Origin: Vermamoeba vermiformis | Taxonomy: Eukaryota | Direction of reading: 5' to 3' | DNA length: 64,000 nucleotides | Assembly (NCBI GenBank): GCA_045837725.1 | Contig: JBEWZL010000044.1 | Location: 124,001 to 188,000 of the forward strand | Shown here: positions 1 through 64,000 of the stretch, piece by piece | How positions within the stretch are numbered: the stretch's first letter is position 1 | Layout of the letters: every line of letters starts with the position of its first letter | The notes under the pieces: model-generated | Seen by the model: the letters and a program-made list of their open reading frames with translations, nothing else | The model's database searches: none | What the model was told of the DNA's origin: nothing | Position numbers and translations under genes: made by a program

Positions 1-2619
1 AGTAGCCCAGCAACGAGATCAACCACTTGCCTAATGTATTGTACGTTAGTACCACACGTGTCAATAGTTAGAGCGTTGCACAACTTACCAGGGTCGTAGT
101 GCATCCATCTCAAGCCATTTCTGTAGTCATAAGGGAACTCGTGATGGAAGTTGTGATAGCCTTCACCGAATGTGAACAACGAGACAATGTAGCTGTCACG
201 AGGAGTGCGTTGATCGCTGTACGTGAAATCGCCCCACCAGTGAGCCAAACTGTTGATGAAGAAAGTAGCGTGTTGAATGAAAACAGCCTTAGCAAAGCCA
301 CCAATGAAGAGACCGCCGAGCCAGTCACCCCAGCCGAGGCCAGCAATTAAAGTAGGCAAAACAATGCCCAATCCGAGAGCGAAGTAAGGGTAGTACTTGT
401 GTTGGAAGGCTATAAGTTACATCGTTAGAAAAAGTTTTGATATCTTGGGTAATGTAAGAAGCTAGGACTTACTCAAAATAGGATCGGCTAACAAGTCGCT
501 AATGTCGACCTCAGCTTCAGTGTAGTACTCAGGACCCCACGATTCACGCTTCCAAATCAACCAGCCCATGTGCGAGTACCAGAATCCACGCTTAGCGTTG
601 TACGGGTCCTTGTTTGTGTCGGTGTAACGGTGGTGAGCACGGTGATCGCGGCACCACGAGATAACGGAGCCTTCAAAAGTTGAGGCACCAGCCAACATCA
701 AGGGAATCTTGGCGATGCTCTTGACGTCGTAGGAACGATGAGACCACAAGCGGTGATAGCCCGAAGTAATACCAATGCCACCAATGTAGTACAAGATGAA
801 GCCGAGCAACAAAGTCTTGGCGTGAACTTCACACACGAAGAAACCGATGAAGGCCAAGAAGATAGAGCCGAACAACCAAGCAGTGACGAACCAATCAACC
901 TTCTCTGCGAGGGACTTGACACTAAGGCCAGTGTCGTCATTGGAGAAAATGAACTTGGTCAATGAAGTTTCTTGGAGTTGCTACGTTTGTGCGTTAGATC
1001 CGGCCATTAAAAAACTTGAATTGCGCAACTTACCTTATCAAACTTCTCTTGCAAGTGCTTGTATGCTTTCTTAATGTTGTAGTTGGGTACGGCGATGCTG
1101 TCGACAATCATGTAGTTGAAGTTGTCGGACAAGAGCTCGACCCACTTGGGAAACTTGACGGCAAAAGTGACGGAGATTTCGTTCTTGAGCTGTTCTTTGG
1201 TCTTTTGCACGGTCTCTTTGTACTCCTCGTAACGCTCAGAGGCCAACTTGAGCAAGGCAACGTGAGGTAACTGATGGGCCTTTTGGAACGAGCTGGCCCA
1301 GAAGTGATAGACCAACCACGGCATTAAGTAGTACTTGACGAGACTAAGTAATGTGTTAGTAATTGACATTATAAAATGAAGCTTAGAATCATCAAAAACC
1401 GGATCTTGATCTCCATCCGTAAGGAAAAAACTTACCCCCACCAGCCCAAGTTTAGAGCCATCAATGGGAAGAAGATGCAAACAAACGCGTAAATAAGGAT
1501 CATATTCACCATTGCTCGCTTCTCTAAGTTAATGTACGGAGTGACTTGCGCCTTGATCCATTGCCAAGGCGAAGCCACGAACCAGAAAGGAGACGATAAA
1601 AGTCCTATAAATATGCTTATTAGTAATGTACTCGACAAGTACTAAGTGAAGTACATACTTGAATTGTTATAATATTTCTGCCAGGATTGGAAAGGAGTCA
1701 TTAAAGGCAGCATGCACAACGTGCCAATAACGTCGTTTAAGCGCTTATTTTCAACAAAAGCGCCTTTACTGCACGCGTAAGAAACTGTGAGCAGCTATAT
1801 AATAAGGTTAGAGATTGCTAATTATTGTAATTAGATTGCGCATCCATTAATAGTCCGAATCCAAAAACTTTAAATTATTTGTAAGCCAGCAAATTCGAAT
1901 TTGCATTTGCATACGCTAAAATTGAGGTAATCGAAGATGCAATAATTCATCTGCGATTGATTTTCCGTTCATGAAAACAAGAAAAAACTTTGAAGATCCG
2001 GCCGAGTTTTGACGGAAAATAAATTATAAGATTATGATGCCCGAAAGTTTTTGGACAAAGGTACAAGCATAATTAAAGGCATGCAATGTGCATAAAAATT
2101 GTGAGTTGGATCAAGGCAAGCAAGGTATTTGTGTTTCGCGCACAAACTTGCTTTTAACTTGAGCGAAATGGATATTTGTAATTAAACAAGAATCGATTAT
2201 GAAAATTTCAATAAGCTGGGAAATCTGAAAGTTCTGATTCGGATTACGATCTGAAAGTCATTGTACTTTACACTTACTCCTGTAATAGCTGTGCCCAAGA
2301 ACATCCATCCAATAGGTAGTAAGTACCAAGGAGTGTAGGCCAGAATGACTACGCCGAGGGTTACAAACGTGATCGTCTTGACGAGCGAGAAGATGGCCTT
2401 CTTTGTGCTCGTTTGAAACACCTAAAAATGATCATAATAAGAATCGGAGCAATAGAGATCGAGGTTGAAAAGGTCATGATTAACAAAGCGAGCCTAAGTA
2501 GGCACTAGTTTGGATTTAGTTGTACAACTACAGCTCCGATGCCAAGTTGATTGCGCGATACGTACCTCTTTCGGCAATAGATCTGCCAGCTCGTTCATAG
2601 ATGTCGGGAACGAGTTCAT
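1..2619 (-). CDS. Fatty acid desaturase fusion: N-terminal degenerate delta-12/omega-6-like domain plus intact delta-9 acyl-CoA desaturase (spliced; 3' end runs off the window)
   Basis: C-terminal half has HRLWSH, HRAHH and GEGYHNFHH boxes. N-terminal half resembles DesA-type desaturases (PWYLLPIGWMFLGTAITG, LMPWLVYHFW, FPKWVELL). Joined in frame by intron 981-1033; ATG at 2619. Confidence 0.9.
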
Positions 2620-3216
2620 GTTTGGTGTCTGGATCGACTAAAAATTGAATTATGAATAGAGCTCAGAAAAATTTACTTTTATACTTTCTGGCACGCGGCA
2701 ATTATCAATATTAACTTATTTAGTGAACATAACAAGAAATTCATGAAAAGTAGGACAAAGAAGCGGTGGCCGCTTTCCCAATCTGACAAGGATCTGAGTC
2801 AGATCCTAGTCATGGTCAATGAGGATTCATTGATGATAATGTCATGCTAAAATAGAGTACTTGCCTTCCTTGTGTTTCTTGTGCCTGCGCGTGTACGAAA
2901 TACGGTCAATTTTTTTCTTCTTACGCCTTTCAATTTTTTGTGACCGCTTAATTATCCTCAACGAATGAACCGTTTAACACTACTATTAGTGACATATCGA
3001 GAAATTATCAGGAGTTACCGCAAAGGCGAGTTTCCTGAAGGTCTGAAAGCCCGTGCCCGCGATAACTTTTACTACGATTGGGAATATGCAGGAGACCAAC
3101 CGTATGGCATATATTAGTCTTGATTTTGTTATTGCGGGTGGAATGTTGGTCACGGGCCCGACCAATGTCACACACAGTGATCTCACAACGTGTATTTCGT
3201 CAATTTCACAATTACG

Positions 3217-4266
3217 ATGAACACAATGGATGAGATTGAGGTACGAACGCATATTAAATTTAATAATATTTTCTAATTGTTATGCAGGTAGTTACATACC
3301 ATACTGGCGCAGATTTTTTGGCGGGATGTGGTCCTTTTTTGATGGAAAAAGAGATAGCCAATAATTACCAGCTAGGCGTTGCCCCACGATTAAAAGAAAA
3401 TAATATTTTATTCTCAGTTAACCGAAAAAATACCAAGAAAGGTGGAGCATACTTTTAAACTTTTCGATCTGGGTTAGTTTGTCTTACTAACACGTTTTAC
3501 AGTATTATTAACTGGCCTATCCGAAACTACCGTCGGCAGCTTATCGCTTGTTACCTATGAGACCGACGAAAAGTTGTTAGAATTTCTCACTGCGCACGTT
3601 ATCTCCTTTTTACAAAGTTGTTCGCTGACCCCGAAGTTGATCGGTGTTACAGCTCCTGCATCACTCGTTCATCCAATCAGAGACTTCCTCAATACCCACT
3701 TCGACGCCGGCTTTAACTTCCGCACTAATCTACGCTGCTACGTATGCACCGCTGTGTTAAAAAGCGCTCTAGAGTCAGCGGATCGCACGCCAGGTTCGAT
3801 GGTCGTTGCAAACGAATCTCATTTAGAACAAACAGTTAATATGATGCGAGAGTTTGAAGAGCAAGTGCACAGACCATCTGAACGATTATCAGGTAAATAG
3901 AGAACAACAATACAAAGAAATTTTGTTTGACGGATGTACCCAGATGAGCGAACCCGAGAGCGTCTTCAAAAGTTTATGAACGTGCAACGCGTTTGGATAT
4001 GGATAGACGAAGGCAAGGTCACTTCCATAGTAATAAGCACGCGTGATACAGAGTCAGCACAAGGCATCAACAGTGTCTACACTCCAGTATCTTGCAGACG
4101 TAAAGGATACGCAACTGCCCTCGTATCGAAAGTAGCGCAATTTATGATCGAGAAGAACAACAAAAAGGTGTTCTTATACGCAGACTTGGACTATCCTGCC
4201 AGCAACAAAGTCTACACAAATGTTGGATTTGTTCCCGTTGATGATCCTGTTACTTGGGCAAAGTAA
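3217..4266 (+). CDS. GNAT-family acetyltransferase (spliced)
   Basis: C-terminal VYTPVSCRRKGYATALV...FLYADLDYPASNKVYTNVGF acetyl-CoA-binding motifs; exons linked by GT-AG introns. Confidence 0.85.
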
Positions 4267-4766
4267 AAATCCATACTAAATATGAAGACCTTGCAATCGC
4301 GAGATTTATTTGCATTGTGGCCCGTAAGTAGCTTCGTTGCGGTTTGATTAAAATTTAAATCATGTCATCTTATTCATCGTTGATTTTGGATTGGTCATTA
4401 GCATTATCGGTCTTTTTTGGTGGTTGGTAGGGTTGGAAACCTTTTTTTCCGCTCGTCCTGGCTGCCATCCGTTTCAAAACTGCTACCGAAAAAATCAGAC
4501 TAATTAATTAATGTAAGCAATACAATTTAATATATAAATACTGTATTGCATTAAATGTCTTCTCATAAGAATGTAGAATAAGAATGTCTTACCTTTGGGC
4601 GGTTGGTATAACAGGTCCTTCGGATTATTTTTAGTGGGGTTGTTATTGTCGCTCATTTGGTATGACTTTCAATTAAACCCAATAATGCGCAACAGAATCT
4701 AAATAGTATTTTTGGCAGCAAAGCTCGTGAATCACGTTTCTTGTTTGTCTTCTTTGAACCGAACAG

Positions 4767-6100
4767 ATGAACACGTTACGAACAATTCAGCTGCTAAGCC
4801 GGTGCTATATATCACGCCACAGCAATAAATTGAGGAAGTCTATCTTAACAGTAACAAGGAATGAAGCCAAGAAACAGTGCTTTGCGAGGTCGCGCGATCT
4901 CTTGACACATCCACCGCAGAGGCTTTATTCGACTGAATTTAATCGGCACTTCGTAAAAATGAAACGAATGGTAATATTTTGAACTGTTTAAGCCTAATTT
5001 TTTCTCAAATTGATAATTATTTTCTAAATTCTTGCTATCGTAGGCAAGCACAAATACGTAATTTATTACATTTTAAATATTTATAAATATTTAACGGGTT
5101 TTATAAAGAAAGAGGAAGGTTACGTGCCGAGCGACGACGAAAAACAATTCGAAGCGCTTAGTAACTTAGCCAGGCAAAGCCACAGCCCCGCAGAATTAAT
5201 TAAAAACGAGCCTATGTTTCTGCCAACGTTATTACGCCTGTTTGAAAGCGAAAAAACGATGGTCAGAAATTCTTCTATTAAGTTATTCGCATCCATGCCC
5301 GATGTTCGTAAGTCATAGTCTCGAATATGATAATCATTGCTATATATATTAACGTTATTAATGTGCCTATAGCTGAGTGGTTGAATTTTCTTGAAACTGA
5401 TGCGAGCATTCAAAAACATTTGCCAGCGATCTTAGCCAATTTTTACTCGTTTGCAACTCACCCTGAAAGACCCTATGGCAGACAGTAAGCTAATTAAACA
5501 TAATATTATTAATATTTCTAATTTATTTGCAGAAAAGCCATATCGTTACATGAGAGGTGCTTGCCGCTGATCCGATCGCACTTTGGCAAAACGCATCCGC
5601 TAAGTAAGTACTAGTATTTTAATATAATATTATAATATATATAAAAGTACTATAATATGTAGAAATGAGCTTAAGAAGCGAAATTGAAAAGTTGGATCTG
5701 ACTTTATTTTTGTTAAATAGCAATTTCAGTTCTATATCGACTTGGAATATTATATTCTATGGAAGAAAATACTACAGAATCGATTAGAAATTTCCGAGAA
5801 GCCACGGATCTGATAGGAGAATTTGTAAAGGCTTCAAATGACGCTTATTTTGACGATATTGGCTTAGTAATGCAACATGCGACTATTTATTATGAATATT
5901 TAGAAGCATTGAAGAAAAGAACGGATTTAAATGCCACAAATGCGCATGAGTTAGTGGATGCAGGAAAAAGTGCGATGGATCTGTGCGACAAAGCGTTGGA
6001 AATGGTCGAAAAAGACGAGAATAATACATTTGGAAATAATCAAAAACAAAAATTGAAAGAATTGGCTTTAAAAATGAAGCAGTCCTTTGTGGCTGCGTAA
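4767..6100 (+). CDS. Hypothetical helical/TPR-like protein with possible mitochondrial presequence (spliced)
   Basis: ORFs 4767-4982, 5124-5318 and 5759-6100 are separated by GT-AG introns; the N-terminus is Arg/Ser-rich and acid-poor. Confidence 0.55.
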
Positions 6101-6236
6101 ACCAACTAATCGACCAGATCTTGATTGTAACGGACTTAGTTTAGAGTAATTAATATGAAAATATAGAATTCAATAAGTGCGTAACGATAATTTATCTAAC
6201 TTTATTTGTAAATTCGCTAACATTCGTGGATGTGGT

Positions 6237-8801
6237 TCAACTTTGATCTTGTTGCAGTTTCGTCAATAACGTCAATACCCAATGATAAGTATTGGTTCGG
6301 CTATTTCCATCGTCAAATGTTTTAAGTGTTTGTACGTTCTTCCAGGCAGCTTCAGGATCAAGAATCGCTTGGGCCATGAAAATGAATCCCTTCCAAGTCT
6401 CCTCAAGAGGCGGGTCTTTTCTCGTCAAAGTTTTTTCCAAAATAGGAAATTCGTATTTGATCCATTCAGGCTCGAGTAGCTGACGAGTTACTGGCGTGAA
6501 AGGTAACATTTGGATGCAGTGAATGAACTCCACATTAGCTGAAAACAAGTGGTCAGCGTGGGTAAAAAAATCACGATGTTGCGACATACCTCCAAACCAC
6601 GTGGCATAATCGACCTTTGAAGACCATAAAACCCCGACTACGGAGTTTTTGGCAAATACTGGATCGTAGATATCAAAGTTCTCTGGGTACATGTGCCAAT
6701 ACTTTTGCGACGATCTGATCTCCGTCGCGAGAAGCACTCTGCCAAGATTTGATGCGAATTCGTCACCGACAGCCAAGCCCCACAGATGCACCGCATAATA
6801 GGCATTAACTGCTTCAGAAGTCGATTCTTGGTTCTTGTCATCTACAACAGAAAATTAGATCTAGGGACTGAAATGAAATTTCACGTACCTCCAAACTCGA
6901 ACAGTCCTGAAGCCCAAGAGTGACCCAAGTACCAGTCTTTGTGTCTAGTGACAGGGAAGTAGTTATCAGCGTGCGAAGGGTTGGCAATATCACGGATCAG
7001 ATCCAAGACGTAATCGCTGTACTTTGATCCCCATTCTTTGTCTTCTTTAGCGATCACCGCTGCAGCATAGATCCAATATCCGTAATGGAAATCTGACCAA
7101 TCAAATCGTTAGCACGAGTTTGACACGTGTCAAAGTTCAAGTGACACTTACGGTGATCGTTGTACCAGCCTTGACCGAACTCGTTTCCGGAGTTTTTGAT
7201 GCCCTCCGTAGAAACAATGCCACCCCACGTCGAATCGTAGATCAAGCTGTCGTTGCATTGCCCTTCCAGACGAGGTGTCAGGACCTTCTTCATCGACTCG
7301 CGGATCTCTTTCGCTGTAGTGTTGTCGCCAATTTGATCGGCAATTAAAGCCAGTCGGCCCATTGCTGCGACTTCTTTGCCGAAGAAATACGTGTCTTGAG
7401 CTTTAGGCTGCATATTTTTGTCTTCTTTCAACACGGTTTGCAAGATCTGCACAGCTTGATCTGAAAATTGAGTTTTTTCAAACCATCGGACTTTAGTCAA
7501 TTCTTCTTGTAAAATCCATTCGTCGCCAACAACGCCTGATTACTATATTAGGAAATTTAGTTTTTGGTGAGATTTTGACGTACCTGTCATTTTGCCCTTG
7601 ATTGTCTCGTAAGAATTTTTCATGATGAAATTTTTAGGCTTGCCGAGGCTGTCTTTGTGATGAGGCAAAGACATCATTAAAAGATCAATAGCAGCACGTT
7701 TTTCAACGAGCCATTTGAACGAGATTTGCGCAATATCACCGACAACTTCGTAGCTAATCTTGCTGCCAACAGGAACGGCACCGCTGTGCAGCTGCAAATT
7801 GGTCGCGTCTTCCATTGACAGAAGCAACGCAGCTCTATGATATTTTGTGGTTAGTATGAGCTTGCCGGTCATAGTAAAATAACGTGTGATTTAAGCGTAC
7901 CGCATGAGGCCATTGTATCGCTGAGTGGCTTCAAGTCGATTGGTCGTAACGTTGAAAGTTGTTTGGCCGTCCAAAAGATACAACATCCAAGTCTTGCCGT
8001 TGTTCATTATCACTTCAAATTGTGATCCACTCACGGTACACGGCACTGGCGAGTTGTTCACTGAAAGAATGGCGTGCACAGTGTCGAGCAAGGGAAACTC
8101 GGAGTTTTGATAGAGTACTGTAACATAAGGACTTCCATAGGCAATAGGAAAGGTCATTACAGGTTGCTTTGAAGCTGATAATAAATTGAATTATTAAGAG
8201 ATCAGTACAAATGTCAAAGTGTCAAAAACGTCGAATTGAATTTCCGGTTCATGAACAAAGTCAAACAAGGAATGCGTACCTCTATCGATATATTGCATAG
8301 TGACAGTCAAAGGGTCATAATCATGTAAAATTCTGTCGCATTCAATAGCTTTGACTTTGAACGATAAATCATGAACGAAACTCGTGAGAACGAACTTGTC
8401 CGTGGCAGATCTGTCTCAGAAGTTAATTTAAGCCATAATAATTATTCAATTATTACCTGTTAGGATATCCAAATTCAAATCCGTTGGCTGCTGCTTTCAT
8501 ATAATAAGGCAAAGGCATGATCGGATTTTCACCTTTGCCTAGGACAAGATCTGTGAGCCATTGGTTCGTGGGAAATGGCGCTTGTACTTTGCCCCATAAT
8601 CTATAATAAATTAGTGAATATTTACCACCAAACTAATTTGTTGGAATGACGATCTTGAAAAGCGTGTCAGAGCTCGCTCGATTATATTATTAATTAATTT
8701 ATTACTTACGGAGATGGCTTTAGAGGGTGCTTATCTGTGGCATTGAATAGAGGAAGCGCACCAGACTTGAAAGTTTGTTCTGAAAAACCTCGATCGGTCA
8801 T
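6237..8801 (-). CDS. Endo-1,3-beta-glucanase, glycoside hydrolase family 81 (spliced)
   Basis: GSPYVT, YETIKGKM, DTYFFGK, YNDHHFHYGY (across an intron), QESTSEAVN, EFIHCIQMLPFTP and FDDGNSRTN motifs. Confidence 0.92.
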
Positions 8802-9303
8802 TTATGCGATTACGGATGGAAAATTATAGAATAATTGTATTCGTGTTGATTTGATTTAGTTTAAAAGAAAGAGCTGTAAATTTTGCTTCAGTAAAGCGGC
8901 CGTATGAGAACCATTCTAAAATTCAAGCAGTTTTCTATCGATTGCTTCCTGCTTAATAATTACTTAAACGGCATCGATGCGTGTATAATGAATGTAGAGA
9001 AAATAATATAATTAATTGAAAATATATAATTGCGCTCCCATTTTACCTTTCAAAGATAGATCTGCCCGCCAAATTGTTGATCCACCATTAATGGCGGCGC
9101 ACAACGTAAAAATACAAAATATTGTGATACATAATATGTTATACATAATTGAATATTAAATACAATGAGACATTTGACAAGTTTAATTTAGAACCTTCCG
9201 GAAGCAAAGGAACTTTCTTGCTACCATCCTTTTCATATTAAATATAATTAACTTGATGTTTAGGTACGCAATATAATACTGAATCAAGTAATACAGGTCA
9301 CAT

Positions 9304-12300
9304 TTATTCGGGATCCTCGAAACAAATATCCTTGTGCTGCATCGTCTTCCAGTCGTCCACTTGACATTCTCTGCTGCAATAATAAGCCACGCACTTGCTA
9401 CACTTCTTCAGCTTGACGTCTGTGTCCGGAACACCACAGTACCAACAGACATTAGTGTATGGACGGTCCTGCAAAATGATCGCAGTCATCGAGTCAACGC
9501 ACATGCGCGTGCTGCCAATACCGCCGTGGATGCGCGGATTGAATATAGTAATCTTATCGCCGACCTTCAATTGCGCAGCGTAAATGCATGTGAGCATAAT
9601 ACACTCGCCTAAACGGTCTCTAATGACGGTCCAAGTCATGCAACCCGTCGTAGGCCGTGTAATGATCGTAGCGTGCAAATAATGATTGGTGTATTGGAAG
9701 TCCTCGGTAAAGTCAATATTCCTAATGAAGAGCTCTTCGGTGCATTTCTCCGATAAGTCCGAGGTCTTGCCAAACACGGTCCTAACATCGTTAGGGATAC
9801 TTTCCAATAGTTCACGGACAAATATCGCTCGTTGATTGATGACCAATGGCTTGCCGTTAGTTCCAAACCAGTCATTTTTATCTTCGTAAAGCTCTTTGTA
9901 CTTCTTCGCTATGCTTGGTACGCTTAAAAATGTTACTGTATTAGCTCACAGTAACATAAAATCACTCAAAATGAACGAAATTTCACAGATTAATATCATT
10001 TTGTGCTAGCAACGCAATGACGAATAAAAAATGAAAAAAGAGTCGCCCAGATCTGAAGAAAAAATTTGGTCACTTACGTCACGATCTCGGCCGGAGGTGT
10101 CCAACCAGGCACAGTAGCCATTCGTTTGTCGAGTTTACGTCTCATGCCACGCCATTGTGACCCTTCGGTCAAGAACGCAAACTCTTGTTTCTCGGCCTCC
10201 AACAAACTTGCGTAAAACTTTAGCGCTGCATCCCAATTACTCGCTTTGATCGCACAAAATGCTGCACAAATGCAAACTATTTGAAAAATAAAATAGTTAG
10301 TTAAAAAAATTTCGGCGACTATCTAAAATTTTCTTAAAAAGTTAAATTCGGATCTCGTAATTTTTTTCATTATTGTCTTATTTGGACTTACTATCGACGG
10401 CTTCTACATCCTCCAATGGCAAAATGGTTAATAAATCCTCGTAAATTTCGACAGCTTCTTTGTACTTCTGATGTGCGAGCATGATGTGACCCTTGGTATT
10501 CGCAACTTCAATAACTTCTGTGAGGTTCTCCGGGTTCATTAGTTTTTCCGCTTTTAAAATTGCCGGCATTGAATCTTCATATTTCCCGTGCCAAGAAAGT
10601 TGTTGTGCGTAATTCTGCCACATCAATGCCGACTCGGGGAATTTTTGCACGCCTCGTTTAAGCCACTTTAACTGCTCAGAATCGACGTACTTGCAAATGA
10701 TTGCATCCTCCGTCTCTTCATGCTGCAAAGCTGTATTGATCAGCTGTGTCGTCATCTCGATGTGTGCTGGGAGCAAAAACACGAGGTACGTGCAGTACTT
10801 GAGGGCAGCAGCGCGCATTTGAACGAACTCCAAACTATCTTCCAATGTACATTTTTTCTCTTTGTAGCATCGTTTGACGATTTCATGAGAGTACAACGAG
10901 TATTTGAGTGCCTGTTTCAGGTATTTTCCATATTCGGACGTTGAATTACTAATTCGCGGAATCATATCTTGCACTTCATCGACCAACCCATTTTTCTTTT
11001 GCGTTTTTGCTTGTGCGGTCAAATCGAGCTGGATGACATCTGTCAAAAAAACAAATCAGCTATAATCACTCTAATAGACCCGATTTTCATCAAAATAGTC
11101 ATGTAAGGTTTCAGTTGAAAATTAGCTCATTAATCTTAATAGATAGAAAAATTGCTACGAACATAATTTAGAACTATTAAATTAATTGAGGAAGGTTTAA
11201 TTAGTACAGTCCGTATTCTACGTACCAGTGTCGCTAGTAATTTGACTACGCAGCTCGCGCAGTGCGGCCAGATGGTCACCAGCCACGTGATAGCCTTTGT
11301 CCACTGCACGTTGCAGCCACTTCTCGGCCTCATCGTAGTTCCGTTCCACGGCCTTTCCTTTGATGTAACACTCCGCGACTTCTTCCATGGCTGACACGAG
11401 GCCTCCCATGGCTGCGGCCAATAACAGTTTGAAGCCCTTGGTCTTGTCTTTGACCACGTGAGTGCCGCGTAGGTACCACGAACCTAATTTCCACTGCGCC
11501 ATGTCCATGCCGTTGTCTGATGCTTTTGTCACCCATCGCAGGCCTGTTGCAACGTCTGGTCTTTTTCCCACACCGTCAATGAGACACACGCCGTAGTGGT
11601 ATTGAGCGCAACACACCGCTGCAGTAAAATCGATTAGACTCGTGTAAATGAACAAAAATTAGCTTAATAAACAACATATCCGCATAATACTGCTTTTGGA
11701 GCTAAAACAGGACAAACTGGATGCGGATCGGAATTTAAATGTAAAGATAAACTCAGTTTAAAACGACTTACGCCAATTAGTAGTGCCATCAGGTTTGCGG
11801 TCAGGCAAGGCAATTACTTTTTCCATCCACTCAATGCCTTGGGCCAGATCTTGTTTCATTCCACGACCGTCCATGCAACATTCCGTCTATGAGCACATTT
11901 AGTAATAGTCATATGTATATCGAGAGATGATATTACCATGCACATCATGCCCTCAAGACTGCCTTTATCGGCTGCTCTCCTGAAGTATGTAACAGCTTTT
12001 TCAAACTGCGGTAGACCTCGATGACCGCTCTCGTACATTCGACCGCGCAGGTAATCTGCATAGCCTGTGCGATTGTCTGCTCGAGCTATGACTCGTTCTA
12101 TATTCTTTTCATTTACTGGCTCGCCTTCCTCAGTCTAGAAAGAATTAATAAATCGGATCAGGAAATGTAAATTGAATTTGTGGTTCTTATATGATTAGTA
12201 TTCTTACGAATAGTCCTAGCTCTTCAAATACGGGCGCGTGATGCGTTAATGGATTATCTGCTCCAATTTTCGTTGACTCGTACTTGGCTAAAGATCTGTA

Positions 12301-13819
12301 GTTGAACAACTCTTCGTTGTTAGGATCATGCGAAAGAGCCAATTCCAAAGCTATATTAAATATAGGCGTTAATAATTCTATGCCAAACACCAGTTTTTCA
12401 AGTAAAATAATATTATTAAAAACGTTAAGAACAAGAACACATGGCAAATAATAATACCGAGGATAAAATTGCAAAGATTAAGAAGGCGATTGAAGAGGCT
12501 AACAATGATATTCCTCCAAGGGATTATAGAGATAACTATTTGAAGATAGATCCGATCGAGGAAGAAGAACTTAGGAAGCAAGCCGAAGCGTTCAGAAAAC
12601 GAATTAAACCGAGAACCAATCCAAATGTAGTCTCAATTGCAATACTGGTAATTATTTTAGGCGTTGTAATCGCAAGAATATTTTTGTAAATTAATAAAAA
12701 TAATTGTATAAATTTTCGCTTGGCTTAGCTTTTAAAAATAATTGTATAGAATATTTCGACTTACTTTTGACAGCCTTTCCATATCGTTTTTGCAATAAAT
12801 AAACTTGTCCTTTGACCGAGTAGTAAACGGCCAGCGAATCCGGTTGAGCCTTATGAGCAGCCTTTACGTCGGATAAAATGCGTGCTAATATCTGCTCTTC
12901 ATCTTCTTCGCTCAATGTTTGATCTCGTACATTTTGGCGGTATTGGAGTAGCTTCAGTTGGGCTTGCGATCTGCCGAAGAGTAAATTTCCTCGTTGTTCT
13001 TCGCTGGTACCGCGTTCTTGTAATGCTTTTCCAAATAAGGAAACTGCTTTAGAATACTGATGTGTATTCAACGCTTCTTCTGCGAGCCGTTGAAGATCTT
13101 CAAGCGATGCGGCGGATGCAGATTCGTTGAGAGACGCTGTAAATGAGCTCAAATCGTTCAGCTTATACTTCTCGATATCCACTTTCTTCTCGCCAAAATA
13201 AGTAAGAGCTGCGCGCAGTACTTTGAAATATTGGTCAAAAATATTCGGATCCAATTCGATCATGTCACGCGGTGCTGCATGCGCTAGACTATTACGAATA
13301 GTCTTAATGTTTCTAACATGCTCGTCTTCTCGTTGAGTCTTCTTATTATTTGGTACTCTTATACCATTTATAGCTGTAATTAGCGAGGATAAATCCCACG
13401 TAGATGCAGTGCCGGATCTGATCGTCTCTTGCTTTTCAATCGTGCATTGTGATAATGAATCGATTTTATCTACGTAATAATTGCCCATGCTAGGATTGTC
13501 TTGCCATTCAAGGCCTGTTCGCTGCTTGAATCGCTCTTTGAATATTTTCAGCAGATGCCGCGAAGTAGCATTCAGCATATATTGAATACGGGCAGTTTCT
13601 CTGAGATAGAATAGGATTTATTATAATTTGACGTTTAATAATGAACTACCATCAAAAAACAGATTTGGATCTAGCCGTTATAATTTTCTTTATCGTTCAA
13701 AATCTGATTGATTATTGATCAAAATAATTTTCGATCATTTAGATCGTTAATATTCAACCAAGTTGGTTATTTGCCGAAGCTTGATCAACCTCGAATCTAA
13801 CTTACGTTCGTTGTTGCAT
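9304..13819 (-). CDS. Multidomain protein: HEPN-like (RNSLAH), TPR, Sel1-like repeats, TPR, C-terminal MYND zinc finger (spliced)
   Basis: WDLSSL...IRNSLAH at the N-terminus; TPR across intron 12351-12764; Sel1 repeats (AQWKLGSWYLRG, AEKWLQRAVDKG); CWYC...CSKC...YYCSRECQVDDW...HK..C. Exons are linked by canonical GT-AG introns; phases were checked for the 5' junctions. Confidence 0.8.
12441..12689 (+). CDS. 82-aa tail-anchored membrane protein nested antisense in an intron of the HEPN-TPR-Sel1-MYND gene
   Basis: Intact ATG-TAA ORF with a charged helical body and C-terminal hydrophobic segment VVSIAILVIILGVVIARIFL; AATAAA just after the stop; lies entirely within intron 12351-12764. Confidence 0.65.
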   Translation: MANNNTEDKIAKIKKAIEEANNDIPPRDYRDNYLKIDPIEEEELRKQAEAFRKRIKPRTNPNVVSIAILVIILGVVIARIFL

Positions 13820-14116
13820 CTTTTTTGAGTGTTATCCTTATATGGCAGGCATCTGTTATAATCACGACTGTTTGTTCTGTCGAGGACAACAGGAAAATAA
13901 GGAACAAAATCTTTTTATGTAGTTTATTACGTTGACCACGTATCTTGTAAAAATGAATGTATTTATATTGTTTATAGTTGCTATTGGATATTTTTTGTAT
14001 CGATTTCACCGCGATCCTCCAAGAATCAGAAAACTAGGAGGTAACTAACAAGATCTGTCCTTGAAGTCACTAAAATATTTTACTTTGCACTTATAATATT
14101 ATAATTATCGATTGTA

Positions 14117-16133
14117 ATGGTATTGCCGTCAAAGTGGCTGGAAACGCACGATATGCGGAAAAAAAATACTAATTTAATTTTTGCAAGGCAAATCCGCGCA
14201 GTTTTCAAATTGGGAAGGTCGTAACACGTGCTTAGTACGCAGTTATCATAAACCAACAAATAAAGAAGAAATCAAACAGATTCTGAAGGAAGCGTATGAA
14301 AAACATGAAAAAGTCCGCGTCGTTGGCGCAGGTAAGCGAATTAAACCAATTAAATAATTTTACTAAAACTACGTAATTAATAGTGATTATGAACGGCGCT
14401 TTTAATGCTTATCAGCCTAATAATTGAATTTTTGACAGGTCACTCATGGGGCGATAGTGTCATTACAAATGACCATTTAATATCGCTTGATAATATGAAA
14501 CGTGTCATATCAATCGATCATGCTAATTTGCTTGTCACTGTAGAAGTAAGAAATTCGATCTAGCACAAATTTCCATTTCAGATCGTGACCGATTATTTTC
14601 ATAGGGCGGCATTAGATTATACGAGCTCACGGAAATTTTAGAACGCGAAGGCCTTAGTCTTTATAATATAGGTACTTTATTACCGCAAAACACGTGCAAG
14701 TAAATTTTAATATTCTTGAAGGCACTATCAAAGAACAAAGTTTAGCCGGCGTAGTTTCAACTGCAACTCACGTAATACCCAAAATTAGATATTGCCATAA
14801 AAGGAATACGAGTGTTAATTTATTTCTTAGGGCACGGGTCAACAAATTGGCAGTTTTAGCTCATCCTTGCGAGGAATTGAATTTGTGACGCTCGATGAGA
14901 ACGGTGAACCGAAAATAATTCAGTGCTCTAACAGCGATAATACCGAAATATTCAAATTTGGACGCTGCTGCGTCGGAAGTAAGTCCATAAAAATTACTGA
15001 ACTACGTCTGAACTAGATCCACCGCAACTAAATTTTGCTATTTATACAAAGATATAGAATATATATTATGGATTAAGTACTAATTAGACTATGTAGCTTT
15101 TGGCGTTATCACTGAACTGACGATTCAAGTCAAAAAGTTGTATCGAGTGCGACAAGAACAAGAAGTGATTCCAATCGAAACTGTGTATAATAATTTCTAC
15201 GATTGGATCAAAAAAGAAGAGCGCATTAAGTTTTGGTGGTGTAAGTTAGCATTAAGTCATTATAGATACGCTAACTAAACTTTTTCACAGTTGTTCCGTG
15301 CAAGTTTGCGTTGACTTCGCGGTACTACGAAACAAACGATGAAATTTCACCGCTCAAAGTGCGCGTGATGCATTACTTTAGAGAAGATTTTGCGCATTAT
15401 ATTCAAGAGTGGGCTTTGTACTTGATCTCGAAAGTAAGTTTGTCGCTTTAGACAAATAAGGAAATTGCCTAATATAGTTACCACGATATAGTTCCCTTCA
15501 CTGAACGAGAAAATTATCACTGCGGCTGTTGGCAACCTTCCCAAGTTTGTTTTTACGGACAAAATGGTGAATGGATTGAACTCTGTCATCCGCATGAAGT
15601 ACGTCACTTTTTCCAAATATGGAAATATATTTATCGATCAGCAAGACCTAATTATTGTTGTACCCGACAGGCATTGCGAATTAGAGTATATTGTGGACTC
15701 GTCAAAGTCATTGGAGATTATGAAAAAGATCGAGAAAATGATCGGGGACCACAAGATCTGTTTGAACATGCCAGTCGAAATCAGATTCACTAAGAGCGAT
15801 GATATTCCGCTTAGTCCTATGTACGGACGAGATAGCACGTGCTTTACGTTCTTAGTTTACAATTTGGAAGATCATCGCGTGATCTACTTTGAGCAACTTG
15901 ACAAGATTTTTGCCGAGTATGGTGGAAGACCTCATTGGGGCAAATGGTTTGGAATGACCTGCAAAGAACTGCAAACGCTTTATCCGGAGTGGAATAATTT
16001 CTTGGCAGTACGGTAAGTGGTTTTTAGATGCGATCCGTAACTCGATCTAACAAATTATTCGTGATGCAGTGAGCGAATGGACCCGCACCAGATCTTTGTT
16101 AATGACTGGGTCAGAAGGAATTTTGGCTTGTAA
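14117..16133 (+). CDS. L-gulonolactone oxidase / D-arabinono-1,4-lactone oxidase-like FAD oxidoreductase (spliced; start approximate)
   Basis: FSNW, VRVVGAGHS, QSLAGVVSTATHG, PVEIRF...LSP, GGRPHWGK and DP..IF.N motifs. Confidence 0.9.
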
Positions 16134-16234
16134 ATATTTAAACTGTTAGTGAGGCACCAACAAAGATTTTTACGTGCAATTTTTAAATCCTTCTTTGCTT
16201 CTTTTTACAAGTTAAACTTAACGATCATAACATC

Positions 16235-17844
16235 ATGTCGCAAGGTACTTATTATTTTTAGGCTCTTCGTATAGTATTGTGCTGTGGATTAACGTCCCAA
16301 TTATGAATAGAAAGCAATCTGAGTGTTGTGATCAAGTCATTGACAGCCGGAACCTTTGCTGGTATGGCCCAAGTATTTGTAGGGCATCCCCTTGACACAG
16401 TAAAGGTAATTATTAACAAGATACTGAAAGTAATCTATTTTTCCGTTTGGAAATAATATTATTGAAATTTAATTTCGTCAGAATCTTTCAATTTCAACCG
16501 TTAAAGCGGCATATCAAGCGACAATAATATATTAAAAATTAATAAATTATTTATTTCGATTTTCAGACCCGACTTCAAACACAAGACGCAGCAAATCCAC
16601 GTTTCAAGGGCGGCTGGGATTGCTTCAGCAAGACGTTGCAACAAGAAGGAGTAATAATGTCAATATATTATTATATACGCAAACTCACGTAAATTAATAG
16701 GTACGAGGGCTTTATAAAGGCATGGCATCGCCTTTTTTCGGAGCGGCATTTATCAACGCAATTTTGTTTGGCGCCTACGGTCATTTTAGGCATTCAGCTA
16801 TGCAAAAAAATAATACTACAGGTAAATATATTAATGTTACGGCTTTTTCCGCGTACTGATTACAAGATCTTAAATGATTGTCTGACACCGTGTTTGTAGA
16901 TCTGAGCCAAGTCCCCATCAGCGATATTTTTGTTGCAGGAGGTCTAGCTGGTCTTGTGAACACAGTCGCAGCAGGACCTATTGAGCTGATTAAGACTAAA
17001 CTTCAACTGCAGTTCAATAATCCTCAACAAAAGGCACTCTACGCGTAAGCCAGATCTAACCTATTCATTCAACCGCTCACCTCCATTTTCTATATAATAC
17101 TAATATATAATATTAACATCGAATATTGTGGACTCGTTCGTGTAATTATTTTAAAAAAGTAGAGCGAATTTTTTGTTAAGGTGATGACTTACGACAATAT
17201 TTTTAGAGGACCTATCGATTGTGCGAAGAAGATATATCAAACCAATGGCGTACCCGGCCTCTTCAAAGGCATGGTACCAACAATTCTTCGAGAAATTCCC
17301 GCCTACGCGTCATTTTATGGTGTCTTTGAGTACATGAAGCGACGATTGACGCCCGAAGGCAAAACCACCAAAGACTTGCCTCTGTATTCATTAATGTTTG
17401 CTGGAAGTTGTGGAGGTGCGTATAGTTATTTCAAAGCTTATTAGTTTCATTCAGCCGTTTGCAAAAATTCACTTTGAGATCCAGATCTTGGATCAATTCT
17501 TTCAAATCGGAACAAGGCTAATTTCCTATGATATTTATTGCATAGGCATTGCTTATTGGTGCAGTTGCTATCCATTTGATGTGATCAAGTCACGCATTCA
17601 AGGTCAATCTGACACGCAGCCGTTGTATAAGGGCACGTTGGACTGTGCGCAGAAAATAATCAAAACTGAAGGATATGCTGGTCTATTTAGAGTACGTTTA
17701 TACTATTACTTACAATGGCCCACTTAATGGTCTTGTTAATAACGATGGATCTGATAGGGGTTCGCACCTGCAATTGTTCGAACGATCCCTGCAGCCGCGG
17801 CAACTTTTACAACATTCGAAATAGCGATGAAAATGTTGAATTAA
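16235..17844 (+). CDS. Mitochondrial carrier (SLC25), carnitine/ornithine/basic amino acid carrier-like
   Basis: Three PxD/ExxK repeats (GHPLDTVK, GPIELIKTK, YPFDVIKSRIQ) with GLYKG/GLFKG motifs. Confidence 0.92.
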
Positions 17845-18192
17845 ACACATTGCGATGTAATATATAACATTAGGAATGAACCAAATAAGGTGTTAAATGT
17901 CAAAGGCGGCACTCGTAAGTTTTGGAAAAAAGCAATATTTTCGCTTTTTATTTTACATTTTCGCAGTTCTTTTTTAACAAAATTGACATTCGCTAACTAT
18001 TTACAATGCCGCTATATTATATTATATCTGTAACAAAATTTGGAATCTACAAGCTATCTTCTAAAGGTATATCAAAATTGTGGTATTTACAAGTTAATTA
18101 TCGCATTCGCAATTCGCAGGCGAAAGATTAATTTCATCCATTTCTAAATATGGAAAAAACGAACCTTTCTCTGTCAAAATTTCCTTTCTATT

Positions 18193-19359
18193 TTACAAAA
18201 AGTAATCAGGAACAGGTTTATGCATGTTGCGGCCCTCCTATGATAGAATTAACATTAGCGACTATATTAATACACTACTATATGATAATAATTACGTACC
18301 ATTGGCGCGGCTTCAAAAAGTTTGATATTTCGGCTCAATTTTTCATCGAGCTCCAAAATGGATGCAGAATTGCCGCAACGATACATATAGTTAGGAGCAG
18401 CCCAAACATTGATCAACGTCTCGTCGAAGAAGTATTTGTAGCCGTCCATAACAAGCTGATGAGATCTGCAGACGAGTTCGGTGTTGTTGATCTGATGAAA
18501 TTCGTTGACCACAGCAGCGCCAAAATTAAAGCCAGCCATGCGTGGATTAGGCGCCCAGCAGTCAATTTCCTCATCAGGATCGGACCATAATAAATCGCTC
18601 ATGGGTCCGTCAGTAGGAATCTCTTGCTTTCGGTCGATGAGCGAGATTTGATCCAAAGTGCGGATTTGAGGGCTAAGTCCGCCATGAACGCAAAATACGC
18701 GTTCATCGATGATAGCAGCTAAGCTTAAATAGTCGAACAGATCCGTGCAGTACTTCCAAACGTTGGATGTGCCATACTTTCTTAAACACTCGTCATAAAA
18801 GCCATACATCTGCGTAATGAAGCGAGACTCGTGGTTGCCTCTTAATAAAGTTATTCTATTGGGGTAACGGACCTAAAGAACGTATTGTTAGAAAGAGCGG
18901 CAGATCTATTCGGAAATTTCTTTAGCAAAGATCTCGATCGAATTTAAGACCGATAGTTTAACTAACTTAATGCTGTAAATATATTAATTACCTTAAGCGC
19001 AAGCAATAGCAAGAAGGTTTCTACGCAGTGATGACCACGATCGACGTAATCGCCCAAAAACACATAATTGGTCTCAGGACATTGACCACCAACGTTAAAT
19101 AGTTCTTGTAAGTCGTAAAATTGTCCATGAATATCACCGCAAATCTAGATAATTAATATTAGTATTAAATATGGTTGTTAAAGATCCAGATTTAATCACT
19201 TACCGAGACAGGTGATTTTACTCGCACCACATTCGATTCTTCAATTAATACCTCGCGTGCTTTATCGCATAGAGCCTTAACTTCGTGTTCCTTAATTAGA
19301 ACAGCGTTTTTAAGTGCCTCTAAAAGCCTATCCACATCTGTTGAGGTTAAACTCGCCAT
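18193..19359 (-). CDS. PP2A-family Ser/Thr phosphatase catalytic subunit, PP4-like, divergent
   Basis: GDIHGQ, GDYVDRG, RGNHE, HGGLSP and DLLWSDP motifs; C-terminal PDYFL. Confidence 0.93.
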
Positions 19360-19657
19360 TATTTTGTTTCCTATTGATTAATATTATTACTGACCTCGTG
19401 TGGTCTATTGTACTGTATTGTTGATAGAATGACTTGTTTTATGCACACAACTCCCAAAGTTTTGCGAACCGTGTTCGGGTCAATGAAAGTCAACGCGAAC
19501 TTGAAATCTCGCGAATGCTTAGCAAAAGTCATGATAGTATCGCTCGTTCAAATAACAATCGTTGTGACTGGTTCCAGTTGCGATTCTGCCGTCCTGTAAA
19601 GTGCTTAAAAACGGTTCGAATTTTATTGCAATTATTCAAATTAATCTGAATAAAACA

Positions 19658-20566
19658 ATGGAGAAATCGTGTAATGCAACGTATTTGGCCGCTGCTGGTG
19701 TAATGATCACTGCTCGAGATCCAACGACAAAGACGAATTGGATTTTGTTCGGTCTTTCTACAAACCGGATGCTTTGTCATTTTCACGGCAATAACGATTA
19801 TAGAAATTCTAGTAATGCTAAAAATATACCTTACACGGTGGCAGCTCATGAAACAGGTGAGTTGAATTAATTCTAAAAATGCGAAATTAATTTTTAAATT
19901 TCACGATAAAGACTAACTAATTCTATTTAATATAATTTTAGCCGCTCGTGAATATGCTGAAGAAAGCCTCGAAGCTATGGGATCTGAGGAGTTTGTTTTG
20001 AATATTTTGAAAAATCATCCCGATTACTACTCCTCAATATTTCCTGAGCGCAGCTTAAACGTTAGGTAAAAATAATACAATAAATAATCATTTGATATAA
20101 ATAATTCAAAGAACCGCAATCCAGATTGGATCGTATTTTAACGGTCAAAAATTTATAAAGGTGTTACTGGTTGCACGCTGGCGATATGACTAGTGAAGAA
20201 CGCAATGCAGTTACTAAGAAATTTGATACGAATTTAAAGAACCCGAACTTAACAGGCTGCCAAAAAGAAAACTTGAGATTAATGTGGATCGAGGCCAAAA
20301 CATTGTACGCAGCAGTAGTGGGTAATCAAATGGAAAAAGGACGTTATTATATAACTGAAAGTGATGGCAATAATGTTGGAACTGCTGGACCTAAAATACG
20401 AAAATTTCGAAGTTGGTTGGCAGGCTGGTTCCAAGAGCTGTTCATTGAAAAATATGCCGATGCCAGCACTCTCAAGTTCCGCGAATTTTGTGCCAATAAT
20501 GCAGAGGCGCCTATTAGACCATTCTTAAGCTTTAATAATGCTACGGCGGATACTTCTAAAGTGTAA
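19658..20566 (+). CDS. Divergent Nudix-hydrolase-like protein (spliced)
   Basis: AAAGVMI...ILFG N-terminal strands; ETAAREYAEES resembles the REUxEE half of the Nudix box. Confidence 0.55.
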
Positions 20567-20642
20567 AAAATGGTCAAAAGTGACCTCCTCGAAATATTGT
20601 AAAATTTTATTTTGTACATTAAATCACAGTGTAATTATTAAA

Positions 20643-23516
20643 TTACTCGAAAAAATGATCGAATTCGGTGTCATAATACTCATTCAATCGACTTTTTCTA
20701 ATTCCATAACTAAAATAAATTACCAGTCCGATCCCGATCCAAGCCGCAGTGCTGTAGATCGCATCGAGTGGTAATTGAACTATCAGGTATATATTCACAA
20801 ACACGCCTATAAGCGGAAATAAAGGTACCAACGGACATGCAAATGTTTTGGGAATGTTCAACGGCCTTAAAAAGAAATCGTCAGAAAATTGCCTAATTTG
20901 GAATCAAGGGCAGATCCGTTTGAACGTACCTTAAAATCTGCAGGAAGAAGTAGCAAGCTAATAATGGCACTGCGCAAATGATTAAAATCCACGGCGGCAA
21001 TTTCCAGTTCTCGTAGTGCGACATGAACACGCCAAAAATAGCGCTGAAGATGAAGAACAATATCACGAATATACTTTCAGCACCGCTGATCATTTTTGCA
21101 AGGCCTTCGAAGACTTTCCATCGGGCATAAAACGCATCTAAAATTTGAAAATTTAGTGTCACATCCACGACGCAGATCTTCATATTGCCAGGAACTGCAT
21201 ATGGTTAATAGGTTAGTACGTACCTGTGGGCACTAAAGAGCTTTCAGCTTCACTCGTGGTGTTTTCTTCTTGTTTGAAGCGAAGTACGATCAATCCTCCG
21301 CACACCATCGAGAAGGCTAGCAGCGTACCGAGGGAAATAATGTTCGTCAATTTGTTGATGTTGAAGAACAGGCCTAATAACAGCGATACCGCTCCTGTAA
21401 TATGGGGTGTTGGGATCAAAGAGCACGCTGACCTTTGCTTGACACGTGTCAAGTTTAACGTACCTGTCGCGACAGTTCCGAACACAGGAATGCCTTTCTC
21501 GTTGACCGTGGCAAAATTTTGGAAAAATAAGCCCTGGAATTAATAAAGTTAAAATCGTTGTGAGTGCTCGAGTTGTAAGACTTACGTCTTTGGCCATTTG
21601 ATAGAAAATTCGTGACTGACCCAATAACGATGCTAATACTGTCGCCGTTAATGCAGTGATAGATCCTGATTCATGAAATTAGCGTTCAGTGCAAATATTT
21701 ATTCGCTCGAAGTGACCTACCTGCAGCGACAATTAGTGAAGCCCACTTCAGACCTACGGTTGAAAAAGCACTAGCAATGGGTGCATAAACATCTATGGCG
21801 TTAAAAGGCACCATTCCATTCACCACTAGCGAAATTTCGTTAAAATAAAATTGATAAAAATTTCGGATCTCGATCCACTTACCGATTGAAACTCCAATAT
21901 ACAAAATTGTTGCTATTAACAATGTGCCTACAATGCCAATAGGCATATCACGCTGAGGATTTTTCACTTCACCAGCGAGCGTTGTTACCGCGTCAAATCC
22001 AATGTACGAGAAAAACACCATTCCTGCGCCAACAAACATGCCTTGCATTCCCGTTGGAAAAAATGGCGTGTAATTATCGGTATTGACTTGCGTGGAGCCC
22101 AATATGATTATAAAGACTATCAGACATATGTTGAATATCGTGATGATCATATTGAATAAAGATGATTCTTTGGCACCGAGGACTAAAATTAATGTGCACG
22201 CGATAATTACTACGCAAGATAACGGACTGATACTAATAAAATCCTATAATATGGCCTCATTAATAGATTAGTCGCAAGAAAAAATATCTGTGAAAAAATT
22301 AATTCGAAAACGTTCCTGCAAATTTTAGAACGAGATTAATGTGTTATTAAGAAATTAGAAAGTTTTTTCCTTTTGCGGAAATTTTTACGTACATTTCCGT
22401 CAATAATCATCCAGTTATCGAGCCAATAAGGCGTTTCAATTCCAAGTGTCACGATGAACTATAGTTTGCACACATTAGCACCAGCCGAAACAGCACGATG
22501 TGTTATTTCCAAATAAGGATACTACTTACCTGAACTACATTTGCAGACCAGCCACGTGCCACAGCTACAAAAAATATAAAGTTTGATAAATTTTCATTTC
22601 GTAACAATTTTTCCGTACCTGAAGCGCTAATAGCGTATTCTAAAGTCAAACACCAACCAATACTACCGAAATATTAATATAGAGGTCATATAAGAATAAT
22701 TATTCCGCTTACATCCAGCCAACCAACTCACCAAGAGCAACGTACGAAAAAGTGTACGCAGATCCGGAAACTAGGAATAAAAATCAGGAATTCCGATCAA
22801 ATTCATATAAGATAGTATTTAATAGATAATTGTTATTTAATTCGATTTGTTAAAACGGAGATCGGATGTGACAGAAAAACTCACCAGGAATTCTAGCAGC
22901 AAACTCCGCGTAAGATATAGCGCTAAACAACGAAGCAAAACCAGCCAATAAGAACGAGACTACTATCGCTGGTCCTGCGGCTTGGGAGGCTTGACCTGAG
23001 GCCACGTAAATTCCCGCCTAAAAATAGAAATCGTCAGAATACGATATTTTGACCCGTATACTATAATATGGAATGCATAGTAATAGTTGACTTATTATAG
23101 CAATATAATACGTACACCTAGTGTTGAGGCAATTCCAAAAGTAATCAGATCTGCGATACCTAAGCGTCTTTGCAAGTTTTCGGTATCTAAATAATTTTGA
23201 AAATCAATCAATAATCTAAATATCATAATCAAGATTGAATTACAGAAATTAATTGCAGTGAGAATTTTTCATGACGGATTCGATCCCGAATTTTCACACG
23301 CAAAAGCGCAATTCCAAAATTATGGATAAATTATTTAAATATTAATGTACCATTTTCGGAGAGTTTGGCGATTTCAAGCGGCTGCATTCGGAATAAAGAT
23401 CCCCACTTGTAAATCGCTCTACAGCTCCTCTTCTTCGTGCTCGCGATGTTTGAATGTGATGAACTTAATATACTATTATCATCTGTATTTTCTACGACTA
23501 AAGGCTGGTCGTCCAT
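20643..23516 (-). CDS. Cationic amino acid transporter (APC superfamily), spliced
   Basis: YAEFAARIP, SGSAYTF, VFFSYIGFDAVTTLAGEVKNPQRDMPIG, GQSRIF and FACPLVPLFP motifs. Confidence 0.93.
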
Positions 23517-23633
23517 TGAATCTATCAAAAGATAAATTTAACCCGCCTAATTTTTTTCTTTACCCACGCTACCTCGGCGCAACAACTGGTGAAAAGACCT
23601 CAGATAATTTAAAGGGATACTTTGGTTAATAAT

Positions 23634-25508
23634 ATGAGTCATTCAGACAAAGATAAGGTCAGTAAGCACGAACAAAAGACTTAAATCCGGATTTCAAACC
23701 GATTTTTTATTTGCAGCTAACTACTTACTTTTACGATTTAAATAACATATGTATATTTTTAACTTAACACCTTAAATTTATTAGGCATTACCAACGAAGC
23801 GAAAGAGCGTGAAACAAAATTGGAAAGATTTTATTAATAAGCACGGTGATAAAATCCCTGCATCGTGGAAAGACGGATCAAATAGGATCACAATAGAGAC
23901 GGGAGAAGAGCCATTTAATTTATTGCAAGAAGGATTGAAAGCTCGCTCGATAGTCCACGACAAATTTTTGATCGACTTTGCGTTACTTAAAAAGCCACAC
24001 GTATTAGCGGAAATATGCAAAATATTTAAATTATTAGAGGAATATAATAGATATTATGCACTGCAATTAAACATGACGGAGGTGATAGAAAACAACGAAC
24101 AAACCAGGACTTTTTTCAAACTGTTGACTTCAAAAAATTGCAGAATTAACAGCTTAGCAACAAACGTTGCATTATCAGCAGAATCAGCGTTAATATTCAA
24201 TAAGTTATTGGAACAAAACACCATTACAGATCTGGATTTGACAATTCCCACACCTGCATCCACGGGGGGAATTATTGCACACTGTATTGAAGGGCTCAAG
24301 GGACTAGCGAACAATAGAACTATTCAAACGTTGCAATTATTTGGACTCGGTGATGACCGCGAGATCTCAAAAATTCTCGAAAAAAATCATTCAATTACGG
24401 ATCTAGCGCTCGGATCACATGGTCTACATAATTTTAGTACAGAAGAGCATTTAGTACCTGCGTTAGCAAAAATGGGATCATTACAATCAATTTTTTGTTT
24501 TTTTGGTCTAAGACAACCGAAAAACTACGGATCTCTTTGTGCCGTCCTCAAAGGCAACAAATACTTGGAAAAACTGGTTTTTACTGAAATGTCATATGAA
24601 CCTACACTATCTAGCTCCGATTGTACGGCATTGGCAGCCGCAATAATGGCACATCCGTCGTTACAAAAATTAATTTTGCCGGGCATATCAATGTGTCCAT
24701 TAATTAAGGCAATTTCTGGCAGTAAGACTATAACTACACTAGATAAGGTACCTATCGAACAAATTATTACTGATGAAGAACTACAAAAATCGATACTTTC
24801 AATGAAGTAAGTTCCGGATGTACCTTAAAAAAAATTCTTTACTAATGTTATTTTACTCATAGATCGCTTCGAAAATTAACAATCGTTAGAGAAAATCATT
24901 ACGAAACAGAAGCGGAAAAAAAATCGCATCAATTTGATCTTTCAAACTTGGTACATCCGTCGTCTTCGATCCGAATCTTAGTGTTTGATAGGCTCATAGA
25001 CTACGAACCAACAGCGAAATTTATTGAAGCATTGGGCAATAGGACATCAGTTGAACAAATACGGATTAAAGAGCAGTTTCGATATTGGCCAGAAATTTGT
25101 CAAGCCAGCACAACGAATCCGTTTTTGATCGTTCAATGCAATCCAGTATGGGACCATCGTTATGATCAAATTAAATCTATCACAACGAAAAGAAGAAGTA
25201 TGATGATGGAGTTTAGAAGAGCAATCTCTTGCTTAAATATTCTCAGAATAATTCATTTGTCGACGGATCGAGGATTCTTTGCAACAATTCCAAACGAGAT
25301 ATTAATATTAATCCTACAAAAATTATCTATGGATCGAGACTTGGCACGAATCGATCGGAGCCTATTAACTCTTCAAGAAAATCAAATCCAAAAATTGCAA
25401 CAGATCGCAATCGAAAGATCTGTCCTGAAAGAACGAAATACGATAAAACGGCTACAATCACTATGGATAGACTATGGGATTAAAGAGATTTGTACACATG
25501 AAAAATAA
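23634..25508 (+). CDS. RNI-like leucine-rich repeat protein with C-terminal F-box-like motif (paralog 1)
   Basis: L.xN.TITxLxL repeats; C-terminal FFATIPNEILILILQKL; two introns. Confidence 0.75.
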
Positions 25509-25581
25509 AAATGCGGAAAAGCCTTTGTATTGTAGATCTTTTGTACGGCTAGATAAATTTTGTTCGATTTGAAATCAACAA

Positions 25582-25652
25582 CGGGCCTTAGTTCAGTGGT
25601 AGAACGGAGGGCTGTAGCCCCTTAGACGTCGGTTCAATTACGGCAGGCCTGA
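25582..25652 (+). tRNA. tRNA-Tyr(GTA), intronless, with T-stem mismatch (possibly pseudo-tRNA)
   Basis: Cloverleaf: CGGGCCT/AGGCCTG acceptor, GTTC/GAAC D-stem, GAGGG/CCCTT anticodon stem with loop CTGTAGC, GGTTCAA T-loop; C1-G72/A73 Tyr identity; downstream oligo-T. Confidence 0.85.
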
Positions 25653-25773
25653 ATACCCGGTTACTTCTTTTTTTTGGTTTCTGTTCATTTTCCCAGATCC
25701 AGACATTAAGTTTCGCATTTATCGGTCCGTAGCTATAGCATTATTTAATTCTAATTTTATATACTAGTATCAT

Positions 25774-27344
25774 TTAAGCGTAATCAAATAGTTCCAGTGC
25801 TCCAGTCTTCGGTTTCATGAAAAGCAGTCTCGAGTTCATCGCCACAAGTGAGCCAGGCCAGTGCACGAATCGTTCCCACAATCGCTCTCTAAAGTCCCAT
25901 AACGTTGTGCAGTCGTAAGAGCTCTTAAATAGCGCTCTGCTTGACAGGCCGTTGACGAGCACATTGGCACTTGTAACGAGAAGAGGCTACGGCAGGCAGG
26001 TCATTAGAATGACATTACAATGATTATGATTTGTAATAACATATTTTGCATTGAATTAGTGCATTATAATGATGGTTGATTTCTTACGAAGCAGATCCAG
26101 TCTGGATCAAGCAAAAAAAACTACCGATCAATATTAAATTTTTTATGCAGCTTACCTTGTGTATATATTCTTCACGCATCATACGTATATCAATCGTTCC
26201 TACACCATCATCACCAACAAACCCAATCGTGTGCTCGTCAATGAGGTCAAAGGCATGTAATTGAAACTTATCGTGGACCATAGTCTCGCCACTCCTAGTG
26301 TCAAGCATATACAGCTTTTGGTTGGTCGATAAAAACACTGTTTGAAGCTGTTTGTGATATAAAGAGTGATTCGACGGGTCATGAACGACGTTGATATCAA
26401 ATTTCATTATTGGCTCTGCTTCGTCAAGGTCCCATATGCAATCGTCTATTAAAAATACGTTAAAAATTCTATTTTATAGCAATTCTATATTATTCGATGA
26501 TCATATTAATTATTAAAATTGGCAGATCCGCTTTGTAGTTCGACTGTCAACTTACTTAGATACACTTTGTTCATATCAACACCAACAACTCCATATCGGA
26601 CTGCACCTTCATGAACGTTTTGTTTGATCACCATATCTCCATATTGAATTACCAATTGACTATCGGTTCTACTGTACGCAACAATAGTCGGCACAGTGCT
26701 CTCGTTTGAATCCAAAAATATCGCTTTGTAATTTCTATTGAGCCGAAGTTCATACTGAGGAATTGTTTTGTGCGTGTGGCAATTAAATAACGTTTGAATA
26801 CTAGCCTCCATCCCAACGCAATTGCAAAGTCCGATATGTTTATGAACGGCATCGAACAGGCCCCAATGCTCGTCCAGGGCTTTGCAATCTTCGTAGCCAA
26901 CAAAACTAGTCACCTTGTTTCTACGATTTTTTAGCCAATTTTGACGAACCCTGGTAGAAATAACGTTTGTTACTTTTCTCGTTAAGAAAAATTGTATTAT
27001 GATACAAATTCGTTACGTCTGTGGAAAGGTGAATAGTGTGTGTTGTTGATGTTAAGATCAATATTATTTCTCTTACTTGTTTTCTTGAACGGCAATAGCT
27101 CTCCAACTCAGATCCACGGCAAAATTTGACATCGACAAGTGACCGCTAACGATCGTTTCCAAAAAATCTCTTCATTCATTTTGATCAGCGCATTGATGCT
27201 CTTGCACGTGAGGGTGAGTGCCATGACTGAAGGGAGTGTCAAGCGCTTGGAAATGACGTGAATAATGTCGATGGGAAGAGCGGCCAGTGGAAAGCTTGTA
27301 CCCGAATCATTGTTTTGGTGCTGTTGCTGCACTCCCTTTTTCAT
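25774..27344 (-). CDS. F-box protein with probable beta-propeller C-terminus (spliced)
   Basis: N-terminal LAALPIDIIHVISKRL...LTLTCK...EIFWK; downstream beta-rich exons. Confidence 0.7.
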
Positions 27345-27410
27345 GCCTAAAATTGATGTTGATTAATATCAAGGTTCTAAGTGACAGAACCGTTAAAAAA
27401 TGGTTGCCAC

Positions 27411-27445
27411 GCCAAGTGTCAAAGTGTCAAAGTGTCAAAATGTCA
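27411..27445. repeat. Short tandem AAGTGTCA repeats upstream of the F-box gene
   Basis: gccaagtgtcaaagtgtcaaagtgtcaaaatgtca; more TGTCA/GGTCA units follow to about 27710. Confidence 0.7.
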
Positions 27446-27712
27446 TAATATGTATACTAGCAAATCACTTTATGTTTCGAAATAATTTAGGCAATCGATT
27501 TACCCCAAAATATAATAGTAACCGTCAATTTGTCTCAATATGTATATAATAGAATGAACCATCGAAGTAGATGTCAAACCAATTAAAAAGGTCTTTGACG
27601 ATAAGTGTCAAAAATGTCAGAATAGGTCATAAAATAGGTCAAAACGACAAAAACGTCAACTTGTCACAATATTGGTCACAAAATGTATCGTCAATCAAAC
27701 GAAATGTCAATG

Positions 27713-29691
27713 CTAATCCTTACTGTGGAGCAATCTCGTTGACTCAGTGACGTGTTGCATAGTAATATAAAAATACATGGCTTCATCGCTGTCGAGTTTC
27801 ATGTGTTTCAAACGCCGTCTTAGCACTCGCAAGTTGTCTCGCTTCCAACAATCGTCTTCCCCGTGCCACTTTACAAACTCACTTTGCCAGAACAAATCTA
27901 CATCCCAAGTTAATTTACATTTGTGCTGTTTGTATTCTTAGAAATTTCTACGATTTCTTGCTCGTAAAACATCTCTTACCGTTGCGTGCCTTTTTCCACG
28001 CCATAATGTATTCGATCGGATAAACGCCTTTGCTATTTCTATGCAATAAATAGGTGTCAAAACGGTTTGGTATAAATGTCGATGAGGCAATCTTACGGCT
28101 GGAATACTCGTGGATTATTCTTCAGTTCGTTAAGACCTTTTTCTTCGATTTGGCCGCGTGATGAACGAAATCAAAGCCGTCAATTTCCACTAAAAATAAC
28201 AAGAATCTTATTAATATACATTCGATCATATTTTAATTATTAAACCAATTTTAATCTCGCCGATCAGCAGCGTTTGCCGGGCAAATCTGATCTGTTTAAT
28301 TTTTTTGATTTCTTCAAACATTGAGGATGAAATGAAGGAAAAATTGTACGTACGACTAGGTTGCAAAACCATATGCTTATAAATCTTTGCGCCAGACGAG
28401 ACCCACATTTTGCAAATTTCAACGTCCGTGTAATCGATTGCGATCTTATCGGTGTAGCGTAACAAGTGTTTGATCAACTCACGGCGTTGTTGGTTGGTAA
28501 TTTCGTTGCATTCAATAACCATTTTAAATAACCCTAATAAAATTATCATGTTGAAAACGTTTTGGATCTGATCTGAATTAAATTAAAGTTAGACCTACCT
28601 TCGTATTTAGAGTCCGTAACTGGTAGCATTTTAACGCATAATAAGAATGCAAATGGATATTTGATGCATAATTCAGGCGTTATTATTCGGTCAGCTACTA
28701 AACACTGCAAATCAAACAGATCTACCCATGAATAGCAAAATTTCCATTTTTTCAATTGCCACCTGTTGCCCGCTAAAGAAAATGAGATATTTAAATAAAT
28801 AACTTATCGCTATAATTCGTTCATTTGTTCGTACCAATAAACTGAGGCCAGATGTACTTGAACTTTTTGTCTGAATACAAATACGCATCTATGCCCTTGA
28901 CATCTAATATGCATAATATACGAGCCTCTTCATATCTTTTTGCCCTCAATAGCTGCAAAGTCATGTCAGAAACGTGGATGCAGGTTTACCGATCAGATCC
29001 TTGTTCAGATGCGTCAAGGTGAACTTCTTCGTTCGATCTAGACATCAAATATATCTTATATTAGCGACTACTTACGCTCACAATAAATTCATAATATTCT
29101 CTAAAGTCTATAAGCGTTTTGTATCCCAGAGTTGGCAAATTAAGCAAACTCTCTGTATTCAGTTTGTCCAAGGCAATTAATTTATCGTGTAGTAGGTTGA
29201 TTTTGGCATCAATATCGCCTATTTAAAATAGTCAGTAAATAATTTTGTTATTTTTCGGTAATTTTCAATTCACTAAATTCGATCTTGACATCCGGTTCAA
29301 TTTCTAGATTACCTTGCGCCAATGGTTCTGTAATTTTTTGAAAATATTCCACGAGAGGGCTAATTAATTACGTTAAAGCTATGCATGATTTTGCACGAGA
29401 TCTTAAGATTTTCCTGGTCTCAGTAAGTACTTACAAGGCGTTTACTGTGTAATGCCCAAAATATTTTTTCATTTTGATATTACTTGCGCTTATAGCATTG
29501 TATTTCTGGTATTCCTCTTTCTCGAACGAAAAATAATGCAAATGGCTTTCGATCCTTGTTAAACAATTCTTTGTAAAGTCAGCACCACAGCCTTCGGAAA
29601 GTCTTTTGGTATTCATACGCGACGACGCAACACAGCACTTCATAATCATGGGCAATGCCGTGAATAAGTACGTTGATAATCTTGAGCGCAT
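27713..29691 (-). CDS. Hypothetical multi-exon protein (model uncertain, possibly decayed)
   Basis: Several minus-strand ORF segments bounded by GTAAG donors and AG acceptors; no recognisable domain; I could not resolve the frame near 28990-29040. Confidence 0.4.
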
Positions 29692-29769
29692 CCGATTAAT
29701 TTTTACACTCTGCACTTCTCCTTTGTTCAAAAAAATCTAAAATTAATAATTATAATAATTTACAGAGTA

Positions 29770-30506
29770 ATGGGCTTATTTTCTCGCTTAGAATATTACA
29801 AACAAGAAGATTGTGGATTTGCGTTCTTGCCCGAAGATATGCTGATAGCTTTAGTAGAATACCTGGACGTAATGGATTTTATTAACTTAATTACGACGTG
29901 CAAATATTTCAATCACGAATTACTAGGTCCAGTAAGTCAGATGCCATCTGAAAAAACAAAAATACCGATTAAATAGTATTAATATAGAGCAATTTACTAT
30001 GGGCATATGTATGCCGTGGCTTGGGTACGCTAAACTTCGTGATTCGATCCATTCAGTTCGGTCGGAGATGGAAAGTAGTCTCTGTAGCAGTGGATCTCAA
30101 CAAACAAATTGATCTTAAGGATAGAAATGCCATAGCAACGTTCAATTTTCGAGAAATAGTCGAGGAATATTATTTGCGAGTCTTTCACAAGGCAAGTTTA
30201 AGAAAATACATCCACCAGTTTCTCATTCAAGAACTGAGTTATCCCTACATGGTTACCGTAGAGATAAGCGAGTATAATATACTCAAACTATATAATTTAT
30301 TCAGTACTGCTGAGGCATCGAGCAAGAGATTTCGAAAAGATTACTTTTTCATAGTGGATTTGGAGATCGACCCAGTAGCAGTTCATAAAATCACTAACAA
30401 TGGATTACCATGCAACAAAGGAGGTCGTATGATTGTATACAAAAAATCTTGGCGTGATCCAGGGCCACGAAAAGTTAAAACAAATGTTACTACTGCTAAA
30501 CAATGA
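29770..30506 (+). CDS. Small F-box-like protein (paralog of 34286-35204)
   Basis: FAFLPEDMLIALVEYLDVMDFINLITTCKY; shares QF..RWKV, KDYF..VDL..DP and GR.IVYKKS with its paralog. Confidence 0.75.
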
Positions 30507-30755
30507 ACGTGGAGAATCAAAATCGAACGACGAATTGAACAGTTGAAGATATGCGTACGTTTAATAAGTCTTACTCACCTTTAGTATTTTTACTTACTTG
30601 ATTAAACAGCCGTCGATAAATCCCGTGACCGATCGGCAATAGAAACGAAAATGTTTCAATTTGAATTGGTACGAAATAAATGCCGAAAACAAGACGTAAC
30701 ATTCGTGTGAAAGAAGTGCAGCGGATACAAACAAAAGGTGAACGAATCGGTTTGT

Positions 30756-32292
30756 TTATCCAAGAAGTGTCATTATAGCGAGAGTACAGAACATTACAAA
30801 CAAAGGGACAACGGTACCGGTGCCATGGGATACAACCGATGCATGAGGCTGTGCTACAGGTACTGACACAGTGCTCGGCGACGCAGATCTGTCACACAAT
30901 TTGGTCGCGGTGCACGAGACGTCCTTGGCACCATCGCGAGTGAATCGGAGAGCAAGTTCTATTCCAGCTTCTGTCGCTTTAATGCCATCAAGGTGCACTT
31001 CAACAGCACCACAGTCTGACAGTGTATTGATGGTGTAATAGTCCGTAATAGTGATGTTAGTGTCACAAAAAGAGGGTGACACTTGATCGTGACACGTGAC
31101 ATTTGTTGGCTCAATGAAGCACCCCTCGGCTCTGTACAAATAGCAACTAAGTTCCGATAATGTGCATTGATAAGCCAGAACAGTATTGTCGACTGGAGCA
31201 ATGGCAAATCCAAAACTACTGACTTCCGAACTTGCAGATTCGGCGGATCGAATTCTTCTTGTGTAGATCCAGCTTCCCGATTCATCTCTGTCGTACCAGT
31301 ACAATGAACCTGTTTGATTGTCATTAATAAGATCGACTGGAGCTGCCAGGACGAATGCACTATTGGACATCATCTCTGCTGCCAACGGAAAATAGCCCTG
31401 CGAATTCATCTGCAATTCTGTCGTGTAAAGTGTTTGAGTTAGAGTCCATTGTCCATTGGTATTATTTTTGGTATAAATTCTGGCTGCTTCGATTCTAAGC
31501 GACGTCGATAGCACGCTAGAAACGATTATGGTGTCAAATCCGTTGTATAAAACGTGTCTTATGGCACTGTCGAGGATAGGTTCCGTTGGAATATTAGTCA
31601 CTAGTGACCAAGATCTGTTGGCGTGTCGTTCGTAAACAAACGTTGAGTTGGTAGTGAATCCGGTAAAGTAATTTGGTCCAACTTTCATTAGAATAGGTCT
31701 GAAATCGACTATATTGGCTGGTACTAAAGTGGTATATTGCTGAGGAACCTCTTCTTGAATTAACGTCCAATTCTGGCCGTCAAACTCGTACGTTCGGATT
31801 GCATCTGGCCACAAAGCAACAAAAGTGTCGTCAGGAAATATCCAGCCAGTTGTATTTGGGAAATAAAAAGAGTAAGCTTTGGTAATAAGCCGTGACGCGC
31901 TGAGTTGGAAGAGATCAACGTATGGGTTGGCCACAACTGCGATCCAATTACCATTTGTCGATAAATTAGGGATTTGCTTCTTAGAATCAGTCACCAAAGC
32001 GGTCGTCTGTCTTGAATCTACTACATTATAGTTATTATCGGGGCCTCTTTTGTACACGAGTGCTAAGCTGTTTGAAAAATTGAAGGCGATTGCAATATCT
32101 TCGTAAGCGACTGCTCGAATGATTAAGAAGTTTCCTGAATTAATTGCTGAATCATTTGTTACTTTATAAGCTGGAATTTGCTGTTATCAGAGCGCTCGTT
32201 AATTATTTTGAAAAAGATCAGACACATCTTGTAATTACCTGGACTGCCTGAACGACAACGCAAAGGGCGAAAATAATAAATAATTTTAACAT
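30756..32292 (-). CDS. Secreted/GPI-anchored beta-propeller (FG-GAP-like) surface protein, copy 1
   Basis: Signal peptide MLKLFIIFALCVVVQA; W..TQ/FG.A repeats; Cys-rich NVTCHDQ domain; Ser/Pro linker and hydrophobic tail. Confidence 0.75.
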
Positions 32293-32449
32293 TCCCTCGT
32301 GTTGCGTTTTATACACTGATCAAAGATTAAAATCAATTTTGCGCAGTAAATCGCACGCGCCCTGCCACCTTTAAAAAGTGAAGAATCTATATTACACGTT
32401 GTCAATTACTAAGAGACATAATATCACTACACCGTCATTGTCGATTTAT

Positions 32450-33992
32450 TTATAATACTGCTATTAGCATTGTAAGAAAGAGAATCATAAGTGCTGACTG
32501 CAAGATCTGACTTCCGGATGTGTTATCTTTTGGTGGTGATTGCGGAGCCGAGACTGCCATGGGAGCAATAGGAGCTGCATTATCGCAAAGTGCGTTCACT
32601 GTGCACGTGACATCAGTTGAGCCAGAACGAGTGAATGTCAAGTCTAAGTAATAGCCTTGTGCATCGGATCTGATGACGTTATTGGCCTGAACTGACACTT
32701 CTCCGCACTTGGCAGGTGTGTTGATAGTATACAAGCTGTTAATATCGACGTCGAAGGATGAGCACGATGACAAGCGTTGATCATGACACGTGACATTTGT
32801 CGCCTCTTCGTAACACAACTCCGCGGTGTGGATGAAGCACGGAAACGAGTCTATGCCAGGAAGACATTCGACAGAGATTAAGCCGTTGTTGATTAGCGCC
32901 ACGGCCTGTCCAAAGCGTCCATCGTTGACAGCTGAAGTAACGCGTCTGGTGACATTCCAAGTGCCTGTCTCATCACGGTGCAGCCACCAAACTGAACCAC
33001 TGGTGTGGCCTTTAATAATATCTGGTACATAGCCATCGTTTGGTGCTGTGACGATGTAGTTGTCGCTGTCAACTTGAACAATTTCATCGCCAAAGTATCC
33101 GTAGCCAGTGATGCCTATTGACGCAGCTGCAATGCGCTGTGTTCGTTCCCAGCCAACTGCTCCACGTGTGTAAATAGCAACGTATCCACGAGGCTGTGAA
33201 ACACTGTCTTCAAAACTGGATATGATCAACGTATTGTTGCCGTCCCATAATAAATGCGTAAGTGGACTTTGAACATCTGCGTCAAATACAATAGGGGCAT
33301 CAAATACGGACCACGACTTGTCTTCGTTACGGTAAAAGATCTGTCCGCCAGTTGAGTACTGAATGCTGATGTAATTGAGATGTTTACGCAGGAAGAGAGT
33401 ATTACCACCTGCATTCGACTTTATCAATGTGTAGTTGTCGGGAATATCCTTGCGAGCTAACGACCAGTCGGTGCCGTTGAACTCGTAAGTGCAGATTGCG
33501 TCTTGAGTAAAAGCAACATAAGAACCGTCCTCGAATATCCAGCCACCAAATGGATTAGTGAAGTATAATGTAAATGTCTTATTAATAAATGTGGCATCGT
33601 CGTTGAGTTCGAAGATTTCGTGAGCCAAATCTGCTGCGCGAGCTGCCCATCTGCCGTTTGTTGAAACAATGATGCTCGTAGTGGACATTGTTGAATGCGG
33701 CCGCGAATCTACTCTATGATAGAACCCTGAGGCACCGCGTTTAAGCGACACGATTTCGTCTGTTGTCGAATCTAGCATTATGGCCAGATCGTCATGTGCT
33801 TCCAATGGGAAAGGAAGGGTTCTTGCGCTACCATACAAATAATAAGATTGCACAAAATCGGAAGAGCGCATTGCAGGAATATTCTACGATTTTTGAAATT
33901 AGTTACAAAATTTAGTTTGCGCTTGAACATACCGATAATGCGTCTGTAACGACGAAACAACACAAACAAAAAGTTATCAATTGCTTCAACAT
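32450..33992 (-). CDS. Secreted/GPI-anchored beta-propeller (FG-GAP-like) surface protein, copy 2
   Basis: Signal peptide MLKQLITFCLCCFVVTDA; GYFGDEI and GRFGQAVA repeats; shares STNG.W, YEF.G..W and NVTCHDQ...YTINT with copy 1; hydrophobic tail. Confidence 0.75.
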
Positions 33993-34285
33993 GTTGTTAT
34001 TGCCGTCGTATTTTTATAAAAATAGACGATTTTTAACTTTGAAAGGCTGACAAAATCTGTCGCTCAGTCGGTGACATGCTGACGGACCCATAAAATGCAG
34101 CTGGAATTTTTGCGCATCAAAAATAAATAAATTTGTGCGGGTTGTTGCGACCAACAGCTGTCCTGCGTGTTTTATTTGAAAATTTGGGGAGCTCGTAAAA
34201 CCCGAAAATGCAAACAAATCATTATCCATCAAGTTCTCCACCTCAGACAACATAGAGAATACTTGCTAACGTGAAATATAACGTG

Positions 34286-35204
34286 ATGGGTAATTTGTAA
34301 GTACCTCACGCCTAAATCTGCGTGTCAAAATGGAATATTTATATTAATGACGTACAATATAATTTAACATTTACTAGCAACAATATTAGTAATTGATTTA
34401 TTGATTAGGCAAGCTCAGAATATTGACACGCAGTCGGATGTATTTTTCAGCGCATTACCCGAGGACATCATGATCTTATTAGCCGATATTATATCTCTAC
34501 AAGATTTTGTGCACCTCACTTCTACTTGTAAATATTATTATTATCATTTATTAGGCGCGGTAAGTCCATCTGATCAGTTTTAAGTTCGCTACTAAATTTG
34601 AACTCATTAGAATAATATTCTTTGGGCACGAATGTGTCATTCTCTTGGAGGTCCGAACAAAGTGTTGAAGGATTTACAATTCTATAACCGATGGAAAGTC
34701 GCGAACGGACAAGGCGAGTTGGATTTGACCAAAGAGCTAGATCTGACCGACAAGCAGCTGTTGCGATCTATTGACTTTAAGAAAGAAATATTTAACTATT
34801 ATTTGCTCATAATTAACAACCGGAGTTTAAGACATCGGCTCAGTCAATTTTCGATTGCCGACGGTAACGCAGTGCAGCCAACGATTAAAGTCCTTCCGTT
34901 CAGCTTTTGGACAAATTTATCACAATATTGGACACGAGCAGATTTAAAGAGCAATAATTTTGTTAAAGATTACTTTTACGAAGTGGATTTGTTCTACGAT
35001 CCGATCTCCGTCGAATCTCACTCCGCATATTCTGAAAATCTACCCTCAATGCAAAATGGTAGATTAATTGTATATAAGAAGTCAAAATTGAAAGCTCCAA
35101 GACGCGAACCCTTCGCGCGAACTATGTGGCCGCGTGAGGATCAGTTGGAGCTCCAACTAGAAGAGCTGGCAGAAGTAGCACAAACATTTAGAGAAGCGAA
35201 ATAA
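34286..35204 (+). CDS. Small F-box-like protein (paralog of 29770-30506)
   Basis: FSALPEDIMILLADIISLQDFVHLTSTCKY; intron after LLG at the same position as in the paralog. Confidence 0.75.
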
Positions 35205-36077
35205 ATTCGTACATACATTCTAAAAATACCCGCTGTAACATACTAGCTCATCCAGTAAAACGAAATTTTCAAATTTTATTTAGTACGATTTGAAGCCGGC
35301 GTATGACGCCTTGGTGCATAAAATTAATATTATAAGAGTAATAAAAGTAATTTAATATGACCCTTCAAAATCTAGTCAATAGAATTGACGCGCAATTTCA
35401 AAAAGGACTCAATTTAATTGTGAATCAAGATACTGGAAAATTAAATCGCTGTTGCCTCACGTCATTAATACGTCGTGCGTACCTTGATAGCAAGAAATTG
35501 TGCGGGTTGGATCAAGCAACTCTCGTCAAGCTGTAAGACTAGTCGTCTAGTACAATGGGGAACTGCTGCACGTCCCTCGTCGGACACTGCCTCTTTGGTG
35601 ATGCAGTATACGTGCCGGTTAATACTTGCGAGAACTGCAAAGGTGTAAGTTAATACTTAATGAAGACAGATTTGACCATCGCAAAATTCAATTAAATATG
35701 GAAATATAATTAACTGAATATTAATTACTGCTATTTATGCAGCCAAGACATTTGCGCGACGGAGAAAAATGTCCAGCCAAGCACAGAAATAGCGTAGTAA
35801 TGAAAGTTTAATTTCGTGCCGGATGTAGCCTCTAGCAGCAGCAAGCTGCGTTAGAATACTCAGAATATTTACACGATAATATTGTGCATATTTGTAGTGC
35901 TGTATTGTACTTACTTGTAAATAGATCAAATTAATGGTAATGAAAAGAAGATCTCAAAATCACGATACGCCAAAGTTTTGAATTTCATATTAGGCAATGT
36001 GTTCTATACAACGACTTATTTACTTAATTGGTTTGTACAACAAAAAAGCGGGCAGGCTGCCAAAAAAAAACTCCGGA

Positions 36078-38484
36078 TTATTTTTGATCGTAATTGCTGT
36101 AAGCACTCTTCATATTGGCGCGGTTTGACGTTTGATATGAAGCAGTCTTAGTTGTGGCACGTTGTTGATAGTGAGCAGAAGCTTAAAAGAAAACAAAGTT
36201 AGATCTGGATCGTGCAGCAGATGTACTTTTAGCTCGACTTACTGTAGCCAGAAATAGTCTGATTGCCGTAAGAACTGTACTCCTCGTGACTTCTCAAGCC
36301 CTTTGCTGCTTCTTCCAAGTCGGTGACCAATCCTTTGCAATAGGGGTCGTCAGCCGAGATCGAGTTCTTGATGGTTTGCACGGCTTTGTTGATAACGTCA
36401 CGAGCAGCGTCAAGTTTGCTCTTGTCTCCAAGAGACTTGGCCTCTTGCAAGGTGTCAGCGGCAAGAATTCTGTTCTTTTGTTTGTCGATAGAATAGTTAG
36501 GCTTATGCTCCGTGTCAGTAGCAGATCTCTTGATGGAGATGGTTGTTGAGGCCTCTTCTTGTTGCGAGCTGATAACGTTGAAGTATGATAGCTTGACTTT
36601 AACAATTTCTTGAGCTATAGAAAACACGAGGTTAGCACTTAATCATAAGTTCTTGAGCAGATGCGACAAAGCGAATCTGGATGCGCATCCGGGTCGCGAA
36701 GATGAAAACTTACCATCAACATCGCTGTCTGTCTTAGAAAGGGAGATTTCGCACAAAAGATCCTTTTCTTCCTCGCTTTGAATGTCTCCGACAGTGACTG
36801 TGTACGATTGACCAGCAACCTTTTCAGTCACTTTGAACTTAGTCTTCAACTTCTTGATGGTCACGCCATTGGTCGCTTCGAACGTGACGTCAATGTTCTG
36901 GCCAACAACTGACAACAAACCACCGAGGCAGTCGGCGAAAGCGTCAGGGATCACTAGAAAAGTTGTTAAAACTTCGTGCACAACACGAATCAGAAATGAT
37001 AGAACTTACTGTCTTGATTTTCAACGAAGAAGTAAACACCGTTAGCAGTGTCAGCAATAGCCCTAGATAACATATTAGTGATCTGAAATATAACGAAGGA
37101 TTCATGAACCATACTTCAACATGTTGGCATCGTGGTCGGATCCGAAGCCAAAAGTGTGAACGGAAGGACCAGAGTACGCCTTAGGAGCTTCAGTCTCGGG
37201 GACCTTGGCGGTCTCGAGCTCTGGTGTATGAGCGGGGACTGATACACTGACAGGCAACAGTTGTGGCAAGGAGCCGTAACTGTTTTGAGACACGCTAGGC
37301 ATGAGGTTCTGTTGCACGTGTGGTTGATAGCTGCGGTTTTGTTGCATCGGAGGGAGAGAGCCGTAGTTGCCAGCAGTGGGTGTGGGCTTGTGATTGGGGT
37401 TGATCATTGCCTTGACAATATCCTCGCTAAAGACAAGTACCGAAATGTCAGTCCATGCACGTGTCAATAATAAGCCTGTCATAGAGACGGTAGCATCTGA
37501 ATGTCACTGTTTACGTACGTTTTAGTAAAGCCGTGATTGGCAAGACCGTCGGTAAAGACTAAAACAGAAGCTACTTCATTGGTATCAGCTCTGAAAAATT
37601 TGTTAGATGTAAGATCGTCGAACTTAGATAACTAACTAGTTTTACATTTAGTTCTTATTTGAACGGCATTATCATAAGTTAATTAGAAATAAATTAATTT
37701 CGTTGAGTACTTACTGAGCTCGAGTGCGGAGCAAATCCAAACCTTTGAGCAATCCACCGCTCAAATCAGTAGATCCGCGTTCCTTGATAGTTTTGATCAA
37801 TTGAGATGCACGATCTTTGCCACCAGCGTCCATTTTAGTCAAAGGCAACAAGACATCGATGCTTGAATCGAACAAGACAATGCCTACACAGAAAATCAGA
37901 AAAATGCCTATCGTATAGAAAACTCGCCAAGTGCGCGTTGCATTATAATATTATAAAAATGCGTCATGATAGAATAAATATTAAAATTTCCTCCCTAAGT
38001 GAGTTTTCTTTGATGCGTCTCATCTCTGAAATATTTTTTAAGACCTACCAAGTTTATCATCGCTCTTAAGTTGTTTAACTACGAATTCCAATGTTTCACG
38101 GACCTATGTTTAATAAAGAATAAAGTTAGTCTTTCTAGAATTCAGATTTACGAATGGCGAATTGATTTTATTCTTCCAAACTTACCAATTTAATTTTGTC
38201 GCCAGCCATACTACCTGAACGATCAATGACGGTTACAAGATCGATAGGAGCTCTAATAAATTAAATAATTAATATTTTGTTTTTCAAAGTTTTCTCGATG
38301 AGTTAATGTCGTGAATAATATGGCTTGATTACGTCAAAGAAACGATTGCATACCTCTTAGACTCTTCGTAGAAAGGAGCCTTCAAATTCGCACAAACCAA
38401 AAAGGTTTCAATTTGGGATGTATTGGCAGTGGCGAATTCAGCGTGGCCAGTGAGGTCGATTTTCAAAATATTGTTCTTTTCCAT
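36078..38484 (-). CDS. von Willebrand factor A domain protein (spliced)
   Basis: MIDAS DRSGSM, GSTDLSGGL, VFTDGLAN, VHTFGFGSDHD, DAFADCLGGLLSVV and C-terminal HYQQR; Pro/Gln-rich insert. Confidence 0.9.
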
Positions 38485-39050
38485 TGTGTCGTGTGTGTTG
38501 TGTGGTTGTTAGAGGAGTAAAAAATGACGCAGTGGTTCGTATCGTTTTTAACAACCCCGGAAAGGTACACAAAGAATTTTCTGAGCTTCAAATTACCTAC
38601 GCTGAGAATTCCATTCTTATTATTTTGGTACCTGGATATGAAATCAGCTTTGTATTCGTAGACCAATGTTCAGTACCCATCAGAACATTGCCATGCTTCC
38701 AGCGCAGATGGCAGTGAGATGGTCGTCGACTACTTGAAGCGAACCTCTTCGTGCATGAGCGAAACACGTCTTGGTAATTCTCGTACGTCTAAACATCCAT
38801 ATCGGTTGGGTTTATTCCATTGGGAGTTTTCACTGAAATTTCTGCGACTACAAATAGTACAGTAACGTTGTCGCGGGATGTCGATGCATCCATTTACTCC
38901 CATATTCGGGGTCCCTGCCAAATCGGATCTCCTCCTGCAGTTCGGTTTTAAATTTGAGAAATACAGCGCGCTGTAGAAATCCGCAAGCGTAATAACGCGG
39001 TGCTTTCGGTTTTCGAAGGAGTTTTTATTACATTACACTATAGCGACGCA

Positions 39051-41202
39051 ATGAGAGGTTTTTTACTCCTATTTATAGCTTGCTTCGTGGTCGCAGAGGC
39101 CAAGAGGCTGATGGTGAAAGTAGATTCAACATCGGCAACCGCAGACGTTGAAGCAGTTTTGGGCTATTATGGCGAGATTTCTGTTCGTTTGCCTCAAATT
39201 AACACTTACTTTCTTGAAGTAAGTCATAATTTAATGCGACACACGAGTAACTAAAATACAATTTTTTTATTTTTTGATCAGGTTACGGATACAAACCAGA
39301 AGCGTTCGATTCTGAGCCTCCTCGAGCAAAATACAGCCGTAATTAAAGTAGTAGAGGATGGCGAAGGTACTATTAACGGATTCGGTTCCTATTTTACCAT
39401 CTTCTACTAGGGTCATACGGATTCGCCAAGCCAGACGACACTCGTATTGACGAACAGTGGGCTTTAAATGCGCTAAATGCCTTCGATATCTGGGAGATTT
39501 CGCCTATCAATCCTGAATTAAATTTGGTTCGTAATTAATTTTATTGAATTATTATTTTAATTTTAATTCTGATCTGTATAGACAATCGCGATGTGCGACG
39601 GTGGATATCGGTTGTCTCACGAAGATCTTGTCGGAGTGCATTTTTATCCTGGTTACAATTTAAAGGACAACATCCCTGATATAACAGAGTACACGGGCGA
39701 CGATCGTCACGGTAACGCTTGTTTCCAACAATATCATTACGATTATTAGTATTATTTTTTGTAACTAATGCGGGTGATTATTTAGCTACGCATGTCATTG
39801 GTGTTATGGTTGCGATGGCCAACAATAGCAAAGGCATTGCTGGCATGTTGAATGGAGTCAGTATTTTGCCTTACAGAGTGAAGTCAATGTCCAGTTGGGT
39901 CCAATGCATCGTTTATTCAACTGACTTAGGAGCAGATGTGATTAATTTGAGCATCCAGGTAATATTCTTTTTTTCAAACCTAGCCAACTAATTAGTATTA
40001 TTATTATTTTAGGCCAACTATAATGACTCGTTCCTGTACGATGCTGTCAATTATGCCTATGAAAATGGTATGTGAAATTTCCCATGTCAATTAAATATTT
40101 GCTGACTTGACATTGTTAGGTGTTTTTGTATCTGCATGTGGTGGCAACACAGGTTACACCATGTCTTATCCTGGCATGGTGCCCAATGCTTTTGGAGTTG
40201 GTTGGATCAAATCTGATCTCTCAATCAGTTCAGGTTCTGTTACAGGCCCACATATTGACGTAGTGGCACCAGGGGCATCTATTTTAAGCACAACTTATGC
40301 TCCAGACACTTATGAGAGTTGGGCTGGTTGTTCAATGGCCACACCTTATGTCTCTGCATCTGCTGCCTTGTTAAAGAATGCCAATCCAAATTTATCTGTG
40401 CAAGAGATGTATGATCTATTCACTTCTACTGCCATTGATCTGGGTGATCCTGGTCGGGTATGTGATAACAGATCATGTTAAATTTACCAGATGAGCTAAC
40501 TTTTTGCATGACATAAAGGATGATATTTATGGCTATGGTCTTATCAACCCTTTGCTAGCAATCAAAAGTAAGTCTTATTTACCAACACCCAGTTTTTTAA
40601 TACTTATCACTCCAGTTGCCAAAAATGTACCACCAACGTTCAGTACTGATCCACTCCAGCTTGTCTTCAGTGAAGCAACAAATTTCACTGTTACCATTGC
40701 TTGCTCTGGTAAGTTCACTATTATGTTCATTCATTCATTGAGTGCAACACAAAAACTTCTGGGATTGTTGATTATGAACAGTTGTTCAAGGTCAATTCTC
40801 ACAATTATTGACATTTGTAATTTGCACAGGACCAGAATCATATGATAATTGCACATCATTTAATGTGGACAACTTGCCTGAATTCATGAATGCCACATTC
40901 ACTGAAACAGGAATTATCACCATTGATGCCAATCCAACCGATGAAACTGGTAGCTATGAAATCAAGCTTACAGCAACTGACAACTTCCGTGGTGAAGTAA
41001 CACAGACTATAACCATTGAAAGTGAGTTCCAAAAATATTTTTGGCCTGAAATATAATTATTAATGCTCAATTTACTTTAGTTGTTTCGAAGGCAAGCTTG
41101 GTTCCAGCACGTTCAATGACACCAGCTGGTCAAGTATCAACAGCTCCAGTACTAGCTGCCATAGCTCAGTGTTTTGTTGCTGCAATTGTGGCTGTTTTGT
41201 AA
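39051..41202 (+). CDS. Subtilisin-like serine protease (S8) with signal peptide, Ig-like domain and hydrophobic C-terminal anchor
   Basis: IAMCDGG, HATHVIG, DVINLS, IDVVAPG, GCSMATPYVS and YGYGLIN motifs; GSYEIKLTATD Ig/cadherin-like segment. Confidence 0.9.
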
Positions 41203-41284
41203 ACTAATATATTTAAATTAATTTTGTCTAGAAACACATATTTTCAAATATAATAAACTTACTCAAGATTTGTACCTCAATTTA

Positions 41285-44200
41285 TTATGGCTCCTTTTCA
41301 TCGTTATTCTCAGCTTCATCACTTTCATATTCAAATAACGCTGGAGCAGGCTCGTTGTTGTTATTCAGATTTGTAGCTGGCAATCTATTGTAATCAAAGG
41401 TGTTCTGCTCATTGGTATTGTTATTGACATTATCATTATTGCCGTTATTATCAAACACTATGGCTGGCTTTTCTTTAAATTCTAACGCCGCTTTGTCTTC
41501 TTGATCCACATCCGTGTTCGTATTGTTATTACTATTATTGTTATTATTATTCTGTTGTTGATGCTCTAGCCAGTATTGGTAGTGTATTTCTTCGAAGCTT
41601 AGGTTACGATACTTCTCGTGGATTGTGATGCTTTGGATCGTGTGGATCTGAAAGAATTCGTAATTAGTCTATTGCACAGCTGGTATATAATGTATACGAC
41701 ATGACATCATTAGTTTAATACTATTATGTGTATTAATGAAACAGCTAATGAGAGTTCTTACCGAGTACTGTGACAATTCTTTGTGCGCGTGCTGCGAGGG
41801 AACTGAAAAACGGTAACAGTTAGTTATTAACGGTATTAATAGTAGTAATATATTACTATAGTCTATATACTTACTATTCACCCTGTTCTCAAAGTCAAAC
41901 AGCTGCACTTCTCCCTCAACGGTTCCACAAGCGATCATAAACGCGTTAAAATCAATACAGCACGAGTTCGCTAGACACAAGAGCGTTAGTAAATGCTATA
42001 TTTTCATGAACAGACGGTTCAGTGAACGAGAGAATCGTACCTATTTTGTGCTGCACTTGATACATGTAAAAGAAGTTCCAACTCCACAACGAGAACGAGC
42101 GACGAACGGAATCCAAACTAGGAAAAAAGTTAATATCATTCATGTTAATGAACATAATGCTAATAGATCATCTCATCGAACCTATTTAATATACTTAAAG
42201 TGAAAGGTTTGTGGAAAGAAAAAATTTAAAGATCCGGATGTGGTGAAAAGCACGAGTGAATTCGCTTGTCATGTTGAGCGATCGACTATTAAGTATCAAT
42301 TATATATATTAGGTGTCACTTACGTTACTATTCTGCTCTCGGCAAGTTTCATGTCTTGCGTGAAGTGTCGCTTAATCTTGATCAATTCACCACCCTTCGC
42401 TGTCCACAAACACACAATGTCGTTCAAAGGATAGCACGCGATAACGATATCGTCATCGAACTACATAAATAACGAGATTAGAACAAGAAATATAAAGAAT
42501 AAAATGCCTTCTGGGTAGATTTAGGATCAGTCCGAAGCGAGATTCGGGATTCGTTCTTGAAGTTTGCAAGATCTGAATAGGATAATATATTATATAGGAG
42601 CTACTTACTTGAACTTTTCCAATTTCAAAGTTCAACAGCTCCACTTTGGGATACAACGAACTCAGAGTTTTGTAGGTTTGGACCACGAAGCCATCGGTGA
42701 TTGAATACATGCTAAATAGGAAGGAAATAAATAAGAACAAATAATAAAGCATATGTTATAATATCTTAGTATTACCATAGTTGGTGCGCGTTAGCTATGA
42801 TAAGTCGATCTCCACGAAGTTGAATGGATCTTACTCCAGACGGGTCACAACCTTCGTGCGGATTAAATTCTTGCGGAACTTTAACGTTCGTGAACGATGG
42901 CCCGGAGTTTGCTCCGTAATTCTGCGCCATATTGATGAACTTCTTGAACTTGCGTTTAGCGGCACTAGGACTGCTTTCTTCTTCTTTAGCTTGATACACG
43001 ATCAAGCTAAGAGCCTTTATATATAATTAGAATACATAATATTAGCCAAATAAGCCATAAAGTCTTTACCTGAGCTGACGGATGCACGATCGATCTGATC
43101 AACTCGCCAGTAGAAAGGTTGTAGATGCGCCTAATAATGACAATGCGTTAAGCAATGTATTAGGGCATATATTTCTATATTTACGTACACTACGGAGGAC
43201 TTGCACGTCGCGGTGACCATCACGTTTTGCCGCTTTGAGATCTCGATCTGATTGCATACCTCTTCAATATAGACTCGTCTTTGGAACTCTAATTTCGTCT
43301 TTGTGACTAAAAAGACGTCGCAGCTGCAAGAAACAACGAATTAAATTAAATTCAATTTCGAAGAAAATATATCTGACGAAGGATTTGAACTTGACTTACT
43401 AAGGAGCATCGGCCAGTGTAACAGCAAGAATATTGTCGTCGAAATGAAAGGTCTCGTAAGCATCGGCAAAATGTGCTTCTGGTTCCTGCTTAAAAATTCC
43501 TTGACCAGATCCGTTTGTGTTGGCTTCGGATTCATTTTCTTCATTTTCTTCGTCTTCATTATTGTTGTATAATATATCATCCAGTTCATCCTCTTCTTCT
43601 AACAGCGCTAATGAAGGCGAGCGAACATTTCGTTGTTTCTTCGGCGACGCTGATCTTTTTGTAGGCGTACTTTCCAAATTAGGAAAAGCTGATTCATTCG
43701 TATTATCGTTCTCTTCCTTATTATTATTCGTTTTAATGCGTTTAATAGGACTTTCAAAATCGTCTACGCTTTCATTCAAGCCTCTTTTTCTCTTCAAATT
43801 TTTGCTTTTGAACAACGGGCTTCGTAATGAGGGTTCTCCTACGTTGTCCAAACTCATATTCAAGACATTATTGAATTCTTCCGTAGACTTTTCTTCAGTT
43901 CGCTCCACTTTTGTCTCGTTTTGAGTACCAAATCCAAAATTTTGTTCGATCAGATCTGGATCAACTTCTCCTTGATCTCCCAACCCGTTATTATTGCTAA
44001 TAATATTCATAGTATTATCGTTCGTCTCTTCTGCATATTCAGGCGGCTCTTCGTAATCTTCAGCAACTTCATTAAAATTTAATTTTCGTTGCACTGGACT
44101 GCCCAAATTAGTATTATTATTATTTTGGCTACTAGGCTGACTGCCGCTAAAATTAGCGTTCGATTCTTGCGTGCTAACCGCTTCAAAATTATTCATAATA

Positions 44201-45125
44201 GCGCCATCGTTATTCTGCTTTGTAATTCCATCGTCGCTACTCGCCAAATTTTCTTCTATTTTTGGCATTGGAATTCTTTTCTCGTTCCATAAAAAGTCAC
44301 CTGTCTTGCTGTCGCACACAAATAACGAACTCATGCTGATAAACACGACCTTGTGCGAGTCAAATTGAACTTTTGTGACTTTTTGTGGGTACAATGCGTT
44401 TGGATTTTGCCTCACCCTATTGACACGCGATTAGTACTTCATGAAAAATAAAAAAATTCGCAAATTTAGCCCCCATAATAGTCAACAGTAACCCGAGTAA
44501 ATTTAGATCTAAAATTTGGACGGGTGATCTGACCGAAAAGAATTAAAATCAATTCTTACAAAGGAGAAAATCCACTAATAGGAGGTCTAATATGCATCAC
44601 ATTCGCAACACCTTCTTCCCACAATCGTTCAATGGTACGGCGCCGAAAATAGGCTTTGCGATAAGAAGATTCTTCCACGCGAAGATGTTCTGAGATCTAT
44701 AATCAAAATTGCATTGTTAATATTTAAATTAATACTATTAGCTTCGTAGCATAATTATATTGATTCAAACGAGCTTGCCTTAAAGCGCTTCTTGCATCTA
44801 TTTTTCCAATACTGCTTATCGTTGGCTGTATCGCGCCATTCTCGTGAAACCTGTTATTTATAATATTATTAATTTTTTAAAGCTATAATACACCAGGGAG
44901 AATTAATAATTCTGTCAAAATCGGATTTCAAGCAATAAAATGAAATTCTGATAGAAATAAACTGTACGAACCTGATTGACTATAAAATGGTCTTCTGGAG
45001 CCAAGAAGGACAGAATCTAAATTAAATAAATTAATACAGCAGATGCGATAGGAGATGTGATTTTCAAAAATTAAAATGCGGCTTACATGAAAAGCCAATT
45101 CCAAAGGAAGAACGTCTCCGAACAT
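41285..45125 (-). CDS. F-box / WD40-like protein with long acidic, Asn-rich low-complexity insert (spliced)
   Basis: MFGDVLPLELAFH F-box start; W..Y...RF; ACGTVEGEVQLFDF; basic NLS-like LKRKR. Confidence 0.7.
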
Positions 45126-45335
45126 TACGCCAATGTTATGCAATAATAATAGTATTAATTGTGTTGCATAGTCGATCAGGCCAAATTTTGAAATGAAACA
45201 ATAGAGCCGTTATTTTTTGGCTCGTTTCAATTATTATATTTATTGTAAATAGAATACAGCATTACTTATTTATTTATTACATTAGAAAGACCAAATAATG
45301 TCGAGGTGAAGCCGGATTAACAAATTGAATTGGAG

Positions 45336-47696
45336 ATGAGCCGAACTTTTCTTTCGCCAGAGGAAGAGGCGTTAAGCAAAGACAGCGTCAATCAAACAAT
45401 TAAGAATTGGGTCATATCCTTACAATTACTTGAATTTAATTGCGCATCTGCTGGTTACGTGGCAATTTTGCTGCATCCGAAATTGACTTGTTTAATCAAT
45501 CAAATTAATTTTTATAATTTTTTAATATTACACTAATATGATATAATTCAATGTTGCTCCTTAATTCAAGCTTACTCCTCGCTAGTATTTTTTAGCATTT
45601 TATTTGCTATTGCCTACGTAATACTGGCATACTACAAGAAGGACAAGTATAAAGAAGGTAATAATATAATTAATTAAATAATTATAAAAAAGCAACGCGA
45701 TTTGTGGCAATTATTGAGCCTGTAGATATTTCTTCGGAAAATTTAAATTACAGAGTCAGATCTGCAGGCTCGTAAACACTTCATTTTATATTTTACTCGT
45801 TTTACCAAGCAATTAATATTTATTTATTCGATGCAGGACAGAGATACCAATTTACGTAAGTTAGATCCAGAACTCAAAATTTCAGTCGCTTACATGAGCT
45901 TGAACAGTATACTACTATGCAGTTTTGGCTTAATGATGGCTCTTGGTGCCGTAATATTGGTAAATAGATATAAATTATTGCAAAATCGTTTTTTTGGATG
46001 GAGATCTGATCTGCATTCAAAATTCAGGTACCAGTTACGATATTCAGCCACGATTTAATGCTACAATTCCCGGAAAATTATATTATTAAGTGGATGAATG
46101 ATACGTTAATCTATGGCTTATGGAACTACATGTTTATGGGCATTAGTCTTTGCGTATTTATTATTCTGCCTTTTGCGTATTTTTATCAAGAAGCGCAAGG
46201 CTTCGGATCCGGCAAGGGACTATTGCCTCCTTTATACGAAGCAGGCCTAGTACTATTATTATTTGGGTAAGTATTCGTTTACGCTAATTTTGAATGAATT
46301 TCCAAATAAGGAAATAATTTGTAATGGATCTTGTTTTTGATAGAGCTACTGTTGGCGGCATCATTTTCGTTATAGATAGCGTCGTCAATTTTGTGCCCGA
46401 GAGTCTATCGGCGTATCTACCGTTCTTGTACTCGATCATTACAGGTTTTGGATCTCTTTTTGTAATGGGTACGAGATCTCGATCCAACTCACTTCAATTC
46501 ATAATCTAATATATTCTATTATAGGATTTGTTCCACTCGGGTTTACATCGTTGACTAAATCAGGCTTAAGTTTGTTTTCAACGTACAAACATTTTCAAAG
46601 TGCGCGAGATCAAGAAAAAACTTTATTACTGGAAAAGCACGCCATTGAATTTCAGTTACAAAGTGAGTATTTATTTTATTTATAAATAATTGTAGTAGTT
46701 GATGAAGGGATTAATTACTTTGGGCAGATCTGAAAAGCCAATGGCTGTCGGAAAAAAAGCGAGAAAAATTAATGACGAAAATGCATACAATTCAGGTACG
46801 CAACTATTTTCCGTATAAATTACGAGTATATAGTAACATATTATATTCTATAGAATCATTTAGAGCGAGGATTCAGTTTTGGATCCGTCGAAGATGTTTA
46901 CGACGACATTGAACGACGAACTTTTTTTCAACGAGGATGGAAAGGTATAATATATAGTCCAAAATGAGACGTTAATTAATATTTCCTTATTTAGTAATTC
47001 GATGGTCACTGCGCAATACCTTGGCTTTCATGATCACGTGCTGCAATTTGTTGTTCCCTGGCATGATCGTGCTCCGAGGGACATTAGGCGGAACACGAAT
47101 GATATTGCTTAAAATATACGGCACTATCACGAAGAGTTCAGTGCAGGTATGTAAAATTTCCTTATAAGGCAACCAAAAAAATTCTCGCAATGTTAACATT
47201 TTGAATTCTAGTACTACGATGGCGTTGTGAATTTTTTGCCGTTGATTAATGGACGCATGCTCTATGCTATAGACATGTGTCTTATAATATACACCGTAGT
47301 CTCGGCCTTCGTTGGATTGTACAACAGTGTTTGGTTCCATCGCATGAAACCTCGGAAACGAGACACGCCTATTTACAAAATAGTATTGAATGTATGGATA
47401 TTACTCGTACTAAGCTCATCGATACCTATAGTAGCAAGATTATTAGGTACGTTGATTGCATTCCATAATTTTTGTTCTGATCCGTTCAATTTTTCACAGA
47501 TCTGAGCAATTTTGACTTGATGGCGTTTTATCATTATACCGAGTATATGCGCAATATATACCTGGTCCTATTGTACAAATTCATCTTCTTGCTCAAATTT
47601 GCTCAAAGATATTTTCAGTTGTTTCCATTCACGACACTTTTTCAGCGCGTGAAACAACGATTTTTGTACAGAAGTCGCAAATTAAAAGCGACGTGA
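45336..47696 (+). CDS. LMBR1/LIMR-like multi-pass membrane protein (spliced)
   Basis: YIIKWMNDTLIYGLWN, ILPFAYFYQEAQGFGSGKG, SAFVGLY, PRKRDTP and LSSSIPIVARLL motifs typical of the LMBR1 family. Confidence 0.85.
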
Positions 47697-47922
47697 ACGA
47701 ATAAAAACATGTAAATAAACGACAAATTGACAAACTGACCTATCTAATTGTATCGAATGTTATGTTCCGAAACATGTAATTCAAGACGTGTCATGATCGC
47801 TGATGTCATAGTTTGACACGTGTCAAAAGTTCGTGTCAGAAGCGTAACTCTTTCGTCACCAGAAGATGCAGTGCCTTCACGTGAGCCGTTCTCAATCAAC
47901 ATAAGAATGGATCTTTGCCATT

Positions 47923-49782
47923 TTATTTTGCATGCGTACAAATCTCTTTGATACCATAGTCTAGCCATAGTAATTGTAACCGTTTTATCGTATTCTGTTC
48001 TTTTAGGGCAGATCTGTCGATTGCGATCCGTTGCAATTTTTGGATCTGATTTTCTTGAAGAGTTGAGTTATGATCGTTTCGTTCTAAGTCTCGATCTGTA
48101 TCAACTAATAATTTTTGCAGTATTAATTCTAATATCTCGTTTGGAATTGTTGCAAAGAATCCTCGATCTGTCGACGAATGAATTATTCTGAGAATATTTA
48201 AGCAAGATATTGCTCTTCTAAACTCCATCATCATTACTCCTCTTTTGATCTTAATATCTCTAATTCGCGCAGAGCGTACGTCCCATGATGGATTGCATTG
48301 AACGATCAAAAACGGATTCGTTGTGCTGACTTGACAAATTTCTGGCCAATAATGAAACTGCCCTTTAATCCGTATTCGTTCAACTGATGTCCTATTGTCT
48401 AATGCTTCAATAAATTTCGTTGTTGGTTTATAGGACCGGCTAGTAGCAAACACCAAGATTCGGATCGAAGACGATGGATGTACTAAGTTTGAAAGATCAA
48501 ATTGATGCAATTTTTTTCCCTCGCATTGTATATGATGAGTGGAAACAAGTGTTAATTTTCGAAGCGATCTATGAGTAAAATAAGATTAGTAAAGTATTTT
48601 TTTAAGGTACATCCGGAACTTACTTCATTGAAAGTATTGATTTTTGCAGTTCTTCATCATACTTAAGTTCTTTGATGGGTACGTCTAATGCTGTTATGGT
48701 TTTAATGCCTGAAATCGACTTAATTAATGGACACATTGATACTCCAGGCAAAATTAATTTTTGTAACGACGGATGTGCCATTATTGCGGCTGCCAATGAC
48801 GTACAATCGGAGCTAGACATAATAATATCTTGTTTTTCGATAAAAACCAGTTTTTCCAAGTATTTGTTGGCATTAATAACGTCACAAAGGATCTTCTTAT
48901 CGATCGGTTGTTTTAGGCCAAAATTGAATTTGATTGATTTCAATGACCCCATTTTGACTATCGCAGGTATTAAATACTCTTCTATGTTAAATGCATAATA
49001 ACCACGTGATCCAAGCTCGAGGGCAGTAATTGAATGATTTTTTTCGAGAATTTCTGAGATCTTGCGTTCACCATCGAGTCCAAATAGTTGCAACTTTTGA
49101 ATGGTTGTATTGTTCGCTAGTCCTCTGAGACCTTCAACACATTGTGCAATAATTCCTGTTGATGAACGTCCGGGAATTGTCAAATCCAGATCTGCGATGG
49201 AGGTGTTTTTTTCCAACAATTTATGGAATATTGACGCTGATTCTGCTAAAAATCCAACGTTTGTTACTAAGCTGTTAATTTTACATTTTTTAGAAGCCAA
49301 CAGTTTGAAAAAAGTCTGGTTTGGTCGTTGTTTTCCATCACATCCGTGGCACTTAATTGCAGCGCATAATATCTATTATATTCCTCTAATAATTTAAATA
49401 TTTTGCATATTTCTGCTAATACGTGTGGAATTTTAACTACTGCAAAGCTGATCAAAAATTTGTCGTGGACTATTGAGCGAGTTTTCAATCCTTCTTGCAA
49501 TAAATTAAATGGCTCTTCTCCCGTCTCTATAGTTATTCTATTTGATCCGTCTTTCCACGATGCAGTGATTTTATCTCCGTGCTTCTTCACAAAATCTTCC
49601 CAATTTTGTTTTACGCTCTGTCGCTTAATTCGTAATGCCTAATAAATTTAATTTATTAATTTAAAATACAGGTAAGCTATTTCAATCGTAATAGTAAGCT
49701 GCATTTTAAAAAATTGGGTTGAAATCCGGATTTAAGTCTTTTGTTCGTGCTTACTGACCGTATCTTCGTCTGAATGACTCAT
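47923..49782 (-). pseudogene. LRR protein paralog 2 with 1-nt frameshift (pseudogene or sequencing error)
   Basis: Close inverted copy of 23634-25508; ACCAGGACT in paralog 1 reads ACCAGACT here (about 49316), splitting the ORF. Confidence 0.7.
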
Positions 49783-49917
49783 AGAATAAACCAAAATATC
49801 ATTTCAATAACGTGAGGTCTTAGCACGAGTTGTTGCGCGTAGTTGCTCAGATAAAATTAATCAAGAAAATCTGCAGGTCGAAAGCTCAGTAACTTTATTG
49901 TTGAGGACCATTGTTGA

Positions 49918-51582
49918 TTATTTGCGCAGACAAATGCTGCGAATATCATCTTCAAGCCATAATAATTGCAATCGTTTCCTAGCATCTGGATCTCTTCCGA
50001 GTTTCGATCTGTCACTTGCGATCTGGACCAACTTTTTCAGGTGCCTATCGTCGTTCACGAATTGAAAAAAGGCACCTGGATTATGAAACGCACTTTTCCA
50101 TATTAGGACTAATATCTCGTTTGGAATTGTTGCAAAGATTCCTCGATCTGCTGGCAAGTAAATAGTTCTGAGAATGTTCAAGCAATTGATTACTTGTTTG
50201 AATGCTCTTATTAATATCATTCTAGGTGTGAGTATATCAAAGCGTTCATCGTCGTGCTGGTGAAAGAAATTCGTAGCAAATCGAACTTCTACGAACGGAT
50301 TCGCTCTTGTTGGGCGAGCAATACGGGGCCAATAAGCAACCGATTTTTTTAGTTTGATAAGCTGAACTGATGTATTATTCTCTAATGTATTAATGAACGA
50401 GTCTGTAGGGTTATATCTGCATCTGCTACAGAAAACTAGGGTTTGGATCGGAGATGCCGAGTGCACCAAGTTTGATAGATCCAATTCTGAGACACTTCCT
50501 TGGTTTCCTCTAGCAGCAAATATCAATTTTCGAAGCGATCTATAAGAAAAATAACATCAGTAAGAATTTTGTTAAGATACATCCGGAACTTACTTCATCG
50601 AAAGTATCGATTTTTGTAGTTCTTCATCCACCATAATTTGCTTGACAGGTACTTCTAGTGCTGTTATAGCCGTACTATCACATATTGCTTTGATTAACGG
50701 ACACATTGATACTCCATGTGATAAGCCGGGCAAACTTAATTGTTGTAACGCCGGATGTGCCATTAGCGTCATCGCCAATAACTTTGTTTCGTCTGTTGAT
50801 AAGTTAAATTCCTCTCTGTTATCAAATAAATAGAATTTTTTCAGGTTTTTGTTGCCTTTGATCGCTTCACTAATAGATCCGACGCTTTTAGGCGCCTCAA
50901 CGGAATCTAACTTGATCGACTTTAAAGAACCCATTGTAGCCAAACCAAGCAATATATCGTCTGAATTTAAATTTCTGCCGCTTAGATCTATTGAAGTGAT
51001 TGTATGATTTGCTGCAAGAATTTCTGAAATTACGGATTCGTTCTCAATCCCCGACAATTTCAATCGCTGAATAGTCTTATTTTTCTTTATGCCAGCCAGC
51101 CATTTTATTGACTGTTCCATAGTTTTGATTTGCGCGTGTTCATCGGTTGTCAGATTCAGATCCGTAATCGTTGTGTTTTTTTTCAGGAATTTGCTGAACA
51201 TCGATTTGGCCGTCGTGGATGATATATATACGTCGGTTGTAAATGAATTAATTTTGCATTTGTTGGACCGTAGCATTTTGAAAAAAGATTTTGTTCTGTC
51301 GTTACACTCCATTACATCCGGGGCACTAAGCTCTAAAGAATAATATCTGTCATGATTTTCTATTGCTTGTAATATTGCAAGTATTTTCGGCGAGGTAACC
51401 AACTGATCAATCACCGAAAATTTGATCCTAAATCCGTCTTTCGGTATTTCGTTTTCTTGCAACCATTCTATTAATAAATCTAAAGACTCATTGCCAGCAG
51501 TAATTGTAATCGTTGGTTCGTATTTCCATGACGGTGGAATCTGTTTGTGCTTCTTCAAGAAATCATCCCAGCCCTGTTTCAT
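49918..51582 (-). CDS. LRR protein paralog 3 (more divergent; start approximate)
   Basis: Shares MAHP.LQ.L.LPG, DEELQKSILSMK, the intron donor context and IFATIPNEIL with paralogs 1 and 2. Confidence 0.75.
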
Positions 51583-51848
51583 CCATTTTAATAAATATTC
51601 ACGTATTTGTAAAATATTATTTTGTTAACTTCCTTATTTTAACAAAAAATAACTGATCGGGAATTGATTTGGGCTCTACAACGGATTTGTTCTTAGCCTA
51701 TTTACCTCTCCTGTTCCGCTCATTTTACATTATTACAAGCTCAAAATATGGTGTTGTGCATTTCGTGTGGTGCGGAAAAAATAACGAACAACAAACAAAA
51801 GATTTTGGTGCTGGCCGGTTGAAATTAATTCGTTTATCAAGTTTATTT

Positions 51849-53848
51849 TTAGTGCTTTTTCGCCTTTTGAGCGCGTTTTTTCATAATTTCGATTTGTTCT
51901 TTGGTTAACTTCACTTGACCAGTGACTTCAGCCGGAATATTACTTTGAGCTTGTTGTTGTTTCGCGGCATTAGCAGTTGATGTGCCAGCAGCACCAGGTG
52001 GTCCATGCGGCACTTTAGGATTGAATCTCATGCCGGGGAATTGATAAATTGTTCCTTTTTTGGCTAAATGTCCGAAGAAAACTACGGGCATGAGGGCTAA
52101 TAAAGTCATCATATCCTCCATGCCAGCATACCTATTCGAACCAAATATCAGTTATAATTCTCAAAGGTCCCGGACATTACCCATATATAATATATTTAGT
52201 ATTATATAGTTAATACTTACTGCGGATTAGAGGTGAAATGTGCACCGGTAAAGGTGAAGTTAGTCAAGGCCCAAGGAATTGGCACCATGAAGGGCATTGG
52301 CATGAGACCACGTGGATGAATGAACGGGAACAATAAGTTAATGGATAAGGGTCCTCCTAGCGAACTTGCTCTTCGCTCTCGGTATCGTTGTTCGGCCAAA
52401 TCCAAAAACGACAGATCATCCATTCTACAATAAAACAATAAGAATCGCTTCCATATTATTAATATATAAATTATACCTAAAAATTTCGCGTTGTCTTTTA
52501 TCAACGTCGTAGTCAATAGCGCCATTCTTTCGCATCTCGCGACCAACAAAATACATGTACTTCATCTTTTCTCCTTTCAGCGTAAAAATCTGATTTTTTC
52601 TATATACGGCAATTAATGGACGAGGCAAAATATTGCAAAGACAATTTATGACTTACTCAGGTTCTTTTTCACCCTTAGCTTGCTTGCGTAGTTCGTCGAC
52701 CTGTGGAACACGTGCCAATGATTAATATCACACAACATTACCATATATAGTATAAGAGTGCCGACCTCTTTAATTTGTATGTAGTTTAAGCCCAATGAAG
52801 CTGCTGTTAAGGCCACGTGACCGGCGGCAAAGTACGAGTACAAAAACTTGGGTCCGTGCGATTTAGCGATTGATCCACCGAATGAAAATATCATCATTAC
52901 TATATATGGAAAGTACATTAGCTAAACAAGGCAAATACAAAATAAAAACAATTCGAAGAAAGTGGATTCGATCCACAACTGATCTGATCTTGCTTGAAAT
53001 GACTTACACGAAGCGGCAGTTTGCCAAAACGAGTGTCCAGCGACATAATTTGTGATGAGAGTGTGAATACGGCCACCTTCAATGTTCTCAATGGTCGCTG
53101 TAAAATGTTTTTTCATGATCTCGAGACCTGTTTTGTTTTCTGTCCTCTAGAGTAATATAACCATTAGTATATTGCACGCCATAGCAAGTATGAGAAAGTT
53201 TAAAGAAATAGTCAATTTGGCGAAGCGCTCAAAATTTCGTGAGATGTACTCGTAAATCCTGAACTCAGAACGACAATCAAATTAGGAACACAGATTGCGA
53301 TGAAACTTATATAATGTTCGTATAAATATAGTTACTTACCCTAAAATAAGTATTGAGGGCATAGCCAGCGATAATGGGGATCGACAAGAAGAGCGCGTGT
53401 TTGTTGGCTTTGGTGTCGGGGAAATAGGCTTTGTCCATGAATTTATTGATGAATGTACGCACTGATATTTGCGCAGCCGGCTAAATACGAAAATAAAGTT
53501 AGTTTAAGGGTAGATCTGGTTTTGAAAAATAATGAACTCATTATGATTCGCTAGTGCGACCTTAATAGCAATATGACACGAACTATTATTACTTAGATAC
53601 GCATAAAATAATATTTTTAATATTTTTAGACTTACGCTAATGTTATTTGAGACGACATTATGTGTCGTGGCTAATCTGCCCACTAAAAAAACAGAAAAAT
53701 TAAAAACTACTAAAACAAGCAATAAAATATTGCAATTAATTTACTTCCACAAGCAAAAATGCGGTAGAATTAATAAATTACCTGGAGCAAGATCCCGTTT
53801 GGACTTTTTTCCACCAACGATATTTACAGGGACATATTTAGTCCACAT
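51849..53848 (-). CDS. Rhomboid-like (PARL-type) membrane protein, apparently catalytically inactive (spliced)
   Basis: HFTATIENIEGGRIHTLITNY and MIFSFGGSIAKSHGPKFLYSYFAAG resemble the rhomboid L1/TM2-3 region; GxSG and catalytic His not found. Confidence 0.55.
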
Positions 53849-54267
53849 TAATGCACGATATAGCACAACTAGTTTAATTGGTGTAATTAGAGCTGTCGCA
53901 CACAAGAATAAAACACGAACAAACTGAACAGAACAATTTGTCCGATTTTTTGTTGACTTGCACCACCAGATCTGACAAGTCTACACGGTCAAAATGGCTA
54001 ATTATAGCTTATATTCAAAGTAAATAGGAAGACGAGCCTATTACAGCAGAAGATAAAGAATTAGAAAAATTTTGGATTTCATCTCGTGTCCGTGGTAAGT
54101 AGAATTAAATGATACATTGGTACTATCAAATAACATAATATTTTTGCTATATTCTTCAGCTTGCCACCGACTTTTAATTTAATTTACGAAATTAATTTTT
54201 AATTACTGTGTCCTGATCTGGAAATCAATCCAAAATTGCAAAAATAATGGCTAAATTTTCGTTTAGC
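53615..54267. repeat. Direct duplication, copy A (copy B at 56978-57627)
   Basis: Near-identical sequence, e.g. gttgacttgcaccaccagatctgacaagtctacacggtcaaaa occurs in both copies. Confidence 0.9.
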
Positions 54268-54571
54268 GATGAAGCAAATAATAATAACAATAATGAGGAA
54301 TCGATTAAGATAGACTGCCCGTGGAGACGAATCTGATCCAATACAATCCCTGTCTTATTCGAATACGAAAGCGACGATGAAAAATCATAAACAAAAAAAG
54401 TTATTGCAAAGCGACGAGCATTTTTCGGGCGTTTTGGGCCCACGTGCAATTTTTGGAGCGGGAAATGTCCAAAACACCCGATCCAAACAAAGAACAAGAA
54501 GACCCACTCTGGCACGTTATTTTTGAACGCTACTACAACAATTAGTCGCTTTCTAAATACGCTCTCCAAAA

Positions 54572-56376
54572 ATGCAACAATTCTGGCGTTCGTTAATGCT
54601 TGCTACACTGTTGTACGCAACTTTGGCAAACGCACGAACAGTCGTGCTCAACGTCAACGCGACTCGAGAATGTGGCCGAAATTCATTCTACAAAGGGTGC
54701 GAATTTACTGACCCAAAGTATTGGATTGGCAATATTGCTCCAGGTAATCCGGATCATTTTAACGACGAAATATTTTTTAAATTCGCTGCTTTTTATTAAA
54801 TTATTTTGTTCTAACATAACAATGGATAAAATCAAGATAAATTTTTAAGTTAATTATTATAATAAGCAAAATAAGACTCATTACCCGAAAGTTAAAAACC
54901 AAAAGCGAGCTAAATATAATGCTAAAAAACTTTATTCAGAGAACGGCGACGCAGTGATTATTCCAGGAGGATCTTCTTTCTTAAATTTGACGCAGCCCAT
55001 GACCTTAAAGAGTCTCGTCTTTGAAGGCAACGCCTCGACCTCAGCCTTGTATCCCTGGGTGAAAATTGCTTTCTCTCGCACGTTGATAATTGAAGACGTC
55101 AACCACGCAGGCTATGTGAAACTCGAACCTATGGCTGGCCGAATTGGCTACTACGCTATTGAATATATCAACTACCATTATTTGCATTACGCTACAAACG
55201 TTATGGCAACCATGAAAAATTTTACAGCGAGTACGTTAGCCGCTAGTGGATCGTCAATCCAGGTAGGAATACAACATTATATATATCTATTCTAACTATT
55301 ATGAAATAATAACGAAATTTTTTTTATTATTCTTGGAATTTTATTAATTTGTTATCTTCGCAGGCAGATACTCTAAATCTGGGGGGATTAGAACTTTATG
55401 GTGCTACCATTACGTGCAACTCTCTAGTTACTGAGCGGTACTATGAGCATTCCCACTACCGAGCTTCAATTAATTGCGCATCCGTTACATTTTCTGGAGC
55501 TGGGGATTATGTTGAAATGCACAACACCGAAATTAGGGCGGAACAAGTGAAGTTTAGTGGACATTTACGCTTCATTCAGATCAACGGAACAATTGGCGCA
55601 ACGACAGTAACATTCGATGTTTTATCGAGTAATGTTGAACTTGCTTCTGCGGCAACGTTGATCTCGCCGAATGCGATTTCTTTCTCAAATAGGATAACTT
55701 CCTTACGTAAGAAATATATATATGGATCCTGAACATAATATTAACGATAAAAATGAAATTCAATGCAGATCTGGACGGAACAATTTTTGCACCAACGGTT
55801 ACTGTGGATGCGCCATTTGTTGCGATGGGCGGTACCATCAATGCTGCCCAGACCAATCTCAAACGGCAAAGCAACTTTTATCCGCCTAAATGGTCGTCGG
55901 GTCCAGCACTTACTGTCAACGGCAGCCTGGCGGTTGGACCCGACCTCAAATGGACCGTCCAACGAGACGCTAGTTCTGGTGAACTAAAACTCGGGATGAT
56001 CGTTGTTGCCGGTGAACTAACATCTTACGATTCTTTTGCAAGCTACATCCTAGTCAGTTGGCAAATTGACCAGTTCATGGTGCCCGATCACCCCTTGATC
56101 TTAGCGCGCTACCAGAGCACTACACTCCATAGCGCCTCTCCGTACACGTATGAAGATAGTACAATGGCTTTCAAACTCACTCCCACTGAATTGATCGCCA
56201 CGTATAACGTCACAATCGCACCCAATACTCCCACACAACAAGAAACTGGTAGTAGTAATGGCCCTGCAGTAATAATCTTGAGCGTTTTGTGCGCGTGTTT
56301 GGGGGTAGCAGTTATTGGCTTGACTTTCGCGGTCTTCAAAAAGAGAAAAGAAGCAGCCTATGTACGTCTTCAGTAA
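54572..56376 (+). CDS. Type I membrane protein with signal peptide, beta-rich ectodomain and short cytoplasmic tail
   Basis: Signal MQQFWRSLMLATLLYATLANA; FTDPKYWIGNIAP..GD.V.I; TM AVIILSVLCACLGVAVIGLTFAVF; tail KKRKEAAYVRLQ. Confidence 0.75.
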
Positions 56377-56457
56377 ACTTTTAGAATAAAAATGATACTA
56401 CTTTTTCAAGAGAACAACAGAAAATTATTTCCTGCTCGGGTGACAAGTTGGTGATTT

Positions 56458-57211
56458 TACTATTTTTTTGCTCGCCTTTCTACGGGCAGGACGGCCAACA
56501 AACTGACCATGTCCTCCAAGCCAGCACATCTATTCGAGCCAAAAGTTAGTACGCAGTCTTAAGGGTCCCGGGCACTACTCCTCTATACTACATTCGTCCC
56601 TATTTAATCAATACTTACTGAGGTTTCGAGGAGAAATGCGCACCGGTAAACGTGAGATTTGATTTGTAAAGAACCAAGGCACGGGCAGTGCGAAGGGCAT
56701 GGGCATGAGACCACGTGGCTGAATGAACGGGAACAATAAATTAATCGCTAACGGGCCTTGTTCGTCGCTCGCGGTACCGTTGTTCGGCAAGATCCAAAAA
56801 CTCTAGATCTACCAAAATGAGTGACCACTCATATAATTGGTTATAATAGTATGAATTCGACACTTTCCACGTTCTCAATTGTCGCTGTAAAATGTTTTTG
56901 ATATGATCTTGACCAGTTTTGTTATCCGACCTCTGTAGGATTGAACGGTATTAGTTTATCATGGGTATTTGTATACTTAATTTTTAGGACTTACGCTAAT
57001 GTTTTTCGAGACCACATTATGTTTCGTGGCTAATCTACTGGCTAAAAAAAAAAGAATAATTAATAATCTACCAAAATTAGTATACGCCAATGCGTTATAT
57101 TTATTTCCACAAACAAAAATTTTCGGTAGAATTAAAAAAATTACCTGGAGCAAGATCCCGTTTGGACTTTTTTCCACCAACGATATTTACAGGAACATAT
57201 TTAGTCCACAT
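56458..57211 (-). pseudogene. Decayed, internally deleted duplicate of the rhomboid-like gene
   Basis: Fragments match parent exons (GPLAINLLFPFIQPRGLMPMPF, KHFTATIEN, MWTKYVP); middle exons are missing and frameshifts are present. Confidence 0.85.
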
Positions 57212-57627
57212 TAATGCACGATATAGCACTACTAGTTAATTAGTGCAATAGACCTGTCGCGCACAAGAATAAAACACGAACAAACTGAGCAGAACATTTT
57301 GTCCGATTTTTTGTTGACTTGCACCACCAGATCTGACAAGTCTACACGGTCAAAAAGAATAACTGGAGCTTATATTCAAAATTGATAGGAAGACGAGCCT
57401 ATTACAGCAGAAGACAAAGAATTAGAAAAATTTTGGATTTCATCCCGTGTCCATAGTAAGCAGAATTAAATGGCACATTGGTACTATCAAATAACGTATT
57501 ATTATTGCTATATTCTTCGGCTTGCCACCGACTTTTAATTTAATTTACGAAATTAATTTTTAATTACTGTGTCCTGATCTGGAAAACAATCCAAAATTGC
57601 AAAAATAATGGCTAAATTTTCGTTTAG
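56978..57627. repeat. Direct duplication, copy B (copy A at 53615-54267)
   Basis: Near-identical to 53615-54267. Confidence 0.9.
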
Positions 57628-57857
57628 TGCTCGCATTTTAATCATTTTTGAGTCTTTATTTCAATTCTCCCGTTATTGTTAATATTTCTGGTTAAAACGA
57701 TATTTTGCAATTAATTTATCAGATCTATTTTCGGTTACCGGCTAACAACTCTTTTATTGTAGTTAAATACCTATAATACTGCAAGTTATCGTGCTGCCAA
57801 TACCGATTTTTCCGCGTTTGATGCCAAAATTAGTACTTTCTAAATAACAAAACACAA

Positions 57858-59889
57858 ATGGAACAGGACACGAAAAAGAAATCACCGGACGACAAGGTAA
57901 TAACTTAAATAAAAATATCATATTTTATATTAATATCGATCCATGCCGAAGTCTGTCTCTTTTTCGGCATAATTAATTTAAATTGAAAAGTTTTGTGGAT
58001 CTTCCAGGTCTTTCCAGATCTGCTTTTCAAATAGCAAATGATATTTAAGCATCATATACTAATATTTGACTATAATAGAAGCCTAAAAAATCGAAATCAA
58101 AGGACAAGACAGGTACGTTGAATCTTTTCCTAATTTGGTGGACGAGCGTGACAGTCCCGTGATTCGATCTTATCGGTCGTACTTTCGTATACTAATATAT
58201 TATTATAGTCTTAATAATGATGCTAACATGTTATATTATTCTAGCCCTTGATGAAGAATTTCAAAAGTCAAAAAGTTCGCGACGAGAAAAAAAGACGAAA
58301 AATAGCGATGACGTAGATAGCTCTATATTACCCTTCGAGCTTCTCCCGCCCGAGATACAACATATGGTATTCTCATATGTCAACGATTGGCTCGTTGTTT
58401 TAAGATGCGATCTCGTTGCAAAATGGTTTTCGGATGCGGCTTGGCAAGCATTTGAACCTAAAGAAGAAGCTATGTTATCGTTCATGGAGTGGGCTAAGCC
58501 TATTTTAAGGCAAAGGCGAGACCGTTCACTGAACAATTCAAACGGAAGCGGATCTGGCAACGAAGGTAATTGAAAAATATTAATTACGCATTATCATACT
58601 TTCATTACTTTATTTGGAAATCATGACTTATTCTTTACCATTTTAGGAAAGTCAGGACCACTTCCGAGTGGATATTCGACCACCAATGTCGAGGCAATCA
58701 GCAACTTAATTTTATTGCAGTCAAAGCGACAAAATCTACAAACATTAATATTAGGCGATTATTATACGTCTAATAATCCCTTGGATAAGGAGACTTTAAA
58801 TAGAATAGGTCAATTAACTCAGCTTAAGGTAATGAGATCTGACATTTGACACGTGTCACTTTTTGACACCCAAACTATGTTACTAATTAAATTCTTTCTT
58901 AGAATTTAAGTGTTTCTGGTGCATACGCTCAAGATAAGAAGAAATTTGGTGACCTTTCACTATTCAAATGCTTGTCACCTTTGGTCCAGTTAACGCGACT
59001 GCAGATCTTGCACTGGACTTTTGACACGAGAAAATCTGAAGCCTTCGTATTTACGGACCTTCGCGAGATACATTTGGGATCTTGCAGCATGTCGAACAAG
59101 ACGCTCAAGAGCATTTCCAAATTAGGAAATTTGAAAGCACTCAACTTGTTCAACAGCGTGATTGACTGCAAAGAAAAAGAGGTGATGAAGCACATCGGAC
59201 AAATGCGCGGATTAACTTCACTGAATCTCAAATTTGACGGTGTCACAGGAAGATATTTCAATAATTTGGATCACCTGACGGATCTGAGGCATTTGGCGGT
59301 CGGCGGAAATACTTGCAATGAATCATGCTTGCAGTCATTTTCACACCTGACCGGCATTGATACGCTGCAAATATATCACATGGGAATATGGAACGGAATC
59401 AATCATTTATCAACATTGGCCAACCTTCAAAAACTCGATTTTTATCATTGCAAATTAAGTCCGCAAGCATTCGAGTTTATTTGCGATAATTTCAGCAAAC
59501 TTACCTTTTTTGGAATACCAAGCACGAACGGCGCAGTGACAGCGGAAATATTCAAAAATTTATCAAAATTAACTTCAATCAACCGATTAGAGATGGGAAC
59601 AATAGCCCAGTTGACAACAGCAGAAATTATGGCGCCATTGACGTGCCTGTCAAATCTGACATTTTGGGATGTCAGTTACAACAGGCTGCAAACGCCTGGA
59701 ATACTCTATTTGACACGATTGACCAATTTGACTTATTTGGATTTCGATCACTGTCACATGGCTGACGCGAACGACGACATGACAATTTTCAATGACATGT
59801 TGCGTGCCTTGCCTCATGTAACAACATTGATTATGTGTAACGGCGCGAATTTAATCGGCAAAAAAGAAGAAAAAAGCCGGCGGAAATAA
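57858..59889 (+). CDS. F-box/LRR protein (spliced)
   Basis: FELLPPEIQHMVFSYV...VAKWF F-box followed by L..LT.L..L.L repeats. Confidence 0.85.
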
Positions 59890-59987
59890 AAAACCAATTT
59901 GATTTAAGTTTTGCACGGTTGTGTATATATAATATAATTGGCGGAAATAAAAAACCAATTTGATTTTTCATTTTTTCACGGTTGTGT
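59880..59987. repeat. About 45-bp imperfect tandem duplication overlapping the stop codon and 3' UTR
   Basis: gcggaaataaaaaaccaatttgattt...cacggttgtgt occurs at 59880 and 59941. Confidence 0.85.
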
Positions 59988-60041
59988 CCAAGATATTTTT
60001 TGGTGAAAAAATTGCGTTTTAAATTAATTTCTACAGTTGGG

Positions 60042-62400
60042 TTAGTTAGTAATTACATTATCGCGAGGTGTGACTGGTGGTAACTTTGAATAATCAACTT
60101 GCAGCTCAGGACTGCTCGACAAGGCTTCTTTCAATTCTTCGTGCAGCTGTGCGTCGGTGGTGTTGATTGGCAAGGGCAGACTTGACGGCACTTCTTCGGC
60201 ACTCCTACGCAAGAGTCCGTTAGCTTGATTGAATAGGTATATGTGGTACTTACTTTAGCTCGTCTTCTAAGTGCTGCGGACAACATTCTGGATTGCTTTC
60301 ATGTGGCTCGGTCTCAGAGAGCACGCAGATTTTGAACGGGCTGTCTGTCGTAGAGAAATGAAAAGTCAGTCCATGGATCTCGATTTGAACACCATAATTA
60401 TCATACCTTTAACATCGTATCCGTTCAACAGCACGTGCATTTCGTATTTTCCTTCAGCACGAGGCGTTACACCAACAACGTAAGTGCCGTCATTTCTGTC
60501 TTGCACGTGCACACTGACAAGCTTGTCGGTGTCAATAGACGAATCAATAACGATTGGCTTTAGTGTGGTACGAATCTGAGCGCCACCTAGTATGGTTTGG
60601 GATGTGTTAGGGTTGAAAGATTTATCAAGAGGTGACGAGCACGTACCGAACTTGACGGGGTTTCCGAGCCTGTCCATTGAATTAATAATGAAACACGACG
60701 TAACTCCGACGTAGAAGGGGCTCTTAATAGCATCTCCGACAGCCAAGGAGCGACTGGGATAAGCTGGAGCGACCATAATAGACACTGCTTGTGAGGTGAT
60801 CAAGGGTTGCTTGTTGCCGTCGGGAGCCAAGTAGAAAATATTCAGCGTGCCTGTGCCAGGCTTGAACGGAATATATGAAGCAAGGTACTGGCCCTCACCT
60901 ACGACATGAAGGTAAGTTAGTTGGGCCCAACGAATGCTATGCATCGATGTTGACACGTGTCAAAGTGTCACTTACCAACTGTTTCCACAATGAGCGGAAC
61001 TTGAGCGTCAGCTTGAACTAGCTCTCCCCACAGTCTATCCGCGATATTTCCAGACAAGGCGCTCTTAATCGAGATCTCTGCGCGTTCTCCAACAATTGCC
61101 GCGTTGAGTCCGAGACCTTCGATAATCAAGTTGTCCTCGCCGGGCACGAGACTGTTCTTCAGACTGCCAAATGTATGGCCTGAAGGAGACTTGGGAGTAG
61201 AACTGTTTTGAACGGGCATTGGAACTCCGTGTGAAACACTGCCACGTGGATCTTCCTCGACAACAACAGGGACCGGGGCTGGACTTGAGTTGCCGTTTGA
61301 GTTGATGAAACTAGTGTTTGGAGGCGGGGTCTGTCCTCGTGCAAACATTTGTGATGTGTGCGGACTTAGATCCGACGAGCTCGATAAGGATTGGCTCGCT
61401 GAAGTGATGATCTCGGAGTGATCTTCATTATTTTCTTCAATTTCGTAACTGCTTGATGCTAATGCCGCGTGTGAATCTTTTGGAGACTGGTGGCTGTTAT
61501 CTTTTACTGGTGTATTTGTATCTAAATTTACTTCCACAACTGAAAATAAACGTCAGCAAGATCTCGATCGGAAAAATTGACTTACATGTTTCTCGTTTGG
61601 ATACTGGTAGAGAAGCATTCTCGAGCGCTAGTAATTATGGTAAATAACATTTTAATTAATATCTTGCATGGCTTTACGTACATCTATTCAAGATCGAGAT
61701 CCCACGATTATTTAAAGCCAAAAATTGCCTGACTAGGAAATCATTTTCAAGCTGAGTGGTCAATAATTTTTGTAAAAATTGTTCGAGCTTCTTCCTTCGC
61801 TTTTCAATAGTTTCCTATTTAGTTTCGTTAATGAGCCGAGATCCTCACTTTAAAATTGTTACGAAAAATAAGACACGTACCGGCTTCATTTTGCCCACTA
61901 CTGTTTTCTTAGGAAAGCTGAATCCTTTTACTACCTCATATTTTTTGCATAGCTGAAGAGAAGTTAGTGAACGGCCGAGTATCGCATCCCCGTTTTACCT
62001 CATCATTTAGCTCTAAAAATTCCTTATATCGTTTGCTAACGGACCATGTTTCTATTGGCACGCCATGTATTGTTATTTCAACGTGATAAACCTGAAATAA
62101 AAATATCAGTCAAAAATTCAATTTAAATTCGGAGATTGCTTGTATGACATTACAATAATATAAGGTAATTTTTATAGCTGTCGTTAATATTAATTGCGCG
62201 AACAGGGTTAAAAAATCGATTATAATTAACGAGCGTGCAAAGTGATTCTAGAATAACGATCCGATCTCTTTTCTAAAGAAAGCATATGCTGCTTATTATT
62301 ATCATATTAAACTTACTGTAAAATGGTCTGTTGCATTTTTGACATTTTGTGTCGAAGGAATAGCAACTGTAATCCGATCAAGTACTTGCAAATCTGCCAT
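60042..62400 (-). CDS. PX (Phox) domain protein with C-terminal filamin/Ig-like repeats (spliced)
   Basis: VYHVEI...WSVSKRYKEFLEL...FPKK...IEKRRKKLEQFL (PX); IEGLGL..A.VG, DRNDGTYVVGVTPRAEGKYEMHV.LNG (filamin). Confidence 0.8.
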
Positions 62401-62591
62401 TTTTCAACTCATAATAAAAATACAATATATTCTTATAATACAAATATGAGGTCTTCTCTATCTATTGTTTCATGAATTAAATTTTGGCTGCGTGTCAAAA
62501 ACGAGTCTGTGACACGTGTTTGACATTTCTTGTTGCACGAGCTGAATAGGACCAAAATACCCTATAATTGATATTTATTTACATCCTAAGA

Positions 62592-63630
62592 TTAATTATT
62601 GTTATTGTTATTGTTACTATTGTCGATTGGCGGAGTTAAATAAATATCCCAGATCTTGGGTTCGGGTTGTTCTATCGTAAACCCGTTTTGCCTTAATATG
62701 GTAAAAAATGGCTCTGTTTCAACGTGTCGCGTCGAGCACATATAAAAATGTGCGTTATTAGTCTTGCTCAGTATCTGTTTCAAGGTATGTGCCAACGCTC
62801 CAAAGTTTGTGACGTAGATCAAGAAATCATTTCCAACTACAACGTCATATATGCCTCCCTCTAGTAATAAAATAACGAAATTAATCCAAAAGGAAATCAG
62901 TCAAATGTAACAGAAAAATTCAACCGTGAAAAAGTTATGACACCATCACTTGACACGTTGCACTCGTTATTTGTATCGTATCGTATATGCTCATATTGAT
63001 GCATAATATTATAGGTGGCAAGTACTACTGATTCATAATATAGTCATTAATAAGAGTGACGTACCTTCAGGAAATTCGGTGCCCCAAGTGTGGGGTACGT
63101 GAGGGAACCCGACGCCATTTAGTGCCGCATTGTACGCGATGTTCTTTTGAATTATTCCGTTGTCATCGTAATCGCTCGAAGTCACATTCAAATTTATAAG
63201 CTTCATGAATATAGCGAGGATACCAGTGCCTGCAGAAGTTCAAAAAAGTTAGATCGACGAAGATACTATTTGTGCACTATAATTTGGCATCGTCAAATAA
63301 TAATGATAAATTACCTGACGCAATTTCAAGTATTCTTTTGTTATTAAATAATTGCTCGCGATTTCTCAAGATCCAATCCGCAAACTTGACGTTGCCTTTC
63401 CACACAAAGTTCGCATTGGTTAAGTGAAATGAGAATTCGCGAATTTTGATCGTCATATTATTAGGAAACTCGTATAATTTCTCTTCAGACTCCGCAAGAA
63501 CGTCCTCTGGATTTGGTTCCAGATTTGCCTCGTTATTTTGATTATTGTTCTGATCTTCTTCGTCTGAATCACCTCCAAATAAATCTCTACCAAGATTTAG
63601 CGGCGGTCCAAAATAATTCTTTGATGTCAT
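62592..63630 (-). CDS. Methyltransferase family 16 (METTL21/23-like protein lysine methyltransferase), spliced
   Basis: NFVWKG...FADWI...NKRILEIASGTG, SDYDD, HTWG and YDVVVGNDFLIY motifs. Confidence 0.85.
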
Positions 63631-64000
63631 TGTTATTCGTCGTGATCAGATCTAGTACTCGGGTTAAAAATTGCTAAATTAATTTATTTGCAAATAAAAA
63701 ATAACAATAACGATCATATGATCCAATGCAACGCGAAAAGAAATATTTCAAAATTATTGAAAACAAAAATATCCATGGTTGCGTTAGATGCGGAGATCTG
63801 ACTTACCTACGCGTAGAAACTAACCAACGAGCCTTATAATGGTATAATCAACTGCAGTTGTGTCACCTCGTCATTTGTGAGCGATAAACATAACGAGGTA
63901 TCAAACAGGTCCATTTTATTTTCACCAGCAAAACCATACCAGCACGAGCTACAGCTGAATTTGCCATAAAAAATATTAAACACAATGGAAAAGGCTCTAT

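Follow-up and report, generated by a model that had tools for sequence, protein, structure and literature searches.

The window, a 64,000-nucleotide stretch of the Vermamoeba vermiformis contig JBEWZL010000044.1 (positions 124,001–188,000), carries at its left edge a minus-strand gene that starts at the codon at position 2619 and extends past the window edge at base 1, with its C-terminus beyond the window. The gene consists of eight exons and seven GT..AG introns, and its product begins with a desaturase-like N-terminal domain (residues 1–271) that is followed by a delta-9 desaturase domain from residue 272 onward. All features described below lie on the minus strand. Exon 1 (2566–2619) contains the start codon and 18 codons for the cytosolic N-terminus of the first domain, and its beginning shows homology to the N-terminal end of the related protein P0002. 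Exon 2 (2278–2421) encodes the first two transmembrane (TM) helices of the FAD6-like domain (helices 28–51 and 54–79 in the model of the P0002 homologue), and the joint between exons 1 and 2 (2419/2564, cut +2) is found in contigs of the runs X1, X2, and X15 and in 11 X21 reads. Exon 3 (1659–1794) holds what is left of the first two His boxes, YACSK at box 1 and KYYNNS at box 2. Exon 4 (1436–1604; joints 1603/1658 and 1343/1436) covers the region of the third TM helix. The dead domain closes with …EKFDK in exon 5 (1034–1343), which also encodes the conserved motif PWLVYHFW and the remnant of His box 3 (NYMIVD).

Intron 5 (981–1033; 53 nt, phase 0, GTAAGT…CTAAC…AG) links the dead domain to the delta-9 domain, of which exon 6 (473–980) encodes the N-terminal half with the His boxes HRLWSH and DHRAHH, and exon 7 (89–409) the C-terminal half with the His box YHNFHH. 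Intron 7 (88–31) precedes the partial exon 8 (1–30), and the corresponding joint (29/88, cut +1) is present in X1, X2, and X15 contigs. An earlier note, made from the sequence alone, had quoted six motifs from the N-terminal half (YACSK, KYYNNS, NYMIVD, LMPWLVYHFW, FPKWVELL, and VPNYNIK), all of which occur in the spliced translation of the minus strand, a strand that the note does not name. The same note had placed an intron at 981–1033 with a CTAAC branch point, joining EKFDK to QLQETSLTKF in phase 0; each of these details is found in the sequence, and the splicing itself is seen in contigs and RNA reads. Upstream of the start codon, a possible 5′-UTR intron of the GC..AG type (2638–2854) is weakly indicated by one X15 contig, which has a loose end of 15 letters past 2639. 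This loose end fits the window at 2857–2870 only with one extra T (a one-base indel), and an indel-free search of the window with the loose ends of X1 and X15 contigs yielded no exact or near match.

Both halves of the gene are carried by one transcript. X1, X2, and X15 are public runs that provide spliced contigs without an RNA record; X21 is the only recorded RNA and consists of raw RNA-seq reads from a related strain, used with a 90% likeness cut-off. All seven introns are skipped exactly in the spliced contigs of X1, X2, and X15, and X21 raw reads skip five of these introns as well. The joint between the two domains (980/1034; CT..AC on the plus strand) is spanned by one contig in X1, one in X2, and two in X15, as well as by 63 raw X21 reads (37 + 26, with 45 start places). 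One contig of 1606 nt runs from exon 7 across this joint into 277 nt of exon 5. P0001, a 97%-identical transcript-derived protein of 594 aa on a contig of 1877 nt, reads without a break from exon 3 to a cytochrome b5 domain. A single minus-strand mRNA encodes this multi-domain membrane protein, and the joint 980/1034 bears out the earlier proposal of an in-frame splice between the N-terminal half and an intact delta-9 domain. X21 depth per direction is about 15–32 over the N-domain exons versus about 45–107 over the delta-9 exons; the lower N-domain depth may reflect the 90% likeness cut-off, 3′ bias, or a shorter isoform that starts inside exon 5, and a delta-9-only isoform may exist besides the fused transcript. 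Exon 6 cannot start translation on its own before box 1, because it contains no Met before the first His box.

The N-terminal domain is a homologue of FAD6/DesA-type desaturases. Searched against PDB sequences, a profile of the domain has a sole match, 8xks_K (FAD6a/FADL; E = 8.2e-11), and a search of a protein library gives 471 matches at E ≤ 1e-3, some of them stand-alone proteins in which every box is present. In tblastn, residues 12–281 align along their whole length, at about 30% identity, with DesA-like ORFs that lie uninterrupted on long metagenome contigs. Exon 3 scores 16.5 bits (E = 0.0075) against PF00487 in an exon-by-exon scan, under the gathering cut-off of 29.7, and residues 1–281 of P0002 have no PF00487 match at E ≤ 10. 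These homologies, together with the fold match below, agree with the DesA/FAD6-type assignment that had previously been made by eye. The loss of all three N-domain His boxes, also proposed before, is evident in the alignment, in which the domain keeps 0 of 8 box histidines and active relatives keep 8 of 8. As none of the eight di-iron histidines is retained, the N-domain cannot be a di-iron desaturase.

The domain models as a desaturase fold with four TM helices and a cytosolic cap. The model in question is an AF2 prediction for the N-domain of the P0002 homologue (58% identical) rather than for the window's own spliced product; it has a pLDDT of 78.1 and a pTM of 0.77, and the four long helices are modelled best. 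Foldseek with this model identifies 8xks_K (E = 3.4e-08, TM 0.71), with E ≤ 0.001 in 2 of the 500 counted matches; beyond the two motor-complex chains, the matches are GPCR noise with E > 0.4. VIA likewise matches the model to 8xks_K with Z 22.8 over 257 residues, followed by AlkB (8sbb; Z 9.0) and, weakly, by SCD1 (4ymk; Z only 5.7); the remaining rows mostly match a single helix.

The second domain has three intact His boxes (HRLWSH, DHRAHH, and YHNFHH), and PF00487 is matched by exon 7 (34.9 bits), exon 6 (26.7 bits), and P0001 (67.2 bits), in keeping with the earlier description of an OLE1-like delta-9 domain. Both P0001 and P0002 bear the source label 'stearoyl-CoA desaturase (delta-9 desaturase)', and this label and the box spelling are an indication of delta-9 regiospecificity on 16:0/18:0-CoA. 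The C-terminus of P0001 is a cytochrome b5 domain (PF00173, 55.1 bits), from which we infer the remainder of the window gene, including a domain of this type. Among the 31 proteins scanned, 16 of the 17 fused to a delta-9 domain (the truncated P0027 being counted as fused) have a C-terminal PF00173 domain, the exception being P0065. The HPGG motif lies in this C-terminal domain in P0001 and in most full-length relatives.

The fused architecture recurs in 24 of the 150 listed cluster representatives, which come from a range of little-studied microbial eukaryotes, always with the N-domain first, and the suspicion that similar fusions exist elsewhere was thus well placed. N-domains of the fused relatives retain 0, 1, 2, 6, or 8 of the eight histidines. 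The N-domain is also found ahead of b5-front-end desaturases (P0010, P0144), a FAE1-type ketoacyl-CoA synthase (KCS; P0056), and a SAT-type acyltransferase (P0034); in P0034, P0041, and P0056, only its first part precedes the other enzyme. The fusion most likely started when an omega-6/delta-12-type desaturase was joined to a delta-9 desaturase, with the b5 donor shared, and the front domain would then have lost iron binding in this lineage. A single origin of all fused N-domains including P0065, a group named after the tree had been seen, was rejected (AU p 0.02), so the stages of box decay do not form a single clean lineage. The fused group without P0065 forms one side of a branch with a support of only 59.

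Sequence variation and conservation both bear on whether the dead domain has been maintained. Among the 40 of 169 variant rows listed, the N-domain has 10 synonymous and 2 non-synonymous variants, and the delta-9 domain 26 and 2, respectively. The identities of the N-domain and the delta-9 domain are 98 and 95% to P0001, 58 and 66% to P0002, and 42 and 51% to P0003. In addition, non-TM motifs near the lost boxes (PFESW, PWLVYHFW, and P.WVE.LS.N.NY) vary little or not at all among distant relatives. Judged from the listed variant counts and the identities between relatives, the dead domain is under purifying selection, as the earlier view of a retained domain had implied.

FAD6a/FADL (PDB 8xks chain K; 8xqw chain M) is the closest solved protein to the N-domain in both sequence and structure. 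The available part of the report on the Chlamydomonas Orf2971(Ycf2)–FtsHi chloroplast import motor describes FAD6a as a structural subunit that has no iron density and has fatty-acid-like density in its pocket (10.1101/2024.09.02.610899). As far as this part of the report goes, FAD6a shares with the N-domain the FAD6-like fold and degenerate His boxes, but is a stand-alone plastid inner-envelope protein of 682 aa inside a protein-import machine, and its boxes are partly lost, whereas all eight His are lost in the domain in the window. Identity between the two is about 22–23%, and the domain in the window, unlike FAD6a, is covalently fused to a delta-9 desaturase and, in relatives, also to b5. 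Fungal OLE1/SdeA resembles the C-terminal two thirds of the fused protein, with the PF00487 boxes and, in P0001 and most full-length relatives, b5. OLE1/SdeA has no second desaturase-fold domain, whereas the fused protein opens with about 270 additional residues that belong to another desaturase subfamily. SdeA is reported to work as a self-associated complex with b5 in cis.

The box-flanking motifs are shared with stand-alone forms of plastid FAD6 and cyanobacterial DesA omega-6 (delta-12) acyl-lipid desaturases. Stand-alone matches with eight His include P0012, P0017, P0021, P0022, and P0029, which we take to be FAD6/DesA from their motifs, atlas cluster labels, and general knowledge. These forms are active enzymes of 340–470 aa, whereas the domain in the window has 0 of 8 His and scores below the Pfam threshold. 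On sequence grounds, FAD6/DesA is the family of origin of the N-domain.

The gene might be taken for two separate genes, or the fusion for an artefact of assembly or annotation, given that no one contig covers the whole CDS and that two X1 contigs share only 28 nt (1283–1310). This reading is already contradicted, and we give it almost no credence: the junction intron is spliced in the four contigs from three runs and in the 63 raw RNA reads, the delta-9 exon offers no start codon ahead of its first His box, P0001, P0002, and P0003, which stem from other sources, are each fused without a break, and L002 and L014 contain uninterrupted fused ORFs. That the N-domain is still an enzyme, with other ligands or another chemistry, is very improbable. 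The His of YHFW, invariant in 9 of 9 dead-clade rows (alignment A2), could be cited in its favour; most active relatives have this His too. Against such an activity stands the absence of all eight box His, which are reportedly, in work by Shanklin from 1994, all essential in this superfamily. Moreover, the replacements at box positions vary among relatives (Y/K/N/S/R/M/D and others), and there is therefore no conserved alternative metal site.

We consider it fairly probable that the front domain, of omega-6 type and having lost iron binding, has been retained to act, without catalysis of its own, as a partner of the delta-9 domain to which it is fused. By analogy with the iron-free, fatty-acid-holding FAD6a of the Chlamydomonas import motor, its role is probably that of a non-catalytic acyl-binding partner or scaffold. 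It would be a built-in 'pseudo-subunit' that supplies four TM helices and probably an iron-free acyl-binding pocket, and it would help the catalytic delta-9 domain by stabilising, positioning, or feeding it. A mere membrane anchor, or a topogenic leftover needed for delta-9 insertion with neither ligand nor regulatory role, is an unlikely alternative in view of the conservation, which reaches beyond the helices to PFESW, PWLVYHFW, and P.WVE.LS.N.NY, and of an overall N-domain identity about 0.65–0.9 of that of the catalytic domain, above the usual need of an anchor; it would nevertheless explain the partial domains before other enzymes in P0034, P0041, and P0056, and no part of the predicted structure is modelled better than the four long helices. 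Less likely still is a lipid or fluidity sensor that tunes delta-9 activity or turnover, the role favoured in the earlier note. Delta-9 desaturases are classic targets of unsaturation feedback, and a sensor would match the keeping of a desaturase pocket without iron, for which the fatty acid in iron-free FAD6a, in the portion of that work available, could serve as a precedent. The dead domain is, however, also fused to KCS, SAT acyltransferase, and front-end desaturases, which suggests a role broader than delta-9 feedback. Beyond the partnership with the delta-9 domain that we prefer, a wider proposal is rather unlikely: the domain may be a portable non-catalytic lipid-handling module, repeatedly fused by microbial eukaryotes before acyl-modifying enzymes and holding or presenting an acyl substrate in the membrane, and the relatives that keep 6 of 8 and 8 of 8 His would record stages of an enzyme that once had both delta-12 and delta-9 activity.

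Among soluble kinases and proteases, domains that are pseudoenzymes are familiar; to our knowledge, they have hardly been described for integral-membrane di-iron enzymes. Structure and sequence searches returned only FAD6a, in the algal protein-import motor, as a solved membrane pseudo-desaturase. A search of the literature, with most subscription journals outside its coverage, found no description of a desaturase–desaturase fusion or of a 'pseudo-desaturase' domain. In the gene in the window, a dead desaturase domain precedes, on the same chain, a working desaturase from another subfamily; the dead domain is expressed and, by the sequence comparisons above, under selection. The two dozen distant clusters with varied box loss form a natural series on what becomes of the desaturase fold after desaturation stops, and could be used to address its possible roles as a subunit mimic, an acyl holder, or a regulator. 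Relatives in which both domains are intact would be candidate single-chain 18:0-to-18:2 enzymes and of interest for lipid engineering.

The gene lies on the minus strand, starts at 2619 and consists of eight exons (2619–2566, 2421–2278, 1794–1659, 1604–1436, 1343–1034, 980–473, 409–89 and 30–1), as obtained by spliced translation of the reverse complement of 1–2700 with exons joined by coordinate. The seven introns, which in gene order measure 144, 483, 54, 92, 53, 63 and 58 nt, have GTA(A/C/T)GT at the 5′ end and AG at the 3′ end (7/7), and six of the seven have a CTAAC or CTAAT box close to the 3′ end. The open product has 557 residues within the window and is cut at base 1, where the gene runs past the window edge. 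All peptide strings quoted in the earlier note are found in this translation, and the phase-0 intron 981–1033 creates the junction EKFDK/QLQETSLTKF as claimed there. On the minus strand, 2638–2854 may be a GC..AG intron within the 5′ UTR; one contig from the public run X15 continues from 2639 into letters fitting 2857–2870 with a one-base indel, and an X1 contig instead diverges at 2625, with 255+ letters that lack a match in the window. The divergent neighbour gene on the plus strand (about 2950–4270) has in its last ORF piece a GNAT acetyltransferase domain (3931–4266; PF00583, E 7.4e-09).

Both halves of the protein are encoded on one mRNA. Four public runs were aligned to 1–2700, X21 being the only one recorded as RNA. 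Each of the seven introns is spliced out of contigs from X1, X2 and X15, with borders exactly as predicted (ends CT..AC on the plus strand), and raw RNA-seq reads of X21 contain five of the seven joints (980/1034, 63 reads; 409/473, 51; 1343/1436, 31; 2419/2564, 11; 1793/2278, 6, shifted by one base), with zero X21 reads at 1603/1658 and 29/88. The in-frame spliced fusion proposed in the earlier note is thereby borne out, by the exact contig joints and by the 63 reads at 980/1034. Likeness to the window is 90–95% in 1003 of 1124 X21 reads, and X21 therefore represents a related strain or species. Single contigs of 1606 nt (X1) and 1605 nt (X2) extend from exon 7 across the 980/1034 joint and include 277 nt of exon 5; exons 5 to 1 are covered by a second contig that overlaps the former by only 28 nt, so the whole CDS is not spanned by any single contig. 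The homologue P0001 (594 aa, 97% identical) is continuous from exon 3 to its end on a contig of 1877 nt, too short to accommodate introns, and P0001 is therefore probably transcript-derived. The delta-9 exon contains no Met upstream of the first His box, which likewise favours one transcript. In X21, depth is two to three times lower on the N-domain exons than it is on those of the delta-9 domain; reads here lie near the 90% cut-off, and a shorter isoform with a start inside exon 5 may exist.

At 1261–1350 (exon 5, near PWLVYHFW), contig depth rises to 390 (X1) and 1798 (X2) versus about 46–56 alongside, and loose ends at 1312/1280 continue into different sequence whose translation (...KYYFIPLA...) matches dead domains of the P0004/P0005/P0006 type. 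These samples thus appear to contain a second, highly expressed dead-domain relative.

The delta-9 half matches PF00487 in exon 6 (26.7 bits) and exon 7 (34.9 bits), has the intact boxes ascribed to it beforehand (HRLWSH, DHRAHH and YHNFHH), and ends in P0001 with a cytochrome b5 domain (55.1 bits); together, these features identify the back part, at the level of sequence, as a predicted OLE1-type delta-9 desaturase.

Pfam does not recognise residues 1–271 taken alone, nor residues 1–281 of the homologue P0002; exon 3 scores 16.5 bits, under the cut-off. A profile built from three N-domains (A1) has a single significant match among 177,635 PDB sequences, FAD6a/FADL (8xks_K, E 8.2e-11), a FAD6-like component of the Orf2971–FtsHi motor of Chlamydomonas. 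In a library of 1.84 billion proteins, the profile has 471 matches at E<=1e-3, of which 135 reach <=1e-10 and 26 reach <=1e-30. On long metagenome contigs, the best non-fused matches are unbroken reading frames of ~290 codons (29–34% identity over residues 12–281), which are read as putative bacterial DesA-type genes. The P0002 N-domain was modelled with AF2 (9-row alignment, pLDDT 78.1, pTM 0.77), and the model gave two Foldseek matches at E<=0.001 among 500 counted (8xks_K, E 3.4e-08; 8xqw_M, E 3.6e-07). In an all-against-representatives fold search, 8xks_K had Z 22.8 (257 residues, 3.6 Å), AlkB Z 9.0 and SCD1 Z 5.7, with Z>=8 in 2 of 48,161 chains; a language-model atlas places the N-domain among FA_desaturase/DUF3474 clusters (scores 0.90–0.91). 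Profile, fold searches and atlas thus agree with the DesA/FAD6-type assignment of the earlier note, and the modelled N-domain appears to share the desaturase fold of FAD6a, its closest solved relative.

Box positions were scored against an active member in an alignment of 48 N-domains (42 filling >=72% of the profile and six added by hand); the N-domain of the window retains 0/8 box His, so all three boxes are lost, as first noticed by eye. Residues flanking the boxes are conserved in distant relatives (PFESW, G.WGL.KYY.IPWLVYHFW.S, P.WVE.LS.N.NY). Among the 40 variant rows listed (129 further rows lie outside the count), the N-domain has 12 variants, 10 synonymous and 2 non-synonymous, and the delta-9 domain has 26 synonymous and 2 non-synonymous. 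The dead domain is under purifying selection, and its supposed retention is upheld by the 10 versus 2 variants and by the flanking residues. Identities of the N-domain and delta-9 domain are 98/95% in P0001, 58/66% in P0002 and 42/51% in P0003, and about 30–43% and 35–55% in remoter fused relatives; judged from these sequences, the dead domain appears to evolve only slightly faster than the catalytic one.

Similar fusions occur elsewhere, as had been guessed: 24 of 150 representatives listed (50% identity clusters) have the N-domain followed by the delta-9 domain, in constant order, as do P0001–P0003, P0154 and P0155, and the fusion is likewise encoded, without a break in the ORF, at the metagenome loci L002 and L014. 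In 20 fused rows (ten other fused sequences, with incomplete N-domains, were omitted), box His number 0/8 in 12, 1/8 in three, 2/8 in one, 6/8 in three (P0027, P0031 and P0038; box 3, x-I/V-P-H-Y) and 8/8 in one (P0065, in which the delta-9 boxes are also present). Strict patterns detect all three delta-9 boxes in 16 of 30 fused sequences; a looser pattern applied to nine of the other 14 detects both HxxHH boxes in eight and one in P0053, the remainder (P0014, P0027, P0043, P0073, P0129) being short or truncated.

In a quick ML tree of 42 N-domains, the fully dead fused forms constitute one group of 15 (SH-aLRT 83), with the N-domain of the window sister to P0002 (97). With the exception of P0065, every fused or degenerate row falls to the same side of one branch (weakly supported, 59), so most forms are compatible with a single ancient fusion and later loss of the boxes in steps. 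A single group including P0065, named post hoc from the tree, was rejected (p-AU 0.02), and P0065 seems to stem from an independent event or from a complication by fission or fusion. This 639-aa fusion has all His boxes in its FAD6-like and delta-9-like halves, clusters with stand-alone active forms rather than other fusions, and is a candidate single-chain two-step desaturase.

A Pfam scan of long matches (31 proteins) found the dead N-domain before b5 plus a front-end-type desaturase (P0010, P0144), a SAT acyltransferase domain (P0034), a FAE1-type ketoacyl-CoA synthase (P0056) and DUF6962 (P0041); these may be genuine fusions or artefacts of merging gene models. An alpha/beta-hydrolase tail on two active forms (P0104, P0117) provides leads to candidate fusions.

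The N-domain is a desaturase fold without iron ligands in a recurrent architecture. Desaturase homo- and heterodimers were reportedly described by Lou and Shanklin in 2014, and a fused dead subunit could substitute for a desaturase partner. The dead domain would serve the delta-9 domain as a membrane partner without catalytic activity, because OLE1-type complexes and desaturase dimers are reported and, by analogy, because FAD6a, the only solved relative, is described as iron-free and structural. The FAD6a preprint describes no iron density, a structural subunit role and, within the pocket, a fatty-acid-like density overlapping the SCD1 stearoyl-CoA site (10.1101/2024.09.02.610899), and another report states that OLE1-type enzymes act as complexes formed by self-association, with their b5 in cis (10.64898/2026.10.23.760519). 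Recurrence before several acyl-modifying enzymes points to a general role in acyl handling or positioning, and the dead domain may be a scaffold, acyl holder or sensor. Known precedents comprise desaturase–cytochrome b5 fusions and a single FAD6-like structural subunit that lacks iron. Full-text literature searches, in a collection without most subscription journals, found no tandem pairing of desaturase folds in which the front one is dead; retrieved relatives are labelled at most with the automatic 'stearoyl-CoA desaturase', and an earlier annotation or paper on the tandem fusion may exist.

Elsewhere in the window, eight ORFs of 220–477 aa within 23785–51624 (for example, 30756–32183, 32450–33883, 43399–44430 and 50590–51624) lack a Pfam match at E<=0.001. 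ARAGORN reports a tRNA with a CTA anticodon, labelled tRNA-Pyl, at 42981–43064 on the minus strand, and the sole tRNA reported by Rfam at the gathering threshold is tRNA-Tyr (25582–25652); the former call is a false positive or else a tRNA resembling an amber suppressor.

Follow-up and report, generated by a model that had tools for sequence, protein, structure and literature searches.

A spliced gene joining a probable DZIP3-like HEPN domain to TPR, Sel1, OB and MYND modules: a candidate gated RNase in a probable amoebozoan

Results

Gene structure and splicing

The region 9304..13819 on the minus strand of the window (the entire 64,000-nt stretch of DNA analysed) is a genuine spliced gene, with the ATG at 13819 and the end of the stop codon at 9304. 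Joining nine exons by GT..AG joins gave 3,165 nt coding for 1,054 aa with no internal stops. The exons, and an ORF nested on the opposite strand, are as follows:

13806..13819, minus: exon 1, start codon at 13819; loose ends 13600 and 13806 in run X2 fit the exon 1/exon 2 join
12765..13600, minus: exon 2, carrying the HEPN domain and the larger part of the first TPR block; AF2 model mean pLDDT 92
12208..12350, minus: exon 3; joint 12134/12208 in public run contigs
11937..12134, minus: exon 4 (Sel1); joints 12134/12208 and 11886/11937
11772..11886, minus: exon 5 (Sel1); Pfam per exon, joint 11886/11937
11226..11618, minus: exon 6 (three Sel1 repeats); joint 11039/11226
10392..11039, minus: exon 7 (helical region and second TPR block); joints 11039/11226 and 10276/10392
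10078..10276, minus: exon 8; joints 10276/10392 and 9922/10078
9304..9922, minus: exon 9 (OB fold, MYND finger, stop); Pfam, run contig joint, AF2 model
12441..12689, plus: nested ORF of 82 codons in intron 2, with a C-terminal hydrophobic tail; a separate gene outside the chain

The sequence-only reading had proposed a single spliced chain, and this was borne out: splicing was apparent for six of the eight introns in contigs from three of the four public runs examined, which are only presumed to be RNA, and the alignments of all 14 single-chain homologues crossed the junctions of the other two. The joints were exact for introns 3, 4, 6, 7 and 8 and appeared as matching loose ends for intron 1. 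No splice joint was found for introns 2 and 5 in the public run contigs, where coverage was low, and an absent joint therefore carries little weight; in the raw-read run X9, three reads were placed in total and none within the gene. The antisense ORF within intron 2, overlooked in the sequence-only reading, has a paralogue.

The N-terminal domain

13165..13599, minus: probable DZIP3-like HEPN domain, aa 6–150, all-helical (family evidence)
13279..13296, minus: R-x4-H motif, R107 N108 H112, invariant in four of four genome copies

The segments that had been quoted as carrying an intact R-x4-H motif were recovered, WDLSSL at aa 73–78 (13381–13398) and RNSLAH at aa 107–112 (13279–13296), the latter being the sole R-x4-H of the chain. 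When residues 1–160 were shuffled 20,000 times, R-x4-H arose in 20% of the shuffles and RN-x3-H in 1.3%; therefore, the bare motif is weak alone and its weight rests on conservation. R and H were kept together in 35 of 39 search matches, a set that includes P0023, a false match left out of the profile and tree, and one or the other was lost in three true matches (P0012, P0018 and P0024). Over 40 rows, R, N and H were conserved at 93%, 95% and 90%, among the most conserved columns of a domain whose overall identity in the family is about 25%, and all three were invariant across the four genome copies at 38–42% identity.

Concerning family membership, Pfam scans of the protein itself gave no match to PF18738 (HEPN_DZIP3), and only DUF4559 scored, below its cut-off (22.7 vs. 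27 bits). Its relatives, in contrast, did match HEPN_DZIP3: 29 of 38 aligned family members at E ≤ 0.01, with the Pfam cut-off passed by half of the scanned matches (15/30) and by two of the three paralogues, which are 46–53% identical over the domain. A profile from 36 non-self matches scored the exon at 118.5 bits, a value that is partly circular because this same domain had been the query for the matches. When the domain profile was compared with PDB sequences, Csm6 RNases took the first two places, aligned on the motif and weak (E 0.028 and 0.076). The AF2 model of the HEPN and TPR parts was confident and all-helical, helix 86–106 (model numbering) ending at the motif; fold searches of this model against the PDB, PDB-wide and viral libraries gave matches to its TPR part alone, the HEPN part not being reached.

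Neither PIN nor PF18731 was matched by Pfam in any exon, the only PF18731 match of the genome being a different gene on C298; no NACHT/STAND or other NTPase family was matched in the eight coding exons scanned or in the full-length homologues, and the HEPN domain matched no PADLOC family. These data suggest, by way of the relatives, that the N-terminal domain is likely a DZIP3-like HEPN. Of the identities offered by the sequence-only reading, DZIP3-like was thus retained through homologues and paralogues that pass PF18738, whereas Swt1 proper, RNase L/KEN and Cas13 were dropped; the profile comparison that it had suggested found HEPN_DZIP3 in the relatives, and neither that nor Swt1 in the protein itself.

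TPR, Sel1, OB and MYND modules

12286..13113, minus: first TPR block, aa ~168–305, three repeats and a capping helix, across intron 2; fold resembling that of co-chaperones, with the carboxylate clamp lost in this copy
11245..12074, minus: Sel1 block, aa ~352–560, five repeats (Pfam)
10179..10668, minus: second TPR block, aa ~691–815; TPR_14 at 24.8 bits, cut-off 23.5 (exon 7); aligned in full-length homologues
9454..9762, minus: predicted OB fold, aa ~903–1005; AF2 model mean pLDDT 76.5, Foldseek and VIA matches
9322..9447, minus: MYND zinc finger, aa 1008–1049; PF01753 E 8.6e-9, 35.8 bits, cut-off 22.7

The order HEPN-TPR-Sel1-TPR-MYND had been read from the sequence with every listed module in place; the list was incomplete, as the OB fold that precedes the MYND finger had been overlooked. 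The Pfam TPR match in exon 2 was weak (E 0.0016), and Sel1 was matched in five stretches over exons 4–6 (exon 6, E 9e-22). The residue set K, N, N, K, R is given for the carboxylate clamp of Hsp70/90-binding TPRs in the accessible part of PMC2865030. At these positions the protein has Q175, E179, G214, A262 and S266 (0/5), and the three paralogues have one of the five; among the relatives, all five were present in 8 of 22 complete rows and at least three in 13 of 22.

Foldseek matched the OB model to MCM10 (E 5e-4) and the TTC5 OB (E 7.5e-4), and VIA matched it to Teb1 (Z 10.7, rmsd 2.9, 99 aligned) and TTC5 (Z 9.0, rmsd 2.7, 98 aligned), the structure matches listed for the model (residues 54–156, a five-stranded beta barrel) being OB-fold proteins. 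Pfam TTC5_OB remained below its cut-off (12.7 vs. 30 bits, E 0.1), with E 0.0067 in P0029. By its modelled fold, aa ~903–1005 is assigned to a nucleic-acid-binding class. All eight MYND zinc ligands were present (C1008, C1011, C1023, C1026, C1031, C1035, H1045 and C1049), and no transmembrane stretch was found, the top 19-residue hydropathy being 1.56.

Copies, relatives and origin

The paralogue count gave a small lineage-specific set of only four clear copies in the genome, which form a clade of their own (support 100/100) and two of which sit in tandem. A fifth gene (C266) encodes TPR-Sel1-TPR-OB-MYND behind an N-terminal domain without the R-x4-H motif; its register is suggestive of a decayed HEPN, yet this is unsupported and we consider it highly doubtful. 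The host appears to be an amoebozoan, in keeping with the protist proposed in the sequence-only reading. The full order of modules is present on single chains from a springtail and from environmental sequences, with shorter forms in rotifers, and the relatives with an organism name (8 of the 30 looked up) were rotifers and a springtail only. Modules have been gained and lost within the family, several relatives being without the second TPR block or without the OB-MYND end.

Word-based protein searches recovered little: no relatives among 304 candidates in one, 4 full-length among 118 in another that was swamped by Sel1/TPR proteins, and 2 among 7,999 in a third, both HEPN-ankyrin proteins of Orchesella. 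Scans of viral contigs, prokaryote genomes and metagenome contigs, which detect close relatives only and are therefore weak evidence on origin, gave no relatives; one further metagenome contig scan gave four loci, matching chiefly the MYND end. The tree comprised 37 rows (P0003, P0008, P0012, P0023, P0028, P0035, P0184 and P0185 were left out), and its deep branches are open, so that no donor and no order of transfer can be read. The ESM Atlas provided no more than leads: at 0.86, a rotifer cluster of 60 members with DZIP3-HEPN, TPR and Sel1, and, at 0.92–0.94, clusters of fungal MYND proteins.

Selection and neighbouring genes

Among the coding strain differences, 35 of 36 were synonymous, and so were all 23 of those lying beyond exon 2, the part in which variation would be expected of a sensor. 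Purifying selection of this strength is unlike an arms race and, with the four clear copies and the metabolic neighbours, speaks against a sensor that evolves fast. The neighbouring genes are metabolic (a GH81 glucanase and a lactone oxidase) and nothing indicated a multi-gene "system". The runs giving spliced contigs (presumed RNA) had no known challenge.

Discussion

Defence roles have been inferred for lineage-expanded eukaryotic HEPNs, and DZIP3-like fusions with TPR, NACHT and DEATH are listed, in the accessible part of PMC3710099; such fusions in variable immune loci are reported in that of PMC9646362, and typical homodimerization of HEPN proteins in that of PMC12165695. The explanation that we favour, tentatively, is that the gene encodes a soluble, regulated DZIP3-like HEPN endoribonuclease acting most probably against invaders or in infection stress. 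Judging from HEPN biology, two HEPN domains would pair to form one active site, and the enzyme would therefore stay inactive until a pair of chains is brought together or set free. From the anatomy of the chain, the TPR-Sel1-TPR solenoid may hold the HEPN domain and bind a protein cue, the OB fold may bind single-stranded nucleic acid as substrate or cue, and the MYND finger may dock partner proteins; activation would then lead to cutting of invader RNA, or of host RNA to halt the cell.

A gated defence RNase is suggested by the motif conservation, the HEPN_DZIP3 matches of the family, the weak Csm6 matches and the predicted solubility, and defence in particular by conflict-like family behaviour, namely the separate clade, the tandem pair, the module turnover and the motif loss in three true matches. 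Against it stand the protein's own PF18738 miss, the synonymous strain differences, the four copies, the metabolic neighbours, the unchallenged spliced contigs, the lack of an NTPase switch as in HEPN-NACHT receptors and the absence of PADLOC matches.

As the OB fold opens an RNA-surveillance reading, a close rival, which we rate as somewhat unlikely, is that the same enzyme is a housekeeping chaperone- or ribosome-coupled RNA quality-control nuclease. TTC5 recognises the nascent chain and rRNA and recruits a deadenylase; here, the TPR-OB end would work in a TTC5-like manner and the HEPN domain would cut the linked mRNA or faulty RNA instead. The succession of TPR and OB mirrors TTC5, whose OB is among the fold matches, but TTC5 is not outstanding there, since Teb1, RPA, HIN, MCM and synthetase OB folds score equal or better. 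Likewise, the complete Hsp70/90 clamp of some relatives argues for this rival, whereas its loss here and near-loss in the three paralogues argue against it. Purifying selection and apparent unchallenged expression would suit a housekeeping role, although the named relatives are patchy for a core function and several have no second TPR block or no OB-MYND end.

An improbable alternative is that this copy's HEPN-like domain has no nuclease activity and that the chain serves as an adaptor or as a scaffold that binds RNA. It would account for the HEPN_DZIP3 miss with only a sub-threshold DUF4559; catalytically altered members do exist, and the C266 gene implies that such a scaffold is able to persist without the motif, but R, N and H are strongly conserved despite the low overall identity and invariant in the four diverged copies. 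Far less probable is that HEPN-TPR (exons 1–2) is a separate gene from Sel1-TPR-OB-MYND, split at the 414-nt intron 2. This intron is the longest, has no joint in the thinly covered run contigs and holds the antisense ORF with a paralogue, and unspliced exon 2 reads 24 more codons to a stop. However, its junction lies inside a TPR repeat through which the single-chain homologues align in frame, P0029 aligns in one piece over residues 1–1050 (E 5e-51), and in the paralogues the order is unchanged, with a short gap where intron 2 lies.

Extending the favoured reading of a gated defence RNase, we can imagine, as an unlikely possibility, that amoebae, rotifers and springtails have in common an old and undescribed family of immune RNases, each a single chain free of any NTPase. 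The OB fold would sense foreign single-stranded nucleic acid and the TPR-Sel1 solenoid, ancestrally tied to Hsp70/90 and uncoupled in this amoeba lineage, would release the HEPN nuclease in an RNase L-like manner but with no second messenger involved, giant viruses being one conceivable target. To our knowledge, little is known of cell-autonomous immunity in free-living amoebae, which are giant-virus hosts.

In the literature searched, no paper was found on the HEPN-TPR-Sel1-TPR-OB-MYND layout, HEPN-TPR fusions of the DZIP3-like family being already in print, and this analysis found no DZIP3-like HEPN protein with tested activity. That a probable amoebozoan shares a fixed chain of six modules with rotifers and a springtail, at an identity of about 25%, suggests that the mechanism is conserved. 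The chain offers a compact test case with natural controls, such as copies without the OB-MYND end and a copy without the motif. Should it act in RNA quality control, it would amount to a sensor of the TTC5 type bearing its own nuclease; if neither that nor a defence enzyme, it simply adds to a domain family already known.

Comparison with known systems

Csm6/Csx1 and RNase L are ligand-gated HEPN RNases. The present protein shares with them the logic of sensor plus HEPN, and its profile weakly matches Csm6 at the motif, but no CARF, ankyrin, kinase or second-messenger-binding module was identified in it. With the Hop/Sti1-type carboxylate-clamp co-chaperones it shares the fold of the first TPR block, and the clamp is kept in relatives, whereas none of the five clamp residues is left in this copy. 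TTC5/STRAP (ribosome-bound in PDB 8bpo) also has a TPR block followed by an OB fold that is among the fold matches; it differs in being without HEPN, Sel1 and MYND, with a sequence identity of 10–13% and an OB match no better than other OB folds.

The bivalve HEPN-NACHT NLR-like proteins, as described in the accessible part of PMC9646362, place the same HEPN family as an N-terminal effector before repeat domains, but have a NACHT NTPase and about 200 copies, against no NTPase and four copies here, where no strain-level diversification was seen. The DZIP3/hRUL138-like family (PF18738) is also among the nearest known systems. This copy scores below the Pfam model, and Sel1, OB and MYND are absent from the fusions listed in the accessible part of PMC3710099; the two are alike, however, in an N-terminal helical HEPN with R-N-x3-H, in lineage-specific expansions and in the TPR fusion listed for the family in Table 1 of that source. 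As the same part of PMC3710099 describes a mainly animal family with Capsaspora, a member in a probable amoebozoan host would widen its range beyond both.

Gene structure and splicing

The window gene (9304-13819) encodes 1,054 aa with zero internal stops across nine minus-strand exons, and its exons have a GC content of 42-55% versus 23-33% in its introns.

Exons of the window gene, each with GT..AG joins
13819-13806, minus strand, exon 1
13600-12765, minus strand, exon 2
12350-12208, minus strand, exon 3
12134-11937, minus strand, exon 4
11886-11772, minus strand, exon 5
11618-11226, minus strand, exon 6
11039-10392, minus strand, exon 7
10276-10078, minus strand, exon 8
9922-9304, minus strand, exon 9

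Exact spliced joints were observed for introns 3, 4, 6, 7 and 8 in contigs from three of four public runs, and the exon 1/exon 2 join was matched by loose ends among the contigs of these runs, which are of low coverage, individually cover less than the whole gene and are presumed, as a guess, to be RNA. Splicing of introns 2 and 5 was not seen in these low-coverage contigs of the four runs. Both introns sit in repeat regions, and 14 of 14 single-chain homologues align through them; P0029, an environmental sequence, aligns as one piece over residues 1-1050 with 24% identity. These data uphold the single spliced chain proposed by the sequence-only reading. Among 36 coding differences between strains (from the 40 shown, with four upstream ones excluded; nine further ones were not shown), 35 were synonymous compared with 21% expected, which confirms the reading frames and indicates strong purifying selection.

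HEPN domain

The R-x4-H motif is weak by itself, being present in 20% of shuffled sequences. A phmmer search of 1.84 billion representative sequences gave 39 matches, two of which, P0002 and P0003, closely resemble paralogues found in this genome; R and H were both kept in 35 of them and N in 37. P0023, also among the 39, was rejected as a false hit. The HEPN_DZIP3 (PF18738) cut-off was passed by 15 of the 30 matches scanned and by two of the three paralogues, and the aligned members matched HEPN_DZIP3 at E<=0.01 in 29 of 38 cases and HEPN_Swt1 in 18 of 38, while the window copy itself gave no PF18738 match in Pfam scans. A profile built from 36 non-self matches scored the window HEPN exon at 118.5 bits, a partly circular value. 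The top two PDB matches of the domain profile were Csm6, motif-aligned but weak. The AF2 model, which takes in the HEPN and TPR parts, was confident and all-helical, and its fold-search matches came from the TPR part only, so the HEPN fold stands as a predicted one. Elsewhere in the genome, a separate gene on contig C298 (L029:1444-1950, minus strand) carries a Swt1-like HEPN above cut-off with an R-x4-H motif.

TPR, Sel1, OB and MYND modules

Fold searches identified the first TPR block as a co-chaperone fold, and the alignment of P0005, a relative, to Hop brings the clamp residues (as named in PMC2865030) into matching positions. All five clamp residues occur in 8 of 22 complete rows, none in the window copy and one in each paralogue; on these alignments, binding of Hsp70/90 tails is plausible for the family, and this lineage has probably lost it. 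The chain continues with five Sel1 stretches, another TPR block and a complete MYND finger, and no transmembrane stretch was found in it. The sequence-only reading had named the HEPN, TPR, Sel1, TPR and MYND modules and overlooked an OB fold (model pLDDT 76.5) before the MYND finger. The best matches of this fold (Z up to 10.7) were MCM10, TTC5, Teb1, RPA, SSB, HIN and synthetase anticodon domains, with TTC5 no better than the others.

Paralogues and relatives

The 43 Mb genome (309 contigs) contains at least four clear family copies, counts being lower bounds: the window gene, a full-length copy on C246 and two tandem copies on C299, the one terminating after Sel1 and the other after the second TPR block. 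These four and P0002 form their own clade with support of 100/100. A fifth gene on C266 (L016:6957-9352 and L019:1177-2004) has TPR-Sel1-TPR-OB-MYND and an N-terminal helical domain without R-x4-H, making it a possible decoy or partner. At L006:2784-3117 on C299, two outcomes are predicted for the first tandem copy: an end after Sel1, or an in-frame splice to exon 2 of its neighbour. The latter would put two HEPN domains in one chain; two such domains per chain occur in P0008 (Adineta) and P0012 (Orchesella). Adjoining the pair (L005:4111-6536, plus strand) are two long ORFs with no Pfam match, which by eye may resemble NTPase-plus-nuclease effector proteins.

Full-length single chains elsewhere include P0010, P0017 and P0029 (environmental), P0025 (Orchesella dallaii) and P0051-53 (near P0029). 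Organisms were named for 8 of the 30 matches looked up: four Orchesella, three Adineta and one Brachionus. Ankyrin repeats are fused to the same HEPN type in P0184 and P0185 from Orchesella.

Neighbouring genes

Intron 2 contains a nested antisense ORF of 82 codons (12441-12689, plus strand) whose C-terminal end is hydrophobic (hydropathy 2.96), resembling a tail-anchored membrane protein. When the intron was shuffled 5,000 times, an ORF of this length arose in 43 cases. The public run contigs examined gave the ORF no coverage, and contig C53 carries a small ORF similar to it (L014; 29% over 65 aa). The neighbours are a GH81 glucanase (6237-8190, minus strand) and a divergently transcribed lactone oxidase (~14030-16016, plus strand; spliced joint 14038/14186) beginning close to the start of the window gene. 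Farther away are three related two-exon genes, leucine-rich-repeat-like by eye (23785-25508, plus; 47923-49372 and 49918-51624, minus), with no Pfam match in the two ORFs scanned. A tandem pair of beta-rich ORFs (30756-33883, minus; 475-477 aa) with hydrophobic C-terminal ends and another beta-rich, membrane-anchored gene (54849-56376, plus) likely encode surface proteins; the one scanned had no Pfam match. The actin family gave 123 matches genome-wide, including many divergent actin-like genes and six identical intronless copies, whose best PDB scores were to 4efh, 1nlv and 3chw, actins of Acanthamoeba and Dictyostelium; this one gene makes an amoebozoan host probable.

Possible function

The active site of HEPN proteins is typically formed as dimers, according to PMC12165695. 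The simplest reading is an RNase that the repeat solenoid would hold in check until a cue, either protein or nucleic acid, activates it; the OB fold would bind RNA or DNA, and the MYND finger would bind partner proteins.

A defence or stress role for this RNase is our tentative preference, at somewhat under even chances. Slightly in its favour are duplication specific to this lineage, the shuffling of modules, a patchy range and the immune contexts described for the DZIP3-like HEPN family (PMC3710099, PMC9646362). Against it stand purifying selection acting on the repeat and OB regions, few copies, apparent expression without challenge in the runs presumed to be RNA, metabolic neighbour genes and the lack of an NTPase. 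The main rival, a TTC5-like quality-control RNase, is somewhat less likely; it fits the Hsp70/90 clamp of some relatives and the presence of TTC5 among the OB matches, and is weakened by the equal standing of the other matches. An inactive scaffold would suit the missing PF18738 match of the window copy, and is improbable given the motif retained across relatives. A split gene, for which intron 2 would leave room, is very unlikely given the homologues that align through it.

The gene and its domain chain are real. No paper describing HEPN-TPR-Sel1-TPR-OB-MYND was found in the mostly open-access literature searched, and the architecture lists in the supplement of PMC3710099 may include this layout. 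The DZIP3-like HEPN family and its TPR fusion have already been published (PMC3710099, Table 1). The window gene is a variant of this known family, to which it adds a probable amoebozoan member, evidence of splicing and selection, and probable clamp loss.

Follow-up and report, generated by a model that had tools for sequence, protein, structure and literature searches.

Tail-anchored proteins of the Sec61-beta, cytochrome b5, and SNARE type are the membrane proteins with which the product of a small open reading frame (ORF) in the window (the whole 64,000-nt stretch of DNA that was analysed) can best be compared. The ORF lies on the plus strand, inside an intron of a larger gene read from the minus strand. 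Like these proteins, its 82-residue product has a predicted cytosolic N-terminal part without a signal peptide and one hydrophobic helix that ends at the C-terminus; unlike them, it is related in sequence to none of the Pfam families and to none of the proteins in the searched libraries, and its membrane insertion is a prediction.

The position of the ORF invites comparison with nested genes, which are reported to make up about 6–10% of Drosophila genes, with many of them being short and young (PMC3814207, PMC3786989, PMC5174743). Nesting on the opposite strand is described by the same three sources as common in animals and as usually having no functional tie to the host. The ORF agrees with the nested genes of Drosophila and other animals in being short, probably intronless, contained in one host intron, and placed on the opposite strand, with coding sequences that do not overlap, and it also looks young or lineage restricted. 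It departs from them in that (i) its host intron has only 414 nt, which is far below the usual length; (ii) a promoter and a 5′ UTR would have to fit into the 90 nt upstream of the ORF, and a 3′ end into the 75 nt downstream; and (iii) it is known here from sequence alone.

A HEPN-like domain in the host product further recalls the prokaryotic HEPN toxin-antitoxin pairs, namely HEPN-MNT and RnlA-RnlB, the latter being named in Table 1 of PMC3710099. Both arrangements place a small gene beside one for a HEPN-domain protein. In our locus, however, the partner would be a membrane microprotein rather than a nucleotidyltransferase or an RnlB-like protein, the two are not co-transcribed, the ORF running antisense within an intron, and the pairing is positional alone.

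The reading that we favor, with moderate confidence, is that the ORF is a lineage-restricted (orphan), single-exon, plus-strand nested gene for a tail-anchored microprotein of 82 residues. Such a gene would be driven by a short promoter of its own within the 90 nt between the host acceptor and the ATG, and its transcript would receive a poly(A) tail downstream of the AATAAA at 12693. The product would then enter a membrane post-translationally through its very hydrophobic C-terminal helix. Very hydrophobic tail-anchor helices point to the endoplasmic reticulum (ER) over the mitochondrial outer membrane, and the character of this terminal helix suggests ER insertion; the ER membrane would be the most likely target, with the charged two-helix N-terminal part facing the cytosol. 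The tie to the host would be the positional one of a nested gene, extending at most to transcriptional interference, and not that of a dedicated toxin-antidote pair. If real, the ORF would be one more unannotated orphan microprotein gene, with an unusually tight nesting that confines a transcription unit to 414 nt, and it would make a useful test case, as annotation pipelines usually miss intronic genes of fewer than 100 codons. By itself it would open no new mechanism, given that both opposite-strand nesting and microproteins with a tail anchor are familiar. The features of the locus are collected in Table 1.

Table 1. Positions in the window of the nested ORF, its flanking elements, and the modelled exons of the host gene
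Feature	Position	Strand	Description
Nested ORF	12441..12689	+	82 aa, 249 nt with stop; in-frame TAA 12 nt before ATG; putative single-exon gene
C-terminal hydrophobic segment	12627..12686	+	Residues 63-82, VVSIAILVIILGVVIARIFL; predicted transmembrane helix (KD19 and AlphaFold2 helix 61-81)
AATAAA	12693..12698	+	Possible poly(A) signal, 4 nt past stop
TATA-like TATATTAAATATA	12352..12364	+	77-89 nt before ATG; candidate, judged by its letters; also complement of host acceptor tract
Two exact 16-nt direct repeats	12695..12748		12695-12710 and 12733-12748, 38 nt apart, in ORF 3′ flank
Host intron 2	12351..12764	-	414 nt, GTAAGT...TATAG, phase 1; contains nested ORF; placed by sequence logic
Host exon 1	13806..13819	-	ATG at 13819; 14 nt; donor GTAAGT; joins exon 2 in frame; gene model only
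Host exon 2	12765..13600	-	HEPN-like N-domain, then TPRs (TPR_2, TPR_1); X1 contigs over 12878-13188
Host exon 3	12208..12350	-	Completes TPR; no in-frame ATG; X1 contig joins 12208 to 12134
Host exon 4	11937..12134	-	Sel1 repeat (E 1.9e-5); both flanking introns (73, 50 nt) spliced in X1 contigs
Host exon 5	11772..11886	-	Joint 11886/11937 in X1
Host exon 6	11218..11618	-	Three Sel1 repeats (E 1e-21); stop TAG at 11218-11220

The nested reading frame and its predicted product

The ORF lies wholly within the intron at 12351-12764, and it would remain intronic with an acceptor at 12378. Its residues 1-60 comprise 14 Lys and Arg and 13 Asp and Glu, and their KD19 maximum of -0.86 indicates neither a signal peptide nor any other hydrophobic segment. 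Over the whole ORF, the KD19 maximum is 2.96 at residues 63-81, and residues 63-82 form its sole hydrophobic segment. An AlphaFold2 single-sequence model of the 82 residues (mean pLDDT 76.8) places helices at residues 4-22, 38-55, and 61-81. The KD19 profile, the model, and the sequence thus bear out the preliminary description of the ORF as encoding, on the strand opposite to the host, a charged helical body with a C-terminal transmembrane helix, followed by AATAAA. The three modelled helices carried no family signal, and a C precedes the start at position -3.

The ORF had also been called an intact gene. This goes further than the findings: its plus-strand frame is open, has a start, a stop, and an AATAAA, and is coding-like, but a homologue was not found in any search. 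Neither a word-indexed search with the 82 residues nor a comparison with viral contigs returned a homologue, and the window contains no paralogue of the ORF. A phmmer search of 1.84 billion representatives gave four matches with an E no greater than 1e-3; three were inspected and proved to be repeat or low-complexity matches, and the fourth offered no separate matched stretch. The best Pfam match of the 82 residues had an E of 0.017, and the best score in the ESM Atlas was 0.89, with a recognition of 2128, which is below the 2300 reached by 91 in 100 known-family proteins. A metagenome match, which had been seeded on the chosen word EEEELRKQ, was rejected as a homologous locus: its 18 identities over 58 positions reflect a charged helix inside a 275-residue protein that has no transmembrane tail.

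As judged by these comparisons, a widely conserved family for the ORF is ruled out. With regard to close relatives, the blanks are weak, because the 278-residue exon 2 of the host is equally matchless (no relative among longer lengths at E up to 1e-5, among near lengths at E up to 0.01, or in metagenome contigs) and because three ORFs from this locus, searched for by exact match, are all absent from the protein collection.

The host gene and its second intron

Spliceosomal introns are present in the window, which identifies it as eukaryotic DNA. Its other genes encode a fatty-acid desaturase, a GH81 glucanase, a MYND-TPR protein, an ALO-type lactone oxidase, a PP2A-like phosphatase, an amino-acid permease, LRR and filamin proteins, and a subtilase, and 12 of the 24 long ORFs that were scanned have no Pfam family. 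We modelled the host as a minus-strand gene of six exons encoding 568 residues, with a HEPN-like N-domain, TPRs, and Sel1 repeats, and with introns of 205, 414, 73, 50, and 153 nt, each of which is of the GT..AG type. A search of solved structures gave, as its best result, weak TPR matches to phosphatase 5 (E 0.17 or worse). From the host stop at 11218 to the first ATG of the next gene, at 10965, there are about 250 nt; with genes this closely packed, a transcription unit of 414 nt is conceivable.

Sequencing reads were examined in five runs that share small proportions of sampled words (0.08-0.12) and in three raw RNA runs (X6, X7, and X8), the latter three being included for their identical species label. 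In the public run X1, the contigs (97-100% identical to the window) lie over host exons only and skip exactly 12135-12207 and 11887-11936, showing that these two host introns are spliced. The X6, X7, and X8 runs gave 0, 1, and 0 reads, respectively, on 11850-13350, host exons included, which is too few to judge. Between 12293 and 12877, X1 contig depth is zero, so the 12764/12351 junction is without reads either way, and the sole sequence on this interval is one partial X7 read that is 90-95% alike.

Intron 2 has its donor GT at 12764-12763 (GTAAGT) and its acceptor AG at 12352-12351 (TATAG), on the minus strand. The Pfam match of TPR_1 to the end of exon 2 extends as far as position 22 of the 34 in the profile and breaks off precisely at the donor, whether or not the read-through tail is included, so the next exon is needed to complete the repeat. 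Across the exon 2/exon 3 join, the product reads ...YGKAVK-T-LELALSHDPNNEEL, and the added T-LELALSHDPNN restores the A-x6-A-x4-P spacing that is usual for TPRs. Further, read-through past the donor reaches a stop after 24 codons, at 12691-12693, and exon 3, although it contains no in-frame ATG, appears in the X1 contigs as transcribed sequence joined to exon 4. Taken together, the repeat cut at the donor, the restored spacing, the short read-through, and the onward splicing of an exon without ATG make the intron at 12351-12764 very probably real. An alternative in-frame acceptor at 12378, giving a 387-nt intron, would add nine residues and break the TPR. The preliminary description had proposed this donor and acceptor, joined in phase to give one TPR, and all of its coordinates proved correct.

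Its remark that the intron is unusually long also holds: at 414 nt, intron 2 is the longest of the five in the host and at least twice the length of the next one (205 nt). Among candidate introns of the window, the mode is near 50-65 nt, as taken from a crude scan whose long tail is unreliable, and for this reason the mode alone was used. Without the ORF, the intron would measure 165 nt. That the intron owes its length to a snoRNA or another known RNA within it was considered and rejected, with Rfam giving 0 matches on 11000-14200 at E up to 1.

Coding statistics and competing readings

The length of the ORF was evaluated in first-order Markov simulations of 414-nt sequences, with 4000 sequences per composition. 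An ATG-initiated ORF of at least 82 residues arose in 26 of the 4000 sequences with the composition of the intron; the count was 3 for the composition of its flanks and 34 for that of the remaining host introns, corresponding to 0.1-0.9% per intron. The non-coding DNA of the window may come to 30 kb, or about 77 blocks of 414 nt; at 0.65% per block, we estimate that it would contain roughly 0.5 ORFs of such length by chance, and length alone therefore proves nothing.

Codon usage was scored with a model for which the 24 longest ORFs in the window served as the training set. The nested ORF has a log-odds of 0.16 per codon, whereas the other five frames range from -0.10 to -0.65. This score ranks 12th among 249 stop-to-stop ORFs of 60-130 codons and lies at about the median of the training ORFs (0.042-0.225). 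Among random ORFs of at least 60 residues in three compositions, 0.16 was reached by 10 of 627, 1 of 263, and 0 of 319, that is, by 0-1.6%. The score is imperfect, as the stretch at 684-962 on the plus strand receives 0.248 though it is antisense to a fatty-acid-desaturase exon. The G+C content of the ORF is 0.353, compared with 0.224 in the 165 nt of intronic flanks, and by codon position it is 0.44, 0.29, and 0.34, compared with 0.45, 0.37, and 0.43 in the training ORFs, with the order 1>3>2 in both.

A filter for the tail-anchor layout, requiring a hydrophilic N-terminal part and a single terminal hydrophobic helix and written after the ORF had been seen, passed 1 of 406 random ORFs in one set and 2 of 444 in another; the window has 95 ATG-initiated ORFs of 60-130 residues, and of these it passed the nested ORF alone. 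An AATAAA that starts no more than 30 nt downstream is found for 3.8% of plus-strand positions in the window, and its weight is modest because the local flanks are richer in A+T.

These figures bear directly on whether the ORF is an accident, that is, an open frame running through A+T-rich, purine-skewed DNA of a long intron that contains no gene. An accident would agree with the want of a homologue in any search and with RNA runs that offer no evidence of the ORF, as well as with the expectation of about half such an ORF in the window; moreover, some clearly spurious ORFs score high in codon usage, and the Atlas recognition is under that of most known families. Against this stand the rarity of the length in any one intron, a codon score that at most 1.6% of random ORFs attain, a tail-anchor layout passed by <0.5% of them, a G+C content that sets the ORF apart from its own flanks, and the coincidence of the extra intron length with the ORF; the homology blanks, for their part, count for little when a host exon of 278 residues is also matchless and the ORFs of this genome are absent from the protein collection. 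We therefore consider chance unlikely.

A proto-gene or relic, coding-like now or once but not a functioning gene, would have arisen de novo or be a piece left in the intron by a gene that was duplicated or mobile. Small membrane proteins are reported to emerge de novo from thymine-rich DNA in yeast (PMC7005711), and nested genes are said often to arise when short young duplicates insert into introns (PMC5174743). The ORF resembles the de novo membrane proteins of PMC7005711 in being a small orphan in A+T-rich, non-genic DNA with a T-rich transmembrane stretch, but in codon usage it does not fall behind the established genes of the window. An orphan with coding-like statistics fits such an origin, as does a transmembrane segment derived from a T-rich stretch, and a recent rearrangement of the locus is suggested by the 16 nt that recur, unaltered and in direct orientation, on the 3′ side of the ORF. 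On the other hand, the frame is intact with start, stop, and AATAAA, in codon usage it matches the median of the long ORFs in the window, a parent copy was found neither in the window nor in the databases, and no target-site duplication or terminal repeats surround the ORF. We regard a proto-gene or relic as quite doubtful. Insertion of a mobile element was rejected, since no repeats enclose the ORF and the window has no other copies of the intron.

It would be a different matter if the host were two genes, with a HEPN-TPR gene that finishes at the 12691 stop, another gene with the Sel1 repeats downstream of it, and the ORF in the spacer between them. This would be compatible with the zero contigs and reads spanning 12764/12351, where there is no depth, and with a read-through that yields a 24-codon tail and a stop. 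That tail fails to continue the repeat, however, which is cut precisely at a GTAAGT donor and regains its spacing through the join, and the frame of exon 3 has no ATG inside or upstream, although it is transcribed and joined to exon 4. Two genes are thus very improbable, and the nested, tail-anchored microprotein gene stays the preferred reading.

The HEPN-like host domain and a possible partnership

The host had been described as a HEPN-domain gene. HEPN domains are characterized by an Rx4-6H motif in which the Arg is followed by a polar residue (PMC3710099), and the N-terminal 165 residues of the host contain R107-N-S-L-A-H112 (RNSLAH) at 13296-13279, which is an Rx4H with the polar Asn after the Arg. 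Neighbours of the N-domain in the ESM Atlas (scores 0.90-0.94) are cnidarian and molluscan clusters with HEPN_DZIP3 and/or DUF4559, and include a HEPN_Swt1 cluster. In Pfam, DUF4559 (PF15112) matched the N-domain with an E of 7.5e-5 and 22.8 bits, which is under the cut-off of 27, and the HEPN_DZIP3 profile (PF18738) gave no match to the host at E up to 1. A single-sequence model of the N-domain is all-helical, and its pLDDT of 41.1 is too low for a fold search. The motif, the sub-threshold DUF4559 match, and the HEPN-type neighbours thus speak for the earlier label, whereas the missing HEPN_DZIP3 match does not; we consider it a reasonable label for a putative HEPN-domain host.

The preliminary description had further suggested, speculatively, that the microprotein is functionally coupled to this host as an antidote, membrane tether, or antisense regulator, making the locus a eukaryotic toxin-antidote unit. 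What speaks for such coupling is position only, namely antisense nesting in a gene with an intact Rx4H (RNSLAH) and HEPN-type neighbours, HEPN domains being known to act in conflict systems (PMC3710099). As a dedicated partner, the 82-residue protein might hold the putative RNase at the membrane or keep it inactive, and antisense nesting would ensure joint inheritance and regulation of the pair, which would form a toxin-antidote or immune-effector module of the animal type. Against this, a related locus in which a conserved pairing might be traced was found neither for the host, in the protein and metagenome searches, nor for the ORF, in the protein, viral, and metagenome searches, and the DZIP3-type row of Table 1 in PMC3710099, which gives fusions to TPR, RING, NACHT, Death, and other domains, has no small membrane partner among them. 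Opposite-strand nesting is, moreover, common and usually without a functional link, according to the nested-gene studies cited above (PMC3814207, PMC5174743, PMC3786989). Functional coupling to the host is accordingly extremely improbable, and we hold the role of a dedicated partner for the microprotein to be hardly credible.

Apart from the nested ORF, the host is of moderate interest itself. HEPN proteins of the DZIP3/hRUL138 type form, according to Table 1 of PMC3710099, an animal family that has undergone lineage-specific expansion and includes TPR fusions. The host resembles them in its Rx4H with Asn after the Arg, in its TPR fusion, and in having cnidarian and molluscan clusters as its nearest Atlas neighbours; it differs from them in giving no HEPN_DZIP3 match and in its C-terminal Sel1 array, which is absent from the fusion row of that table. 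As a DZIP3-like HEPN protein with TPRs and Sel1 repeats, it would belong to expansions that are thought to be active in animal immunity or genetic conflict. One of the Atlas clusters near the host N-domain has 38% HEPN_DZIP3 and 37% DUF4559 members, a lead toward an overlap between the two families.

Host expression and splicing

Across 11850-13350, contigs from X1, a public sequencing run, carry exons of the minus-strand HEPN-like host gene in spliced form. They depart from the window sequence at 7 listed positions, so the host gene is expressed in a close strain or relative. This locus was essentially absent from three RNA runs bearing the same species label. Use of the alternative acceptor in the host intron (Table) would add nine residues to the host protein and break the TPR.

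Flank and coding signal of the nested frame

The putative poly(A) region may have been duplicated locally on a small scale, giving the exact repeat downstream of the plus-strand 82-aa ORF in this intron. Codon-based calls in the window are to be treated with caution, as illustrated by the desaturase-antisense frame, whose codon-usage score (log-odds per codon against a model from the window's 24 longest ORFs) is 0.248, above most real exons.

Table. Features of the window
Feature	Position	Strand	Remarks
93-codon frame	684-962	+	antisense to fatty-acid-desaturase exon
GH81 beta-1,3-glucanase gene	6240-8415	-	
Alternative in-frame acceptor, CATAG	12378		host gene; intron would be 387 nt
16-nt exact direct repeat, TAAAAATAATTGTATA	12695-12710, 12733-12748		ORF 3' flank; copies 38 nt apart
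ALO-type lactone oxidase gene	14240-16013	+	
Two-exon-like gene family, three copies	23785-25505 (+), 47926-49638 (-), 49921-51624 (-)		translations clearly similar
Two neighbouring long ORFs	30759-32183, 32453-33883	-	475 and 477 codons

Gene content of the window

One of the three two-exon-like copies is inverted in orientation, and a Pfam scan assigned no family among the members scanned. The two neighbouring long ORFs, neither of which was given a family by Pfam, may be tandem paralogues. Animal-type genes (filamin repeat, DZIP3-like HEPN) adjoin the GH81 and ALO-type genes, a mixture that may hint at lineage or at acquired genes.
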